Source: Chiloscyllium plagiosum (lineage: Eukaryota). Taken from it: a stretch of DNA of 64,000 nt. The notes under the pieces were generated by a model that worked only from the letters and a program-made list of their open reading frames with translations, did not search any database and was not told where the DNA came from. The DNA lies in NCBI RefSeq assembly GCF_004010195.1, contig NC_057734.1, positions 28,435,176 through 28,499,175 on the forward strand, in the 5' to 3' direction. Every line of letters starts with the position of its first letter. Positions within the stretch are counted from its first letter, which is position 1. The translations under genes were made by a program, and so were the position numbers. Shown here in pieces: positions 1-64,000 of this stretch.

Positions 1-189
1 TCTTATGTTGAAGGGAATACTATCAGTAATGGGATAATCTTTCAGTTGTCAAAACTCCCATGATTCAGTTAGAAGTGTCAGCGCAATGATTGTAATTATT
101 GTAATTATTATCCCTCTCCCCGAAATCTAATGTGACCCATGTGTTGTTCATCAGTTAGATTAGCTGAGACTTCAAAATATCTCTTTAAT

Positions 190-390
190 TGCAAAGATGT
201 GCAAGTTAGGTGGATTAGCCATGCTAAATTGCCCATAGTGTTCAGGGATGTGTAAGTTAGGTGGATCAACTATGGGAAACAGGGAGAGGTTAGGGGATGA
301 GACTGGGTGGGATGCTCTTTGGAGGGTTGGTGTGGACTCAATGGGCTGAATGGCCTGCATTCACATTGTACGGATTCTGTGATTCTATGA
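190..390 (+). mobile_element. HE1-type V-SINE, 3' half
   Basis: aaagatgtgcaagttaggtggattagccatgctaaattgccc...gattctgtgattctatg tail; matches the 3' part of the copy at 1593-1883. Confidence 0.8.
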
Positions 391-1592
391 AACCCTTCAA
401 AATCTCTTCAACCTGGTTTTTATGCACCTCAGAGAGATGTAAGGTACAGTACAACATGTAGCATACTTTCCCCAGCACTGATAGCAGTTAATACTCTTAT
501 TCATTCAGGCCTTTTCTTTAATTCTGTGACTAAATCTTGATTTTGCCATTGACACCGGAGGAAATATCAATTCTGTCTCAGATTGTCTTTCATTTCCACA
601 GTATTAGGAATTGGAAAATTCATAGCCATCCTGACTCACCTAGCATTTTAAGTTGCAGACTACAATTCAAGTTCTTTTTCACTATTTACTACAGTAGCTA
701 GTTGTCTTACAGCTCAGAAAATTCATTCATTTTCAGCTGCACTTTGGAGAGAATGTTACAATTGCCACAACAATGTAGTTCAAAATGAATAAATGAATAG
801 GAACAATGATGAGCTGTGAAAACACAGAACGTGTAGGAATAATTGCACTCCTCTTCATAAGAGAAATGGCTAAGTGACTGTGCTACATTACAATAGAAAG
901 CAAAGCGAGTCAAGGTCCTTAAAGTGTTTTTGCTGATCCTCTAGGAAGAGTCTCTTTGCTTCTCTCTGATGATTTCAAATGAATTACTTCATATTAACAA
1001 TTCAAACGGAAATACTTTTCAACAAGTGATGAGGGCAAGGAAAATCTAAGTGTTCATCTCTTAAACACAGAACAATTGTCAAGTAAACATACTTATGAGG
1101 TGTGTTTGAACTGGATCAATTGGTCCATCCCCTCCACAACTCGCCAGCCACAGTGAAAGTGGTTCTCATCTTGATTACAACGCTGTCTTTAAGCCGGGCA
1201 AAGAGTGCACAAGAACTCCAAAGAGAAAGAATGTTTCCCTGGACCATAAAGTTTATCTGTCCCCCCTTCGGATCAGGCCTTACAATGGTTTGCCAAGCAT
1301 ATCCACCTGTCCCAATACTTAAATCAAGTCCAAACCCAATTGCTTGCACCAACTAATAAAGCATACACTATAAATGCAAACTACATGCATGCATGTTGCA
1401 AGGTAAAGTGTTGAGTGGGATAATCAGTAATCTTTAAAGGGTCTGCCACTCAAAACCAGGTATATCTTTGAGAGAGAGAGATTGTTTTGGCATCAAAAGA
1501 AACATGAATGGACTCTGTTGGAAATTTGGAATCTGGCAATGGAGGCCTGCCCTTGTAAACCAGGGTGTAAATTGTGCTATGCCCTTTCCTGG

Positions 1593-1883
1593 ATCATAGA
1601 ATCCCTACAGTGTAGAACCAGGCCCATCAAGTCTACACTAACCCAACTGAAGAGCATCCCACTCAGACACACCTCTTACCCTATCCCTGAAATTCTCGTG
1701 GCCAATCCATCTGACCTGCACATCTTTGGACTGTGGGATGAAATTGGAACACCCGGAGGAAACCCGCACAGACACAGGGAGAATGGGCAAACTCCACACG
1801 GACAGTCGCCCGAGGGTGGAATCGAACCTGGGTCCCTGACACTGTGAGGCAGCAGTGCTAACCACTGAGCCACCATGCTGCCC
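1593..1883 (-). mobile_element. HE1-type tRNA-derived V-SINE, near full length
   Basis: Minus strand starts gggcagcatggtggctcagtggttagc (A box) ... ggttcgattcc (B box), then V-domain gtgtggagtttgcccattctccctgtgtctgtgcgggtttcctccggg and a CR1-like tail. Confidence 0.9.
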
Positions 1884-3329
1884 AATACCTATAGTATTAA
1901 ATCTTGATTAATCTTTTCCTAATTAAAATCATTTCCATTCTACAGTTTGGTTGCTATAACTTCTCTAGGCAACATTAAATTAATTTGGTCTGCTTAATAG
2001 TTTCAGGGAAACTAGCAATATATTTTGAAGATATTCAATTAAGAAAATCTAAATCACGCTAAGAGAAATGGCAACTTGTAACGAGATTATTTATAAAGCA
2101 CAATTATGATTGGTTGCTCACAGTTACTTCCATAAATAAAAGATTGGCGTAATATCAAAATTTGACGTGTAAATTAATTAGAAACAAATAAATTAAGCAA
2201 AATGCAAATAATGTCCATGCAAAGCCTGAAATCTCAGCATATACAAAGGCTCCATGCCAAAACAAACAGCAAATTGTTAAAAAATAGTCTCAATCAAACT
2301 GTACAGCAAATACCAGCACTAGTTCAAACTTTAATGGTAATTAAATATTTCTGTTAGAAAGGAACAAGATAAATACTAGGCTAAAGCCTGTAGTAATTGA
2401 TCTAAATTATCTATTAAACTAGTGATTGGATCAGCATCAACCCCGTTGACTTGCCTTGTAATACCACTGTCATGCATCCACCAGATGCACAAAGGTTAAC
2501 ATTTACCAGGTTAATTATCAATGCAGAACCAGTTTCCCTGATTCCTCCACCATTGTCTGATGTGGGAAAATGTTTTTACACAGAACAGTTCTTCAAAGCT
2601 AATCATGCAATGCAGAACATTTGCTTCAAGCTTTAATAAGCACATTGTGCTCCAGGGCTGCTCTCCACTGCACAGATGAATTAAACTAGAATTTATGACA
2701 AGAGTTTGCAATGAGCCATAATATATGAACTCTACTGGATACAAGTAGGAATAGTTTGGTAAAAGAAAGATGTGGTGTGCCTTTCCAAATTTTTGATTTA
2801 ATGTTTAATATGATGTTAAGTTAAATGCAAGCTGATAGCTGTCTGGCGCATTATCAGATTTTATTATCCATTAGGCTATCGATAAAAATAAAGTTAATGT
2901 GGACATTAACTCAAGCTCAGAACCATTTCTACACAATGCTACTGTATAATTGAAACTAGAGACACTTATTAGCACTTGATTAAGAGCTGAGGGAACTAGC
3001 AGTGACCCAAGCAATGATTTATAACCTCAAAGGTTTGAATACTGCAAGTAGTAGGTTGTCAACAAAACAACTTTTGCAACAATCTTGATCTAACGCTTTG
3101 CGATGTATTGGTGGGACATGTTAACAATTGATGACAGCATTATCCTCACATAAAACAACAAATAGTTGTGAAAACTGAAGTGCTGGGTGACCAAATCTCA
3201 GGGTAACTGAAGCAGACACTTTGGCATATGGGTCCATGGGAGTCATGGATGCTGCAAGGGTCACTGGGAGTAGGTGTTGGGATAGGGGAGAAGGTTAAGC
3301 TTGTGGGAGTATCGCTGCACATAGAGACC

Positions 3330-3785
3330 ATCCTCCAGCATTAAGGCACTGTTTATGGTCATCAAGCTGCATTGGGTAGGCTACATCCTCCATGTGACTA
3401 ACATAAAAACAAGCTCTCTACTTCGAGGTCTGTCATGTCAAGTGGATACCAGGTGAGCAGAGAAAACACTTCTGAGACATCCTCAAAGTGTCCCTGAAAA
3501 GAAATGCAACATGCCCATTGACTTGAGTCAATCTCTTGCTGGAGAAGAACATGCACATAAGTGTCAACCACCTCCAGCATCTTCAACATGCCCAGGTGGA
3601 GCCTGGGAAAAAGTGAAAACAGTGTGTAAAAAGAGCATGGCATTGCACCCACTCACCTCTTCAAACACCATCTGCACTACCTGTGGTAGAGTGTGCGTAT
3701 CCAGCATTGGATTGTTTAGTCATTTCAGGACTCACATTGGAAGAAAGTCATCATCAATCTTGAACAACTGTCTAACAAGACTAAA
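3330..3785 (+). mobile_element. RTE-clade LINE 3' remnant
   Basis: Decayed similarity to the RTE C-terminus (LRW.GH, GGQRKRF-like) and a terminal C2H2 motif CTTCGRVCVSSIGLFSHFRTH in ORF 3511..3891. Confidence 0.8.
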
Positions 3786-3802
3786 GCACTGGGGGTGGGG
3801 GT

Positions 3803-4035
3803 GTATATATTTCCATTTGTCTATCAATTATCTTTGTAACTATCTGTTTCCATCTATTTCTATCACATCTCTATCTATCTCGATATCTTGAAGTGTCTAT
3901 CACTGTATCTCTATCTACCACTATATCTCTATCTCAATAACTCTATCTATCTCCATATCTCCACCCACCTCTATATCTCTATTACTATCTATCTCAAGAC
4001 CTCTATTATTATTATATCTATCTATCTATGTCTCT
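3803..4035. repeat. Degenerate (ATCT/ATCTCT)n simple repeat
   Basis: Repeated tatc/atctct units. Confidence 0.85.
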
Positions 4036-4279
4036 TGCTCTGTATCACACCTAGGATTTTAAGGTGTATTTTAAAAGGATCAGAAATGAATTGGAATCAG
4101 TCCAAAAATAGCAGTCCCACTTGCAGATAAGGAGATGAGACAGTGTTGAGAGGATTCGAGGAATCAGAGTGAATTTGGAGATGAGATGGCAAGGGAGAGC
4201 ATGGTGTAAGTTTTGACAGTCCTGGTAACAGACTGCAAATAGATTTAAATAGATTCAAAACTGCTTAACATCAACTTTC

Positions 4280-4374
4280 TCTGAGGTGGGGGGTGTAAAA
4301 ATATCACTACTGCTGGACTGGGTGCAGAGTTCAGCAAGGCTGAGCTGCTCAGATCACCGCCATCTTGGATCCCC
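4280..4374 (-). mobile_element. Possible L1/Tx1-like 5' end with YY1 motif
   Basis: Minus strand reads GGGGATCCAAGATGGCGG, the G-run plus YY1 site typical of L1 5' termini. Confidence 0.45.
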
Positions 4375-4621
4375 TTGCTAGTAACTGACAGCATGTGACT
4401 AAACAGCAGCAGGTTGGAGGGAGCTGGGCACTGGGATTTGAGTTGGAGCAGGAGTCACAGGTTGGTACTGAAGAAGCTTGAAAATCAAATCTCCTCAGAC
4501 GGCAGCAAGGGGAGATTCACAATAAAAACCACCCAGTTGTCGTCTTAGAAAGATGGGATACAGGACGTCCCAGCAGCAAATAACCCAGGACATGGGAAAA
4601 CCACACCAATTACAGAAAGAA

Positions 4622-4712
4622 AAACAGAGAATGCAGAAATAAAACCCAGCAGGTCTGGCAGTATCTGTGGAGAGAAAGCAGGGGTAACGTTTTGGGTCCA
4701 GTGACTCTTCCG
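4622..4712 (-). mobile_element. Penelope-derived terminal-repeat fragment with decayed hammerhead
   Basis: Minus strand gaagagtcactggacccaaaacgtta...ctctccacagatactgccagacctgctg; homologous to 7008-7100. Confidence 0.65.
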
Positions 4713-5446
4713 ATTACAGGACAGTCCTGTTGAATCCAGGATGATTGGTCACTCACACCAGTCAGCATTGTCTGCTTCAATAATTAGACAAACATTCGGC
4801 AGCAAAATTTAGCTTTTAGTTTTATTCCAGTCCTTTCCATTTCTCACTTCAGTCCTTACCAATCTTTACAAATAAATTAATCATTTCCAGGAAATGTCAA
4901 TAAGCCATTAAAAAAAAGCCACTGATGAAGTAGCTCATCAACACAATGTGTGGAACAAAGGTCAAATAAGAAACTTCTGAACTGGCACACACAGAACATA
5001 ATGCTGGTGAAAGGCAGAGGGAGTAGGAGGACATGAATAGGTAACCCTGGCCAAGAACAAAGGTCAGCATTGTCACCTCACTTAAACTGAACAATACATC
5101 AAAGGTCAGAGTGAAACTGAGCAGATTTCAGGTTAATTTAATCAAAAAGGTATTTACTTCTTTCCCCCAATAAAGTCTGCAGAGAAATAACAGTATAGTT
5201 TGAATTCCCAATTTTGAGCCAATCAGAACTGACTCACTACACAGTAATTGGTTTCCAAGGAACTAATGCGGGAATTTTTCTAAATGGAATGTGAAAAACC
5301 ATCTTCAAAATTCTTTATTGCTAACTAGAAGTCTACAATCTCTGCCTGCTAATGTTATAATACTGATGATGGATGTAATCCCAGAACACCTGCAGGCTGA
5401 ATGTACATATTGAACTTTTAATTACATATATTTTTAAAGACAAACA

Positions 5447-6118
5447 TGTAGCAGGAAAAAAAGGTTGAGGATATAAATTTTGAGCAAAGAAATTTAGTGA
5501 TTGAAGATTTGTTTGGATTATCCTCAGCCTCAAAACCCTGAAACATCTGACAAGGGGAAATGCATTGCAATCTGAAATATCCCCTGCAGGTTATCTTAGA
5601 CTGAGAACATGATAGGAGCAAAGAAAGCAGCCTGGATAACAGACATGCTTGTTTCTCCTTCCATGAGTCCAAAAGAACAGGGATTAATTGCCAATTGCAA
5701 TCTTGGTCAGTGTATCCGACTGGGTGATGACCATGGAGTCAAGGAGCAGAATTAGGTCACTTGGCTGTGCTGTGAGGGGAACAATTCGTGTTGCATCTAT
5801 CTTTTACAATTTGTTTTTTTTGTATTTACTTCACACTTTTAATCAGTGTGTTTGTGTATCGCATTTTGATTTCTTGTCACCTTTACTAACCAATAAACTC
5901 ACTTTTTTGTTAACTCAAAAAAAACCCTGTTTAAATTGGCTTCTTTTAAAACACCAACTTATTTCGTCTGGAAGAAATGCATACTCAAGGTAAGAGATCC
6001 TTTTGAAATTAACCTTGTTGCATCCAACTAGAGGGTGGTGAATGAAGAAGGGAAGCCAATTTATCTCTCCTTACTTGGGAGGTTGACAATTTGGGGTATG
6101 TGACCTGTAACTGTAACA
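5447..6118 (+). mobile_element. Possible solo LTR
   Basis: TGTAGCA...TGTAACA termini with an internal AATAAA; no TSD seen. Confidence 0.35.
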
Positions 6119-6659
6119 AAATGGAAGGCCTCACCCTGGGACTGATTATAACAGTGCCCCAACCTAACTGTGTGTTTAAAGACATAATCTTTCTAGTGTC
6201 CAAACACAAGGTAAAGAAAACAAATAATTAATGTGTATTTCATGAATATTAATATTTGCACAGTGTAGTTTAACAACAGCGATTGATACCTGTAGCCTGT
6301 ACTCTGTGTGCTTGGAGGCTGACCGTCACTTATGAACTCGAATTGAAAACTTTGTGATTGCCAGAATCCCATAGTTAAAAGCAATGACCAGAAGCATCAG
6401 TAGATAAACTACACATTGCCAATCTGTTATTTCTGGATTCCAAATGCATTAGTGTGACAATTGGAGTGCCTAAAAAGAGTCAGAATTTAACATGACCACA
6501 TATCTGTTCTTTACTCCTTTGGACAGAGAGGATAAAATGTGACTCTTCATCATTGCCCATGCACACAGTAATTTTAGAAGCTCTTCTCAAGCAGTCCAAT
6601 GAATTTACATTCAGCACTTGGGAACACTCATACCGATGAACTGCATTTAGAGAAATCCA

Positions 6660-6900
6660 ATCACTTGTGTAGGGGAATGTGACGTAGAGCTGATTGCGCA
6701 CAGCAAGGTCCTGCAAACAGCAAACAGTTCAATTATCAGTTATTTGATCTGTTTTTCCTGATGTTGGTTGATAAATAAACATGGTCTGACCATCTTTCCT
6801 ACTCTTCAAAACGTGCAGAGGAATCATCAATCTAACCAGCAAGGGCTTCAGTGACAATTTAATACTGCGCATCAGAAATGCTTTAGACCATCAGCCTCGG
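6660..6900 (-). mobile_element. Old SINE remnant (Deu-domain/SacSINE1-like)
   Basis: cacagcaaggtcctgcaaacagc...gatgttggttgataaataaa resembles a reversed shark Deu-SINE body (from recall). Confidence 0.45.
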
Positions 6901-7007
6901 TTTTAGTTTAAAATATGTGGTGTAAGAATGTAGCAGGACATGTTAATCCAGAGGAATACTAACTCGTGATGGTTTGAGAACCAGGTAATCCAATTTTTGA
7001 GGAACAC

Positions 7008-7100
7008 TCTGAGGGTCACTCAACCTGAAAGGTTAACGGTGATTTCTCTCCACAGATGCTGCCAGACCTGCTGAGCTTTTCCATCAATTTCTGCGTTTGT
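7008..7100 (+). mobile_element. Penelope-derived terminal-repeat fragment with decayed hammerhead
   Basis: ctgagggtcactcaacctgaaaggttaac...ctctccacagatgctgccagacctgctgagc. Confidence 0.65.
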
Positions 7101-7679
7101 TATCAATTATTTGTTCATTACATCAATATTGTGTAGGATTTTGCACGGATCTTATACTATCTATTCATCTATTCTCCACACACACCCTTTGGAATAAAAA
7201 AACAATATTCACAACCAACAAATATCTGAAAGGCTTTTCAATAAAATTTTAAGTTACATCACATGAAGTTTTCATTAAGTGTTGCTACATTCACTACATT
7301 ACTGATCACAAAAAGCTACAACCATAAATGTATAAAATTAAGGGGAAAATAAAAAATATGTAGAAAATTAACATTAGCAATCAAATTCCATCAGCACCAC
7401 TAGGACACTAGCACATAAGTTTTCCAATTCAAAGTCCATCACAATGCCTTACACCAATTTATAAACTTTAGTTTTCCGTAGAATTTTCATCCTGAGCAAT
7501 GTTTGATTTTGAGCTTCATATAACTACACAATTCTAAATCTTTTCATGGAACTACTGAAAAAAAAAAGAAAGATTTGCATTTATGTAGTGTTTTGCACAA
7601 CTACCAGATATCACAACGCAATTCCCAGGCTCATGGACATTAACAGCACAAACCAGGGTCATCCAGACTATTGTGTCAC

Positions 7680-8140
7680 TGAATCATAAATGTGTTATCG
7701 TACAGAAGGGGTTAACTTGGCCTATTGTGTCTGTGCTGGCTTGTTAAATGAGCATCATTACTGAGTACCAATTTATTGCTTTTGACCTATACCCCTCTAC
7801 ATTACTTTTATCCAATAACCATCCAATGCCCTCTTAAACGCCTCAATCGAACCTGCTTCCACCAGACTTGCAAGCAGGCCATTACATACTCTAACTTGTC
7901 ACTGAGTGAATTAATAATTTTGAACTTTGCCCTTGCTTCTTCTGGAGATCTTTTGCCTTCTGGTTCTTGTTCCTTTGAGGAACTGGAACAGTTACTCCCT
8001 ACTGTATCCAGCCAGCTCATGATTTTGAAAATCACCATCGGGCCTCTTTTTAGCACTCTTGTCTCCAAGGAAAGAAGTCCCAACTTCTTCAGTCTGAGGC
8101 TCCTTAGCCCTGGGACCATTCTTGAAAACAGCTTGTAATC
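7680..8140 (-). mobile_element. CR1 LINE 3' fragment
   Basis: ORF 7808..8155 FSRMVPGLRSLRLKKLGLLSLETRVLKRG..IFKIM matches the CR1 ORF2 C-terminus. Confidence 0.85.
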
Positions 8141-8149
8141 AGCATCTGT

Positions 8150-8462
8150 GGTCACAGAATCTCACAGTGTAGAAGCAGGCCTTCAGCCTATCGAATCCAC
8201 ACTGACCCTCTGCAGACCATCCAACCCAGACCCACTCTCTTACCCTATAGCTCTGCATTTCCTAAAGCTAATCTATTTAGCCTGCACATCCCTGGACAGT
8301 ATGGGTGATTTAGCATTGACAATCCATTTAACCTGCACATCTTTGGACTGTGGGAGGAAACCCATGCAGACACAGGGAGAACGTGCAATTCTGCACAGCC
8401 TAAGGGTGGGATCAAGCCCGGGTCCCTGGTGCTATGAGACTAACCACTGAGTCACCATGTGG
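8150..8462 (-). mobile_element. HE1-type V-SINE
   Basis: Homologous to 1593-1883; tRNA-like head near 8462. Confidence 0.85.
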
Positions 8463-8567
8463 TCTCTCTGATCTGACTACCCCAATTCTATTTTCCAGTC
8501 CTTGGCCCATAGCCCTGGTGGCCATGGCAATGCAAGTTAATATCTAAACAGTGCTAAAATGTTATGA

Positions 8568-8793
8568 GAAAGTGAGGACTGCAGATGCTGGAGATCAGAG
8601 CTGAAAAATGTGTTGCTGGAAAAGCGCAGCAGGTCAGGCAGCATCCAAAGAGCAGGAGAATTGACGTATCGGGCATAACCCCTTCTTCAGGAATGATTCC
8701 TGAAGAAGGGGTTATGCCTGAAACGTCGATTCTCCTGCTCCTTAGATGCTGCCTGATCTGCTGCGCTTTTCCAACAACACATTTTTCAGCTCT
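8568..8793. mobile_element. Fold-back Penelope-derived element, family A
   Basis: About 98-bp inverted arms 8597-8694/8696-8793 with a 1-nt spacer; TSD ctaaaatgttatga at 8554-8567 and 8792-8805. Confidence 0.85.
8700..8727 (+). ncRNA. Minimal hammerhead ribozyme motif (family A, weakened stem II)
   Basis: CTGAAGA A GGG gttatg CCT GAAA CGTC; the opposite-arm copy has GAAA changed to GATA. Confidence 0.6.
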
Positions 8794-8841
8794 AAAATGT
8801 TATGACCCAATGAAGTTATTTTTGAAGTGCAGAAATTAAAG

Positions 8842-9030
8842 TTTAAAAATCACACAACACCAGGTTATAGTCCAACACGTTTATTTGGAAGCACTAGCTT
8901 TTGGAGCGCTGTTTCTTCATTTGGTGGCTCATCACAACAAGTGCTTCCAAATAAACCTATTGGAATATAACCTGGTGTTGTGAGATATTTAACTTTGTAC
9001 ACCCCAGTCCAACACTGGCATCTTCAAATC
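8842..9030 (+). mobile_element. Fold-back Penelope-derived element, family B
   Basis: Inverted arms aaaaatcacacaacaccaggttatagtccaac / ttggaatataacctggtgttgtgag plus 3' tail; direct repeat cagaaattaaag at 8830-8841 and 9030-9041. Confidence 0.85.
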
Positions 9031-10019
9031 AGAAATTAAAGAGACAGACTCCCATCCTTTTTGCTCCTAGTTGCATTTCAACAGCAGCAGATTTTCTCAT
9101 TTTGCTATCTGTTTCCCACCTGCAGCTTCTGAACAGTAACTGTGTGCAGTCAATAAATGCAAAATGAAAACATTGTGGTTATGTTTGCAGATGTGCAGTG
9201 ATTGTTCATTGTTACAATTTTGTCACCACTTGGATTGTTCCTAGATGCTGTCAATGTCCATGAAAGTTTTGGAGCATATGAACGGCAGTCCTCCTCCAAA
9301 CTGATCAAAAGGTAAAAAATAAAATGCACCTATACACTAACTTTCATGATCTAAGCTGTCCAAAGGTGCATTACAATCAATTAATTACTTTAGAAGTGCA
9401 ATTATTAGTGTAATGTAGAAAACACCAATATCATACAGAGCATTACCAGTAGGTCATTTTTCAACTGCCACTGTTTTAAAATTAATTGTGCCTTCAATTT
9501 ATCTTTATTAGCCATGTATGTTGGTACTGTTCTGTTGTTATCAGAAAAGCTTGCTTGCCAACGCAAAGATCAGTGGTTTCCTTCACAACATTCACTAGAA
9601 CAGCAGTCATTTGTCCATGTGCTGATGTCTTTAACGCATTTTCAAGCTGCTCCTGGAACCTGATCTGGTTGTGATGATCAACCAGTAATGATCTTCCCAC
9701 TCTTGCATGGTTGTAAATATTTAGCCCATGCCTCTGAGAATTTAACCAACCTCATTGAGATGTTCTTGAAACCTTTGCCATTGATTTATGTGACTCAGTG
9801 CAACGAGTGGCTGCATTTTCACTGTGGTGAACACTGTTCCTATTGTTTTGGTTCCATTTATCCAAGCAAGGAATTAAACAGCATCACCTTTTCTAGCGAG
9901 AATATATCACCATGGAAAACTCTTGACATAACTACCAGATCTGCCAGCATCTGCGCAAAGAGTTAATCAAGGAAGAGCAGCTTGTCTTTCATTTTATAGC
10001 TGTCTGTGCTCAACATTAT

Positions 10020-10445
10020 TTTCAACAATTTCAGATCAGATCCTCTGCCCTCATTCTTTTCTTATTTGAGATTTTAGTCTCAAATTTTTTCAGCGTGCTT
10101 TTGGATTACTCTGGTGATGGTTCTGGTTTTCTCTCTTTTAAACTCCCTCTGGCCACATTATTTGTTTTTGCATCAATCCCTTAATACCTCTTTTTGCCTT
10201 GCACCATTATTCCTTTTCTCACTTTATTGCTCATGCATTTTCCACAGCAAAAAGGCCTTCCATTCTGTTCTTTCCTCTCTTTCGCTCCTGCAGTTCTCTG
10301 CCTTGCTTTGAAAGCTGCCGTGTTGCTCAGTATTTGCAGTTCTGGCTAAGAGTCATCAACCTGAAACATTAACTGTTTCACGCTCAGTAAACTTGCTGAA
10401 TGCTGAACTTCTGTTTTTGGTTCAGAATCCAGAATCCATTGTATT
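10020..10445 (+). mobile_element. Old Penelope 3' terminal-repeat remnant
   Basis: Pyrimidine-rich tract followed by decayed hammerhead-like ctggctaagagtcatcaacctgaaacattaac. Confidence 0.5.
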
Positions 10446-10884
10446 TTGCTCTATTAAATGTTTCATCACATTGTTCATGACAACCAAAAGATAGGGCTCT
10501 GGGGTTCGCACAAATTGAAGGCTTCTCACAACTGACCTCTTTGATTGAACTAATCTTCAGACTTATTCAACCCAGAGACTACGTAACCCAAGAAATTCAG
10601 GTCAGGTGCCTGTGAGGTTGGGATAATCACAGCAGGGTCCACTTTAATCTCTGCACACGCTATGATTTCTGCAGACTGTTACTACTCTATGCCGGCATCT
10701 CTCAGACATTGGGAGTGGACTGATCTATATTCTCCAACATATTGCTGAAACTTCCTGAAACTGAATCAAACTCACTTTTCTTTTAAAGGCCAGCAGACTC
10801 CATGAAAAACTGAAATCTCTGCCCTCTTTGGCAGATCAAATTATACTCCTGGGTGAGTCATATTTTAGCACATTTCATAGAAAA

Positions 10885-11135
10885 ATGGGCACACCAGCAT
10901 TTGCAAATTCCCTCTCCAAGCCAAACCATTCTGATTTGGAAATTTATCACCATTCCTTCAGTGTCGCTGGGTCAAAATCCTTAAATTTCTTTCCCTCATG
11001 GAATTTTGGGGTATATTTAAACCAGATGAACTGCTGGGTTTCAAGGAGGCAACTCACCAACACCTTCTGAAGGGCAACTAGGGACGGGTATTAAAGTGAC
11101 AGCCACTTCCCATGAGTGAATAAAAATAAAACAAC
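10885..11135 (+). mobile_element. LINE family 2 (CR1/L2 clade) 3' end
   Basis: tcaaggaggcaactcaccaacaccttctgaagggcaactagggacggg...gaataaaa; shared with 32038-32260 and 42010-42220. Confidence 0.8.
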
Positions 11136-11137
11136 AG

Positions 11138-11524
11138 ACTTGGATCTGTTCTCATTGGAAAGAAGAAGGCTAAGAGGGGATTTGATCGAGACATACAAGA
11201 TGATCAGGGGATTAGATAGGGTAGACAGTGAAAGTCTTTTTCCAAGGATGATGACATCAGTTTGTACGAGGGGGCATAGCTACAAATTGAGGGGTGATAG
11301 ATTTAAGACATGTCAGAGGCAGGTTCTTTATGCAGAGAGTGATAAGGGTGTGGAATGCCCTACCTGCAGCCAACTCAGCCACATTAGGGAGATTCAAACA
11401 ATCCTTGGATAAGCACATGGATGGTGATGGGATAGTGTAGGGGGACAAGCTGAGAATAGTGCACTGGTCGGCGCAACATAGAGGGCCGAAGGGCCTGTTC
11501 TGCACTGTATTGTTCTATGTTCTA
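11138..11524 (+). mobile_element. CR1 LINE 3' fragment
   Basis: LFSLERRRLRGDLIETYKMIRGLDRV..TRGHSYKL; (ttctatg)n tail. Confidence 0.95.
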
Positions 11525-12824
11525 AATGCTGGGCTAATCCCTTTCCACCTCTCCTGGTTGCTGCTCACTCATGTTCAACAAACCTGAAATCCAAAGCACC
11601 AAACAAACAGCAAGAAGCCTCGAATGTGTAACTTTGCTGTGATTCCTTGGAGCTGAGTCGTACATGGCAATCTGCCACAACATATCAGCAAATTACCAGG
11701 ACATCTTACTTGCAAGAAAAAGATGGTTTCCCTTAACTTTAGCACTGAGTGTGACCAAACTTCTCCCGAAAGGAGAACTGATGCAGCACTATAGAAGATT
11801 TCAGTGATAGTCTCAAGTGTTTGTTAAGTATTTCTTTGACAGTGTCGAATGTGTGATCTTTATGTAAAGGCTCCAGGGGAGAGAAAAACGTTGCAGTTCA
11901 CCCAAAGGTCAATGTAGTTTTTATAGATTTCAGTTATTCCTACAACATGTCGGGGGAAAAACTGCACTCCTTGAATATGATTTCAAATCTTACAGTCAAG
12001 AGTTTCAATTTCAGCACAACTTAAATCAGTCAGTAATATTTGTAATATGTTATTAATTTTATATACCTATTAGCCCTTATTTAACCATTTATTCCAATTT
12101 ATTTTTCCTTTCCCATTGCCTTTGTGGTAAATGCAGTTCAAATTCAATTAATGTCCTGTGCTAATTTTACCTAAGAATTTTTCCTCCCCAGAGGTCTTAA
12201 GTGACCCCATTGTACTAATTACACTGATTTATTGATGGCACTAAGTTAATGTGTTGTCAGCCCATTAATATGCTCTTTACTCTCCAAATTATAGCTCTTT
12301 AAGCCACTTGCTGAAGTGGAAGGGAATTCAAGCTTTCTTCCTTCACTCTAGTATTTTGCAAAGCATTATAAAATTATTCCACATGTACTCCAATGTTTAA
12401 AATTATGTCAGTGTGGGAAGTTTGCCTGTTAATATCTCTCTGAGGTTAATGTGTGGTAACTTAAAGTAATTCCACTCCTCCACATCACTTCATTAAGTAT
12501 TCATACATTTCTATAATATTTGCAGAGATTTAAAAGGTCATGAAATTCCTTAATCCTTCAGTTAACTTCCTTCTGTGTAGCAAAGTCTTAGAGCATTTCC
12601 AACTTTCTTCTTTAATTACACACCATCAAATGATAGTGGAGGAAGAAGCAATTGATCTAGACATTTGGCTGTTCCTTTGGGTGTTCAAATAACTGTGCTC
12701 ATTGCATTGTTAAACAACTCTTCCATATAATTATAACCAACAGACTATATACAAAAACTAGACTTACTTTCCATCTTGCACTCCCGTTTGGTACTGATAT
12801 CTGCCAAGTCTAGATCAGATAACC

Positions 12825-13620
12825 CTGAAACTATCTCAAATGCTTGATCAACAAATGAAGCTGGCTGTTTCATTCTGTCGCTATGCAGTAGTGACATGAG
12901 TGGTGTCCACCATTAACAGGGCATATCCATCATGCCAATAAAACATTCTATCTGTTATACCAATGAGTAATGTGGGATATGAATTTCAGTGTGATGCTTG
13001 GTATATGGGCTGTATATCTAGTAGAATGGCAGATCATATCAAATTGAAACAAATTGACAATAAAACCATTTCAAAACACCCTCCAGCTGTTTGCAACACG
13101 TAAGGCACTAACTGTACCCATCCCGCCCATATTTGCTAAGCCAACAATGTCCAACATTGGATTTGATTCTGAGATTAGACATTTATTAAATAATCTTAAA
13201 CATGCTAAGAATTATACTGACAACCAATTTAAGATTGTTAGCCTGGCTGCAGCATGGCACACATTAATGCACTGAAAGCTGCATTTTGAATACAGAGTAT
13301 GTGTTCTTCAGAGACCGAGGAAACATGCACACACATTGTACCTGCTTCAACTCAACAAAACAGGTGACAGACATTCTCTAGGCACTACCTTGATCAATCA
13401 GAGTCAAACTATTTGGTTTAAATTTAAACAAAGCTAGACAGTTAACTGTCAGTTATTACCTAACCTGTGTTTTGTTTATACATGAACTAGAGTTTGTTTG
13501 CTAACTGCTCAGTACTCTGTTCCCATACAATAGAACAGAGGCAGTTCTTCCTTTATATTGGTATTTCTTATGAACTGTCCTGATGATTGCAAGATAAAAA
13601 GTGTATTTTCTCAATAAATC
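12825..13620 (+). mobile_element. Penelope-like element 3' remnant (GIY-YIG endonuclease)
   Basis: Translates SNVGYEFQCDAWYMGCISSRMADHIK (GIY-YIG-like Y...YxG) and HLLNNLKHAKNYTDNQFKIVS. Confidence 0.75.
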
Positions 13621-14087
13621 CACATAATTTTGCATGCCATAATCATGTGTCTACTGCTGCACTTTATACGTTTTCGCCATTAAACACATTACAGGGAACA
13701 TGATCTCAGAAGTGTCCAGCTGAAAATGTGTAATTTTCAGAGATTTAAGAAAGCCAGTTGTAAGAAGCAACAAAGACAAGTTAGAACAACAGACTGCCAG
13801 TTTAAATTACTGAATTAATCAGAATGGCTGTGAGTTTACAATCCCTTATGATCGAAATGAAAGATGATAAGAGACATGTTTTGAATTTCTTCTAGTGTGA
13901 TGGCAAACTATACCACTATAATATAGCTACAGAATTAACTAGGGAGCCTGAACAAATTAGGATAACAACACTGTTATCAGTACTGGAGAGAGTGCTCTAA
14001 ACTGTATTGTGCCATGAATCTCACTGCGGATCAGAAAAACAGACTACAAAAACCTTGAAGTCACAGTTGAATCCTCTATTAATGTCA

Positions 14088-14122
14088 AGAGAGAGAGAGA
14101 TAGATAGAGAGAGAGAGAGAGA
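14088..14122. repeat. (AG)n microsatellite
   Basis: Interrupted AG run. Confidence 0.9.
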
Positions 14123-14424
14123 ATGTTGATCAATATGTGGTGGCACTTGTAGAGCTCACTATTTTGGACAATTCAATGAGAAGATTGTCTTTGCCTCATG
14201 AGATCCCACCAGAGCAGTATGTCTGCTGAAAGAGGAGGAAGGAAAAAAGTTATTGACATATGCTCTACCGCAATGAGGAGTAGCGTATTTTTTTAATGAA
14301 AAGGCAGTTGTTTAGAGAAATATAATATATTTTGGCTTGCTTTAGTCATGTGACCTGTGCTGCATCTTACATTAGAAGTAGTGGTCATTAAAATACGCTG
14401 TGTGAAACAATATTTTAGAGAAAA

Positions 14425-15760
14425 ACAGAGTCATAGATTAATAAAGGTCTGCAGCAGAGAAAAAGACTGTTAGGCTCATCAGGTCTGTGCCAGTTAAAAA
14501 CAACCACCCAACCACTATTATCCCATTTTCTAGCACTTTACCCAGCCTTGTACGTCTGGGTATCGTAACAGCATGTCTAAATATTCCTTCAAAGTAATGA
14601 GGGCTTCTGCCTGGACCACCCTTACAGGCAGTGAGTTCCAGATTCCCACCACCCTTGAATGAAAAAAAATTCCTCACATCCCCTCTAAACTACGTGCCTC
14701 TTCTCTTAAATCTATGCCCCTGATTACTGATCCCTCCACCACTGAATAAAGTTTCTCCCTATCTACCCTGTCAAAGCCCGTCATAACTTTGATAAATCTG
14801 AATTGCGTCCCCCACCCCCGGGTTTGCTCTGCTCCATGGAAAACAACCCTAGTCTATCCGATCTCTCTTTGTAACTTAAATTCTCCAGGCTAGGCAACAT
14901 CCTGCTCAATCGCCTCTGTAACCTCTCCAGTGCAATCGCAATACTCCTACAATGTGGATTTCAGAACTGCATACAATACTCCAGCTGTGGCTTAACTAAC
15001 TATTGATACAGTTCCAGCATAACCTTCTTGTTCTTAAACACAGTGCCTTGGCCAATATTGGCATCTATCCCATATGCATACCACGGTCCCTCTGATCTTT
15101 GGTGCTTTCCAGGCCCTGCCATTCATCATGTATTCCTTTGCCTTGTTTGTCCTGACCAAGTGCATCATCTCACATTTATCTGGTTTGAATTCCACTTGCC
15201 ACTGATCAGCCCATCAGACTAGCCTATCTACATCCTCCTGTAATCTAAGGCTATCCTCCTCCCTATTTACCATCCCACTCATTTTTGTAAGACCCGTGAA
15301 CTTACTGATCAACTGTCCTACAATCAAGTCTTTATCATGTATATATCTGTACACTTTTAAAGAGCAAGGGCCCCAACAATGGTTCCTGTGGAGCCCCACT
15401 GGACATAAGCATCCTGTCACAAAATCACCCACATCCCTGACCATCATATTCTGCTTTTTGAAAGTTAGTCAATTCTGTAACCAACTTGCCAAATTTCCTT
15501 GCCAAAGCTCTTCCCTTTGTTATCAATCTTGCACACAGGACCTTGTCAAATGCCTTGATAAAGTCCAAGCAGACTAAGTTGAATGTATTGCCCTCATCTA
15601 TACACCTGGTTACCTCTTTAACAACTTATTCGGCATCTCTGTTATTTCCTTCTTGCCTCACTCAGTAGGCTGGGATACATTCCATCTGGCACTGGGAGAT
15701 TTATCTATGTCTAAACCTCCAGACCACTTAGAACCTGCCCTTGCTAACTTCTTTCAGTAA
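14425..15760 (-). mobile_element. Old CR1 LINE (RT to 3' UTR)
   Basis: Minus-strand ORFs LISKFTGLTKMSGMVNREEDSLRLQEDVDRLV and MRNFFS; CR1 RT similarity. Confidence 0.85.
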
Positions 15761-16984
15761 ATCACAGAACAAATGTGCTCATATTACTTACTTGTATCTC
15801 AGAAAGATTACTTATCAAATACTTATTAAACTAGGTACAAGTTTGACTTGGTTAAACAAAATTCGAAGTCAATAGATTTTATGTTAATATGTGTTAATAT
15901 TCTGAATTGAAATAATATTAATGTAATGCATGGATGTGCATTAACTATATCAAGAGGCACTGGTTCAATTAAACATGATCACAATGGATAAGCAGCTAGA
16001 AGATGATTAAAGCATTACTTTATTGAAAAGCACTGTAACAATTGATTCTATTTCTGCAGAACATCAAACACGTTATGTAACCTAACTTGACAAACACAGG
16101 TATATTAATGAAAACCAGTTTGACACAGTTATTTATATGCAAATAGACAGCAGAGACAGATGGCGTGACAGTAGTCAGCAGTGGTCTAAAACATGTTATT
16201 ACAAACCAATTATTGCTGTTTGACAGGAGATGGAGGAACATGCTGCTCTCTTTATTGAGGCCAGACAGGTAAATAACGACTACTACTTTTCCTTGGAGGT
16301 ATAATGAAAATAAAATTGTTCAGCTTATTATTTGAAATAATATATCATTCTACTTAATCAGAATTTCCTGGACTCCAAATTCAACAGCTTGTGGCCACAA
16401 AAATGAGATGCTTAAAAACTTCCTTCTTCTTGAATCATACTTAAAATACTCCAATGCGACAATTATAAATGGCAACAGTGGCACATGGGCAAAGCAGTTT
16501 CAGAAACCCACCATTTTATCTGAGATATCAGTCAGCGAGACAAAAAGGAAACACCAGCAACTAGAAGCTTTGCAGTCTGTAGCTGCTGACCTCCTGGCTG
16601 AAAAGCTGCAAATGTTCTTTCCAGTGCATTAATATCCTCAAGTCGAGACATTGTGTAAGAAAATCTTGAGAGGAAATTGGATGTGAAATAAAACATTAAG
16701 TGTTGTGGGGTATTGTGGAATGAACACAATTAGATTGCTGACATAGATACAGTGGACCAACTGGTCTCCTCTTGCATTACATCATTTAATGGGTGTTGTC
16801 CCTGTGGCTGCAACAGGAACACTCTGCCGATATTTACAAGTAATTTAGTAAAACTTGTATTTGAATGTTTTTGATGGAAAGGAGGGTAGAAGGAAACTAT
16901 ATGCATTTCGATATTCCTTGTACTCACATGAAAACTCTGTCTCAGTAATGTGAAGAGACACTTCGCCACATTTTTACATTAACT

Positions 16985-18300
16985 CATAGAATACGGTAAG
17001 GCCAGCAGTTAACTCTCATCGTTATAACAGCCCTGGAGATGGTGTTGGCAAGCCACCTTCTTGAACCACAACAATTGACTCTGTATTGGTAACTGCAGTG
17101 CTATTAGGGACGGAGTGCCAGATGTTGACCCAGTGACAAAGCAGGAATAGTGATGTGATTCCGAGTCAATTCTGTCTAAGACTTGGTGGGGACCTTGCAG
17201 GTGGTAACTCCCATGTATCTGCTGCCCTTGTCCTTCTCAGGAATGGCGGTGTGGATTTGGAAGGTGCTGTCAAAGAAGGCTTAGTGCATTACTGCAGTGC
17301 TTTTTGTGGGTAGTGCGTATTGTACTAGTCGGAGGAGGAAGCAAGCGACTCAAGTGATAGCATGGGTGATAGTGAAGTGGCAACTTTGTCCTGAATGTCT
17401 CATAATTACTGTTAGGGCTGCTACTTTCTTTGTATCCTGACAGGTGCCTTGAAGATGCCAGAAAGACTGTAGAAGTAAGGATATGAGACATGTACCATAG
17501 AATACTCAGCTTTTGACTTACTCTTGAAGCATTCAGGCAGCTGAGCTGGATAGGTTTCTGATTGATGGTGACGTTCCTGGATGTTGGTAGTAGAGAAATT
17601 GATACGGATGATGCCATTGAAAATCATAAACAGCTGGTTCGACTACCTCTTGTTGAAGATGACCATTGCCTTGCACTTTGCAACACAAAAGCTACTTGTA
17701 AGTCATCAGCCCAAGCAGCCCAGAGAGTACTCCATTATCTGAAATGTTAATAATGAAGCTTAATGCTCTCGATCATCAATAAACATCTACACTTCAGTCT
17801 TATGATTGAAGGTCATGAAAGTAGTACAAAATATGATTGAACTTCAGACACTGTATTGAAGAACTCTTGCAGCAATGTCTTAGGACTGAAATGATTATTC
17901 TCTAATAAATGCACAATTTTCCACTGCACTAAGTATGATTCCAGCCAGGGGAGAATGTTCCCTAATTCCGGTTAACTTGATCTTCACATTGATGCCACAC
18001 TGGGACAAATGCTGCGTTGATGTACAATGCTGCCACTCTGACTTCACCTCTAGACTTAAGCTCTTTGGTCCACATGTACCAAGGCTTTAGTGAGGTTAAG
18101 AGCCTACTGGCGCTGTAAGAATCCAAATGGAGCCTCAGTAAGTCGATTATTGCTGAGTAAGTGACATTTGAAGGCATCGTTAATGATGTCTTCTATCACT
18201 TTGCTGATGATCAAAATTAGATAAATTTGCAAATATTCACTTAATTGGATGCGACTTCTTTTCTGTTCAGGACGTACATTGGCAACTTTCTATTTCACAG
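16985..18300 (-). mobile_element. LINE family 2 remnant
   Basis: MWTKELKSRGEVRVAALYINAAFVPVWHQ matches the family-2 RT at 40803-41340. Confidence 0.8.
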
Positions 18301-20544
18301 GAACAGAAACAGGGAAGAAAACCTAACCACTACTGAAGATGTCTCTTCATAATGAAAGTGACAAGCTCCAAAATTCTTGACTAATGTAGCTGAGAAAGCA
18401 TCTTCTGGGGAGCATCAATCTAAATAACTTGGGAGCATTGAGGAAACTTGCTTAGACTGTGGAATTGGAATTGTCTCTATGGCCACAAATTTTTCCCACA
18501 GTTTACGTGATAAGTCAGATCATAACAGTATAGGCCACATTTGCTTTTTAGACATCAACCCATTTGTCACAAATACCGAGTTAGAAATAATTATCTGAGC
18601 TGTCTAATCCTTAATTAAGTTAGCAAAAGTATTTACTTGTTTAAGATTGGCAAACATCAGCCATTACAGCTCTATAAAGCAAGGGAAAGGTCAAGATGGT
18701 AAACACCGAGATAGAGGCTGCAAGAACTTTAACATCAAAGTTAGGTCGAAGAATGAATTCCAGGTTCAACTGGCTATGGCAAGAGGCAGTGACTTAAAGG
18801 TTTCTAGATATCCAAAAGCAAAACACAAGTCTAATACAGTCACCAGTTTGCAGTCCATGGAAGAACTGTTGGTATCTGAAGAATGGGAATGAGAGGAGAT
18901 AATTTAAAATGTGGGTGTAGGGAAGGATGCTAAGATTCAGTTGGATGGACAGAAAAACAAGTTAATGGGTTATATCAAGAGGACAAGTTCAGGAGTCAAC
19001 AAGATAGTGAAATATAATTAGAGTGAGAAAGATAGCCAAGTAGAGACATTGGAAACCAAGACCAAACAGCCTTGTCCTGACAACTATCGAAGATGAATTG
19101 ATAGTAAAAACAGAAGGGGGAGAAGAATCAAATGGGTGGACAACATTGAGAAATGGGCAGAGTGAGGCTTGTAGAAAAACAGAGAAAAAAGACAATGCCA
19201 AAGACCTTTAAAGGTCAACTAAGATTAAGAACTGCTGTTGGGTGTCCATGTTTTGCATCTGTCACTTGGAAAAAACGAGCAGGATATTGATGAATTCATC
19301 TGATATTGAAGGAAAACTTAAGGAGACGGGAAGTTAAGAAATGGGACTGTAGTAGTTCATGGAGCTCAGCCTCCTCACCTTGTCCATGTGTGCAGAGTGG
19401 TGTCCCTCAAGCTCTGGAATAATTTTTTCTCTCCAAAGGTGAGCGATGCCTCTACTCCTTTGTGGACTACAGCTGGTTACCTCACCTTAAATCGCCCTGG
19501 AGACAACGTGACCTTGATATATTGAATTCAAGTAAAATACGCAGTCATTGCAATTTTTGTAGTTTGAATTTAGAGCAATATATTAAAAAATATTGCAGAA
19601 CCATAACCTTACATTCAATTGGGAGTACATGTAATTCTCCACATTGTTTCAATTGAATCTGCATGAACTCAGATACAAATGGGCAGAGTCATGATTCAAT
19701 AGGGAAACAAGAATTATGTTGAGACTGATGGAAATAGTCTGGATCAATATTGATTGAGAAACTAATTAATAGGATGGAATAAAATGAATTGTCTACTCCC
19801 ATTTTTACATTTAAGCAAGAGTTCAGATTGATACATCAGTCAGGCTTTTCAAATAATGTGAAATCATTGACATACTTACAAGAATAAAAAAATTTGCTCT
19901 GTAATATATATTTTTTAAATTGCTCATGGAATATGGGCATAACTGGCTGGGCCAGCAATTATTGCCCATTCCCAATTGCCCTGAGAGCGTGGTGGCAAGC
20001 TGCCTTCTTGAACTACTGCAGTTCTTCGGATGTACACCGACAGGGAATTCAAGGATTTGATCTAATGACAGTGAAGGAATGGTGATAAATTCCCAAGTCA
20101 GGGTGGTGTATAACTTGGAGGGTAATCTGTAGGAAATGGAGTTCCCACATAGCAGTTTTCCTTCTGCTAGATGGTAAAGATATCAGGCTTGCAAGGTGCA
20201 GTTGAAGACACGTTGGTGAGTTACTATAGTGAACCTTGTAGATGGTATAGGCTGATGCCACTATCCATCTGTGGTGGAGGGAGTGAACATTGAAGGCGGT
20301 AGATGTAGTGTCAATCAAACGGGTTGCTTTATCCTGGATGGTGTCAAGCTTCTTGATGCTATAAGAGCTGCATCAGTTTGGGCCAACAGAGACCACTGCA
20401 TCACACTCCTGACTTCTCCCTTGTAGATGATAGGCAGGCTTTGGGGAGTCAGGAAATAGTTGCTCACTGAAGGATTCCTATCTTCTAACTTGTTCATGAA
20501 TTTGAAGATATTCTTAAATCAATCTGTTTCATGTCAAGTCCTAT

Positions 20545-21048
20545 GGGAATGATGCTGTGAAACTTGAAAGGGATCAGAAAAGATTTACAAGGATGTTGCC
20601 AGAGTTGGACAGTTTGAGCTATAGGGAGATGCTGAACAGGCTGGGCCTGTTTTCCCTGGAGCGTCAGAGGCTGAGGGGTGACCTTATAGAGGTTTACAAA
20701 ATCACGAGTGGCATGAATAACAGACAAGGTCTTTTCCCTGGGGTGGGGGAGTCCAGAATGAAAGGGCATAGGTTTTGGGTAAGAGGGGAAAGATTCAAAA
20801 GAGACCTAAGGGATAACGTTTTCATGCAGAGGGTGGTACGTGTATGCAATGAGCTGCCAGATGAAGTGGTGGAGGCTGGTACAATTACAACATTTAAAAG
20901 GCATCTCGATGGGTATATGAATATGAAGGGTTGAGAGGGATATGGGCCAAATGTTGTCAAATGGGACTAGATTGATTTAGGATATCTGATTGGTATGAAT
21001 GAGTTGGATTGAAGGGTATGTTTTCTTACTGTTTTTCTCTATGACTCT
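20545..21048 (+). mobile_element. CR1 LINE 3' fragment
   Basis: KLERDQKRFTRMLPEL..RLGLFSLERQRLRGDLIEVYKI; tail ctctatgactct. Confidence 0.95.
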
Positions 21049-21049
21049 A

Positions 21050-21248
21050 AGTTGCTATAGTCTTACCAGACCAGAGAACTACTTTTTCATTACAGAGAGA
21101 TGACTGGTGGCAATTTAATCGGAGGGCCACCATATCTCAGGTGAGGGGAGAGATTGAGAACCTCAGCGGGTGCAGTGATTGAACCCATGCTGTTGCCAAC
21201 GTAGTACTCTGCAAACCAACCATCCAGCCAACCGAGCTAAACTGACCC
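21050..21248 (-). mobile_element. tRNA-headed SINE (second family)
   Basis: Minus strand gggtcagtttagctcggttggc...gggttcaatc; homologous to 28040-28248. Confidence 0.75.
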
Positions 21249-21249
21249 T

Positions 21250-21359
21250 CATAAACCTGTTTACACATGTTATGTGACACCTCTGGAGCAGGTGTGGACA
21301 TGAACCCAGGCCTTCTGGCTCAGAGGTAAGGACAAGTACCACTGTGCCAAAAGAGCCCT
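21250..21359 (-). mobile_element. Short tRNA-like SINE head
   Basis: Minus strand tggcacagtggt (A-box-like) ... gggttcatgtcc (B-box-like). Confidence 0.55.
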
Positions 21360-21687
21360 GGCACAGTATTTATGTGGTGAATCCAGTTCTGTTTCTGTTC
21401 AATGGCAGCCTGCAGGATGTAGAGACTTGGGAATTCAGTGATGGTCATGCTAGTGACCATCCAAAAGCTGGTGGTCAGGTTCTCTCTTAAAGGAAATGGT
21501 CATTGCCTGGCACAATGTGATGCAAATATTATTTGCCATTCATCAGCACAAACATGGATATTGTCTAAGTCTTGCTACACATGGACATGACCTGTCCAGA
21601 ACCTGAGCAGTCACCAAGGATGCTGAACGTTGTGGAATCATCAGTGAAAATTCCCCACTCAGACGTTATGATGGAGGGAATGTTGTT

Positions 21688-21968
21688 GATCATAGAATCC
21701 TTAGTGTGAAAAGAGTCCATTTGACCAATAGGTCTGCACTGACCCTTTAGGGAGCATCCCATACAAACCCAACCCCCTATCAAATTTCTCACAACTCTTC
21801 ACTTACCATGGCTAATCCACCTAACTACACAATTGGACTATGGGAGGAACTGGAGCACCCAGCAGAATTGGGGAGAACATACAAACTCCACACAGACCTC
21901 ACCGAAGGCTGGAATTGATCCCAGGTCCCTAGTACTATGAGGCAATGGTGATAACCACTGAGCCACCA
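21688..21968 (-). mobile_element. HE1-type V-SINE
   Basis: Homologous to 1593-1883. Confidence 0.85.
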
Positions 21969-21969
21969 A

Positions 21970-22478
21970 GTGTCCAGTTCTGATCACCCAGATATAGGAA
22001 GGATATTATGCTGGAGAGGGTTCAGAAGAGATTTACTAGGATGTTGCTGGGCATAGAAGGTTTGAATTATAAAGATAGGCTGGATAGGCTGGGATGTTTT
22101 TCATTGGACCACAGGAAATTGAGAAGTGACCTGACAGAGGTTTATAAAATAATGAGGGTTATAGATAGAATTAATGGCAGGTGTCTTTTCCTGAGGATGA
22201 GGGCATAGTTTTAAGGTGAGGAGAGAGAGAGATTTAAAAAGACATGACGGACAAATGTTTTACACAGAGGGTGGTTCGCATGTGCAATGAACTCCCTGAG
22301 GATTTGGTGGATGTGGGTTCAATTACAATGTTTAAAAGAGATTTGGGTAAGTACACTAATAGGAAAGGTTTGGAGAGACATGGGCCAGGAGCAGTCAGGT
22401 GGGATTAGTTTAGTTTGAGCTTCTGTGTGACGTGGACTGGTTGGGCTGAAGGATCTGTTTCCGTGCTGTATGACTCTA
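21970..22478 (+). mobile_element. CR1 LINE 3' fragment
   Basis: LERVQKRFTRMLLGIEGLNYKDRLDRLG; tail tatgactct. Confidence 0.95.
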
Positions 22479-22749
22479 AGGTCTAGGAACTCTATTGTTG
22501 AACACGCCTGTTGAAGGAATGAGTTTCACCACTATAAATAATAGCTTGATGAAATACAAGCTACTAAATTCAAGGTGATTTACCAAAAGTATACTGGGTC
22601 ATTGCTGAACTGGAGGCCATCCATTCTCAAAAACGTCTATTGAAAAGAACAGGGATGATCAATGTGCCAATAGGGCAAATTGATATTTGAGACTCGCTTA
22701 ATGAATAGAAAATCACTCAAATATTAATGAATATTTATAGGATGCTGAC

Positions 22750-22775
22750 TATATATATATATATATATATATATA
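22750..22775. repeat. (AT)n microsatellite
   Basis: Perfect TA run. Confidence 0.95.
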
Positions 22776-24419
22776 AAGATGAAAAATGATTAAGTTAGGT
22801 TTCCAACAATGCAACCTTATAGCACAAGGTAAATGGTTAGACTGCAGGTATTCACTACAAGTATGGAGCAGAAGCAATTACTCAGTTCATTTGAAGTGAA
22901 GCCTGATTTTACAAAACAAGGAGAGTTAAGCAAGGCACTTTTCCGCTCACTAGTAATGTTAAAATATGCCTTAAAATACCATCAAATATCTGTTCTCATA
23001 AATCAAAACTTCTTCATCAACAGAATGTGGGGACCTCAAATCAAAACCCAGCTGCTTTGTTATGAGCAATCCTTCTGCCCGGTTTAACATCTTCCCTTTG
23101 GGACCACATATTAAAGACAAAGCTAATGTCCTTTAGGTAAAAAAGCTTGCCACTGTTGCCTAGTCCAGGACACATGTAACTCCAGACCCACAGCTGCAGT
23201 TGTCTAAAAGGGCTTATAAACTTAAAAAACTGAAGAAGCACAAAACTCCAACAACCCAACTAACATCAGCTTAGGAATTGGAAATGACAAAGGCACACCC
23301 TGCCTGCAGAGACAACCTCACTAACATTTGGGACTTTGCCAAATTTGAGGAAGCTGTCCTATAGACAGGTCAAGTAACTGCCCCCATTACTATACTGATC
23401 AATTATTACCTCACAGCCACACAGCCAAAGTCCCCGATCCCTCAACCGTCCCATGTCTGTGCTCTCTCATCAGTAGGATAGATCCACCAAGGGAAATGGC
23501 AACATGATATAAAGGTAGTCTTCAACATTGGCTCTGAACACCATCAGGTTTCATGACAAACACATGCAAGAAAACTGCATATTGCTACCACCTTTCCACA
23601 GCAGCAGCAACAATAAGGTGCCAACTTGGTGAAAGTACAATACAGGATTAGGTACATGATAAAAATGAGAAGCAGCATGTCACAGATGGACCTAAATGAC
23701 CCACTACCAACAAACCAAACCGAAGCCCTGCAGACCTGATACATTCAGTCATGAATTAGCGAAAGAGGCTCCATGTATATATCCCAATTCTCAATGATAG
23801 GGGAGGCCAGCTAATCAGTGCAAGAAGCAAGGTTGAAGCATTTGCAGCCATTTTCAGCCAGAGATGCCCAGTCACCTCACAGGTTAGAGTCTTCAGCCAA
23901 TTCAGTTCACTGCTCATGATATCAAGAAGTGGCTGAAGACACTGGATGCAAGAAACGAACGGGCCCCGACAATCTCCTAGCTGCATAATTTCCAATTTGT
24001 ATTCCAGTGCAAGAAAGCTAGTCCCCTTCCAATACTGGCACCTCCCTGGTGCGGTTTAAAAATATCCTGTGCACATCAAGCAGATCCAATTCAATCTGGC
24101 CATTTCCAGCTCCAATAGTTTACTCTCAAGCTTTGGCAAAGTGTTGGAAAGATTAATTGACAATGCTATCACAGGGCAGTCACACAGCAATAACTTTCTC
24201 ACTGTTGCTCATTTGGGTTCTGCAATAAAAAAAAAGAAACTTGCTGGGAATATTCCAACAGGTCTTGCAGAATCAGTGGAGGAAACAGGAGTTAACATTA
24301 AGGGCCATGCTTTTTTCAACCAGTCATGATTTGGAGACGCCGGTGTTGGACTGGGGTGGACGAAGTTAAAAATCACACAACACCAGGTTATAGTCCAACA
24401 GGTTTAATTGGAAGCACAC

Positions 24420-24448
24420 TAGCTTTCGGAGCACTGCTCCTTCATCAG
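24420..24448 (-). ncRNA. Minimal hammerhead ribozyme motif (family B)
   Basis: CTGATGA A GGAGC agt GCTCC GAAA GCTA; helix I CAC/GTG. Confidence 0.75.
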
Positions 24449-24466
24449 GTGGTTGTGGACAACCAC

Positions 24467-24495
24467 CTGATGAAGGAGCAGCACTCCGAAAGCTA
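24467..24495 (+). ncRNA. Minimal hammerhead ribozyme motif (family B)
   Basis: CTGATGA A GGAG cagca CTCC GAAA GCTA; helix I CAC/GTG. Confidence 0.75.
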
Positions 24496-26379
24496 GTGCT
24501 TCCAATTAAACCTGTTGGACTATAACCTGGTGTTGTGTGATTTTTTTTAACTTTTTCAACCTTGATTTAGATGTTCTTATAGTCTAAACTGAAATGTGAA
24601 TGTTTTAAAGATCTGAAGTGTGATTGCCCTGGAGATGAAGGTTGTATGCACTGGGTAACATTAAGGACTGTGAGCAAAAGTGAAGTCAATGGGAATCAGG
24701 TGAAACTCTTCACAGAATGAATTGACACCTAACACAAAGGGAGGTGATTGTAGCTGTTAGAGACCAATCATCTACATCTCAGAGTATCACTGTCAGAGGT
24801 CCAGGCTCAACTGCTGCTTCATCAATGACACTCCCTGCAACAGAAGGTAAGAAGTGAAGATGTTTGTTGATGACTGCAAGATTTTCAGCACCATTTGTAA
24901 CTCTTCAGATACTGAACCTAAATTTGCCCATATGCAGCAAGCCCTAACAACATTCAGTCATGGGCTGATAAATGACAAGTAGCTTCACAAGTGCTAGGCA
25001 TCGACCATGTCCTGAAAGAGAAATCTAACCATTTTCAGTATAGTTATTAATCAATGAATCTGTCACCATGCACATCTTATGGTTTATAATTGACCAGAAA
25101 CTTACTTGAACCAGCCATGAACATAATATTGGGTCAGAGGCTGTGGATAGTCAACTCCCTACTGCACAAAGCCATTGAGAAGGTCTAAGTCAACTCTCCA
25201 CTTATCTGGATGAATGTAGCTTTAAAAACACAAACAAAGCTGAACATCATCCAGCAAAATGTAGGCTGCTTGATCAGCACTCTAGTTAACAACTTAAACA
25301 TTCACTCCCTACACACCCAGCACAGAGCAACAGCACTGCACACCTCTACAAAATGCACTACGGCAACTCACTATGCCTTGCTTGAGAGCTGCTTCCAACC
25401 CCACAACCTTCATCCAGCACAAAGGTAGCAGCTGGTTGGAAGCACCATGATCTGCATGTTCCCATCCCAACCCCAAGTCATGCACCTTCCTGGTTTGGAA
25501 CAACATTGCCATTCCTTCATTGTCACTGAGTCAAGAATGTGTAACACCACCCCAAACAGCCATATTGAAAGCCTGACACCATATGGACAGCAATGGTTCA
25601 AGAGAATGCTCAGAACCATTAACTCAAAAGCAATTAGGGATGGGCATCAATGCCTTTCTACAGGGATCAAATAGGAATGTGAGACTGACAGAGAGCTGGA
25701 AAGGACATGATGGGCCAAATATCTTGTGACTGACATTAATCCTATGAAAGATTAAAAAAAAAGATGGTCAACAATTAAGATTTAACCATGTCATGGCCTC
25801 ATCAAACATCCACAGTAAATAATCAATGGATAGTGCATTTGCCAAATAAATCATCAGCCATGTTGTGAACACTTCAAAAAAATACTGAATACAATATCCA
25901 AAATTGTTAGCAATAACCTGGGAGAGTTACATGGAATTAAACACTGAGCGACACACTGGCCTCAAGTTAAATTAAATATGCCATGCTTTATAACTGAAGA
26001 AAATTGATCAAAGTTCTGATATGTGTTCATCTTACAATTAGCAGCTTGAATATATATTCACAGTTTATCAGGAAAACAAGCTTTTTGAAAGTAAATGTTG
26101 ATTTTGGAACAAGAAAAGAAATAATTGCAAGCTAGTGTAAGAACAATTAACAGTATGACAGCTGATTTCAATGGAGCAGACACTGGAACTGAGCCAGATC
26201 AATTAGAACCAAAGGGTCATGGGAGACAGGCAGCAAATACAATTCAGAAGCAGGCTGAACACAAAAAGTTTAAAATGGAGGAGAAAAAAAGAAAAGAGGA
26301 GAAACAAAGAGAGATTATGAAAAGAGACTGGCAACTAACATAAAGGAAATCCCAAAGTTTTCTAAAGCCATATGAATAA

Positions 26380-26580
26380 GAATGTAAGGACTAGGAGCAG
26401 GAGTAAAGCAATTCAGTCCCACAAACCTGCTCCAGTATTCATTACAATCAATGCTGATCCTATTTCAGCTTCACTTCTACTTTCCTGTCCACTCTCCAGA
26501 ATCCTTCAACCCATCCCAAAGTAAAAGTTTGGCTACCTCCCTGCATTCACTGCACTCCTGGGTAGTGAATTCCACAAATA
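26380..26580 (-). mobile_element. CR1 3' UTR fragment
   Basis: taaggactaggagcaggagtaaagcaattcagtccc...gggtagtgaattccaca; similar to 37265-37430. Confidence 0.6.
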
Positions 26581-27771
26581 ATAATAATAAATAATGTGTG
26601 GCGAAAAGAGAAGTAGGTTTGATTAAGGGTCAAAATGAGAATACACACATAGCAGCACAGAGTGTGGCTGAGGTATGAAATTAATGCTTTGCATCTGTTT
26701 TTTTTTAACCAAGGAAGCAGATGCTGTGTGATAGAGGAGGAAATTCAGTCATTAAAAAGCTTCAAAACTGATAAGAAGGTGAAATTGGTTTGACAAGGCA
26801 TCAGGACCATGTGAGATGCATCCCAGGTTACTAGGGAGGTAAGAGTACAAATTGCAGAATCACAGGCCATATTTTTTTCATTGTTCCTTGGACTCAGTGT
26901 GAGAACTGGAAAGTTGCAAAAGTTGTCCCCTAGTCTCAAAAGGTGCTTGTATAAGCCAAAAAACTACACACAAGTCAGTTTAATTTTGGTGATGAGCAAA
27001 CTTCTAGAAACAATATTTTGGGATAGAATTTACAATCATATGGATAACGTTCATTAATAAGGGAAAGTCAGTGTGGGTTTTTTTAAGGGAAAACCACGTT
27101 TAACTTAATTGCTGAAGTTTTTTTCAAGAGCTAACAGAATAGGTAATATTGTCATGCACTGTGGCTAAAGATGAACTGCTGGATATACTGTGCCTATATT
27201 TCCTATAGGAATTTGGTAAGGTGCTCCTTCAAAACTTATTGTGGAAAATGAGAACTCATGCTGTAAGCGATAACATCTTGGCTAGAGAATTTGGTAACAA
27301 ACAGGAAACACTTGGCATAAAAATGGATCACTTTCTACTTAGCAAGATGCAATGGGTGCCACAGGATTTAGTGCCAACCTTTTACAATTTTTATCAATGA
27401 TGTAAATGAAGAGACTGAAGGTATGCTGTTAAATTTTCTGATGAATCAAAGGTAGATAGGAAAGTAAGCTTTGAAGGGAAAGGAAATTGCAAAGAGATAT
27501 AGATCGGTGAAGTGAATGGGCAAAGATCTAGAAAATAGACAAAAATGTACAAAATACAGAATTATCTATTTTGATATGAAAAATAAAAAAAAGTTATCTA
27601 AGTGGTGAGAGATTACAGAGTACTGCGATTCTGAGACGTGTTGGTGTCCTAGTGCATGAGTTGCAAAATAGTTAGTATGAACGACAGCAAGTAACTGGGA
27701 AAGTTATGTTTCCATTCTTTTAAAAATCACACAACACAAGGTTATAGTTCAACAGGTTTATTTGGAAGCAC

Positions 27772-27800
27772 TAGCTTTCAGAGCACTGCTCCTTCATCAG
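27772..27800 (-). ncRNA. Minimal hammerhead ribozyme motif (family B)
   Basis: CTGATGA A GGAGC agt GCTCT GAAA GCTA. Confidence 0.7.
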
Positions 27801-27832
27801 GTGGTTGTGGAGTATAAGATCATAAGGACCAC

Positions 27833-27861
27833 CTGATGAAGGAGAAGCGCTCTGAAAGCTA
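27833..27861 (+). ncRNA. Minimal hammerhead ribozyme motif (family B)
   Basis: CTGATGA A GGAG aagcg CTCT GAAA GCTA. Confidence 0.65.
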
Positions 27862-28039
27862 GTGCTTCAAAATAAATCTATTGGACTATAACCTGGCATT
27901 GTGCGATTTTTACATTTGTACACCCCAGTCCAACACCGGCCCTCCACATCACGATAATCATTCATTGGCAGGGAACATCATACACAAATGTCACGGGTTT
28001 ATGCTTTAGCCATGCAGGGCATCAGTGAGGCCACATCAT

Positions 28040-28248
28040 CTGTTTAGCTCACTTGGCTGGGTGCTTGATTTGCAAAGCAGTGTGATGCCAACAGTGTGGG
28101 TTCAATTCCCAACTCCAGCTGAGGTTACTGCGAAGGACTCTCCTTCTCAACCTCTCTCCTCACCTGAGATATGGTGGTTCTCAGATTCAATCACTACAGT
28201 CATCTCTCTCTAATGAGAGAGCAGCCTTATGGTCTAGTAAGACTATGG
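28040..28248 (+). mobile_element. tRNA-headed SINE (second family)
   Basis: gtttagctcacttggc...gggttcaattcc; homologous to 21050-21248. Confidence 0.75.
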
Positions 28249-28249
28249 G

Positions 28250-28575
28250 TTATGGATAGGGTAAATTGACAAAGTCTTTTCCCTGGGATTAGGGAATCCA
28301 GAACTAGAGGCCATAGGTTTAGGGTGAGAGGGGAAAGATATAAAAGAGACTTAAGGGGCAACATGTATGGAATGAGCTGCCAGAGGAAGTGGTGGAGGCT
28401 GATACAATTGCAACATTTAAGAGGCATTTGGATGGGTATATGAATAGGAAGGGTTTGGAGGGATATGGGCCAGGTGCTGGCAAGTGGGACTAGATTGGGT
28501 TGGGATATCTGGTTGGCATGGATGGGTTGGACCGAAGGGTCTGTTTCCATGCTGTACATCTCTGTGACTCTATGA
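28250..28575 (+). mobile_element. CR1 LINE 3' fragment
   Basis: agaactagaggccataggtttagggtgagaggggaaagatataaaagagac...tgactctatgact. Confidence 0.9.
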
Positions 28576-29459
28576 CTTGACTGTATATAGTATGGGTCCT
28601 GTTAATTTAAAAAAAGGATATAGTATTAGAAGCTGTTTAGAGGAGATTTATCTAACTAATACTTGTAATGGGCAATTAATCTTATGAGGAAGGGTTGGAC
28701 AGACCAGGCTTGGATCCAGTTGATTGAAACATCCAAGATCCTGAGAGGTCCTGAAAGGGATATTTATTTTTGTGGGAGATTCTAGAATGGGGTTCACTGC
28801 TCAAAAATAAGGGGTTACCTATTGAAGACAGTGTTCAGCACCATTCGCGACTCCTCAGATACTGAAACAGTCTGTGCTCAAATGCAACGAGGTCTGAACA
28901 ATATCCAGGCTTGGGCTCACAAGTGGCAAGTAACATTTGCACTAGACAATGACCATTCCCAATAAGAGTCAACACCACCCCTTGACATACAATGGTATTG
29001 CCATCACTGAATGCCCCACTGTCAACATCCTTGAGGTCACCATTGACCAGAAACTCAACTGGACTCACCACATAAACACAAGAGCAGGTCAGAGACTTGG
29101 GATACTGCAATGAGTAACTCACCTTCTGACACCCTAAAGTCTATCCTACATGTACAAGACACAAGTCAAGAGTGTGATGGAATATTTACCACTTGCCTGG
29201 ATAGGTGCAGCTCCAACAACACTCAAGAAGCTTGACACCATCCAGGACAAAGCAACCTGCTTGATTGGCAACACATCTACACACATTCAGTCCCTCCAAC
29301 ACTGGCACTCAGTAGCAGCAGTGTGTACTACCTACAAGATGCACTGCAGCAATTCAAAGATCCTTAGACAGCACCTTCCAAACTCACGACCACTTCCATC
29401 TAGAAGGACAAGGGCAGCAGGTACTTGTGAACACCATCACCTGCAAGTTCCCCTCCAAG

Positions 29460-32037
29460 TTGAACACGTGGCAATAGGGATGGTGCAGGAGGGAGGGTTT
29501 TGGATTCGTGGATAATTGGGGCTCTTTCTGGGGTAGGTGGGACCTCTACAAGCAGGATGGTCTTCATCTGAACCAGAGGTGTACCAATATCCTGGGGGGC
29601 GGAATTCGCTAAGGCTATTGGGGTGGGTTTAAACTAATCCAGCAGGGGGATGGGAACCAAAATTGTAGCTCTAGTATAGAAAATGTTGAGATTAGGGAGG
29701 TCCAAAATCAAGTTTCAGGGATGCAAGGTGGCACCGGCAAGCAAGAAGTTGGTTTGAAGTGTGTCTACTTTAACGCCAGGAGCATCCGGAATAAAGTGGG
29801 TAAACTTGCAGCATGGGTTGGTACCTGGGACTTCAATGTTGTGGCCATTTCAGAGACATTGGTAGAGCATGGACAGGAATGGTTGTTGCAGGTCCCAGGA
29901 TTTAGATGTTTCAGTAAGAACAGAGAAGATGGTAAAAGAGGGGGAGGTGTGGCATTGTTGGTCAAGGACAGTATTGCAGTTGTTAGGGGATTCGTCAACT
30001 GAGGTAGTATGGGCTGAGGTTAGAAACAGGAAAGCAGAGATCACCTGTTGGGAGTTTTCTATAGGCCTCCGAATAGTTCCAGAGATGTAGAGGAAAGGAT
30101 AGCAAAGATGACTCTCGATAGGAGTGAGAGAGACAGGGTAGTTGTCATGAGGGACTTCAACTTTCCAAATATTGACTGGGAACACTATAGTATGAGTACT
30201 ATAGATGGGTCAGTTTTTGTCCGGTGTGTGCAGGAGGACTTCCTGACACAGTATGTAGACAGTCCAACAAGGGACGAAGCCACACTAGATTTGGTACTGG
30301 ATAACGAGCCCGGCCAGGTGTTAGATTTGGAAGTAGGTGAGCACTTTGGTGATAGCGATCATAATTCTGTTATGTTTACTTTAGTGATAGAAAGGGATAG
30401 GTGTATACCACTGGGCAGGAGTTAGAGCGGGGGGGAAAGGCAATTACGATGCGATTAGGCAAGATTTAGGAAGCATAGGATGGGGAAGGAAACTGCAGGG
30501 GATTGGCACATTAGAAATGTGGAGCTATTCAAGGAAAAGCTCCTGAGTGTCCAAGATAAGTGTGTACCTGTCAGGCAGGGAGGAAGCTGTAGAGCGCGGG
30601 AGCCTTGTTTTACAAAGGAAATGGAATCTCTGGTCAAGAAGAAGGCTTACGTTAGGATGAGATGTGAAGGCTCAGTTAGGGCACTTGAGGATTACAAGGT
30701 AGCCAGGAAAGACCTAAAGAGAGAGCTCAGAAGATCCAGGAGGAGACATGAGAAGTTGTTGGCGGATAGGATCAGGGTAAACCCTAAGGCTTTCTATAAG
30801 TATTTAAGGAATAAAAGAATGACGAGAGTAAGATTATGGCCAATCAAGGATAGTAGTGGTGAAGTTGTGTGTGGAGTCAGAGGAGATAGGGGAAGCACTA
30901 AATAAATACTTTTCGACAGCATTCACTCAAGAAAACTACAATGTTGTCGAGGAGAATACTGAGATACAGGCGACGAGACTAGGTGGGTTTGAGGTTCACA
31001 AGGAAGAGGTATTAGAAATCCTGCAGAGTGTGAAAATAGATAAGTCCCCTGGGCCAGATGGGATTTATCCTAGGATCCTCTGGGAAGCCAGGGAGGAGAT
31101 TGCCGAGCCTTTGACATTGATCTTTAAATCATCATTGTCGACAGGAATAGTGCCAGAAGACTGGAGGATAGCAAATGTAGCTCCCCTGTTCAAGAAGGGG
31201 AGTAGAGACAATNNNNNNNNNNNNNNNNNNNNNNNNNNNNNNNNNNNNNNNNNNNNNNNNNNNNNNNNNNNNNNNNNNNNNNNNNNNNNNNNNNNNNNNN
31301 NNNNNNNNNNNNNNNNNNNNNNNNNNNNNNNNNNNNNNNNNNNNNNNNNNNNNNNNNNNNNNNNNNNNNNNNNNNNNNNNNNNNNNNNNNNNNNNNNNNN
31401 NNNNNNNNNNNNNNNNNNNNNNNNNNNNNNNNNNNNNNNNNNNNNNNNNNNNNNNNNNNNNNNNNNNNNNNNNNNNNNNNNNNNNNNNNNNNNNNNNNNN
31501 NNNNNNNNNNNNNNNNNNNNNNNNNNNNNNNNNNNNNNNNNNNNNNNNNNNNNNNNNNNNNNNNNNNNNNNNNNNNNNNNNNNNNNNNNNNNNNNNNNNN
31601 NNNNNNNNNNNNNNNNNNNNNNNNNNNNNNNNNNNNNNNGAGGAAAGGCTGAGGGACTTGAGGCTGTTTTTGTTGTAGAGAAGAAGGTTGAGAGGTGACT
31701 TAATAGAGACATATAAGATAATCAGAGGGTTAGATAGGGTGGACAGGAAAAGCCTTTTTCCAAGTATGGTGACGGTGAGCACGAGGGGGCATAGCTTTAA
31801 ATTGAGGGGTGATAGATATAGAACAGATGTCAGAGGAAGCTTCTTTACTCAGAGAGTAGTAAGGGTATGGAATGCTTTGCCTGCAATGGTAGTAGATTCG
31901 CCAACTTTAAGTACATTTAAGTCGTCATTGGACAAGCATATGGAATAATGTAGGTTAGATGGGCTTCAGCTTGGTATGACAGGTTGGTGCAACATCGAGG
32001 GCTGAAGGGCCTGTACTGCGCTGTAATGTTCTATGTT
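29460..32037 (+). mobile_element. Long CR1 LINE: ORF1 esterase C-terminus, AP endonuclease, RT start and 3' end (frameshifted)
   Basis: RWDLYKQDGLHLN (SGNH-like); YFNARSIRNK, GVFYRPPNS, DFNFPNIDW, GDSDHN; KSPGPDGIYPRIL, WRIANVAPLFKKG; RGDLIETYKI. Confidence 0.95.
31213..31639. other. Assembly gap (N run)
   Basis: Continuous run of N. Confidence 1.
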
Positions 32038-33482
32038 AAGCCACTCACTACCCTGACTTGGAAATACACCGCTGTTCCTTCATAGTCATTGGGTCAAAAT
32101 CCTGGAATTCCCTCTGCACCGGCATTGGGGGTCAACCCACAACAAGTGGACTGTGGCAATTCAAGAAGGCAGTTCACCACCACCTTCTCAAGGGCAAATA
32201 GAGGTGGGCTATCAATGCTGGCCAGCCAGCGATGCCCAAGTCCCACAAATGAATAAAAAAAGACAGCACTGAAGAGAAATCGCATCTTACAGCCTTGCAA
32301 GACTTTGGAATGCTATTCCTCAAAAGGCGTGGAAGCAGAGTCTTTGAATATTTTTAAGGTAGAGGTAGATGGATTTTTGAATAGCAAGGGTGAAAGGTTA
32401 CCCTGAGTAGTTGGGAATGTGGAGTAATGAGATCAGCCATGATCTTATTCATTGGCACAGAAGGCTCGAGGGGTTGAGTGATCTACTCCTGCTCCTAATT
32501 AGTATTATCCTGTATTTGAATCCTTTCGTGACGGTATGTTGTTCAAAAGGCACAATGCTCCTATTTTCAGTCAATTACATGCATTATCATACTCAGTCTA
32601 AGCATTGTAAAGATATTTGCAAGCTTGCAGATTAAAGTGGGTGGCTAATTTGTGAAATTTGTTTAAAAGTTCCTTTAAGCTTCTGGAAGAAGTAGGCTCT
32701 AAATGAGGACATTATGCAGAGAATTCCTAAACATTTGGTATTTCTAGTCACAGTGTTCTTTGCACAGCTTTTAATAAAGGATTCATTTATGTTCAAATGT
32801 TTCATATCATTAAGGATGTAACTAAAAGGAAGAACACAGCAATATATTTATACGAATCAATGCAATACTTGACTGTCATTCTTTGACAGTAGATGGTACT
32901 CTAATCTATTCCTAACAAGCTGGTTTGGAGATTCAGTAATGGCAAGAAATCCCAGGAGAACCTGAAATTAAACCAGTTGCATTTACTCGCCAACGCTTTG
33001 GAAAATCCATAGGGCAGATTGAGATTTCCACTGCGCACACAACTGGTGACATTTTCATCCCAACTGATGGCGAGAGAGGATGGGGAGGGGTGAGTTAATG
33101 GTTTGGAAATGAATGTCTTTCTCCTGCCACCACAAACTCATAACTCAAATCAGGCCATCAACCAGGCTTCTGCAAAAGGCCAATGGGGCCTAACTAACAC
33201 AGTATGGCCTAATAACATCATTGGTGCTAATTGGGCAAGGTATGCAATGTGGGCTCTCACTGCAGGTCACCTAGAAGGAAAAATGAATAAAAACTGCAAA
33301 TGATACACACTAGTCCAATTTATCTAATATACTTCAAAATGCAGGTCCACTATGACCAGTACATTCATTCCTAATTATTACTGTTTGTTTCCCATGCGTC
33401 TGAGGCCAGACTGGAGGTGCAGATTGTCCAAAACAAGTGCTGAAGGCCCTTTTAGCATGTGTTGTGTGTCAAGGGGAGCAGG

Positions 33483-33821
33483 GAGAAAGTGACGACTGCA
33501 GATGCTGGAGACCAGAGTTGAAAAATGTAGTGCAGGAAAAACACAGCAGGCCAGGCAGCATCCTAGGAGCAGGAGAATCGACGTTTCGGGCATAAGGGCT
33601 TACATATTTTCTCTGTTTCCATGCTGGAGACCAGAGTTGAAAAATGTAGTGCAGGAAAAACACAGCAGGTCAGGCAGCATCCTAGGAGCAGGAGAATCAA
33701 CGTTTCGGGCATAAGGGCTTACATATTTTCTCTGTTTCCACCTGTCCTTCCTCATTTTATATTAACCTGAAAATTAAAAAAAATGATTGTAGTTGAATTA
33801 TACATTCTACATCTTTATTTC
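33483..33821. repeat. Tandemly duplicated family-A half element plus inverted copy of local DNA
   Basis: 119-bp period (33502/33621); 33721-33821 is the reverse complement of 34636-34737. Confidence 0.9.
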
Positions 33822-35496
33822 ACTAAAAAGCTGCCAGATGCTGCCAGACCTGAGTTTCTCCAGACATTTGACCAGCTATTGGCCAAGAGTTTATTGACAA
33901 ATGACCTGCCCGATAATGATCAGAAGAGCCTCCCTGTCACTTCCCAAAATGCTGAGTAGCCAATCCTGTCCTTCTCCCTGAGATGCCATTATTAATGGGG
34001 ATAATGTCTTAGTCTTATGACTCTGTACTAGACATGCACACTTAGCATTGCCACATGGAACTAAAATAACCCTGATATCAAAATTAAAGTACTGTCATTA
34101 AGACAAGATGTTCACCAAATTGCAATCTGAACAACTCACTGCCAATATCCACCACTCTGTAAACTGTAGTAATCTGACAGTTGTTTTGATATTAAAGGGG
34201 CATACTGTATTAGCGTAATGCTCTTCATTACTTAACTGAAAAAATACACCAATTGCATTTTAACAAATTCATATAATTTTAAAGATTGTCCAGTGATGAC
34301 AGACCACGCAGTTGAGGTCAACACCCTTTCAGTTTCTGAGGCAGCTCACTCAATTGTGCTGTACTGCTCAGCTCTCCCATTTCCTTATACTAAATTAATA
34401 ATATGTCTATGTTTGAACTCTCCAAGGTGTCATTGTTATACTAAGAATAATAGCCTGTGGGCATTTTCAGCCCATACAACAATCACAACATTCCCTCCTG
34501 CTAACAGCCTAATGCTGTGCCTTTAAGGATCATGTTCAACTTTCCAGTTGATAGTTAATTCACAATGTTACCAAGATAGTATCAATGTAAAACAACATTT
34601 AGTAAAAATATATTAGCTTACTGGTGCTTTTTGGGGAAATAAAGATGTAGAATGTATAATTCAACTACAATCATTTTTTTTTAATTTTCAGGTTAATATA
34701 AAATGAGGAAGGACAGGTGGAAACAGAGAAAATATGTCTATTGTCAAGAGATATGGCCAAGCACTGGAAAAATGGAAGCATCAATTAGTTTGACAATGTG
34801 ACAAGCTAAGAGCATTACCAGCAGCCTTGAACATGACTTCAGATATATTGCTCACCATGGATCTGGCTGGCAGTCGTTTTGAGTAGTCAAATAATAGAGC
34901 AAGGAATAAAAAAACCCTGCACCTACCTTAGATCCTGAAGCTTCTGTTCTCTACCACCAGCACAAGGTGAATTTCTGAAGCCTTAACATTTATTGTTCTT
35001 TAACATTTAAGTGACAAGTGTTTTGAGTTAGATTTGCAAACTTGCCGCATATTCATGAAAACTTCTCAGTGAAACTCAAAATAAAATGTTGCACAGACTG
35101 TGAAGATAAATGGGTTCAAAGAAAGCCTTAGCTCAAGTCCCATTGATTCCCTTTTCAAGTGCATACAACACAGCACTTTTATAGAAAATCAATGGGAATT
35201 TCACTGTGTTTAATTGGAAAATTGGAAGCATAGTCCTTAGCCTCATGTAAAATCTTTCCAATAAGTGTTTCAGTTAGCAATACAATAGCCCCTGGTTCAC
35301 CTTTCAGATGAACATAAAAAGTGTGCTCCTATGTTCAGTTTACATTTGTACTGATTTATAAAATCTAATGTTAGGTAATAATGCAGTTTTATTTGAGCCA
35401 AATCTTGTTGGGGAAGTTAGAACTGTGCTAACCCTTAGTTGGACCTGTCTCAATACAGCTTAGTTTGAATAGAATTTGTATAGTAACTGCAATGAT

Positions 35497-35711
35497 TGTA
35501 TTGAGTCAGCCAGGTGGACCTCGCAGAATAGGAGTTCCCTGATTGAGGCTGTTAATCTGGCCTGATCAGGGAGCCCTGGCTGACAGATATAAACAGGAGT
35601 ATGAGATATCCTGCTCACTCTGAGAGCTGGCTATGAGGCAGTTAGATCAATGCCAAGGATAAATAAAGGGTGATTTGGTGACGGGATACCATCCTCTGTG
35701 GAGTCATTTCC
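35497..35711 (+). mobile_element. Short solo LTR
   Basis: TG start, gatataaa, aataaa, end gagtcatttcc; homologous to 59927-60094, which ends in ttattTCA. Confidence 0.65.
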
Positions 35712-37007
35712 GTTACTTTCTAGAGGTTTGAGCTGATAATGATGTGGCAAGGCCAATGGGAGTTCTGGGACCTTAGTGAATGGAGAGTCCAACAGTGTAC
35801 CTTAATGAACATGATTTATGAATTAAGGCAGAAACAGGGAACCAGAAGAGAAGGACTGTGACTTCGAGTCAGATACAGCAAGATAAATAAAGCGAGGAAA
35901 AGAAAATGTTCACCAGGAAAGATAGAAACAAAAAACAACTGGCAAGTTAAAATTAAGAGAAAAAAATGTGTTAAACATGAAGTACATAAAATCTTTAAGA
36001 TGTATTTACTGCAGGTTGAGTCTGAATAGTTTAAATAATTCCCTTTCTAGGCATGTGAGACATAATGGCATTGCATAAACAATTATCTCACCAATAAAAT
36101 GGTGACCACATCATTAATTCTTAATATTAACTTTTTGCAGCAGCTCTAAGAGGAAATTAATGTGTAAATCAAGCAAGTTCTTAAGAATAATTAGGAGGTG
36201 AAGTCGCCATTTGTACATATCAGTACATATCAGCATATGTCAACCAACAAAGTTGGGAGATTCTCAGTTCATGACATTTCTCTCCTTCCCCTGAATACAC
36301 TGGCCAATCTCTGCAGTAATAACAGCATGAATTAATGTTATTTTTCCAGGAAGATTTGGCCATTAGGGTTCATGGGATATCAACTGGGATGCTCTTTGGC
36401 AAAAAGCTGGCAGAATAACTTGGGAGATGTTGTGTTTTAATTTGACTGTTCACCCTACTAGAGTCATCCAGTGAATTATTACCCAACTCCAGCTGGCCAA
36501 TTATTAACACAGAATCCCTGATCATGAAAACTCACTCCTTTCATAAGAAATTACCCGGCCTCTGAAGTTGATGTTTCAACAATCATTGGTTAGGCTTCAT
36601 CATATGGGAAGAGAACAGCATAGCTGCCAGGTTGGTTGCCTCAAGTGTACCTAAAATTAGCCATCAGTGCTGAAAAGAGAGTGGAAATTACCACCTTATG
36701 GAAGATGAAAGCTAATCAATCCTTATTCTTTCAAATCCACAGACAGATCTTTAATGAAAAAACATCATTTCATTCTGCAACAGCATTGACAGCCAAAAGG
36801 GGATCTCATAAAACCCAAAGATATGTAAGCCAAAGAAATGAATACGAGAAGGAATTTCCCAACTAACGTAAAGGAGGAAGTGTATGGTTGGTTTGTCTCT
36901 CTTGTACAGTCCTGTCCATGGCCAAGGTGGGTCCTTGAAAAGAACCACACGGTGTCCGTCAGTATATTTGAGGCTTTCTGTGCCTGATTGCCACTGAATG
37001 GCATTGT

Positions 37008-37137
37008 AGTGAATGTGAATACTGCAGATGCTGGAAATTAGAGGCGAGAGAGTGGTACTGGAAAAGCACAGCAGGTCAGGCAGCATCCGAGGAGCAGGAA
37101 AATTGACCTTTTTGGCAAAAGCCCTTAATCAAGAATA
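37008..37137 (-). mobile_element. Family-A Penelope-derived monomer with decayed hammerhead
   Basis: 17-bp TSD ccactgaatggcattgt at 36991-37007 and 37138-37154. Confidence 0.85.
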
Positions 37138-37264
37138 CCACTGAATGGCATTGTGACTTGTGCGTATTATTGTTCATCTTCACAAGCCACTTTTCGTTCT
37201 GCAAGGTTCATTATTAGTGATGTGCCTCTAAATTGGGGATACTAACACACAACTATATATATGA

Positions 37265-37430
37265 AAGAGGTGCTGAAGTAGACCATATGGCTCCTTGAAT
37301 GTACTCTGCCACTCAACAGCACCATGGTTGAAGTGTTTATGTTTCAATTTCCACATTCCCATCTACTCCTGATATTCCTTGATTCCCCAGCCTATTGAGG
37401 ACTCACTCACCTCTGCCTTAAAACATATTT
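37265..37430 (-). mobile_element. CR1 3' UTR fragment
   Basis: Similar to 26380-26580. Confidence 0.5.
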
Positions 37431-38467
37431 GCTAACATCTTACGTGGAGCTGTTGTTTTAATGCTGCTCGAGGACAATACTGGCACAGAACTGTGGGTTC
37501 TTTTGGGATGAGGAGCTAGGTTCTGCCAAACCACTTTGCCCTAGGCCACAAAATTAGCCACAAAAACAGAATATCGTGACCTCTTCCTAACCCCCAGGGA
37601 CAGTGACTGATTACAGATGACACACTCACCACTTCAGCAATTTATTGCTAACTCCTGGATTAAAATGTTGCTTTTATCCAGCAGCTCCTTCACTCACGGT
37701 GGAACACAGGCCTTGCTGCAGGCTGGAATCCAGTCATGTCAGAGAGATAACAGTCTGCTCAAATACCATCATGCCAACATCACCCAGCTGGCCTTACTTT
37801 CTCTGACATTTAAAAACTGATAATCTCAGGAACAGCCTTGATTAAATCATTCCATCACATTTGAGGAGGTTGAGGGGTGGTGTTGTGTTGGGAGGGGGGT
37901 GTTTGGGGAATAACTGAACTGCCACTTGCAAACTATTTCCAAACTGGCAATTACATTAATCCCAAATAAAGATTGTGACCAATAATCTAGCAGTTGGCAA
38001 CAGAAATATACAGACTGAAATTGAAGTTAATAAAAATTCCTTTTGGCATTGTTGCACTCAAACATTGAGGGGATTTGGCTTCACTATATTTTTGGCATAA
38101 ATGACCTTCCTTCAGGATGTAAGCCTTCCTCATGCTTCATGATGCAAATCCCAGAATTATTGCAGAGGTGTGGATTAGTGGTCGCCTCTCTGCTTTTGGC
38201 TCTTTACTTCGCTAAGCGTTTAACACAATATTGTTTCGGCACAGACATTTAGGCGTAATCCCAGGCTGAACCTGATTGTTGTTTTAGCTGGCTCATGTCA
38301 CTGACAAGTTTACCACCTCTCAGTACAGCAACTCCATCACAGCACCTGGCCTGATGTTGCAATGGTAAATAACATATTGGATAAAATGGGTCAGCTGTTC
38401 AGAGAATGTCCACTGTTCCTCTGTTCAAAATAGCTTTGTACTCAGGGTATTCCTGAATAAGTCACAG

Positions 38468-38666
38468 GGCAAATGTGAGGACTGCAGATGCTGGAAATCA
38501 GAGTCTGGATTAGAGTGGTGCTGGAAAAGCACAGCAGGTCAGGCAGCCTCTGAGGAGTAGGAAAATCGACGTTTCAGGCAAAAGCCCTTCATCAGGTCGA
38601 TTTTCCTACTCCTCGGATGCTACCTGACCTGCTGTGCTTTTCCAGCACCACTCTAATCTAGACTCT
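38468..38666 (-). mobile_element. Fold-back Penelope-derived element, family A
   Basis: About 70-bp inverted arms; imperfect TSD ctgaataagtcacag (38453-38467) / ctgagtaaatcacag (38665-38679). Confidence 0.85.
38568..38595 (-). ncRNA. Minimal hammerhead ribozyme motif (family A)
   Basis: CTGATGA A GGGC tttt GCCT GAAA CGTC. Confidence 0.7.
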
Positions 38667-39942
38667 GAGTAAATCACAGCCTGAGTACATCCACCAAGCG
38701 CTAATCAGCTGAGTACAGACTGCTGTTTTTCTATGGTGCTGGGTCTCTTGCAGTCTTGCTGTATCCCTGGTTTACACACATACATTTCCACCTGTCAAGT
38801 ACACACTGTATGCTGGTTGCATTTAACACTTCAGCACAAATATTATGGATCACTAGCTCAAGCTACATGAACATTACTACTAATTGGTTCAGCTTCAAGG
38901 AGTGTCCTATTACAGTGAAAAGGGAGAATTTCTAATCTAATCAAATAATGTCTATCCAGATGTCACTGTTTGTGTCTGCACAGTTATGTACCTGCAGGAA
39001 ACACTTCTGCCTAAGTGGGTCAGGATTCATTGGAATATTCCCACTGGAGGGATTTTTTACATTTCCGGGATGGGAGCAGCAAGGGGAAGAGAGAAACATT
39101 CAAGTCCTGCTTTTCAACATCTGAGCGCTAGTGTCAAAATTGGAGAGCTGTCTGATAGACCACTCAAGCCTGACATTGTCAAACTCACGGCATCATACCG
39201 CACAGACAATGTCCCAGACACTACCATCACTACATCCAACAGCAGAGGTGGAAGCACAGTGGTGTACAGTTGGGAAGGAGTTGTCCCAGGAGTCCTTAAC
39301 ATTGGCTCTGGACCCCAAGAAGTCTCATGGCATCAGGTTAAACATGGGAAAGAAAACCTCCTATTGATAACCACATCCCACCCTTCCTCAGCTGATGAAC
39401 CAGTACTTCTCCATATTGAACAACACTTGGTGGAAGCACTTAAGGTGGCGAGGGAGAACACTGTCTTTTTAAGGGCGGGGTGTTGGGGGGGTCAATATCC
39501 ATCCCTAAGAGTGGCTTGGAACACTAACATTGACAGAGCTGGTCAAATTCTACAGGTTATAGCTGTTAGACACGGTTTGTAGCAGATGGTAAGGGAACCA
39601 AAGGGTAAAGCCATTATCACCAACCTATCCAAGGCTCCCGGCACACCTTTCCAGGATAGTAACAGAACAAATCATTACTGCAGAGCCCTTGTGGAGACGC
39701 AGTTCTATCATCACATTGAGAATACCCTCAATTTTTTTGATACTACCATATTGCTAAATGGAATGGATTTCAAACAGATTCAAGGCTGGGCATCAATGAG
39801 GCACTGTGGGCCATACCGCACAGAATCATACTCAAACACAACCTGCGACCTCATGGCCTGGCATTTGCCCAACTCTACCTCGACCAACCCTGGATCAATG
39901 GGAAGTGCAGGAGGGCATGCTAGGTTCAGCACCAGGCATACC

Positions 39943-40262
39943 TGGTGCGAAAATGATCTAGTGGTATTATCACCAGACTATTAACCCAGAAACCCAGGTA
40001 ATGTTCTGGGACTGGGGTTTGAATCCTGTTACAGCAGATGGTCCAATATGAATTCAATAAAAGTGATGACTATGAAACACTTGTTGATAGTAAGGAAAAA
40101 TTCATCTGATTCACTAATGTCCTTCAGGGAAGGTAGCTGCCATCCTTACCTGGCCTGGTTGACATGTGACTCCAGACCCACAACAATGTGGTTGAACATA
40201 ACTACCCGCTGGGCAATTTAGGAAGGGCAACAAATGCTAGTCCCATCCTGTGAATGAATTTT
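39943..40262 (+). mobile_element. tRNA-headed SINE with family-2 LINE tail, nested in a family-2 LINE
   Basis: ctagtggtatt A-box-like, ggggtttgaatcc B box, tail gggcaatttaggaagggcaacaaatgct...gaatgaat; host LINE continues at ggtgccaaactggtgaag. Confidence 0.7.
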
Positions 40263-41339
40263 AAAAAGGTGCCAAACTGGTGAAGGTACCAAACAGGCCT
40301 ACTTGCAGACCAAACAGCATCAGCAACAAGTGATAGACAAAGCTAAATGATCTCATAACCAGTAGATTAGATCTAAGCTCTGCAGTCCTATCACATCCGG
40401 TCATGAATGGTGGTGGACAATTCAACAATTAGAGAAGGAGGCTTCACAGATATCACCATCCTCAATTATGGAAGAGCCAACCATATCAGTTGCAAAAGAT
40501 AAAGCTGAAGCATTCGCAGCAATCTTCAGCCAGTTGTGCCGTGTGGATGATCCATCTTGACCTCCTCCAGTGACCCCCAGTATCAGACACCAGTGATCAG
40601 CCAATTTGATTCACTCCATGTGATAGCAAGAAACAATTGTAAGTACCGGATACTGCAAAGGCTATGGATCCTGACAACATTCTGGCAACAGTATTGAAGA
40701 CTTGTGCTCCAGAACTTGCTGCTCCCCTAGCCAGGTTGCTCCAATACAGTTACAATACTGGGATCCACCCGACGAAGATGGAAAATTGTCCAGGTACGTC
40801 CTATGCACAAAATGCAAGACAAATCCAACCCGGCCAATTACTTCCCCATCAATTTACTCTCGGTTGTCAGTAAAATGACAGAACGTGTCATCAACGGTGC
40901 TATCAAGCAGCACCCGCTCAGCAATAACCTGTTCAGTGATGCCCAGTTTGGGTTCCACCAGGGCCACTCAGCTCCTGACCTCATTGCAGCTTTGGTTCAA
41001 ACATGGACAAAAGTGCTGGATTCCAGAGGTGAGGTGAGAGTGACAGCCCTTGATATCACATTCGACCAAGTGGGGTATCAAGGAGCCCTCACAAAACTGG
41101 AATCAATGGGTATCACGGGGCAAACTCTCTGCTGGTTGGAACCATACCTGGCACAAAAGAAGATGGTCATGGTTGTTGGAGTTCAGTTACTTCAGCTCCA
41201 GGACATCTCTGCGGGAGTTTCTCAAGGTAGTGTCCTAGGCCCAAACATCTTCAGCTGCTTCATCAATAATCTTCCCTCCATCACAAGGCTAGAAGTGGGG
41301 ATGTTTGCCGATGATTGCACAATGTTCAGCACCATTCAC

Positions 41340-41785
41340 GAAAAATTAGAATTACTGAACTCGATGGAAAACTTAATAGAATGCTATTTATTAAATAACT
41401 AAATGGCAACTGTTCCAATATAGCAAGTTCCCATAAACACACCCTTGGCAAAGCCAAATTCAGTTAAATAGACTGTCTCATGTGCAATGTTTCTCCATTC
41501 CAGGAGGAAAGAACATCAAGTGAAAATTCTGGCATAGAGAGGGAGAAATCAAGCTTTTAGCTGTAGCTAAGAGAGATGTATGGTAGCTTCAAAACCCCAA
41601 CAACTGAAAGTTAAATAAACCCTGGTCTCCACCCATTCCTGCTGATTCTATTGTTCCAACTTTTTTTAAAAATCCCAAGCTGCTTACTTTACTGGGTTGG
41701 AGCAGATTGCTCAGTACATCTTTCTCATTGCATCATTGTAAAAATGGCCAGAATAAAATATAGCCTTTAAAGTGATAATATTATT
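41340..41785. mobile_element. Unclassified insertion (possibly LTR-like) interrupting the LINE
   Basis: LINE homology stops after accattcacg and resumes near 41790. Confidence 0.4.
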
Positions 41786-42224
41786 GCAGCAGTCAAGAAG
41801 CTTTACATGATCCAGAACAAAGCATCCCACTTGATTGATGCCACATCCACTCCCTCCAACACCAATGTTCCATACCACCGGAGTGTATTATCTACACGAT
41901 GCACTGCAGAAATTCACCAAAGATCCATATACAGCATTTTCCAAACCACAATCACTTCCATCTAAAAGAACAGGGTTAGTAGATGGATGGGAGTACTACC
42001 TGACACACGTTCCCTTCCAAGCCACCCATCATCACCGTTCCTTCATGGTCACTGCGTCAAAATCCTGGAAATCCCTTCCAAAGAGCATTGTGGGTCAAGC
42101 AACAGCATGCAGATTGCAGTGGTTCAGGAAGGCAGCTCACCACCACTTTCTCAAGGGCAACATGCGATGGGCAATAAATATTGGCCAGCTAATGATGCCC
42201 ACATCCTAGGAGTGAATAAAATAA

Positions 42225-43580
42225 ATGTAGTAAAGTGCCCAGGTATGTCTTGTGTATAAAAACATAGGGCAGATCCAACCATATCGATTATAGCACCATC
42301 AATTTGCTCTCCATCATCAGTAACGTGATGGAAAGGGTAATCAACAGCACTTGCTTATCAATAACCTGCTCAATGATATTCAATTTTGGTTTCACCAGGG
42401 CCACTCAGCTCCTGACCTTATTACAGCCTTGGTTCAGGCATGGACAAAAGAACTGAACTCCAGAGCTGAAGTGAGTGTGACAGCCCTTGATATCAAGGCC
42501 ACAGTTGCCTCTGCATGACATCATGGAACCCTAGCAAAATCACGTTCAAAAGAAATGAAGGGAAATCTTTCAACTGGTTGGCGTCGTACCAGGCACAAAG
42601 GAAATTGGTTGTGGTTGTCGGAGTTCAGTCATCTCTGTTCCAGGACATCTCACAAGGCGTTCGTCGGAGTATCAAAGCCCAACCATCTTCAGCTGCTTCA
42701 TCAATGATCTTATCTCTATTATAAAGTCAGACGGGGGATATTTGCTGATGATTGCACAACATTCAACATTATTCATGACTTTTTAGGTATTGAAGTAGTC
42801 CATGCCCAAATGCAGAAAAAAACTTGGGAATATCCAGACTTGAGCCAAAATGTGGCAAGTAACATTCACAATATACATATGCCAGACAATGATCATCTCC
42901 AAAAAGAGAGAATCTAACCATCATTCAATGGCATTGCCACCATTGAATGCCCCACTATCAATATCGTAGGGGTTACCATTGACCAGAAATGCAACTGGAT
43001 AATTCACATAAGTAGAGTCTACAGGAGTAAGACGTATATTAGGACTACTGCACTTAGCAAATCATTTCCTGATTCCTCAAAACCTGACCACCATCTGCAA
43101 GGTGATGTAATATTGTCCACTGCCTGAATGGATGCAGCTCTAACAACATTGAAGAAGCTTGACACTATCCAGGACAAAGTGGTCCTTTTGATTGGCACCA
43201 CATCATCCAAAACCATCCACTCCTTCCACTACCCATGCTCAGTAGTTGCACTGTAGAAATTCACCAAAGATCATTAGACAGCACCTTCCAAACCCATGAT
43301 CACTTCCATCTAGATGAACAAGAGCAGAAGATGCATGGGAATGCCGCCTCCAAGTTAACCTCCAAGCCATTCACCATCCTGACTTGGAAATATATTGCTA
43401 TTCCATCAACATTACTAGGTCAAAATCTGAATGTCCCTCCTAGCAGAATTATGTGTCTGCCTATAGATCATGGATTACAGTGGTTCAAGATGATAGATTG
43501 CCGCCACCTTTAACAGGGCGACTATGAAAGGGCAATAAATGCTCGTCCAGCCAATGATGCCCACATCTCATAAATTAATT
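42225..43580 (+). mobile_element. LINE family 2, second adjacent 5'-truncated copy
   Basis: Repeats the QFGFHQGHSAPDL..WTKELNSR segment, IFADD and the 3' tail. Confidence 0.85.
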
Positions 43581-46500
43581 TTACAAAAGACCCTTCTCCT
43601 TCTCTTCTTACTTTAGGAAGTTCTACTAGGGGGCCAGATTGCAATGTTATGAAGGAAAGAAAGGGCTTATTTTCCATGTTGTCAGCTGCAGTCTTGATAA
43701 CCATGGAAATCCAGTTGGAGTCTACAGTGTTTATATTGAAGCATGCTGTGGATAGGCTGAAAACCTGACTGTACACTATCACTGCGAAATGGCATAGCAT
43801 GATTACAAAATCATTCATGTGTTCTTATGGATCAGCCTAGTCCTTACACGCGTTAATGTCTTCTTTAATTCCAGTGGTCGCTTCAGTCAGATTGGTTGTT
43901 CAGGACCAACATCTGTCGATACTGCTTAGATTCACAATCTGAGCCAGCCAAGATCACACTCAGCTTGCGTGACAACAACTGTTGGTCCAATGACAGATTT
44001 ATAATCCCCTAATTTTACTATCAGGTCCTTTATATTTGAGTATCGCCAATGGTAGGATATCCAAATATTCAGTCTTGCTTGCACTGCCCTAATGTAACAG
44101 GGTCTATTAAATCACATCCCAGTTAGTCTCAAGTAAATGTTGCCCAGTTCTGCACAAAACTGCTGCTGTTCAAAATCTATTTACATGCTAGTCGGGCTTT
44201 CAGCTAGTTAACTATAAAACAGAATTCCCTCAAAGACATCCTCCATGTCTGAAAACACAATTTGAATTCTGTTGCACTTCAAAAGAGTTTTTCAAAACCT
44301 CTTTGTTCAGGGCTATGAAGGAAGAGTGAAGAGCAGGACATTAATTACAGCAACAATAGAAGGACATGCAAGAATAAATTTTGGCTTTTGCTGCATAGAC
44401 AGTCCAGAGCAATTGTTCCCCCCACCCTCTCCCCCCCGCAGCCCGTTTACAAATCAATAAACTATTCGTAAAATAAATCTCCAGCCTGAGATTTCATCAA
44501 TATATGAATTTGCTACAATTTATCAGCCTAAAGTCTTGATTACTCTGTTAAAAAAACTTCTCTACAAAGTATGTTCCGATGTATATAACATGAAAGTTGA
44601 TGATCTTCAACTATTGTGCTGTGATACTTAGGTTAATTCTCGTGGCGTAGATATGAAATGCAGATAATATTGTCACAAAGGATTAAATGAAACTTTATTA
44701 CAGTTCCTAGTGTTTACATATGTCCACTACAATCATGAGCACTTGCAGATTTGGGCTCAAACTAAACAATTTGAACTGTAGCACACTTTCTTCCAAGTGT
44801 TATGCTGCAAGAGGACCCAGTCGGATGGAGGCTGAAATCTTCTTGTCACTATGTTGAATGCAGTGATACAATAACGGTATCATGAGCATGTCTTTAAAGG
44901 GACACTGCACATCTGCTGCAAGACATACAACAACACACTGTACAAGAGAAGATGTCACAACTTCAGATAATGCATCATGCCTTGAAAATCTTCCCCGCTA
45001 AAAGAAACTAAAATTCTACTTCCAGTACTAAGGAAGGATCTGAAACAATAGCCTTGACATTGACAGGAGCGTGTTTTGAGCAGTGTGGAGGAATCCCTAA
45101 TGGGCCAACAAGCTGCTGAGCATTACCTTGACAGTGTGTCTTTTTCAACAGGATCCCCAGTTGGATGGCAGCTTAGTTTTGAGAGGCTTGGCTACCAGGC
45201 AGGCAGTACAGAGACAGTAGCTGTTAGTGACTGTGTGTGTGGGATTAATTTCCAGAGCACAAGGTAAAGCTTTCAGTTTAAGGGTGCGAGTAGGGACAGC
45301 AGGTGGGGGCATATCTAAAAGCAGTTCTATAAAGACGATAGTCTTTACCTGGAAGCCATCCTTGCTTCCCTTGAGTTGCCTGAGGCCCATGGTCAGCCAG
45401 TTTAAAGTCTGTGAAACAGGTTAACTGTGACAATGTCCTCCTTGTTCAAATATTTAAATAGCAAAACCCCTCATAGTGGATTGGTTTATCACCTCATTCT
45501 CTCTGCTGTTAAACACAAGAATGGATAAGTTGGGATTGAATTTGAGTTTTTAAAGCATTTTAATATCACATCCAAAACCAACCTGCATGTTTTTAGAGCT
45601 TAGCATTACCCCAATTAATCCTACTCCTCCATTTAATGATGCTGTCTGACATGTTGAGTATTTCCAACATGATCTGTTCAGACGTGCAGTGGCTGTAGGA
45701 TTTGGCTTTTTCAAATTTCTAATCACCTCGATTATTATGTTCACGCATCATGCTATTTGTGTTTTAAATGATGTATCTACATAATTTTTTTCAAAACTTG
45801 ACTTTAATATGCAATCAGTTTAGCCAAGGAGGGAACCCTAATATTCGGAAAGGTCAACAAACTGAAGCTTTAGCTCTGCCTTGATCTCCACAAATGTTGC
45901 CAGACTTGCTGCATTTTCTGTGTCTCTAAAGGATGTTGTTGGACACAAAGGTTGATGATTTTCTTTTTGCCATTGATAAGATCTTTCCAAACTGACTCCT
46001 TCGGATTACTTTTGTTTCCTTTGCTGTGAGAAGCTTACATTCTTTTGTTAAAAGTACATTTCCAGCCTCATGTGAACAGGTTCAATGACTAATACAAAAT
46101 TGTAAAATTAAAACCTTTGGTGGATCAAGCCAGGATCTGACCTGTGTAGTATTTCCGTCACTTCCGCTCAGGACACAGTCAATACCAGTAATAGAAGACC
46201 ATCTGTGACAAATCTGCTTCTGACATATACATTAAAAAATCTTCTTTTAGAGACATGTCAGATCTCTGCTCAGTATCACCTCCAATAGAGAAACTGAAAG
46301 GTAAGTCACACAAGTGAGAGATCATGGGGCATTCCTCAAATCCTTGATATGCAATGCCACAAGAAATTTTAAAACTAAACTTCTATACTGTCCATGATTG
46401 GATAATTTTTCTCTCAATGCAGAATTTGATATTTAACTGTTTTAGCTTTGACAGTATTTATCAGGGTTCGAAATTTTAAAAATATATTCCAATTTCCATG

Positions 46501-48483
46501 GATGATGCTGTCCTTCTAAAAGGCAAGAAAGCTTAACTTGCCAGAAGAACTAATGGATCAGGCACTAACTGAGCCAGAAAAGGCTTAACTTCCCCCAAAT
46601 ACTCATGGACCAGGCACTACCTAAAGAGATGAGATGTTCATGTTGATAGATTGCTCTTCAACGCATAGCACTCACCCTCGTCAATCAAATCTCTTACCCA
46701 CATAACAAATGTAAAGCTGAGACTACTTCTGTGTTGCAAGGACAGGAGTAATCAATCAAACCCAGAGCAAAATGCAATTGCATATTCCTGCATCTCTGAG
46801 ACTAAGCTAGCTTTTCCTTAGAGGGGCTAGACTTCTCTTTTGTCTCACCGAAATACGAAATGCCATGTGGGTATGGGGTTTGTGAAGCTGTACAACTTGA
46901 TGACCATTTCTCTCCTAATTGTAACTATTTTTGGTTAAGCCAAGCAAGTCCTTGAGGGACATTTAAAATGCTGAAATTAGCTAAGAAAAACATATTTCCA
47001 TTCTTTAAGATGAAAAAGAAATATTATTACCTGCTGCCCTATGGAAAAGGAAAAGTGAGATGTTTAATCTGTAAAAGGGACAATTAAAATACACACCGTG
47101 TTGGATTGTGTGTAATGGCATCAGTTGGTCACACTGCTGACAGTTCCATTCAATCTGAAATGCAGGTACTTTTAAGTCGCATAGCCCTGTGATTCCATCA
47201 TTGCAATCCTTTGATAACTACCATTTCACTTCTAATTTGATTACCAGATATGTCATTCCCATCCTCCCAATACAAACAAAATCTAGATCTAACAGCATTA
47301 TCATATTCAAGAAACATTTCAGGATTGATGTCTGTGTGGACCTTACATTTCTTGTATGGTACCCTACTTTTTTTTTTGAGATTAGTGAAAGCCTAGTCTG
47401 TCAAAGCCCATTGTTTTCCTTCTTCAGCATAATTTAATTTATCAAAACTATCCTGAATCTAATGACAATAGTTGCAAATTGGAAGTGGCATCTTAATTAT
47501 ATTCTTGTGGGTATGTCATGGGGAAATTCTGTTTCTTTTACAGACCTAGAGCAAGTTTAATGTGTAGTGGCAGTGTTACCATGACTGTGTGGCGAGCTTT
47601 AAGTGCTTAACGAACATATAATCAATATTTGACAGACGACTGAAACAAGTGGATTTCACTGATGAGGTGTTACTGTCACGCAATGTGAATAAAACGTGGC
47701 TCCTGCTGACTTCTAATAACCAGAAACCTTTCATGCTTTCTTATTGATCTAAGCAATTCTTACAAATATTTCCCCAATGATATGGAAATTGTTGATTGAT
47801 GTGTAATTTTCATATTGAGTACGATGTCACACTAGCAAGGAATATTATTCAAATTTGAACACTTGAATTCCATTATTTTTAAATATTTAAATATAGTCAG
47901 ATTCTGCAAGAATTGGACAGAACAAGACTAAAGATTGCATGTAACAATTGCGCAATTTCATTTCAAATTGAGACTTTAAAAATAACAAAGTTCCTGAGCC
48001 ACTAATACACCCATTTGACTAACTCAATCTGTTTGGAGTGCAAGGGAGGAAATATGGCAATAGAGAAATAATCAAAGGTTATGGATGCTCAGATGATCAT
48101 AGATTGCAAAACTGAAATCAAGAGTTTTTTTTGTTAGCTCAGTTTATTAAGAGATATTGAGTAAAGTTGAGGTGTGTGACTTGCTATGATCTAACTGAAT
48201 GACAAAACAAGACAGAGCCTTGAACTATCTATAGATATTTCTAATGATACTAGTCACAAAGTCATGAACCAAGTCCCAAGGCACAATAATATGCTTAACT
48301 TCTGTGTGGCCTGTCATGCTCAAAGAGAAAAAAGGAGCAAATTAAACAAGACTTTAACCTCAAATGTCTCTTTAAAATAGGCCTCAATCTTGAATTGAGG
48401 AAGAATATTCAATGACTATATTCTTGATATAATGGAATTTAACAGGCATATTTATGGAAATATTAGGTCTATGACTCTATATA

Positions 48484-48770
48484 GAGAATGCAGAGAATGC
48501 TGGAGAAACTCAGCAGGTTTGGCCATATCTGTGGAGAAGGAACAGTTAATGTCTGCCACGGCCATCTTCAGAACGTCTTCAGATATGCTTCCGAGATGTG
48601 ACAAATACAGTTCGTGTGGAGCATAAATAACAAATAATTAAAGCAAGAAGTTTTGGAAGTACTCAACAGGTCAAGCACTGTTTGTGGAGAGAAGCAGAGT
48701 GCTGTCTGATCTACTGAGTATTTCTCGCATTTCTGTTTCATTACTGCTGGATGTCCAGTCTTTGCAATAG
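48484..48770. mobile_element. Old Penelope-derived terminal fragments
   Basis: aatgctggagaaactcagcaggtttggccatatctgtggagaagg and a related collapsed fold-back. Confidence 0.55.
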
Positions 48771-49179
48771 TTTTTTATTGTGTAGAACATGAAGAGTTAG
48801 TGGACCCTATTCCCTTGCTGCAAAACTTGGTACAATTCCACGTGAAATTAATGAAGGCTTTGTCATGAGGCTGTTTTCTTACAGTCAGACAAATGACCAC
48901 AGGTTTCGGAATACATAATTGGGAAAATAAATTTACCCGGTTTTCCTGTGGTTTGTGCACGGATCTGCACAAAGCTACATCATGCTCGATGAAAATGACT
49001 GCATCTTTTGATCGAATAAAAACTTTTGATGAAGGGAATGGTGGTTTCTTTTTAGAAAAAATTGGACCAATTATTGCAAAAAATGCTGATTAACAAAATT
49101 GAGGCTTACAGAATAGGAAGACCAGTGTGCAATCAGTGAGTCATACTAAGTAGTTATTTTTCCAACTGAAAAATGTTAG

Positions 49180-50230
49180 ACAATTGCTTTAATTCAATGG
49201 TCAGTACTAGGACCATTGTCTTTTTATTTAGCACATGTAAATTACTTGGATCTTGGAACATGAAATTTCAAAGTTTGCTGATAATCTGGAGGATTGGCAG
49301 TGCTGATGATATGAATCACCTGGAACAGATCACAAATAGGTTAAGCAGGATGAACATACAGAGATGTGTGAAATGACATACTTTGCCAAAAGGTGCAGGG
49401 TCAGATAAATTAGGTTTAATGATGCAATCCTATAGAATATACAAGAATAGAGAGGCCTGGAGTGTATGTCCATCACTCATTGATGTTGGCAGGACATCTG
49501 TGAGAGTAAAGCATATGGGATGTTAGACTTCATCAGTAGAAGCATTGCGCAAGGAAGTTATACCTAGTCCTTATACATCTACAGTTATGCCTCAACTAAA
49601 TTCCTGACATCTAGTTTTAGCCACCATAGATTACGCTCCTTGGAGTAATCGAGTTTGAGGGAGGGTTGCTGATGATGTATAAGATTATGAGAGACTTTGA
49701 TAAGGAAAACATGGGAAAACTCTTTCCATAGGTGACTGTATAGGGACTGGGGTGTCCATTTTTGTCATGAGATTTTAAATAATGTTTAATGATGCAATAC
49801 TTTAAGATAGAGATGTGGCTAGAACGTTTCATTTTTTTTTAAAGTAATTTTTATTATGTCATCATAACTATATTCACCCATGTTTCCACTGGTGAGAGAG
49901 ACTGTAACTAGGAGACATCGTTTAAGAATAAGACATCTCACTTTTAAGAGGGAAATGAGGAGAATTATTACCTCTGAAGGTCATAAGTCTGTGCAAACCT
50001 CTTCCCCAAAGAACAGTGAAGGCTGAGATAATGCCGAGTTAGATAAATTTTTGATAGACAAGGGAGTCAAAAATAAAGAGAAATAGACAGGAAAGTGAAG
50101 TTGAGACCACAACATCAAGTCAAAGGGTCAAACAGCCAACATATCCTCTTAAATCCCATGATCCTAAAGGTGAGATACAGCCATCCAAGCAAATTATATG
50201 TACTCTGCTTCTAACTTGCTCTGGGAAACG
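49180..50230 (+). mobile_element. Very old CR1 fragments
   Basis: SKFAD-like ttcaaagtttgctgat and a decayed CR1 3' end. Confidence 0.55.
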
Positions 50231-51364
50231 CATTTCAACTGTTTTTGTAATCCAGTCATGAGGTTGGTGGACATCTGTTTCAATCAGAGTATGCTCAGAG
50301 TTGAAGAATGATTCGTTTTTTTTTATTCTGATCACAGATATGCTTGTTATTCCGGGAAGTTAGGCATTTGGCCTCGCAGCAACAGCATTTTTAACAAGTA
50401 TTCATAGAGCATAATTACCCAAGTGTTTGCCAGTGGTGAACAGTTTGAACATTATCAAATAATAAACGAGAAAGAGAAAAATAGTTGTTCTATGAATTTT
50501 ACAAGATAATCAATTACAAATCAATCTGCAATGATTTAATTGATAGCAGTTTTAATTTCCAGGATTATTTGCCAAAGTGACAACCAAAATGAACTATCAT
50601 TTTCTTTTTAAGAAAATAAATTTCATGTCTTTCAAATTCTTAAATGATTCTTTTATTGACATCTAATTTGATTTATTGTTCTTCTATGATGATTGATTCA
50701 GTTAGCATGATTTCTTACTAATTGTAATATGTTACAGTAGACACAATAAAATTCTCTTTAATTAAGCAATCTTTTCATTGTTACATGATTTTAATTACAT
50801 ACTAAGCATTTATTTAGAAATGTAATTAGCTTGCACTATGTCATTATTCAACACAGGATGCATAAATATAACCTGAAACTCAAATTATTCCAGTGGAGAT
50901 TAAACATTTGTGAACTACATTAAATGTAAATTATTCTTCCTTAGAGTAGGAATGAATTTATTGTTTCTTTTTGTATATGACCTATTACTGAAACTGGTGC
51001 ATGTTATAGATCTATTTTGAAATCAGAGAATGTTATTGAACACAAACACACTTATGTCCATCCAGTATTGATCAGTATCTACCATCACATACACCAAGAC
51101 CAAACCACTCTCATGATTGTTATATCCCCATTATTATTACTTTTAACTTCCTATAATTACTGTTAAAATTAATTGACTATCTTTCAACTACAGTTTTGAA
51201 TGGATAAGTCCACATTGTCTTCAGAGTCTATGTAAAAGTTTTATTGTCCAACCAATATTTTCATTATTTTTGTGATAATGTAACATTTTTAACTTCTCAT
51301 GAAACAGTGGAGTCTATCATTCTTTAATATGATCTAACCCTTTCAGAAATTTCAATATCTCCTT

Positions 51365-52178
51365 TAGAATAGAGGGTTTGAATTATAATGAGAGACTGAA
51401 TGGGCTGGGACTTTTTTACTAGAGTGTAGGAGGTTGAGGGATGACCTTATAGAGGTTTATAAAATCATGAGGGGTATAGATAAGGTGAATGGCAGGTGTC
51501 TTTGCCCTCAGGTGGGGGATTTCAAGACTAGAGGGCATACTTTTAAGGTGAGAGCAGAAAGATTTTTAAAAAGTCATGGGAGCATTTTCTTTTACACAGA
51601 CAGTGGTTCCTGTGTGGAATGAACTTCCAGAGGAGGTTTTCCATGTATGGAGTCAGCTATTACGAGGGGGCATAGCTTTAAATTAAGGGGTGGTAGGTAT
51701 AGGACAGATGTTAAGGGTAGATTCTTTACTCAGCGAGTCGTGAGTTCATGAAATGCCCTGCCAGTAGCAGTGGTAGACTTTCCCTCTTTATGGGCATTTA
51801 AACGGGCATTAGATAGGCATATGGAGGATAGTGGGCTAGTGTAGGTTAGGTGGGCTTGGATCGGCGCAACATCGAGGGCCAAAGGGCCTGTACTGCGCTG
51901 TATTTTTCTATGTTCTATGTTCTATGTTACAGTTACAACATTTAAAAACCATTGGATGAGTACATGAATAGAAAATAGTTAGAGGAATAAGGAGAAAATG
52001 AGGGCTGCAGATGCTGGAGATCAGAGCTGAAAGTCCTGACCTGCTGCGCTTTTCCAGCAACACATTTTCAGTTTAGAGGAATAAGGGCCAACCACAGACA
52101 GTTGTTTGGAATTATTGTCAGCATGGAGTGGTTGGAACGAAGGATCTGTTTCCATGTTGTATGACTGTATGACTCTAG
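51365..52178 (+). mobile_element. CR1 3' fragment with nested CR1 (about 51640-51927) and family-A insertion
   Basis: RDDLIEVYKIMRGIDKV..TRGH; inner copy ends (ttctatg)3. Confidence 0.9.
51993..52072. mobile_element. Collapsed family-A fold-back element
   Basis: 14-bp TSD ttagaggaataagg at 51979-51992 and 52073-52086; start of the left arm joined to the end of the right arm. Confidence 0.8.
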
Positions 52179-52329
52179 ATTCCCCCATTAATGTTCTGAT
52201 CTTGAGATAAAATGTTATAATCTTTTCATGTTTCACTACAGTGTCATAAATCTTCCAACTTGGTAAAGTCCTAATGAATCTAGATGTATTTCTTCCATTG
52301 CTTTCCTATCCATCTTATAATGAAAGCTT

Positions 52330-52760
52330 GGTCAATGCAGCAACATAAATGTTGAAAGGCAAGTAAACAGGAGGAGAGGTTTAGGGAGGGATTTTCCAAA
52401 GCTGTGGGCCTTGACAGTTGAAGACATGACTGCTCCTGATGGAGCAATTACAATCAGAGTTGTAGGAGCTGGAGGAGGTTGCAAACATAGGGAGAGGTGA
52501 GGCTAAGGAACTGAGAACAAGGATTAGACATTTCAAAATTAAGGCAGTACTTAACAGAGAGTGAATACAGAGCAGAGACTATAGGAGTGAGTAGGATTTG
52601 CAAGCTAGGACACAGGTAGCAACATTTTAAATAAATTCAAAAATACAGATGGTAGAATGTGGGAGCCGTGTAAAGAGTGCATTGACAATGTCAAGTCTAC
52701 TGGTAACAAAGGCAGGAATGAGAGTTTCAGCAACTAATACTCTGAGGCTAAAGTGGAATC
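52330..52760 (-). mobile_element. Old L2-like LINE 3' remnant
   Basis: gagaggtttagggaggggattttccaaagctgtgggcc resembles a reversed L2 3' end (from recall). Confidence 0.5.
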
Positions 52761-52929
52761 TCTTCCAAAGAGTAGGTAGCACCTTTCATGTTAACACCTG
52801 CAAAGTGACATGTAGTCATTGGACACAACAAGGGTGTGTTCCAAATTTCACCTTTTCCTCAAGTACAGTGCAGGAACTTATGTTTTATAAATATGGGCAT
52901 ATCATATATAAACAAAGAGGAAATGGTGA

Positions 52930-53740
52930 GCCTTTAAAAAACACTAGATGGGCCTCAACTGGAGTATTGTGTCCAACTCATTGGTAAGGATGTGACAACA
53001 TTAGAAAGAATGTAGAAAAAAATTCACAACAATGGTTCCAGGGATGATAGTCAACAGTTACAAGGCTAGATTAGAGAAATTGGGACCGTTCTCATTGGAG
53101 AAGTGAATATTAAAAGGAGATTTGATAGAGGTATTCAAAACCACGAGGGATCTGCATTTCTTCTTTCTTGGGATGTGAGCATTGTTGGAAAGACCTGCAT
53201 TATTTATCTTTCTCTAATTGCCCTTAAGAAGATGTGGTGAGCTGCCTCCTTGAACCACTGCAACCAGTTTGGTGTAGGCACATTCACAATGCAAAGTGGG
53301 AGTTCTGACCCAGAGACTGTGAAGGAATGTCAATATAGTTCTAAGTCAGGATGGTGTGTGCCTTGGAGTAGAACCTGCAGAGAGTGGGGTGTTCTCATGT
53401 ACTGGCTGTGTTGGCCCTTCAGTCTGATTTTGGCCATGGATCTGGAAGGTGATGACACAGGATGTTTGATATAAGTTGCTGCCATGCAGTCAAGAGGGAA
53501 AAGTTGTTCCTATTGACAGAAGGATCCAGAACCAGAGGACACCAATCTATGGTAACTGGCCAAAAAAAAGCAATGGCAACACGAGGGAAAACCTCTTTAC
53601 ACTGTGATTGATATGTGTATTGAGTGTGGGTTGAAATAGATTCAATCATGGCTTCCAGATGAATATTGCATGATTATCGGAAGAGAATTAATTTGCAAAA
53701 CTCGGGGAAAAGGCAAACAAATGGAATGGTGTGGTCAACA
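52930..53740 (+). mobile_element. Old CR1 3' fragment with nested minus-strand family-2 tail (about 53155-53485)
   Basis: YKARLEKLGPFSLEK..GDLIEVFK, resuming at gagagggaaaagttgttcc-like sequence and SRTRGH. Confidence 0.75.
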
Positions 53741-54135
53741 TTTTTAAGTGAAAATGCTGACTGGTAGAGGAGGACAAAAAGGATTGGGGAGAATGAACTT
53801 TCCTCAGCACTACTTTGCAGTGAAATGGAAGTGAAGTTAACACCGTTTGTTCATGGTAACCACTTACCTGTTTTCTCCTTGCCCTCTCAGGTCAACAGCC
53901 TCAAGTGCAGTTTGGTGACTGTCAGTAAAATGTGGTATAATGAAAACTATCTAGAATTGCAAGAAGAACATGTTGCTAATGTCTTATGAATGAATTGTTC
54001 CGAGCCTCTAGGTATTCTGGTGACAAAATAGAGGCAAAACCAAATGGGGTTATTTTCAACTCAGGTGCCAGTTGGTTGCCAGTGCTAAACAGGTGACACA
54101 ATACCCGATGGCACCAAGAGAAATCTCGAACCTTT

Positions 54136-54604
54136 TATTTACAAGGATGTTGCCAGGGTTGGAGGGTTTGAACTATAGGTAGAGGCTAAATAGACTGGGG
54201 CTGTTTTCCTGGAAGGTTGGAGGCTGAGGGGTGACCTTACAGAGATTTATAAAATCATGAGGGACATGAGAGTAAATGTACAAGGTCTTTTCCCTGGGGT
54301 CAGGAAGTCTAGAACTAGAGGGCATGGGTTTAGGGTGAGAGGGGAAAGATTTAAAAGGGACCGGAGGGGCAACTTATTCAAACAGTAGATGGCACATGTA
54401 TGCAGTGAGCTGCCAGAAAGTGGTGGAGGCTAGTACAATACAACAGTTAAAAGGCATCTGGAAGGGTATATGAATAGGAAGGGTTTGGAGGGATATGGGC
54501 TAAGTGCTGGCAAATGAAACTAGATTAATTTAGGATATCTGGTCAGCATGGAAGAGTTGGACTGAAGGGTCTGTTTCCGTGCTGTACATCTCAATGACTC
54601 TATG
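54136..54604 (+). mobile_element. CR1 LINE 3' fragment
   Basis: tttacaaggatgttgccagggttggagggtttg...tgactctatg. Confidence 0.9.
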
Positions 54605-55699
54605 TGCTCCTTATTATCTACCAAAATTGTGAGTGGTAGGAGATGATGGCATCCAGCATACCACCACTGTCTTGAGATCCTGCAAATGGCATAGTATGTA
54701 AACTCCAGAAGTCACAGCAAAAAGCAAGGTGCCAGTCTGTAAAGGCATACCTCAATGTTGGGGCTTGAGAATACTACTGGGAAACCTCTGGTTAACACAT
54801 GAACCATTATAATTGACTATCATTGGATGGCATTTGGCAAAGAAAATCACAATGCAAAGGGAGTACTGATTGTGCCTATTCTGAGCCATTAGGAGAAATG
54901 TCTTTGTTGTCATTTAAATTATTTTATAGTTTTCTTTGCTGGAACATCCCATTTTAGCTTTGTATGCATCGAACAGATTGTTAAGCACCATGTAGAATTA
55001 ACTCTTTCATCCAGTCTCAGCGTCAACTAATTTTACAAAATTAGATTCTGCAGTACTTGGATAACTAAAGAATGAAAAAACATCATACAAGTAAATTGAG
55101 GAGCTCGTGTAATTCAATAAGCTTGACTTCATAGGACTCCTGCCTAGACACCACACCATGCTGCTGTTATTGTGCAAATTTTATGATTTTCCATGATTGA
55201 AAAGGTCTGAATGCAAGACTTCTAATTGATTTTTAGCATTAGTTCAGCAAGCACCATCTGTATCTTAAATGAAGTTGACAGAGCAATTAAAATGGCTAAA
55301 CCTCCACATTAGAAATTCACACTATTGCAAATAAATTATTTAAGTTGTTAATTAGACTGAGGAGTTGAAAAATGCTCTCTACTGATCTTAAGCACACTCA
55401 AACAGGCAAGTGAAGTTCAACAAAATAGTGGGAATCAATATAGAGCTGTCAAAGTACAAAAGAGAAATCAATACAAAATGTGCACAAATACCCTCAGACA
55501 TGAGTAATAAAACCCTATTTGGCATCATAGCAATTCTCAGGTCAGCAATGTTTTTAGGTGCACAAGTAGGTTATCACTGTCCATGGTTTGGGCATAACTG
55601 GTGCTGTGTGGGTCGAAAATAATGTCTGTGTACAGTGTAAACACTTCAAAAGATGCATTGTGACATACACCATACTGGTGAAGGAGTTAACAAGTGAGC

Positions 55700-58600
55700 G
55701 GTGAAGAGCTGGTTTATGTGTGCAAAACAAACAGATCATCTCCCAGTGTGCAATGCTGAGCTGCAGACAGCGGTGTTGTTTTCGAGCTCAGTGCTCCAGC
55801 TAACCTCACAGACCTGACCACGGGCTATGCAGCAGGAATGCCACATGTCCCACCAACAGTGCTACTGAAAGGAATCCTCAACAGTACCCTGGATAATTGG
55901 TGGTTGACATCTTCGAGTTGCTGCTTCGATTCTGTTTTGGAAGCTTGTTAAAGGTGCAAACGTCTAACAAGAGTGGTGACACTGATACATTTTTAAAATG
56001 GCTAACTTCAAAGTTTCTGCAAAGTACAGGCGCTCCCATCATGGGTGCATTAGTTGTCAGTCCCCTTGGAGGATGAGCAGAGGATATTCAGAGCAGGACA
56101 AGATGCTTGAAGGAGGAGGAAAAGGAGAGGAGAACCTGGAGGCTACATCCACCCAGGAAGCTTTGTTCTGAGCTGCATCTCAGTGAGAAACAACATTTGT
56201 GTTGTCCGTGCTTCAGTAAGAACATGCTCAATGAAAACTGCCAAATCCTATAGCCTCAAATCATGACACCTTGCTAGTGACTGTGAATGTGACCATGGCA
56301 ATTTTGTGTGTCTGATTCCTTCTAGCCCAGAGGTATTTGAAAAATTTCACAGTTTTCCATCCATTGCTGCATAAGAAAGCTCTGGATGTATTAAGACCTA
56401 ATAGCAGCTCCTCATCTCTTACCAGAGAACACATGGCTTCCTTAAGATGGTGCAGGGTGTCAATAACTGCACACACAATCATTTTTGGACATTCCACACT
56501 AATTTCCCATGTAACGAAAGGTTTCCACTCCTTAAATGTCCAGCTTGTGTGACCAGAGGCAGAGTATCATGCAGGTCAATGCCTGGTATACTGACAGCCA
56601 TCTTAATGCTTTCTTTTGCAATGATTCATGATTGCAGCTGGACTTAAGGCATCACAATGACACAAAGCCTGCCTGCTAAATGACAAGATAGACAAGCAGG
56701 AGACTGGGAGAATACAGCAAGCCAGGCAGCATCAGAAGGTAGAGAAGGTGATGTTTAGGAAGTAACCCTTCTTCAGGGCTGGAGGTGGATGGAAGGAGAG
56801 CAGCAGATAAAGGGGAAGGCGGGGGCAGGGTGATGAAGTGGAGATAGATGAAGGCAGTTGGAGGGTGCGACCTGCTTGGTCAGTGAGAGGAATGAATCCG
56901 GTAGGTGGCTGGGAGGAGTGGGAGGGAGGGGGACGGCCTGGGAAGGGAGTTGTGTTCTTCCAACCTCCTCCTTGTCTACCTTGGATTCCAGCAGCTGCAG
57001 TGTTTTTTTTTGTCTCTAGCTAAATGACAAGGGTTAACTGCTGATGACATGATCATTCTAATGAACAAACTATGCATATATGTGTGGAATATGCATACAA
57101 CAAAGACAATGCTGCCAAAAAGAAACATGTTCAGTCTAGTGTGCTGAAACAGTGCTTCTACTGCCTGGGTGGATAATACAATCTACAACCATTTCAGCAG
57201 CAGTCAGAGCATATACAACAGCAAGTTGGCCTTTCATACTTTCAGTCTGAGCTCTTCAGAAATCTCTTTTGCTGTAATAGAAGCCAAGGCATTGAACATC
57301 AGAAGCTGCACCATAGTTGAGTTCCACAAGGGTGGAATGTACTTGGCCAGCACCTCAAGCAGGAAGACAAAGTCAAGTATCAAGTTAGTGCTAATTCTCT
57401 CCACTCTCCTGGACATTGATGACAGGCTTCCCAATGCACTAAACGCTGTGTTGTTTATACCCATCAGTATCCTGTCGAATGTCTGATAAAAGTCCTCATC
57501 TGAGTTCTCTGTGGTAAAGTCTATGCACCCCACTTCACCCTCAGAAAAGCTGATGTTTGCATCAATCTTGTTCCATGTCCACCTGCAGGCCACCTATGCC
57601 CAGTGACCCACCAGATCCAGTTCCTGCCTCCATGTTTTCCTCTACAGTATGCACAGCGTCAGTGTCTGAAAAGTGAGTGCAAAATCAAGTGAAGTTGAGT
57701 CTTTATCATCATTCTCTTCTTTCTGTTTTCTCATTACCTTCCAATGTTGTGTTTCTCAAAGAAGAAAGGCACATAGATAAGGGCTTGAAAGCAGGGAGGG
57801 AATGGAAAATTGAGCTGTGACCCTGCACTATCAACAGCTTGTTACAGAGAAGGTTGTCGTGAATGGGGGTGAGGGGAGGTGGGATGTGCAGAGGAGGATT
57901 GGGCGTGAGGCCATTGCCATGTTCTATGGCTTTAGCCTCTTAAGGCACAGCCTGGCAATGGAGCTCAAACAGTGTCCAGCAGCATTCCCCACATAGGGGT
58001 CAGGATATCAGTCAAGCCTGTTCCTCTCTGGTTAGCTCCTACTGCCTCCATGTGTGCATCACCTTGTCCTAAAAGAGAGAGGGGTATGTGTTAGTGAACA
58101 TTATGCTTTGAGTTTGGGTGATGTCACTGTTATATAGTTAAGTAGCTGGTGGTGAAACTTAAAGCTGTATGAGGGTGTAGCATATCATATCAATATTAAG
58201 CATGAGCCCTGATTGACCGGGATTGTGAGCATATGAGTGACTCCGAGGATTGTCATCCATAGATCTCTGCTCCCATTCCCTCTGAACCTATGTCTGAAGG
58301 GCTCCTGCCTTCCTCCTAATTCAGCATATCTCTCCCATTTCCCCCACCAATTCAGTATCCAAAAACCTTGTAATTTGCTTTCTCTCACATTTTGTCATTA
58401 TTCAGTGTTTCACAGTTCAGATCCTCTTCCTCTATTGTACCTGTTTCAGTCCAAGTGGTACAGGCTAGCTTTGACTGGTGTTAGTTAATAACAAAATTAG
58501 TGCACAATCGGCATTTAGACAATGGGCACAGGATAATTGAGCATCATGATCCCCATGACTGACTGTGAGGACTATTGAATTTAGACCACCCCACTTCTCA
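55700..58600. mobile_element. PIF/Harbinger DNA transposon remnant (transposase +, putative accessory gene -)
   Basis: Plus strand about 56100-56620: MVQGVNNCTH (GAIDCTH-like), KGFHSLNVQLV, IMQVNAWY..SH; minus ORF 57234..57593 plausibly an accessory-gene remnant; outer limits uncertain. Confidence 0.75.
56688..57018. mobile_element. Penelope terminal-repeat insertion with inverted part
   Basis: 13-bp TSD gctaaatgacaag at 56675-56687 and 57019-57031; decayed minus-strand hammerhead ctgaagaagggttacttcctaaac. Confidence 0.75.
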
Positions 58601-59374
58601 CACCGCCAATGTCTTTTAACAAAAGCAGTAACCAAACATTGTCTGATAATTAAGCACCAATTAACAATAGTTTGCTCAAAAGAAAGTACCAGACATTAAA
58701 AAACATCAAAGGGCTCAACCTGAGATAGTTGCATTCTCTAAATGTTTTGAATTCTCTGAAGGGATAGGGAAAGAGAATATTTTAGCTGAATTTGAATCAG
58801 CTGGTATCCAAATGTTGCCAATGAGATAGTCAGACCCTGCTGCTGGCTCAGCGTTGAGCAGTCAAGCCAAAGGAAGCAAGAGGTTTATAGATTAGTTTGT
58901 TAACAGGTTTCAGCTGACTGACCATCATGGAATTAGAAATATTTGAATGTAAAGAATCACGCAAGATATTTAGGGAGTGAAATTCAACTTCAACATGAGT
59001 GCAAAATAGGCCATGGTGAATTGACCATCCATTTCACAACATTTCTGTTAAAGTCAATTGAGTGGATTGTACAATATGAGACGAAGTCAACATCTGTTGT
59101 GCACAACAATGAAGTTGAACTTTGATCCACTAACTACTTCTTTAATAAGCAAAACACAAGGAAATAAAATTTGAGACAAGTAACTTTTCCTTTCATATCA
59201 AATGTTTATAGCTTATAGAGCCAGTGCTTCTTCCCTATTACCATGTTTCAGCAAAGGTATAAAGAAAGAGATATCAACTCAGGCTGTTGGTGAGCAAAGG
59301 TAAGTTTTCTATTTAAAGTTAGCAACTTGTTAAAAAGGTTATATTTATCTGAGACTGGTACATTGAAACATGTG

Positions 59375-59797
59375 TATTGGAAAGACGTTGTGAAACTTGA
59401 AAGGGTTCAGAAAAGATTTACAAGGACGTCGCAAGGGTTGGAGGATTTGAGCTATAGGGAGAAGCTGAACAGGCTAGGGCGGTTTTCCCTGGAGAGTCAG
59501 ATGCTGAGGGGTGACCTTATAGAGGCTTACAAAATTATGAGGGGCATGGATAGGATAAATAGGCAAAGTCTTTTCCCTGGGGTCGGGAAGTCCAGAACTA
59601 GAGGGCATAGGTTTAGGGTGAGAGGGGAAAGATATAAAAGAGACCTAAGGGGCAACTTTTTCACACAGAGGGTGGTACGTGTCTGGAATGAGCTGCCAGA
59701 GGATGTGGTGGAGGCTGGTATAATTGCAACACTTAAGAGGCATTTGGATGGGTATATGAATAGGAAGGGTTTGGGGGGATATGGGCCGGGTGCTGGC
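59375..59797 (+). mobile_element. CR1 LINE 3' fragment (tail missing)
   Basis: KLERVQKRFTR..RGDLIEAYKIMRG..RTRGHRF..FFTQRVVRVWNELP. Confidence 0.95.
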
Positions 59798-59926
59798 TTT
59801 CACTGTGTCTCACACCTGCACACACACACCATGGGTGCTGGGGATAAAATAAGCACTACCGCACTTAGGTGGTAGTGTGGGGGTTAAATTAAAGAAAAAA
59901 AAAAAGAAAAAAAAAGAAAAAAAAAA
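59798..59926 (+). mobile_element. 3' end of a poly(A)-tailed retroelement (L1/Tx1-like)
   Basis: Stem-loop cactaccgc-acttag-gtggtagtg followed by an A-rich tail of about 35 nt. Confidence 0.55.
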
Positions 59927-60094
59927 GAACAGGAGTGTCAGACACCTTGTTCACTCTGAGGGCTGGCTCTGAGGGAGCTGGATCACTGTCAAGGACTCTC
60001 CGCATGTAAATAAAGGGTGACTTGGTGACCGGGATACCATGTAAATAAAGGGTGACTTGGTGACCGGGATACCAGCTTCTGTGGAGTTATTTCA
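59927..60094 (+). mobile_element. 3' half of a short solo LTR with internal 35-bp tandem duplication
   Basis: Homologous to about 35592-35711; catgtaaataaagggtgacttggtgaccgggatac at 60003 and 60038. Confidence 0.7.
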
Positions 60095-63000
60095 AGGTGG
60101 ATCGAGAAGTAGTGATTTGGTGAAAAGCAAGTTTGGTTCTTAAAAGCATTATATTAGTAGGAGATCAGAAAATACCACTTTCTCTCAATTGTTAGCATCA
60201 TCACAATATGGGAGAGCCCTGCTGCTGTGAATGAAGATTGGATTCTCCATAAGTTTGCATTTTAAACACAACCTATTCAGAAACATTGCAGGAGCTTAGA
60301 ACAGTGGAGGAGCTGAGCAAAGTACCTATCAATATCATTCCAGAAATAGAAGTAGACAACAGGCACATTTACCTAGACTTTAATGTTTAGACCATGTCTC
60401 AGTTAGACAATGTGAACAGTGGCCTGAAAGGAACAGACAAAGTTAATGGCTGAATAATGCGATCATGCTCCAGATCAAACACCTCTTTCCTCTTCCAATC
60501 AGCCTATTTAGGAAATTTATGTAATAGGATGCATTTTGGGTCATCTCTCTTCGTGAGGTTTTCATCTGGGAATACCTGTGGAACTATTAGTGAACTAAAC
60601 TACAAATATATATACAGTTGCTCAAAGACCATCTTCATTTTGGTTTCATAGCATAACATTATTCAGACATATTTTAATTTTGTTTGGGAAAAAAAGTTGG
60701 TGATTAACTAATTGGGTGGAGGTCATAAAATGTGGAAGGAGTCCATTTTGGATGGGCCAAATTTTTCATTTTTTGTGTTGCTTTTATTCTTGTTATCCTT
60801 CTCAACAATGAGTGTAATGGAAACAAAAGCTCAGTTTTCATTTCAAATTTATTTAGAAATCTTATTTTAATGAAACTATCATTTTGTAAATGGGGATGGG
60901 GGAAGAGTAGAGGGAATTGAAGTGATTTCCTGATTCAATTTCTCTGCCATTTAGGTAAAAAGACTTTAATTAATGACAAGTTAGAATTCAATTGGATCAT
61001 TATTAAAACATTAACGTTTGTACAATATTATTTTGCCTGTGGTGGAAGTGGTGTAAAACAAGGGAATATACTTAATGTATCTTTGTATTGCAATCCGTTG
61101 CTGCAGAAGGTCCTCATAACTAGGGTTATGGAGCAGGCTGGTTTCCTGGGGATAAATTAAATAGACCATTAGAGATACTCTTGCAATGTAATAATTGGTG
61201 CGATGGAACCCTTAACATGCACCAGATTTAAAAAATGCATCTGATTCTTAGTGGCCTTTATAACTATGCTACCTCTAACTATAAGGCTATCAGAGTCACT
61301 TTTAAACTTCATCTCTCAGTAGGACTTAGTTACACAACCTCTGAGCCAAGAGATGAAACATTAATACTGGAGCTTTGGAAGTGATTAAACTGCTTCATGA
61401 ATATTATAAAACAGAGTTTTATTAATAGCCTTCCAATATTGCAAGATACTCCATGCTTCATGGAAGAAAGCAGAATGCCATTTCTAGAATTAATCGATAA
61501 TTGCATTTTTAAGAGATGAATTTATTAGAATAATCTATTTGTATTTCCTTTGCTTCACAATGAAGCACTTGGATAAAATCTTTCCAGGATGCTCCATATC
61601 AATTTTCCTTGCTGACAACAGCTTTACCTGCTACCGCCTGGTGCTGATTATTCAATATCCAATTTTGTTTTAAACTGGGAGCCTGTAGCATTACATTGTT
61701 ATTAGTGATTACAAAATCAGTCAACCAGTAGAAATTGCTTGAAGGCATAAAGTAAGACTTTTCTGACTATTGTATTCATTAAATACTGACACCAGGTACA
61801 GAAAAAGCAAGGGAAAAGCTTGCTCAATTGAGAAATATTGATTTTACATCCAGAGAATTATTTAAAGATGCAGCTGACTTGTGACTGTCATGAAACGGTA
61901 TTGCAAGAATCTGTAGCTCATGAATAAAGAATCTAGGGAACAAATTTGATGACAATGTGATTACCAAACTCTCTAGCATTGATGAGGCAGGTCTGCAGAG
62001 ATTGTTTCCTGTGGGTCTGCTGGTTTTCTCAATTCACCTCAAATGCTAGCACAGCATGAAAAGAAATCAGATCACAAGAAAACAGATTCATTCCAAAATC
62101 ACATTTGCAAATCGACGTAACTAAGCATAGATCTTTTCCCATGTCAGAGCCCATTGTGGAATCGAGCAATATGAAAATTGCCCTGTACAAGTGGACTGAG
62201 ATTGACCAGAAACAAAGTATGCCATTCTTACACTGTCAAAGTTAGCCAATTCACACTTATCAACAATGTTTGGCACCGAAGACAACATATGAAATCAGCA
62301 TCAGTTGCGGCTGCGGTACGCCACTTACTTCATATTGCAAGAATGTTTCCGTAGACAAACATGCCATCAAGACAACAGGGTAAGGTAAACATCTGATGAT
62401 AGTTGCACTGGCAGCCCATCTTCCAAATATTAGCAATGCTGACAGGGAAATGGAAACAGAATTGCCTAAATGGTGTCAAAACAATGTCAATTTAAGTTCC
62501 TCCACTATGGTAATCTGCATAGGTTGACTACAAATTTCAATTATAGTTGGCAGATGATTCTGCTATGTGTATTATTTGTTGTGGATGGTGAATTTTAACA
62601 CATTGTGGATAATGTTGTGAATGGGTGCATACCAAAGGAGTACAGTTATTATTGAAGATAGATTATTTCTGATTTAAATGTACTTTTGCTGCTAACGTGT
62701 TTATTTATTTAGCAAATGCAAGCCCTCTAGCTAAACAGGAATCTGCTCATTTGATGATTTTATGATGATTTGTCTGCCACGGAGTGTGTGATGGGACATT
62801 ATTTGGTAATGTGCAACATTGCATGTATCTCTCCAAAAGCCCATAAGATGTTTGTACAGAGGCTCCAGTGGCTGCCCACATGTTTAACAAAGATCACCCC
62901 GGCTACTGTAGTTCAAAGCATGCTCGACAGGTGGGGTGTTGAGGCACATCTGAAATGGATAATGGATCAACGTCTACAATCTGCAATCCTCCCTGCCACT

Positions 63001-64000
63001 CCCCCCGCCCCAGCAAACAAATCCCCAATTCTGGTCAGATCGATGATCCAGTCAGAAGACTGAATCCAAGAGAAATTTAAAGGGTTCTGTAGGAAGCCTG
63101 CGTGCAGAATCTCAGTCCCCCACAGGGCAACCAGTCTTGCCTTTGAGTAGCCTTTCCACTTTATGCCACCAATTTTTACAACTTAATGTTGAGGCCCTGT
63201 TAACATTGAAATGAAACCTTACTGAGCGCTTTGCCACCATTTCTGATACCTCTGCAAGATTTCCATGGTTTCATATTTATATTAAAATCAACAACACTCA
63301 TCTAGATAAGTTGTCGATACAATAAGTGTAGGCTTGAATCATATCTTTTTGAATTTGGAGCAGAATTTTGAATAGACTATAAGTTTTTGTGTTCCACAGG
63401 TAGTACCACCCTGATTCTATAAATTTTAATGTGAGAATTCATTTTTAAGAACATGGAAGGAAGAAATTTACGTCTTGAAAGAAGCAAAGTATTCTTTGGG
63501 GTTCCATGGTAAATGAGCATCTCTACCATAGAATCAAGCTTGGTCCAATAGCTTAACTCTGAGTCAGAGGTATAATGAAAATAAAAAGCACTTGGTCTGG
63601 GAGCATGTGTCATGACATTGGATTAATATACTGAAGTACTGTGGACATTGTTAATTTTTAACACCCTTTTCCTTTTTAAAAAATAGTATCTGCTATGACC
63701 AAAAAAATACTGCAGTCATGAACTCAGTTGCTGTCTTGAAAAGTCCTATGTAGGACCCATGGAATGTTATACCAGTGGAGTGTCAAGAAAACTTCAATGA
63801 GAGAATGAAATTTAACAGGAAAGGACAATGAGGGAGACAGGCCTATCTCCACCCTCTTAGCAAAAAAAAAACACATTTTGCAAATGTTTTATGACTTGGC
63901 CATCCAGGAATATACAATACAAATCAAGAAAACTGAGTGTAACACTAGCCTCTATATTAGTGGCCTGAAATCCTAGTGTGTACTTTGAGGGTCACAACTC

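What the first reader, a model, noticed from the sequence alone, without database searches (positions are those of the whole stretch)
8568..8793. Second, sequence-distinct hammerhead fold-back family with near-perfect 98-bp arms
Seen: a hairpin with a 1-nt spacer and a 14-bp TSD. The core CUGAAGA-A-stem-GAAA-CGUC uses a different helix III palindrome (ACGU versus AGCU in family B), a different stem II and different flanks, but the same architecture. Both arms share the GGGGTTAT variant, whereas the family-A copy at 38568 has GGGC. Inference: covariation between families argues for a real RNA structure, and the shared variant suggests both arms were copied from one template or homogenised afterwards.
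Basis: partly seen in the sequence, partly recalled or inferred. Interest (0 to 1): 0.7.

Follow-up and report, generated by a model that had tools for sequence, protein, structure and literature searches.

The report
Fold-back end of Penelope-like retrotransposon
This hairpin is an ordinary dead insertion made of two head-to-head copies of the short ribozyme-bearing end of a Penelope-like jumping gene, a layout already described for that class, though its anatomy hints at how such elements are pasted in.

Summary
The hairpin is real: 98-nt arms (7 mismatches), 1 nt between, flanked by a 14-bp direct repeat. The left arm carries a 29-31-nt extension that the right lacks. That is the published layout of Penelope-like element (PLE) insertions: pseudo-LTR with minimal hammerhead, adjacent inverted copy, one-sided 'tail', variable TSD. 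It is not a new family beside 'family A' but a subfamily of it (103/123 identical to the 38.5-kb copy; unrelated to family B beyond the core), and high-copy (58,570-71,292 contigs per DNA run). The hammerhead fold is supported as a class: helix I, not in my search pattern, covaries across 36 unrelated clusters. This copy is probably dead: the left core is broken and any read-through RNA folds as one hairpin. The shared GGGG looks inherited from one source; 7 private differences argue against later homogenisation. Best mechanism (inferred): both nicked target strands prime reverse transcription at the two sites bounding the tail, and the cDNAs are joined. No PLE ORF of this family was found. 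The scan noted the same pattern on two other pieces of this genome.

The parts
8554..8567 (+). Left target-site duplication (14 bp at most; last 2 nt also match the element's end)
   Evidence: family edge at 8566
8566..8596 (-). PLE 'tail', 29-31 nt, on the long arm only
   Evidence: present in copies at 33.5, 37.0, 38.5, 52.0 kb; family depth starts at 8566
8597..8694 (-). Long arm: pseudo-LTR body, sense on the minus strand
8663..8690 (-). Minimal type I hammerhead core of the long arm, broken (GATA for GAAA at 8668; helix I pair 1 lost at 8662)
8695..8696 (.). Head-to-head junction; 8695 and probably 8696 continue the long arm's template
   Evidence: records aligning to 8695-8696; inferred
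8696..8793 (+). Short, tail-less arm: inverted second copy ending at the inner edge of the tail
8700..8727 (+). Minimal type I hammerhead core with all conserved core letters (CUGAAGA, extra A, helix II, GAAA, ACGU palindrome, C17); predicted cut after 8727
   Evidence: layout as in PMC4209133
8792..8805 (+). Right target-site duplication (first 2 nt also match the arm's end)

Best explanation
A dead-on-arrival, ORF-less insertion of a high-copy Penelope-like retrotransposon end. Steps: (1, shown by sequence) the target was cut on both strands 10-14 bp apart in AT-rich DNA. (2, inferred) A PLE protein acting in trans used both free 3' ends as primers on uncut element RNA from one source copy, one starting at the outer edge of the tail and the other at its inner edge, each with about 2 nt of microhomology. 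(3, inferred) Both cDNAs ran to about the same stop a few bases upstream of the hammerhead core, probably the RNA's 5' end, and were joined head to head. (4, shown) The arms then drifted apart by 7 point changes, about 3.5% each. The hammerhead is a passenger that belongs to the parent element's RNA. Class identity is about 0.9 likely; the twin-priming detail about 0.55.
For: Layout matches published PLE insertions: inverted 5'-truncated copy, 30-40-bp tail on one end, TSD. In vitro a PLE protein cuts and extends both strands, prefers AT-rich DNA, starts RT at two sites that bound the tail and uses uncut RNA. All 7 of 7 inverted insertions examined in the window (families A, B, D) have one tail, and tail-less arms stop at the tail edge (template 94-100 in A, 93-96 in B); 6 of 7 have a 10-15-bp TSD. 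Either arm can be the longer one: tail arm at 38.5 kb (from template 4 vs 30), tail-less arm at 52.0 kb (57 vs 89), 8.8 kb (7 vs 42), 27.7 kb (1 vs 6) and 56.7 kb, so neither is always a copy of the other. Fold points vary between copies (joints). Outside loci: 30 of 121 have an inverted repeat at the motif; of 29 rows analysed 9 have a TSD of 11-16 bp, and in 9 of 9 it abuts one arm and lies 30-53 nt beyond the other. L006 holds the same motif in inverted repeats around an RVT_1 + GIY-YIG ORF.
Against: No RT/GIY-YIG ORF linked to this family was found: tblastn of the window best E 0.36-0.82, no whole genome held, no relatives in the collections. The Pfam hits in L006 are below the curated cut-offs (23.4 vs 29.6 and 19.8 vs 22.6 bits), and L006 shares only the motif with the finding. 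Unequal arms could also come from later deletions across a perfect hairpin. This copy's arms are nearly symmetric, which fits snap-back just as well. Helix I of family A is weak (3 of 4 pairs) and the isolated arm does not fold as a hammerhead by MFE. 20 of 29 outside rows gave no TSD. The RNA run laid 0 reads, so no transcript end was tested.
Confidence: 0.8

Rival explanations
1. Same PLE origin, but the palindrome arises by self-priming or snap-back: one cDNA (or an antisense template) folds back and is copied, the endonuclease resolves it at the tail edge, and unequal arms come from later deletions.
For: Proposed for rotifer PLEs from palindromes at inverted junctions (PMC3846280); tail attributed to endonuclease resolution. 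Explains near-symmetric junctions here and at 24.4 kb, and shared variants.
Against: Needs extra deletions in 5 of 7 window insertions, in both directions; filler-like spacers at the 8.9- and 27.8-kb junctions look more like end joining; the in vitro two-site, two-strand result explains the tail without it.
Confidence: 0.3
2. A non-autonomous element that spreads as a fixed hairpin unit (fold-back MITE-like or retrozyme-like), with its own master copy.
For: Very high copy number; 5' ends recur at about the same place (8694-8696, 37136); head-to-tail joints of the whole unit exist (8694 to 8566/8569, table 5c), and retrozymes are reported as PLE derivatives.
Against: Junctions differ between copies; single-arm copies with a TSD exist (37.0 kb); ends are not inverted because of the tail; TSD 10-17 bp and variable; the finding is not tandem.
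Confidence: 0.1
3. The arms were homogenised after insertion by gene conversion or hairpin repair.
For: Both shared variants (arm positions 9 and 16) lie in the 23 identical positions next to the junction.
Against: 23 identical positions have P about 0.18 by chance; 7 private differences remain; L119 shows a shared variant far from the junction with no private ones.
Confidence: 0.1
4. The copy is a selected, working ribozyme or hairpin RNA gene of the host.
For: Right-arm core letters intact; strong hairpin.
Against: Left core broken; helix II pair 4 lost in both arms; CpG-type decay; the hairpin would bury the core; no Rfam match at this place; no evidence of transcription (no test).
Confidence: 0.03

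Closest known systems
Complex insertions of canonical EN+ Penelope-like elements: pLTR + adjacent inverted copy + one-sided tail + TSD (PMC3846280; bioRxiv 10.1101/2021.04.23.441226)
   Same: Head-to-head inverted ends, 29-31-nt tail on one end only, variable TSD, strong 5' truncation.
   Different: No ORF and no second direct pLTR here; whole insert about 228 bp; parent element not identified.
Minimal type I hammerheads of metazoan PLE pLTRs (PMC4209133)
   Same: CUGANGA, extra base before helix II, G-C first pair, GAAA, palindromic helix III without loop, short helix I; that paper also reports dual motifs 100-700 bp apart on opposite strands.
   Different: Helix II is 3-4 bp rather than 7-8 bp of the Schistosoma examples; one core is mutated; activity untested.
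Poseidon_Ac (PAc) in vitro system (PMC11167929)
   Same: Two RT start sites bounding the tail, both strands cut and extended, AT-rich target, uncut RNA as template.
   Different: That work reports no homology between primer and template; here 2 nt match at each end. In the parts read it does not model the inverted pair.
Non-LTR retrozymes (bioRxiv 10.64898/2026.07.22.740005)
   Same: Short, non-coding, type I hammerhead, PLE-derived.
   Different: Retrozymes are head-to-tail tandems; this is head-to-head.
L1 twin priming (recalled, no call)
   Same: Second nicked strand primes a second cDNA, giving an inversion with intact TSD.
   Different: In L1 the two pieces hardly overlap and the second start site varies; here it is fixed at the tail edge and the arms overlap almost fully.

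Membership tests
Penelope-like element (EN+), truncated insertion | Minimal hammerhead in the terminal repeat | tested here: met
   class covariation
Penelope-like element (EN+), truncated insertion | About 30-40-bp tail on one end only | tested here: met
   29-31 nt here; 7 of 7 inverted insertions in the window
Penelope-like element (EN+), truncated insertion | Adjacent inverted 5'-truncated copy with variable junction | tested here: met
Penelope-like element (EN+), truncated insertion | Variable-length TSD in AT-rich DNA | tested here: met
   14 bp with 3 G+C here; 10-17 bp in 7 of 8 insertions tested; others less AT-rich
Penelope-like element (EN+), truncated insertion | Same end flanks an RT + GIY-YIG ORF in a full-length copy; clade placement | tested here: inconclusive
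   none in window; no genome; only an unrelated family (L006) shows the link, below Pfam cut-offs
Type I hammerhead ribozyme (active) | Conserved core letters | tested here: inconclusive
   met in right arm, not met in left arm
Type I hammerhead ribozyme (active) | Self-cleavage after C17 | not testable with these tools
   needs an assay; RNA run laid 0 reads
Rfam hammerhead families | Covariance-model match | tested here: not met
   4 matches at E up to 1 in the window, none a hammerhead, none at this place
Non-LTR retrozyme | Head-to-tail tandem units each with a hammerhead | tested here: not met
   inverted pair; tandem joints exist in a few other copies
MITE / fold-back DNA transposon | Inverted repeats at both termini, fixed short TSD, fixed internal structure | tested here: not met
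   tail breaks terminal symmetry; TSD and junction vary

The most novel reading that the evidence does not exclude
PLE fold-backs are made by fixed-site twin priming: a dimeric PLE protein primes both target strands at the two RT start sites that bound the tail, on the 5'-proximal pLTR of uncut RNA, and both cDNAs run off at an RNA 5' end a few bases upstream of the hammerhead core. This would explain tail, inverted copy, TSD and the excess of about 130-nt copies in one step, with no separate non-autonomous family. Support: junctions fall at -16 to +3 of the core's first C in 12 of 28 distinct outside loci (0 of 20,000 uniform simulations; the sample is biased because one arm had to hold the motif), none at the cleavage site within 1 nt, and either arm can be longer. 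Tens of thousands of copies in this genome make it directly testable.
Probability: 0.4. Interest if true: 0.55.

Novelty: new member of a known kind. Interest (0 to 1): 0.22.

Why it matters
The element itself is ordinary repeat DNA. Its value is as one data point on an open question: how Penelope-like elements make their tandem and inverted structures, which the papers read call undefined. A genome with very many short, TSD-bounded fold-backs lets twin priming be told from snap-back by counting. It also warns that such hairpins can pass for MITEs or microRNA precursors (weak MIR533 match at 38.5 kb).

Tried and rejected
Rfam scan: no hammerhead match. Whole genome not held. Family-specific patterns found nothing in viral contigs or metagenomes; the general motif found nothing in viral contigs. 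67 GTDB matches to a 19-mer are chance: longest blastn alignment 38 nt. tblastn with six ORFs from motif loci found no PLE protein in the window; the region upstream of the 56.7-kb copy has no long ORF. Cap-derived G as the spacer: dropped, because other copies align through 8695-8696. Arms starting at the ribozyme cut: 0 of 28 outside loci within 1 nt; one family B arm (8.94 kb) starts at template 42 against a cut after 39, not enough. Frequency of GGGG against GGGC could not be read table 3. In alignment A2 the two family B rows are one column out of register on the 3' side, so understates their pairing; helix II pairs 1-3 were fixed by the search pattern and are no test. Look-ups of earlier notes by sequence and by place gave nothing. 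The complex 33.5-kb copy was left out of the 7-insertion count.

Full report
Setting. The window is repeat-rich eukaryotic DNA with decayed LINE pieces (RVT_1 and endonuclease hits in 2 of 5 ORFs scanned), no tRNA and no whole genome held. I take it for a shark: that rests on recall of the repeat types and on the scan's earlier notes, not on a test of mine.

Observation. The arms 8597-8694 and 8696-8793 are the longest inverted repeat of the window, 91 of 98 complementary, folding at -177.6 kcal/mol with 0 of 200 shuffles as good. A 14-bp direct repeat lies at 8554-8567 and 8792-8805 and nowhere else in the window; random boundaries gave 0 of 3000. Laying three DNA runs on 8450-8700 placed 65,377, 71,292 and 58,570 contigs (of 23.6, 30.8 and 25.2 million records), with the family edge at 8566. 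So the last GA of the left repeat and the first CT of the right repeat are shared with the element, and the TSD is 10-14 bp. Only the right arm has an intact core; the left has GATA for GAAA, a private change (about 99% of depth has the other letter).

Family. The long arm is 103/123 identical to the 38.5-kb copy, 102/126 to 37.0 kb, 100/113 to 33.5 kb, and matches the short 52.0-kb arm 37/37; against family B it aligns over only about 11-25 nt. It is therefore a subfamily of 'family A', distinct only from B. A shared 19-mer occurs 14 times in the window at up to 3 mismatches against 0.04 expected, tying in older relatives at 4.6, 7.0 and 56.7 kb.

What it is. Papers describe exactly this layout for Penelope-like elements. 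Seen: 12 passages of bioRxiv 10.1101/2021.04.23.441226 (inverted 5'-truncated copy, 30-40-bp tail usually on one end, mechanism undefined); abstract, 11 passages and Discussion of PMC3846280 (inverted pLTR, 31-bp tail, 8-10-bp TSD, self-priming proposal); parts 1-2 of 4 of PMC4209133 (minimal hammerheads in pLTRs, palindromic helix III, dimer model, low activity, dual motifs on opposite strands); parts 1-2 of 4 of PMC11167929 (both strands cut and extended, two RT start sites bounding the tail, uncut RNA as template, protein-assisted cleavage); part 1 of 5 and 10 passages of bioRxiv 10.64898/2026.07.22.740005 (retrozymes as PLE derivatives). No supplements were read; motif tables there could include this family. 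In the window, 7 of 7 simple inverted insertions (finding, 38.5, 52.0, 56.7, 8.8, 24.3, 27.7 kb) have one tail and a tail-less arm that stops at the tail's inner edge; 6 of 7 have a TSD, and a single-arm copy at 37.0 kb has a 17-bp TSD and the same 5' end as the finding. I left the complex 33.5-kb copy out of this count.

Is the hammerhead real? They share only the motif with the finding. Of 127 motifs, 124 had full context and fell into 36 clusters. With one per cluster, helix I pairs 1-3 were Watson-Crick in 25, 33 and 27 of 36 (shuffle means 14.8, 11.1, 12.0; 0 of 5000 reach them), pair 4 in 17 of 36 (43 of 5000), pairs 5-8 at chance; slid controls gave 0.15-0.35 against 0.71. The tool count on 36 representatives plus 4 window motifs agrees (covariation 0.477, 0 of 500; slid 0.06-0.14), with the caveats that shuffles ignore relatedness and two rows are out of register. 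L006 has this motif in inverted repeats around a 595-aa frame with RVT_1 and GIY-YIG hits, both under the curated cut-offs; of 11 frames scanned, one more (L061) had a weak GIY-YIG hit. Between window families A and B, helix I pair 2, helix II pairs 3-4 and the helix III palindrome change on both sides. Against: family A's helix I has 3 of 4 pairs, the isolated arm's best fold is not a hammerhead, Rfam sees nothing, and in place the long hairpin would bury the core. The motif class is real; this copy is probably inactive.

Shared variant. The arms differ at 7 sites; by comparison with relatives and laid depth, 3 changes fall on the long arm and 4 on the short, several at CpG. Two states are shared and absent from the 4 comparison sequences: A at arm position 9 and G at 16. 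The TTAT loop is a subfamily trait. The G is not in the 33.5-, 37.0- or 38.5-kb copies nor in the loose-end consensus of 200, 208 and 189 contigs, though those contigs are selected for not fitting, and the table of other letters stops at 8668. Parallel origin of one transversion is expected about 0.005 times under my assumed rate. Among 4 outside fold-backs tested, 3 had no shared variant and L119 had 1 shared and 0 private. One source template fits; later homogenisation is not needed, though both shared states lie in the 23 identical positions by the junction (P about 0.18).

How it was made. Junctions vary: opposite-strand joints at 8612-8694, 8644-8685, 8661-8696, 8600-8651 and 8600-8664, each in 1-2 contigs per run, and arm starts differ among window copies. 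So hairpins form at insertion rather than spreading as one unit. The tail arm reaches further in the 38.5-kb copy, the tail-less arm in four others, and two are near symmetric; one-way copying of one arm from the other would need later deletions in both directions. With the in vitro facts of PMC11167929 the simplest reading is twin priming from the two start sites (inferred; about 0.55 against 0.3 for snap-back). Outside, 30 of 121 loci have an inverted repeat at the motif; of 29 rows analysed (28 distinct), 9 have an 11-16-bp TSD, always abutting one arm and 30-53 nt beyond the other, and 20 have none. The inverted arm starts at -16 to +3 of the core in 12 of 28, never within 1 nt of the cut site; the sample is biased towards intact motifs and the uniform null is crude. 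This suggests run-off at an RNA 5' end just before the ribozyme, on uncut RNA; untested, since the RNA run laid nothing.

Novelty. A new member of a known kind. PLE membership rests on four met features; the defining ORF could not be tied to this family. I did not find twin priming proposed for PLEs or this family described in searches (listings only, apart from the five papers above); the library lacks most subscription papers, and repeat databases could not be searched. The scan reached the same class reading on two other pieces of this genome, after I had stated mine; that is not independent support. Interest 0.22.

Noticed in passing
window:56675-57031: Older related insertion (family D) with 13-bp TSD: short tail arm and a long tail-less arm that keeps about 190 nt of C-rich sequence upstream of a decayed hammerhead; the best in-window handle on the parent element's upstream region.
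   Followed up: partly
window:8830-9041: A family B fold-back with 12-bp TSD only 36 nt from the finding; its tail arm starts about 3 nt after the predicted ribozyme cut and the junction has filler-like bases.
   Followed up: partly
window:33483-33860 and 34620-34740: Family A copy with a 7-nt inverted stub, a 119-nt tandem duplication, and an adjacent unique-looking stretch repeated in inverted form about 0.9 kb away (63 nt at 100%); may be captured flank or an assembly artefact.
   Followed up: no
window:8566-8694 (table 5c): Contigs in X1 and X9 join 8694 to 8566/8569 with 3-6 letters between, at depth about 100: probably head-to-tail repeats of the whole 129-nt unit, retrozyme-like.
   Followed up: no
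L025, L047, L062, L077, L120: A group of outside motifs has G at position 17 with a C-U mismatch at the first helix I pair and pairing shifted outward (G17 in 9 of 124 motifs); a possible hammerhead variant.
   Followed up: no
L024, L031, L041, L043, L064, L085, L101: Single-arm copies of one outside family end either at the inner or at the outer tail edge, as two RT start sites predict.
   Followed up: partly
window:4620-4712, 7010-7100, 48490-48745: Older family C pieces with decayed hammerheads sharing the 19-mer core of family A.
   Followed up: no
window:29613-31850: Long decayed LINE copy with endonuclease and RT frames, interrupted by an assembly gap of Ns.
   Followed up: partly
L007:3527-4159: A DNA_pol_B_2 fragment beside the PLE of L006/L007, suggesting insertion next to or into a Polinton-like element.
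   Followed up: no

Follow-up and report, generated by a model that had tools for sequence, protein, structure and literature searches.

Inverted pairs of short Penelope-like element copies in Chiloscyllium plagiosum: probable products of twin target priming

A stretch of 64,000 nucleotides from contig NC_057734.1 of Chiloscyllium plagiosum (hereafter the window) contains a hairpin with a hammerhead ribozyme (HHR) motif on each strand. The question raised by this locus is whether the hairpin is itself a mobile entity, as proposed in an earlier note that took it for a member of a non-coding, retrozyme-like family mobilised by a Penelope RT, or a by-product of the insertion of something larger.

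Structure and parentage of the hairpin

The element spans positions 24322–24551 (230 bases; the note had given 24323..24553) and is flanked by a 10-bp direct repeat, TTTTTCAACC, at 24312–24321 and 24552–24561 (+ strand), which we take as the left and right copies of a TSD and which had been recognised from the outset. Two inverted repeats build the hairpin: 24368–24417/24496–24545 (50 bp, 100% identity) and 24417–24456/24459–24498 (40 bp, 95% identity), the arms of the latter being separated by a 2-nt spacer, GG, at 24457–24458. The inverted-repeat search and the predicted fold (−161.7 kcal/mol, z −22, equalled by none of 200 shuffles) bear out the hairpin and spacer described in the note, but not the size of 190 bp given there: the hairpin is ~190 nt overall, with a stem of ~92 bp. 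A 30-mer of the element has four matches in the window, against none in 100 shuffles.

Of particular interest is the asymmetry of the structure. A 42-nt tail (24322–24363, − strand) is unpaired on one side only and lies between two inferred RT start sites; its final two codons are the first two of the ORF of a Penelope-like element (PLE), and the ATG with which longer copies (L121, L123, L127, L130) begin their RT-endonuclease ORF is found at 24325–24327 on the same strand. The note had overlooked this tail. Numbering from C3 of the HHR core as +1, the left, tail-bearing (tail+) arm (24322–24458, − strand) is a pLTR segment reaching from −9 (or −7 plus the 2-nt spacer) to +127, and matches the 5′ pLTR and ORF start of a near-full-length copy (L131) at 93% identity across 137 nt. 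The right (tail−) arm (24459–24551, + strand) extends from A(−7), the inferred transcription start, to the inner RT start site (~+85). The GG at the junction (24457–24458, + strand) is ambiguous, since it may be one or more non-element, likely cap-derived, Gs before the right arm, or positions −8/−9 of the left arm; the window copy's own GG can thus be read as templated. A 2-nt indel (GTGTG vs GTG) distinguishes the arms, each of which carries the polyadenylation hexamer ATTAAA (24403–24408, − strand; 24505–24510, + strand, with GT-rich sequence downstream).

The ribozyme motifs themselves are as first described. On both strands CUGAUGA-A-stem II-GAAA-GCUA is present, together with a CAC/GUG helix I and the AGCU palindrome. 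The left minimal type-I hammerhead (24417–24451, − strand, core from 24448) has a 5-bp stem II and a predicted cut between 24420 and 24419; the right (24464–24498, + strand, core from 24467) has a 4-bp stem II and a predicted cut between 24495 and 24496; helix I is 3 bp in each. Both arms contain the CUGANGA and GAAA boxes, the extra nucleotide after A9, G10.1-C11.1, the palindromic 15.2–16.2 and H17, in agreement with the assignment to Penelope-type minimal hammerheads. A helix III self-duplex is predicted at only −6.0 kcal/mol, and cofolding gave no active dimer. A search of Rfam with the hairpin gave no match at the gathering threshold and none to a hammerhead; at E≤10 there were weak miRNA/snoRNA-type matches only, of the generic hairpin kind.

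On sequence grounds, both arms are assigned to the pLTR/ORF-start segment of an autonomous PLE of Neptune/Nematis type. The parent ORF, in copy L094, encodes a PLE RT and, at its C-terminal end, a GIY-YIG endonuclease (EN) with a CCHH motif, all motifs being read directly: the RVT_1 match (E 6.9e-06) fell below the cut-off, Pfam gave no GIY-YIG match and nothing for a 130-aa endonuclease piece or a 598-aa frame, and a PDB search gave no match. Its RT–EN linker, CX4CxxC, fits the CX2-5CxxC pattern used as a criterion for EN+ PLEs (PMC8557442). Two copies (L131 and L132) have an arm in direct orientation at both ends, placing a pLTR upstream and downstream of the ORF. Exact 14-mers are found 47,995 times in the genome for the core and 21,889 times for a TATA box that lies at −37/−39 relative to C3. 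Among 134 long arms, 126 have a TATA-to-core distance of 38 or 40, and A(−7) is retained in 130 of 133, though the spacer diverges among subfamilies. In RNA-seq poly(A) reads and contigs, compared with L127 rather than with a hairpin, the site homologous to ATTAAA is followed by poly(A), and both RT start sites lie downstream of that point.

A hairpin population with a fixed 5′ boundary

Tight hairpins in which both cores are exact, centred near the putative transcription start, number at least 1,810 in the genome. Tail+ and tail− arms are paired in 90 of 94, and the centres are highly variable: 75 hairpins yielded 66 different junctions, the few that recur being present in 4, 3 and 2 copies. 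A TSD-like repeat of 7–19 nt (one mismatch allowed) flanks 62 of 65 hairpins, compared with 17 of 323 mismatched controls; in this census a centre match was lacking at three loci, and ends could not be called for 10 of the 75. The TSDs adjoin both hairpin ends, with no flanking sequence carried along, and the TATA box is missing from the hairpin. The ~40-nt asymmetry of the ends and the variable length of the TSD-like repeat led us to reject a MITE or fold-back DNA transposon.

Where the short copies stop was determined for 83 arms picked by a downstream 17-mer, with ends taken from local alignments and hence uncertain by a few bases. Of the 58 arms reaching position 0, 34 stop between −14 and 0, with the mode at −7 (8 arms), whereas none of the remaining 24 stops between −32 and −15 (p=1.5e-7). 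The A at the pile-up sits 30–32 nt downstream of the TATA box. A further 25 of the 83 arms end between +1 and +50, and no accumulation of ends is seen at the HHR cut (2 of 83 arms at +28..+33, which would allow a small peak).

A(−7) is typically preceded by a G, in 42 of 45 cases; for other starts the figure is 61 of 135 (p=2e-9). This count omits loci L031–L060, which were picked by an upstream pattern, and is restricted to the family because unrestricted controls at starts 0/−1 are probably contaminated by another HHR family. In the unbiased sample (the first 5 Mb of one contig) the figures are 5 of 6 and 7 of 32 (p=0.008), and in genome-ordered lists the G:A ratio is 66:9 at −7 and 33:25 at −5 (p=5.5e-5; hand counts of the first 100 matches listed per start). 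A contiguous partner could have templated the G in only 3 of 40 G-start loci, and two solo copies (L365 and L367) show the TSD followed by one extra G that lies outside it. Long arms have no excess of G at −8 (0 of 133 and 1 of 40). As the partner arm is G-rich, part of the excess may reflect the choice of microhomology.

Short copies stop at one fixed base bearing a non-element G, which likely records the run-off of RT at the end of a capped, uncleaved RNA. Transcription start and cap at A(−7) are themselves inferred from DNA; RNA reads on L127 revealed no site where many molecules begin, in a library that is 3′-biased and from a species that may differ from that of the genome.

Origin of the hairpins

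We consider it probable (roughly 0.75) that the hairpin consists of two short copies of an autonomous PLE's 5′ segment inserted head to head, in one event, by two target-primed RT reactions running off capped, uncleaved RNA. The TATA box at −37/−39 would drive a capped RNA starting at A(−7), and the element's protein would nick both target strands ~10 nt apart, one strand priming RT at ~+125 of the RNA and the other at ~+85. Each cDNA would run to the cap, often adding a C opposite it, or stop earlier; microhomology or short templated inserts would then link the 3′ ends of both cDNAs, leaving a variable centre. Parts of this scheme have precedent in vitro in the Poseidon element of Anolis, where the tail (a concept that we take for PLE insertions from PMC11167929 and PMC8557442) is bounded by two internal RT start sites, both target strands are cut and extended, and HHR cleavage is dispensable (PMC11167929).

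The proposal of the earlier note, that the hairpin propagates itself as a retrozyme-like family with two working ribozymes, could draw on the large number of tight hairpins with both cores exact, on the few recurring junctions and on the covariation of stem II between subfamilies, where subfamily C has two pairs with both partners altered (12 cells, compared with 4.6 after shuffling). The rows compared were hand-picked and related, so that each pair probably represents one event; helix I showed no covariation in the same comparison, and the stem II changes are explained by the coding parent. Insertion by a Penelope RT, as the note supposed, we too judge likely. The family moving as a unit is nonetheless very unlikely: each arm is a fragment of a coding PLE, junctions are nearly as numerous as hairpins, the TATA box is absent and the TSDs adjoin both ends with no flank carried. 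Moreover, 383 arms included no head-to-tail repeats of the HHR unit; four same-strand pairs within 450 nt each have an inverted arm between them. Neither are the cores of copies significantly more conserved than their flanks (17/510 vs 86/1632 changes in unbiased copies, p=0.08). The hairpin RNA would fold into one long duplex masking both ribozymes, as the note had suspected; the predicted probability of G10.1-C11.1 is <1e-12 on either strand. With no TATA box and both ribozymes masked in this duplex, the hairpin would probably be dead on arrival, and is likely inactive as a mobile element.

Another rival is fold-back or self-priming, in which a single cDNA or RNA would double back to prime its own copying; for head-to-head PLE repeats, such self-priming from an antisense template has been proposed (Arkhipova et al. 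2013, PMC3846280). The arms of a hairpin share rare variants (21 vs 2.3 by chance, with 21 of 94 hairpins left out for coverage or tail class), and subfamily markers agree between them in 40 of 46 and 71 of 75 cases. Arm lengths also look correlated among 30 pairs (1 short with long, 3 long with long, partner detection being incomplete). Shared variants and correlated lengths require a common RNA or source locus, and are compatible with fold-back as well. It would also fit 182 hairpins centred near helix III and the HHR cut, compared with the 1,810 near the transcription start (the patterns differ, and the counts are not strictly comparable); at least 27 of the 50 helix III-centred hairpins listed are joined at AGCT/AAGC/CTAG microhomologies. 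Arms are often discordant as well (23 of 60 at −3, 20–25 of 73 in the stem II loop), a pattern that twin priming leaves unexplained. Against fold-back, 10 of 40 pairs combine a tail− arm extending to −7 with a tail+ arm that begins after position 0; each arm then holds private sequence, so that neither was copied from the other. Both tail− (30) and tail+ (12) arms carry the extra G, solo TSD-flanked arms end at +85 as well as at +125, and many long TSD-flanked pairs have highly unequal arms. An antisense template, furthermore, offers no reason to stop at a start defined by a sense-strand TATA box. We regard fold-back as improbable.

Alternatively, the arms may be randomly 5′-truncated copies of the 3′ pLTR, with the pile-up at −7 reflecting an RT pause or microhomology hot spot and later trimming of the centre, unrelated to transcription. 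Truncation at the 5′ end is the norm for PLEs (PMC8557442), nearly a third of the arms end between +1 and +50, and the start at A(−7) is deduced from genomic DNA; but neither the empty zone from −32 to −15, nor the fixed TATA spacing, nor the presence in solo copies of an extra G precisely at −7 is predicted, and we give this account little credence. Taken together, and for short copies at least, a G-marked, TATA-defined stop, two primary cDNAs and the lack of a stop at the HHR cut speak for twin priming on capped RNA that was not cleaved, rather than for circular templates or antisense self-priming.

Twin priming can be extended, though we do so tentatively and hold the extension doubtful. 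PLEs might replicate as target-primed retroviruses: an mRNA would run from −7 to poly(A) at ~+60 of the downstream pLTR, strong-stop cDNA would be made on both strands, and a jump to the redundant 3′ end would copy the ORF and rebuild a promoter-bearing pLTR, mini-hairpins being failed jumps and the hammerhead going unused on these templates. An mRNA with this end would contain the RT start sites (+85, +125) only near its 5′ end. A search for traces of strand transfer turned up no duplications of −7..+60, whether tandem or containing poly(A), which, with the lack of a G excess at −8 in long arms, gives no support for the jump.

Relation to known elements and significance

In retroviruses and LTR retrotransposons, minus-strand strong-stop DNA is primed by a tRNA near the capped 5′ end of the RNA, off which RT runs. 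By analogy, the PLE RT would be primed ~90–135 nt from a capped 5′ end and run off, and an R-like terminal redundancy (−7 to ~+60) would be expected, as in retroviral RNA; the likeness is one of analogy and not of membership, for here nicked target DNA would prime both strands, with no tRNA primer and no integrase.

Complex insertions of EN+ PLEs comprise an inverted 5′-truncated copy, a TSD and a tail of 30–40 bp on one side (PMC3846280; Craig et al. 2021, PMC8557442). The hairpins share this plan, with a ~40-nt tail overlapping the ORF start, a ~10-bp TSD and a parent with RT and C-terminal GIY-YIG; they differ from the insertions presented in the relevant portions of these papers in that both arms are minimal, with a sharp, G-marked end 30–32 nt after a TATA box. 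Metazoan PLE minimal hammerheads (Cervera & de la Pena 2014, PMC4209133) share with ours the core boxes, an additional nucleotide between 9 and 10.1, G10.1-C11.1 and palindromic 15.2–16.2, and likewise occur as thousands of mostly truncated copies with opposite-strand pairs ~100–700 bp apart; compared with the Schistosoma family, helix II (4–5 bp) and helix I (3 bp) are shorter here. The cleave-and-circularise model of that work would favour cut-site ends for linear templates, an enrichment not seen among our arms. Anolis Poseidon PAc (Frangieh et al. 2024, PMC11167929) resembles our element in its two internal RT start sites, the extension of both strands and an HHR just upstream whose cleavage is dispensable; in contrast, ours belongs to a Neptune/Nematis-type clade, its entire HHR sits upstream of the ATG, and our evidence is genomic. 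The portions of that paper bearing on these points do not address inverted repeats, transcription start or cap. Non-LTR retrozymes (Cervera & de la Pena 2020, PMC7229834; Li et al. 2026, bioRxiv 10.64898/2026.07.22.740005) are also small, non-coding, PLE-related and equipped with type-I HHRs, but form head-to-tail tandem repeats and circular RNAs, whereas here the pair is inverted, the junction variable and the HHR minimal.

An inverted pLTR with tail and TSD is thus a described PLE structure, and the window element is an ordinary PLE by-product. What is new is the stop of short arms at A(−7) with an extra G, and the lack of a pile-up at the HHR cut. We found no cap-G or strong-stop reading of PLEs in the literature covered (Repbase, Dfam, Arkhipova 2006, Evgen'ev and Arkhipova 2005 and the supplements of PMC11167929 lay outside its scope).

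The PLE cycle is said to have 'still undefined features' (PMC8557442), and for pLTR regeneration there was 'no obvious mechanism' (PMC2377424). The hairpin population bears on this regeneration, on the origin of PLE inverted repeats and on whether minimal hammerheads cut in vivo, and the twin-priming reading is testable with the existing in vitro PLE system. For the host, a polyadenylation signal on both strands of each hairpin suggests that thousands of copies could end host transcripts.

Anatomy and parentage of the hairpin

Positions are numbered from C3 of the hammerhead core (+1), the preceding base being 0. The hairpin is flanked by two copies of the direct repeat TTTTTCAACC (24312-24321 and 24552-24561), and the insert is therefore 24322-24551: the 10-bp repeats recognized in an earlier note hold, whereas its bounds (24323..24553) shift slightly. 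The same note described a near-perfect inverted repeat with a 2-nt spacer, as is found (50 bp free of mismatches and 40 bp at 95% identity), but the stem measures ~92 bp rather than ~190 bp, with a predicted fold of -161.7 kcal/mol (z -22). The segment 24322-24363 is unpaired and forms a one-sided tail. Both strands carry the opposed minimal type-I hammerhead (HHR) motifs already noticed. Each has one additional A following A9, the G10.1-C11.1 pair, the palindrome AGCU and a helix I of 3 bp; stem II is 5 bp in the left motif and 4 bp in the right. Masking by the complementary arm, also anticipated, is predicted by folding, the probability of G10.1-C11.1 being <1e-12 whichever strand is transcribed in full. 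An Rfam search of the hairpin gave no matches at threshold.

Two further hairpins of this family lie in the window, both with the tail on the right: 27720-27954 has a spacer of the 27-nt class and one arm reaching -19, and 8834-9031 has lost one hammerhead core. Both flanks of the hairpin under study (24062-24218 and 24674-24916) match, collinearly and at ~69%, one old repeat in locus L299, which places the insertion within a repeat older than itself. Decayed LINE-type RT fragments were detected at 15112-15619 (-) and 40863-41315 (+) by tblastn with an RVT_1 frame from locus L091.

The core 14-mer has 47,995 exact copies in the 3.56-Gb genome (reversed control, 21) and the downstream 17-mer 62,254; tight hairpins with both cores exact number at least 1,810. 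Tracing copies upstream led into a 3′ UTR and an ORF. The latter shows RT motifs and a CX4CxxC linker, and its GIY-YIG region includes two internal cysteines; the RVT_1 match of this ORF (E 6.9e-06) is below cut-off. Judged from sequence motifs by the definitions in PMC8557442, the parent is a Neptune/Nematis-type, GIY-YIG-bearing (EN+) Penelope-like element (PLE). We identify the arms as pieces of its terminal repeat (pLTR), since in three copies (L121, L127 and L130) hammerhead and tail continue directly into the ORF ATG, the same ATG that occurs in the window at 24327-24325. PLEs with an inverted truncated copy, a one-sided tail and a TSD are described in PMC3846280 and PMC8557442, and PMC4209133 reports both the presence of min-HHRs in pLTRs and their pairing on opposite strands; the window element belongs to this already known insertion type.

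Origin of the two arms

The earlier note saw in the hairpin a non-coding, retrozyme-like family. This reading is rejected: the hairpins, with 66 different centres among 75, are not a self-copying family, and their arms are pieces of a coding PLE. Non-LTR retrozymes consist of head-to-tail hammerhead units (PMC7229834; bioRxiv 10.64898/2026.07.22.740005), none of which occurs among 383 arms. A TSD-like repeat lies directly at both ends of 62 of 65 callable hairpins (control, 17/323), and 90 of 94 pair a tail+ with a tail- arm. In the proposed comparison of core with flanks, the core is not significantly more conserved: in 51 unbiased arms, 37 with the core intact, changes affect 17/510 core sites versus 86/1632 other non-CpG sites (p=0.08). 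At the family level the sequences do show selection on the hammerhead fold, in that two pairs of stem II are compensated in a third subfamily (18 hand-picked rows).

Stem II in this subfamily (L310, L315, L330 and others) reads GAGGC/GCCTC. A copy with GAGTC/GACTC (G000:C4:93904024-93904053, on contig C4) probably belongs to another PLE family. In locus L285, around G000:C1:3865288-3865443, a 155-nt hairpin-containing unit is tandemly duplicated.

According to PMC11167929, cutting and extension affect both target strands, the tail is bounded by two internal RT start sites, and HHR cleavage is not required. The very unequal arms of many long TSD-flanked pairs, together with solo TSD-flanked arms that end at either RT start site, fit that scheme. 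At 10 of 40 loci with an arm starting in G (see below) the tail- arm reaches -7 and the tail+ partner begins after position 0, so each arm has sequence absent from the other, which likewise fits that scheme and points to two primary cDNAs; 28 of 29 pairs among such loci are tail+/tail-. Counting against a simple picture of two RNAs are rare variants common to both arms (21 versus 2.3 by permutation; 13/73 hairpins), matching subfamily markers (40/46 at one, 71/75 at the other) and arm lengths that look correlated. Yet arms are discordant at -3 in 23/60 and in the stem II loop in 20-25/73. The similarity could stem from one RNA or source locus common to both arms, or from later conversion. PMC3846280 favours antisense self-priming.

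Loop variants of stem II (+14 to +16) form reverse-complement pairs (GTC/GAC, AGC/GCT, AAT/ATT, GGC/GCC), which suggests loop inversion by template switching. Elsewhere a pair of short inverted arms sharing a TSD-like repeat encloses 0.7-2.3 kb of other sequence (L277:1670-3961 and L299:4033-4775), which is a later insertion or captured sequence.

Arm ends and probable transcript ends

Arm ends were compared in 83 aligned arms from the first 5 Mb of contig C1, where matches to the downstream 17-mer served to find them; two more did not align. Of 58 arms reaching position 0, 34 end in -14 to 0, with the mode at -7, and none of the 24 reaching -15 ends in -32 to -15 (p=1.5e-7). There is no peak at the predicted HHR cut, only two of the 83 ending at +28 to +33. 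Exact copies of the TATA-box 14-mer number 21,889, which is 46% of the figure for the core and close to the 24/58 of the sample, and the distance from box to core is 38 or 40 in 126 of 134 long arms, which puts A(-7) 30 or 32 nt past the TATA box. A(-7) is conserved in 130/133 long arms; the spacer varies among subfamilies, which also show a 2-nt difference downstream of +29. We take the TATA spacing and the TCCA(+1)CW context to fit the Pol II start consensus.

A further 182 smaller hairpins without core are centred on the helix III palindrome (L216-L223, L258-L263), most listed junctions lying at AGCT/AAGC/CTAG microhomology and not at the exact cut site.

An extra G from a reverse-transcribed cap is known in other retroelements. 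Here G precedes 42 of 45 arms starting exactly at A(-7) versus 61 of 135 arms that begin elsewhere (p=2e-9; 5/6 versus 7/32 in the unbiased subset), an excess to be read against a G-rich partner arm; the element's own base is C. Hand counts of the first 100 genome-ordered matches gave preceding G:T:A of 66:25:9 at -7 (of 3,563) and 33:42:25 at -5 (of 2,395; G versus A, p=5.5e-5). Among the 40 G-start loci a contiguous partner could supply the G in three, and one locus is a long arm with a point change; two solo copies (L365, L367) read TSD, one G, then A(-7). The GG of the window copy can alternatively be read as left-arm positions -8/-9. At L302 and L358 the partner arm is down to ~9-13 nt of inverted tail, fused directly to the G-start arm. 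No G-marked run-off reading of PLEs turned up in the literature searched; Repbase, Dfam, older PLE reviews and supplements such as PMC11167929 Fig. S2 could be relevant to it.

For the RNA 3′ end we used a poly(A) single-cell run (X19, ~2% sampled) that shares its label with the best-matching DNA runs and may or may not be of the same species as the genome searched; 3,026 of its reads fall on L127:300-1100. Loose A-runs follow L127 563 and 566 (+58 and +61) in 382 and 462 reads, 12-15 nt past ATTAAA (AATAAA in other subfamilies); main-strand depth drops there from 1,120 to 209, L127 itself is without an A-run at these sites, and GT-rich sequence lies downstream of the site (L127:546-566). The pLTR thus holds a working poly(A) signal, which hairpins carry on both strands; as copies throughout the genome contribute to the reads, these establish that the signal works but not which locus is the source. 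No molecule-start peak was listed for X19 on L127:300-1100, and no reads of a second run, X20, aligned there.

Proposed formation of hairpins and of long copies

We consider it probable (about 0.75) that transcription starts, capped, at -7, that both target strands prime RT, at +125 and +85, that the cDNAs run off the RNA 5′ end and their ends are joined, and that the hairpin product would be inactive. The Drosophila Penelope promoter is TATA-less and internal according to PMC2377424, so promoter type differs there from the TATA-box arrangement here. The same text sees no obvious mechanism for pLTR regeneration. That long copies are made by a jump to a redundant 3′ end is speculative and, as we found no trace of such a jump in these data, stays rather unlikely. 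In polyadenylated RNA the RT start sites would be confined to the region near the 5′ end, and long copies would thus need a jump, read-through RNA or circles.
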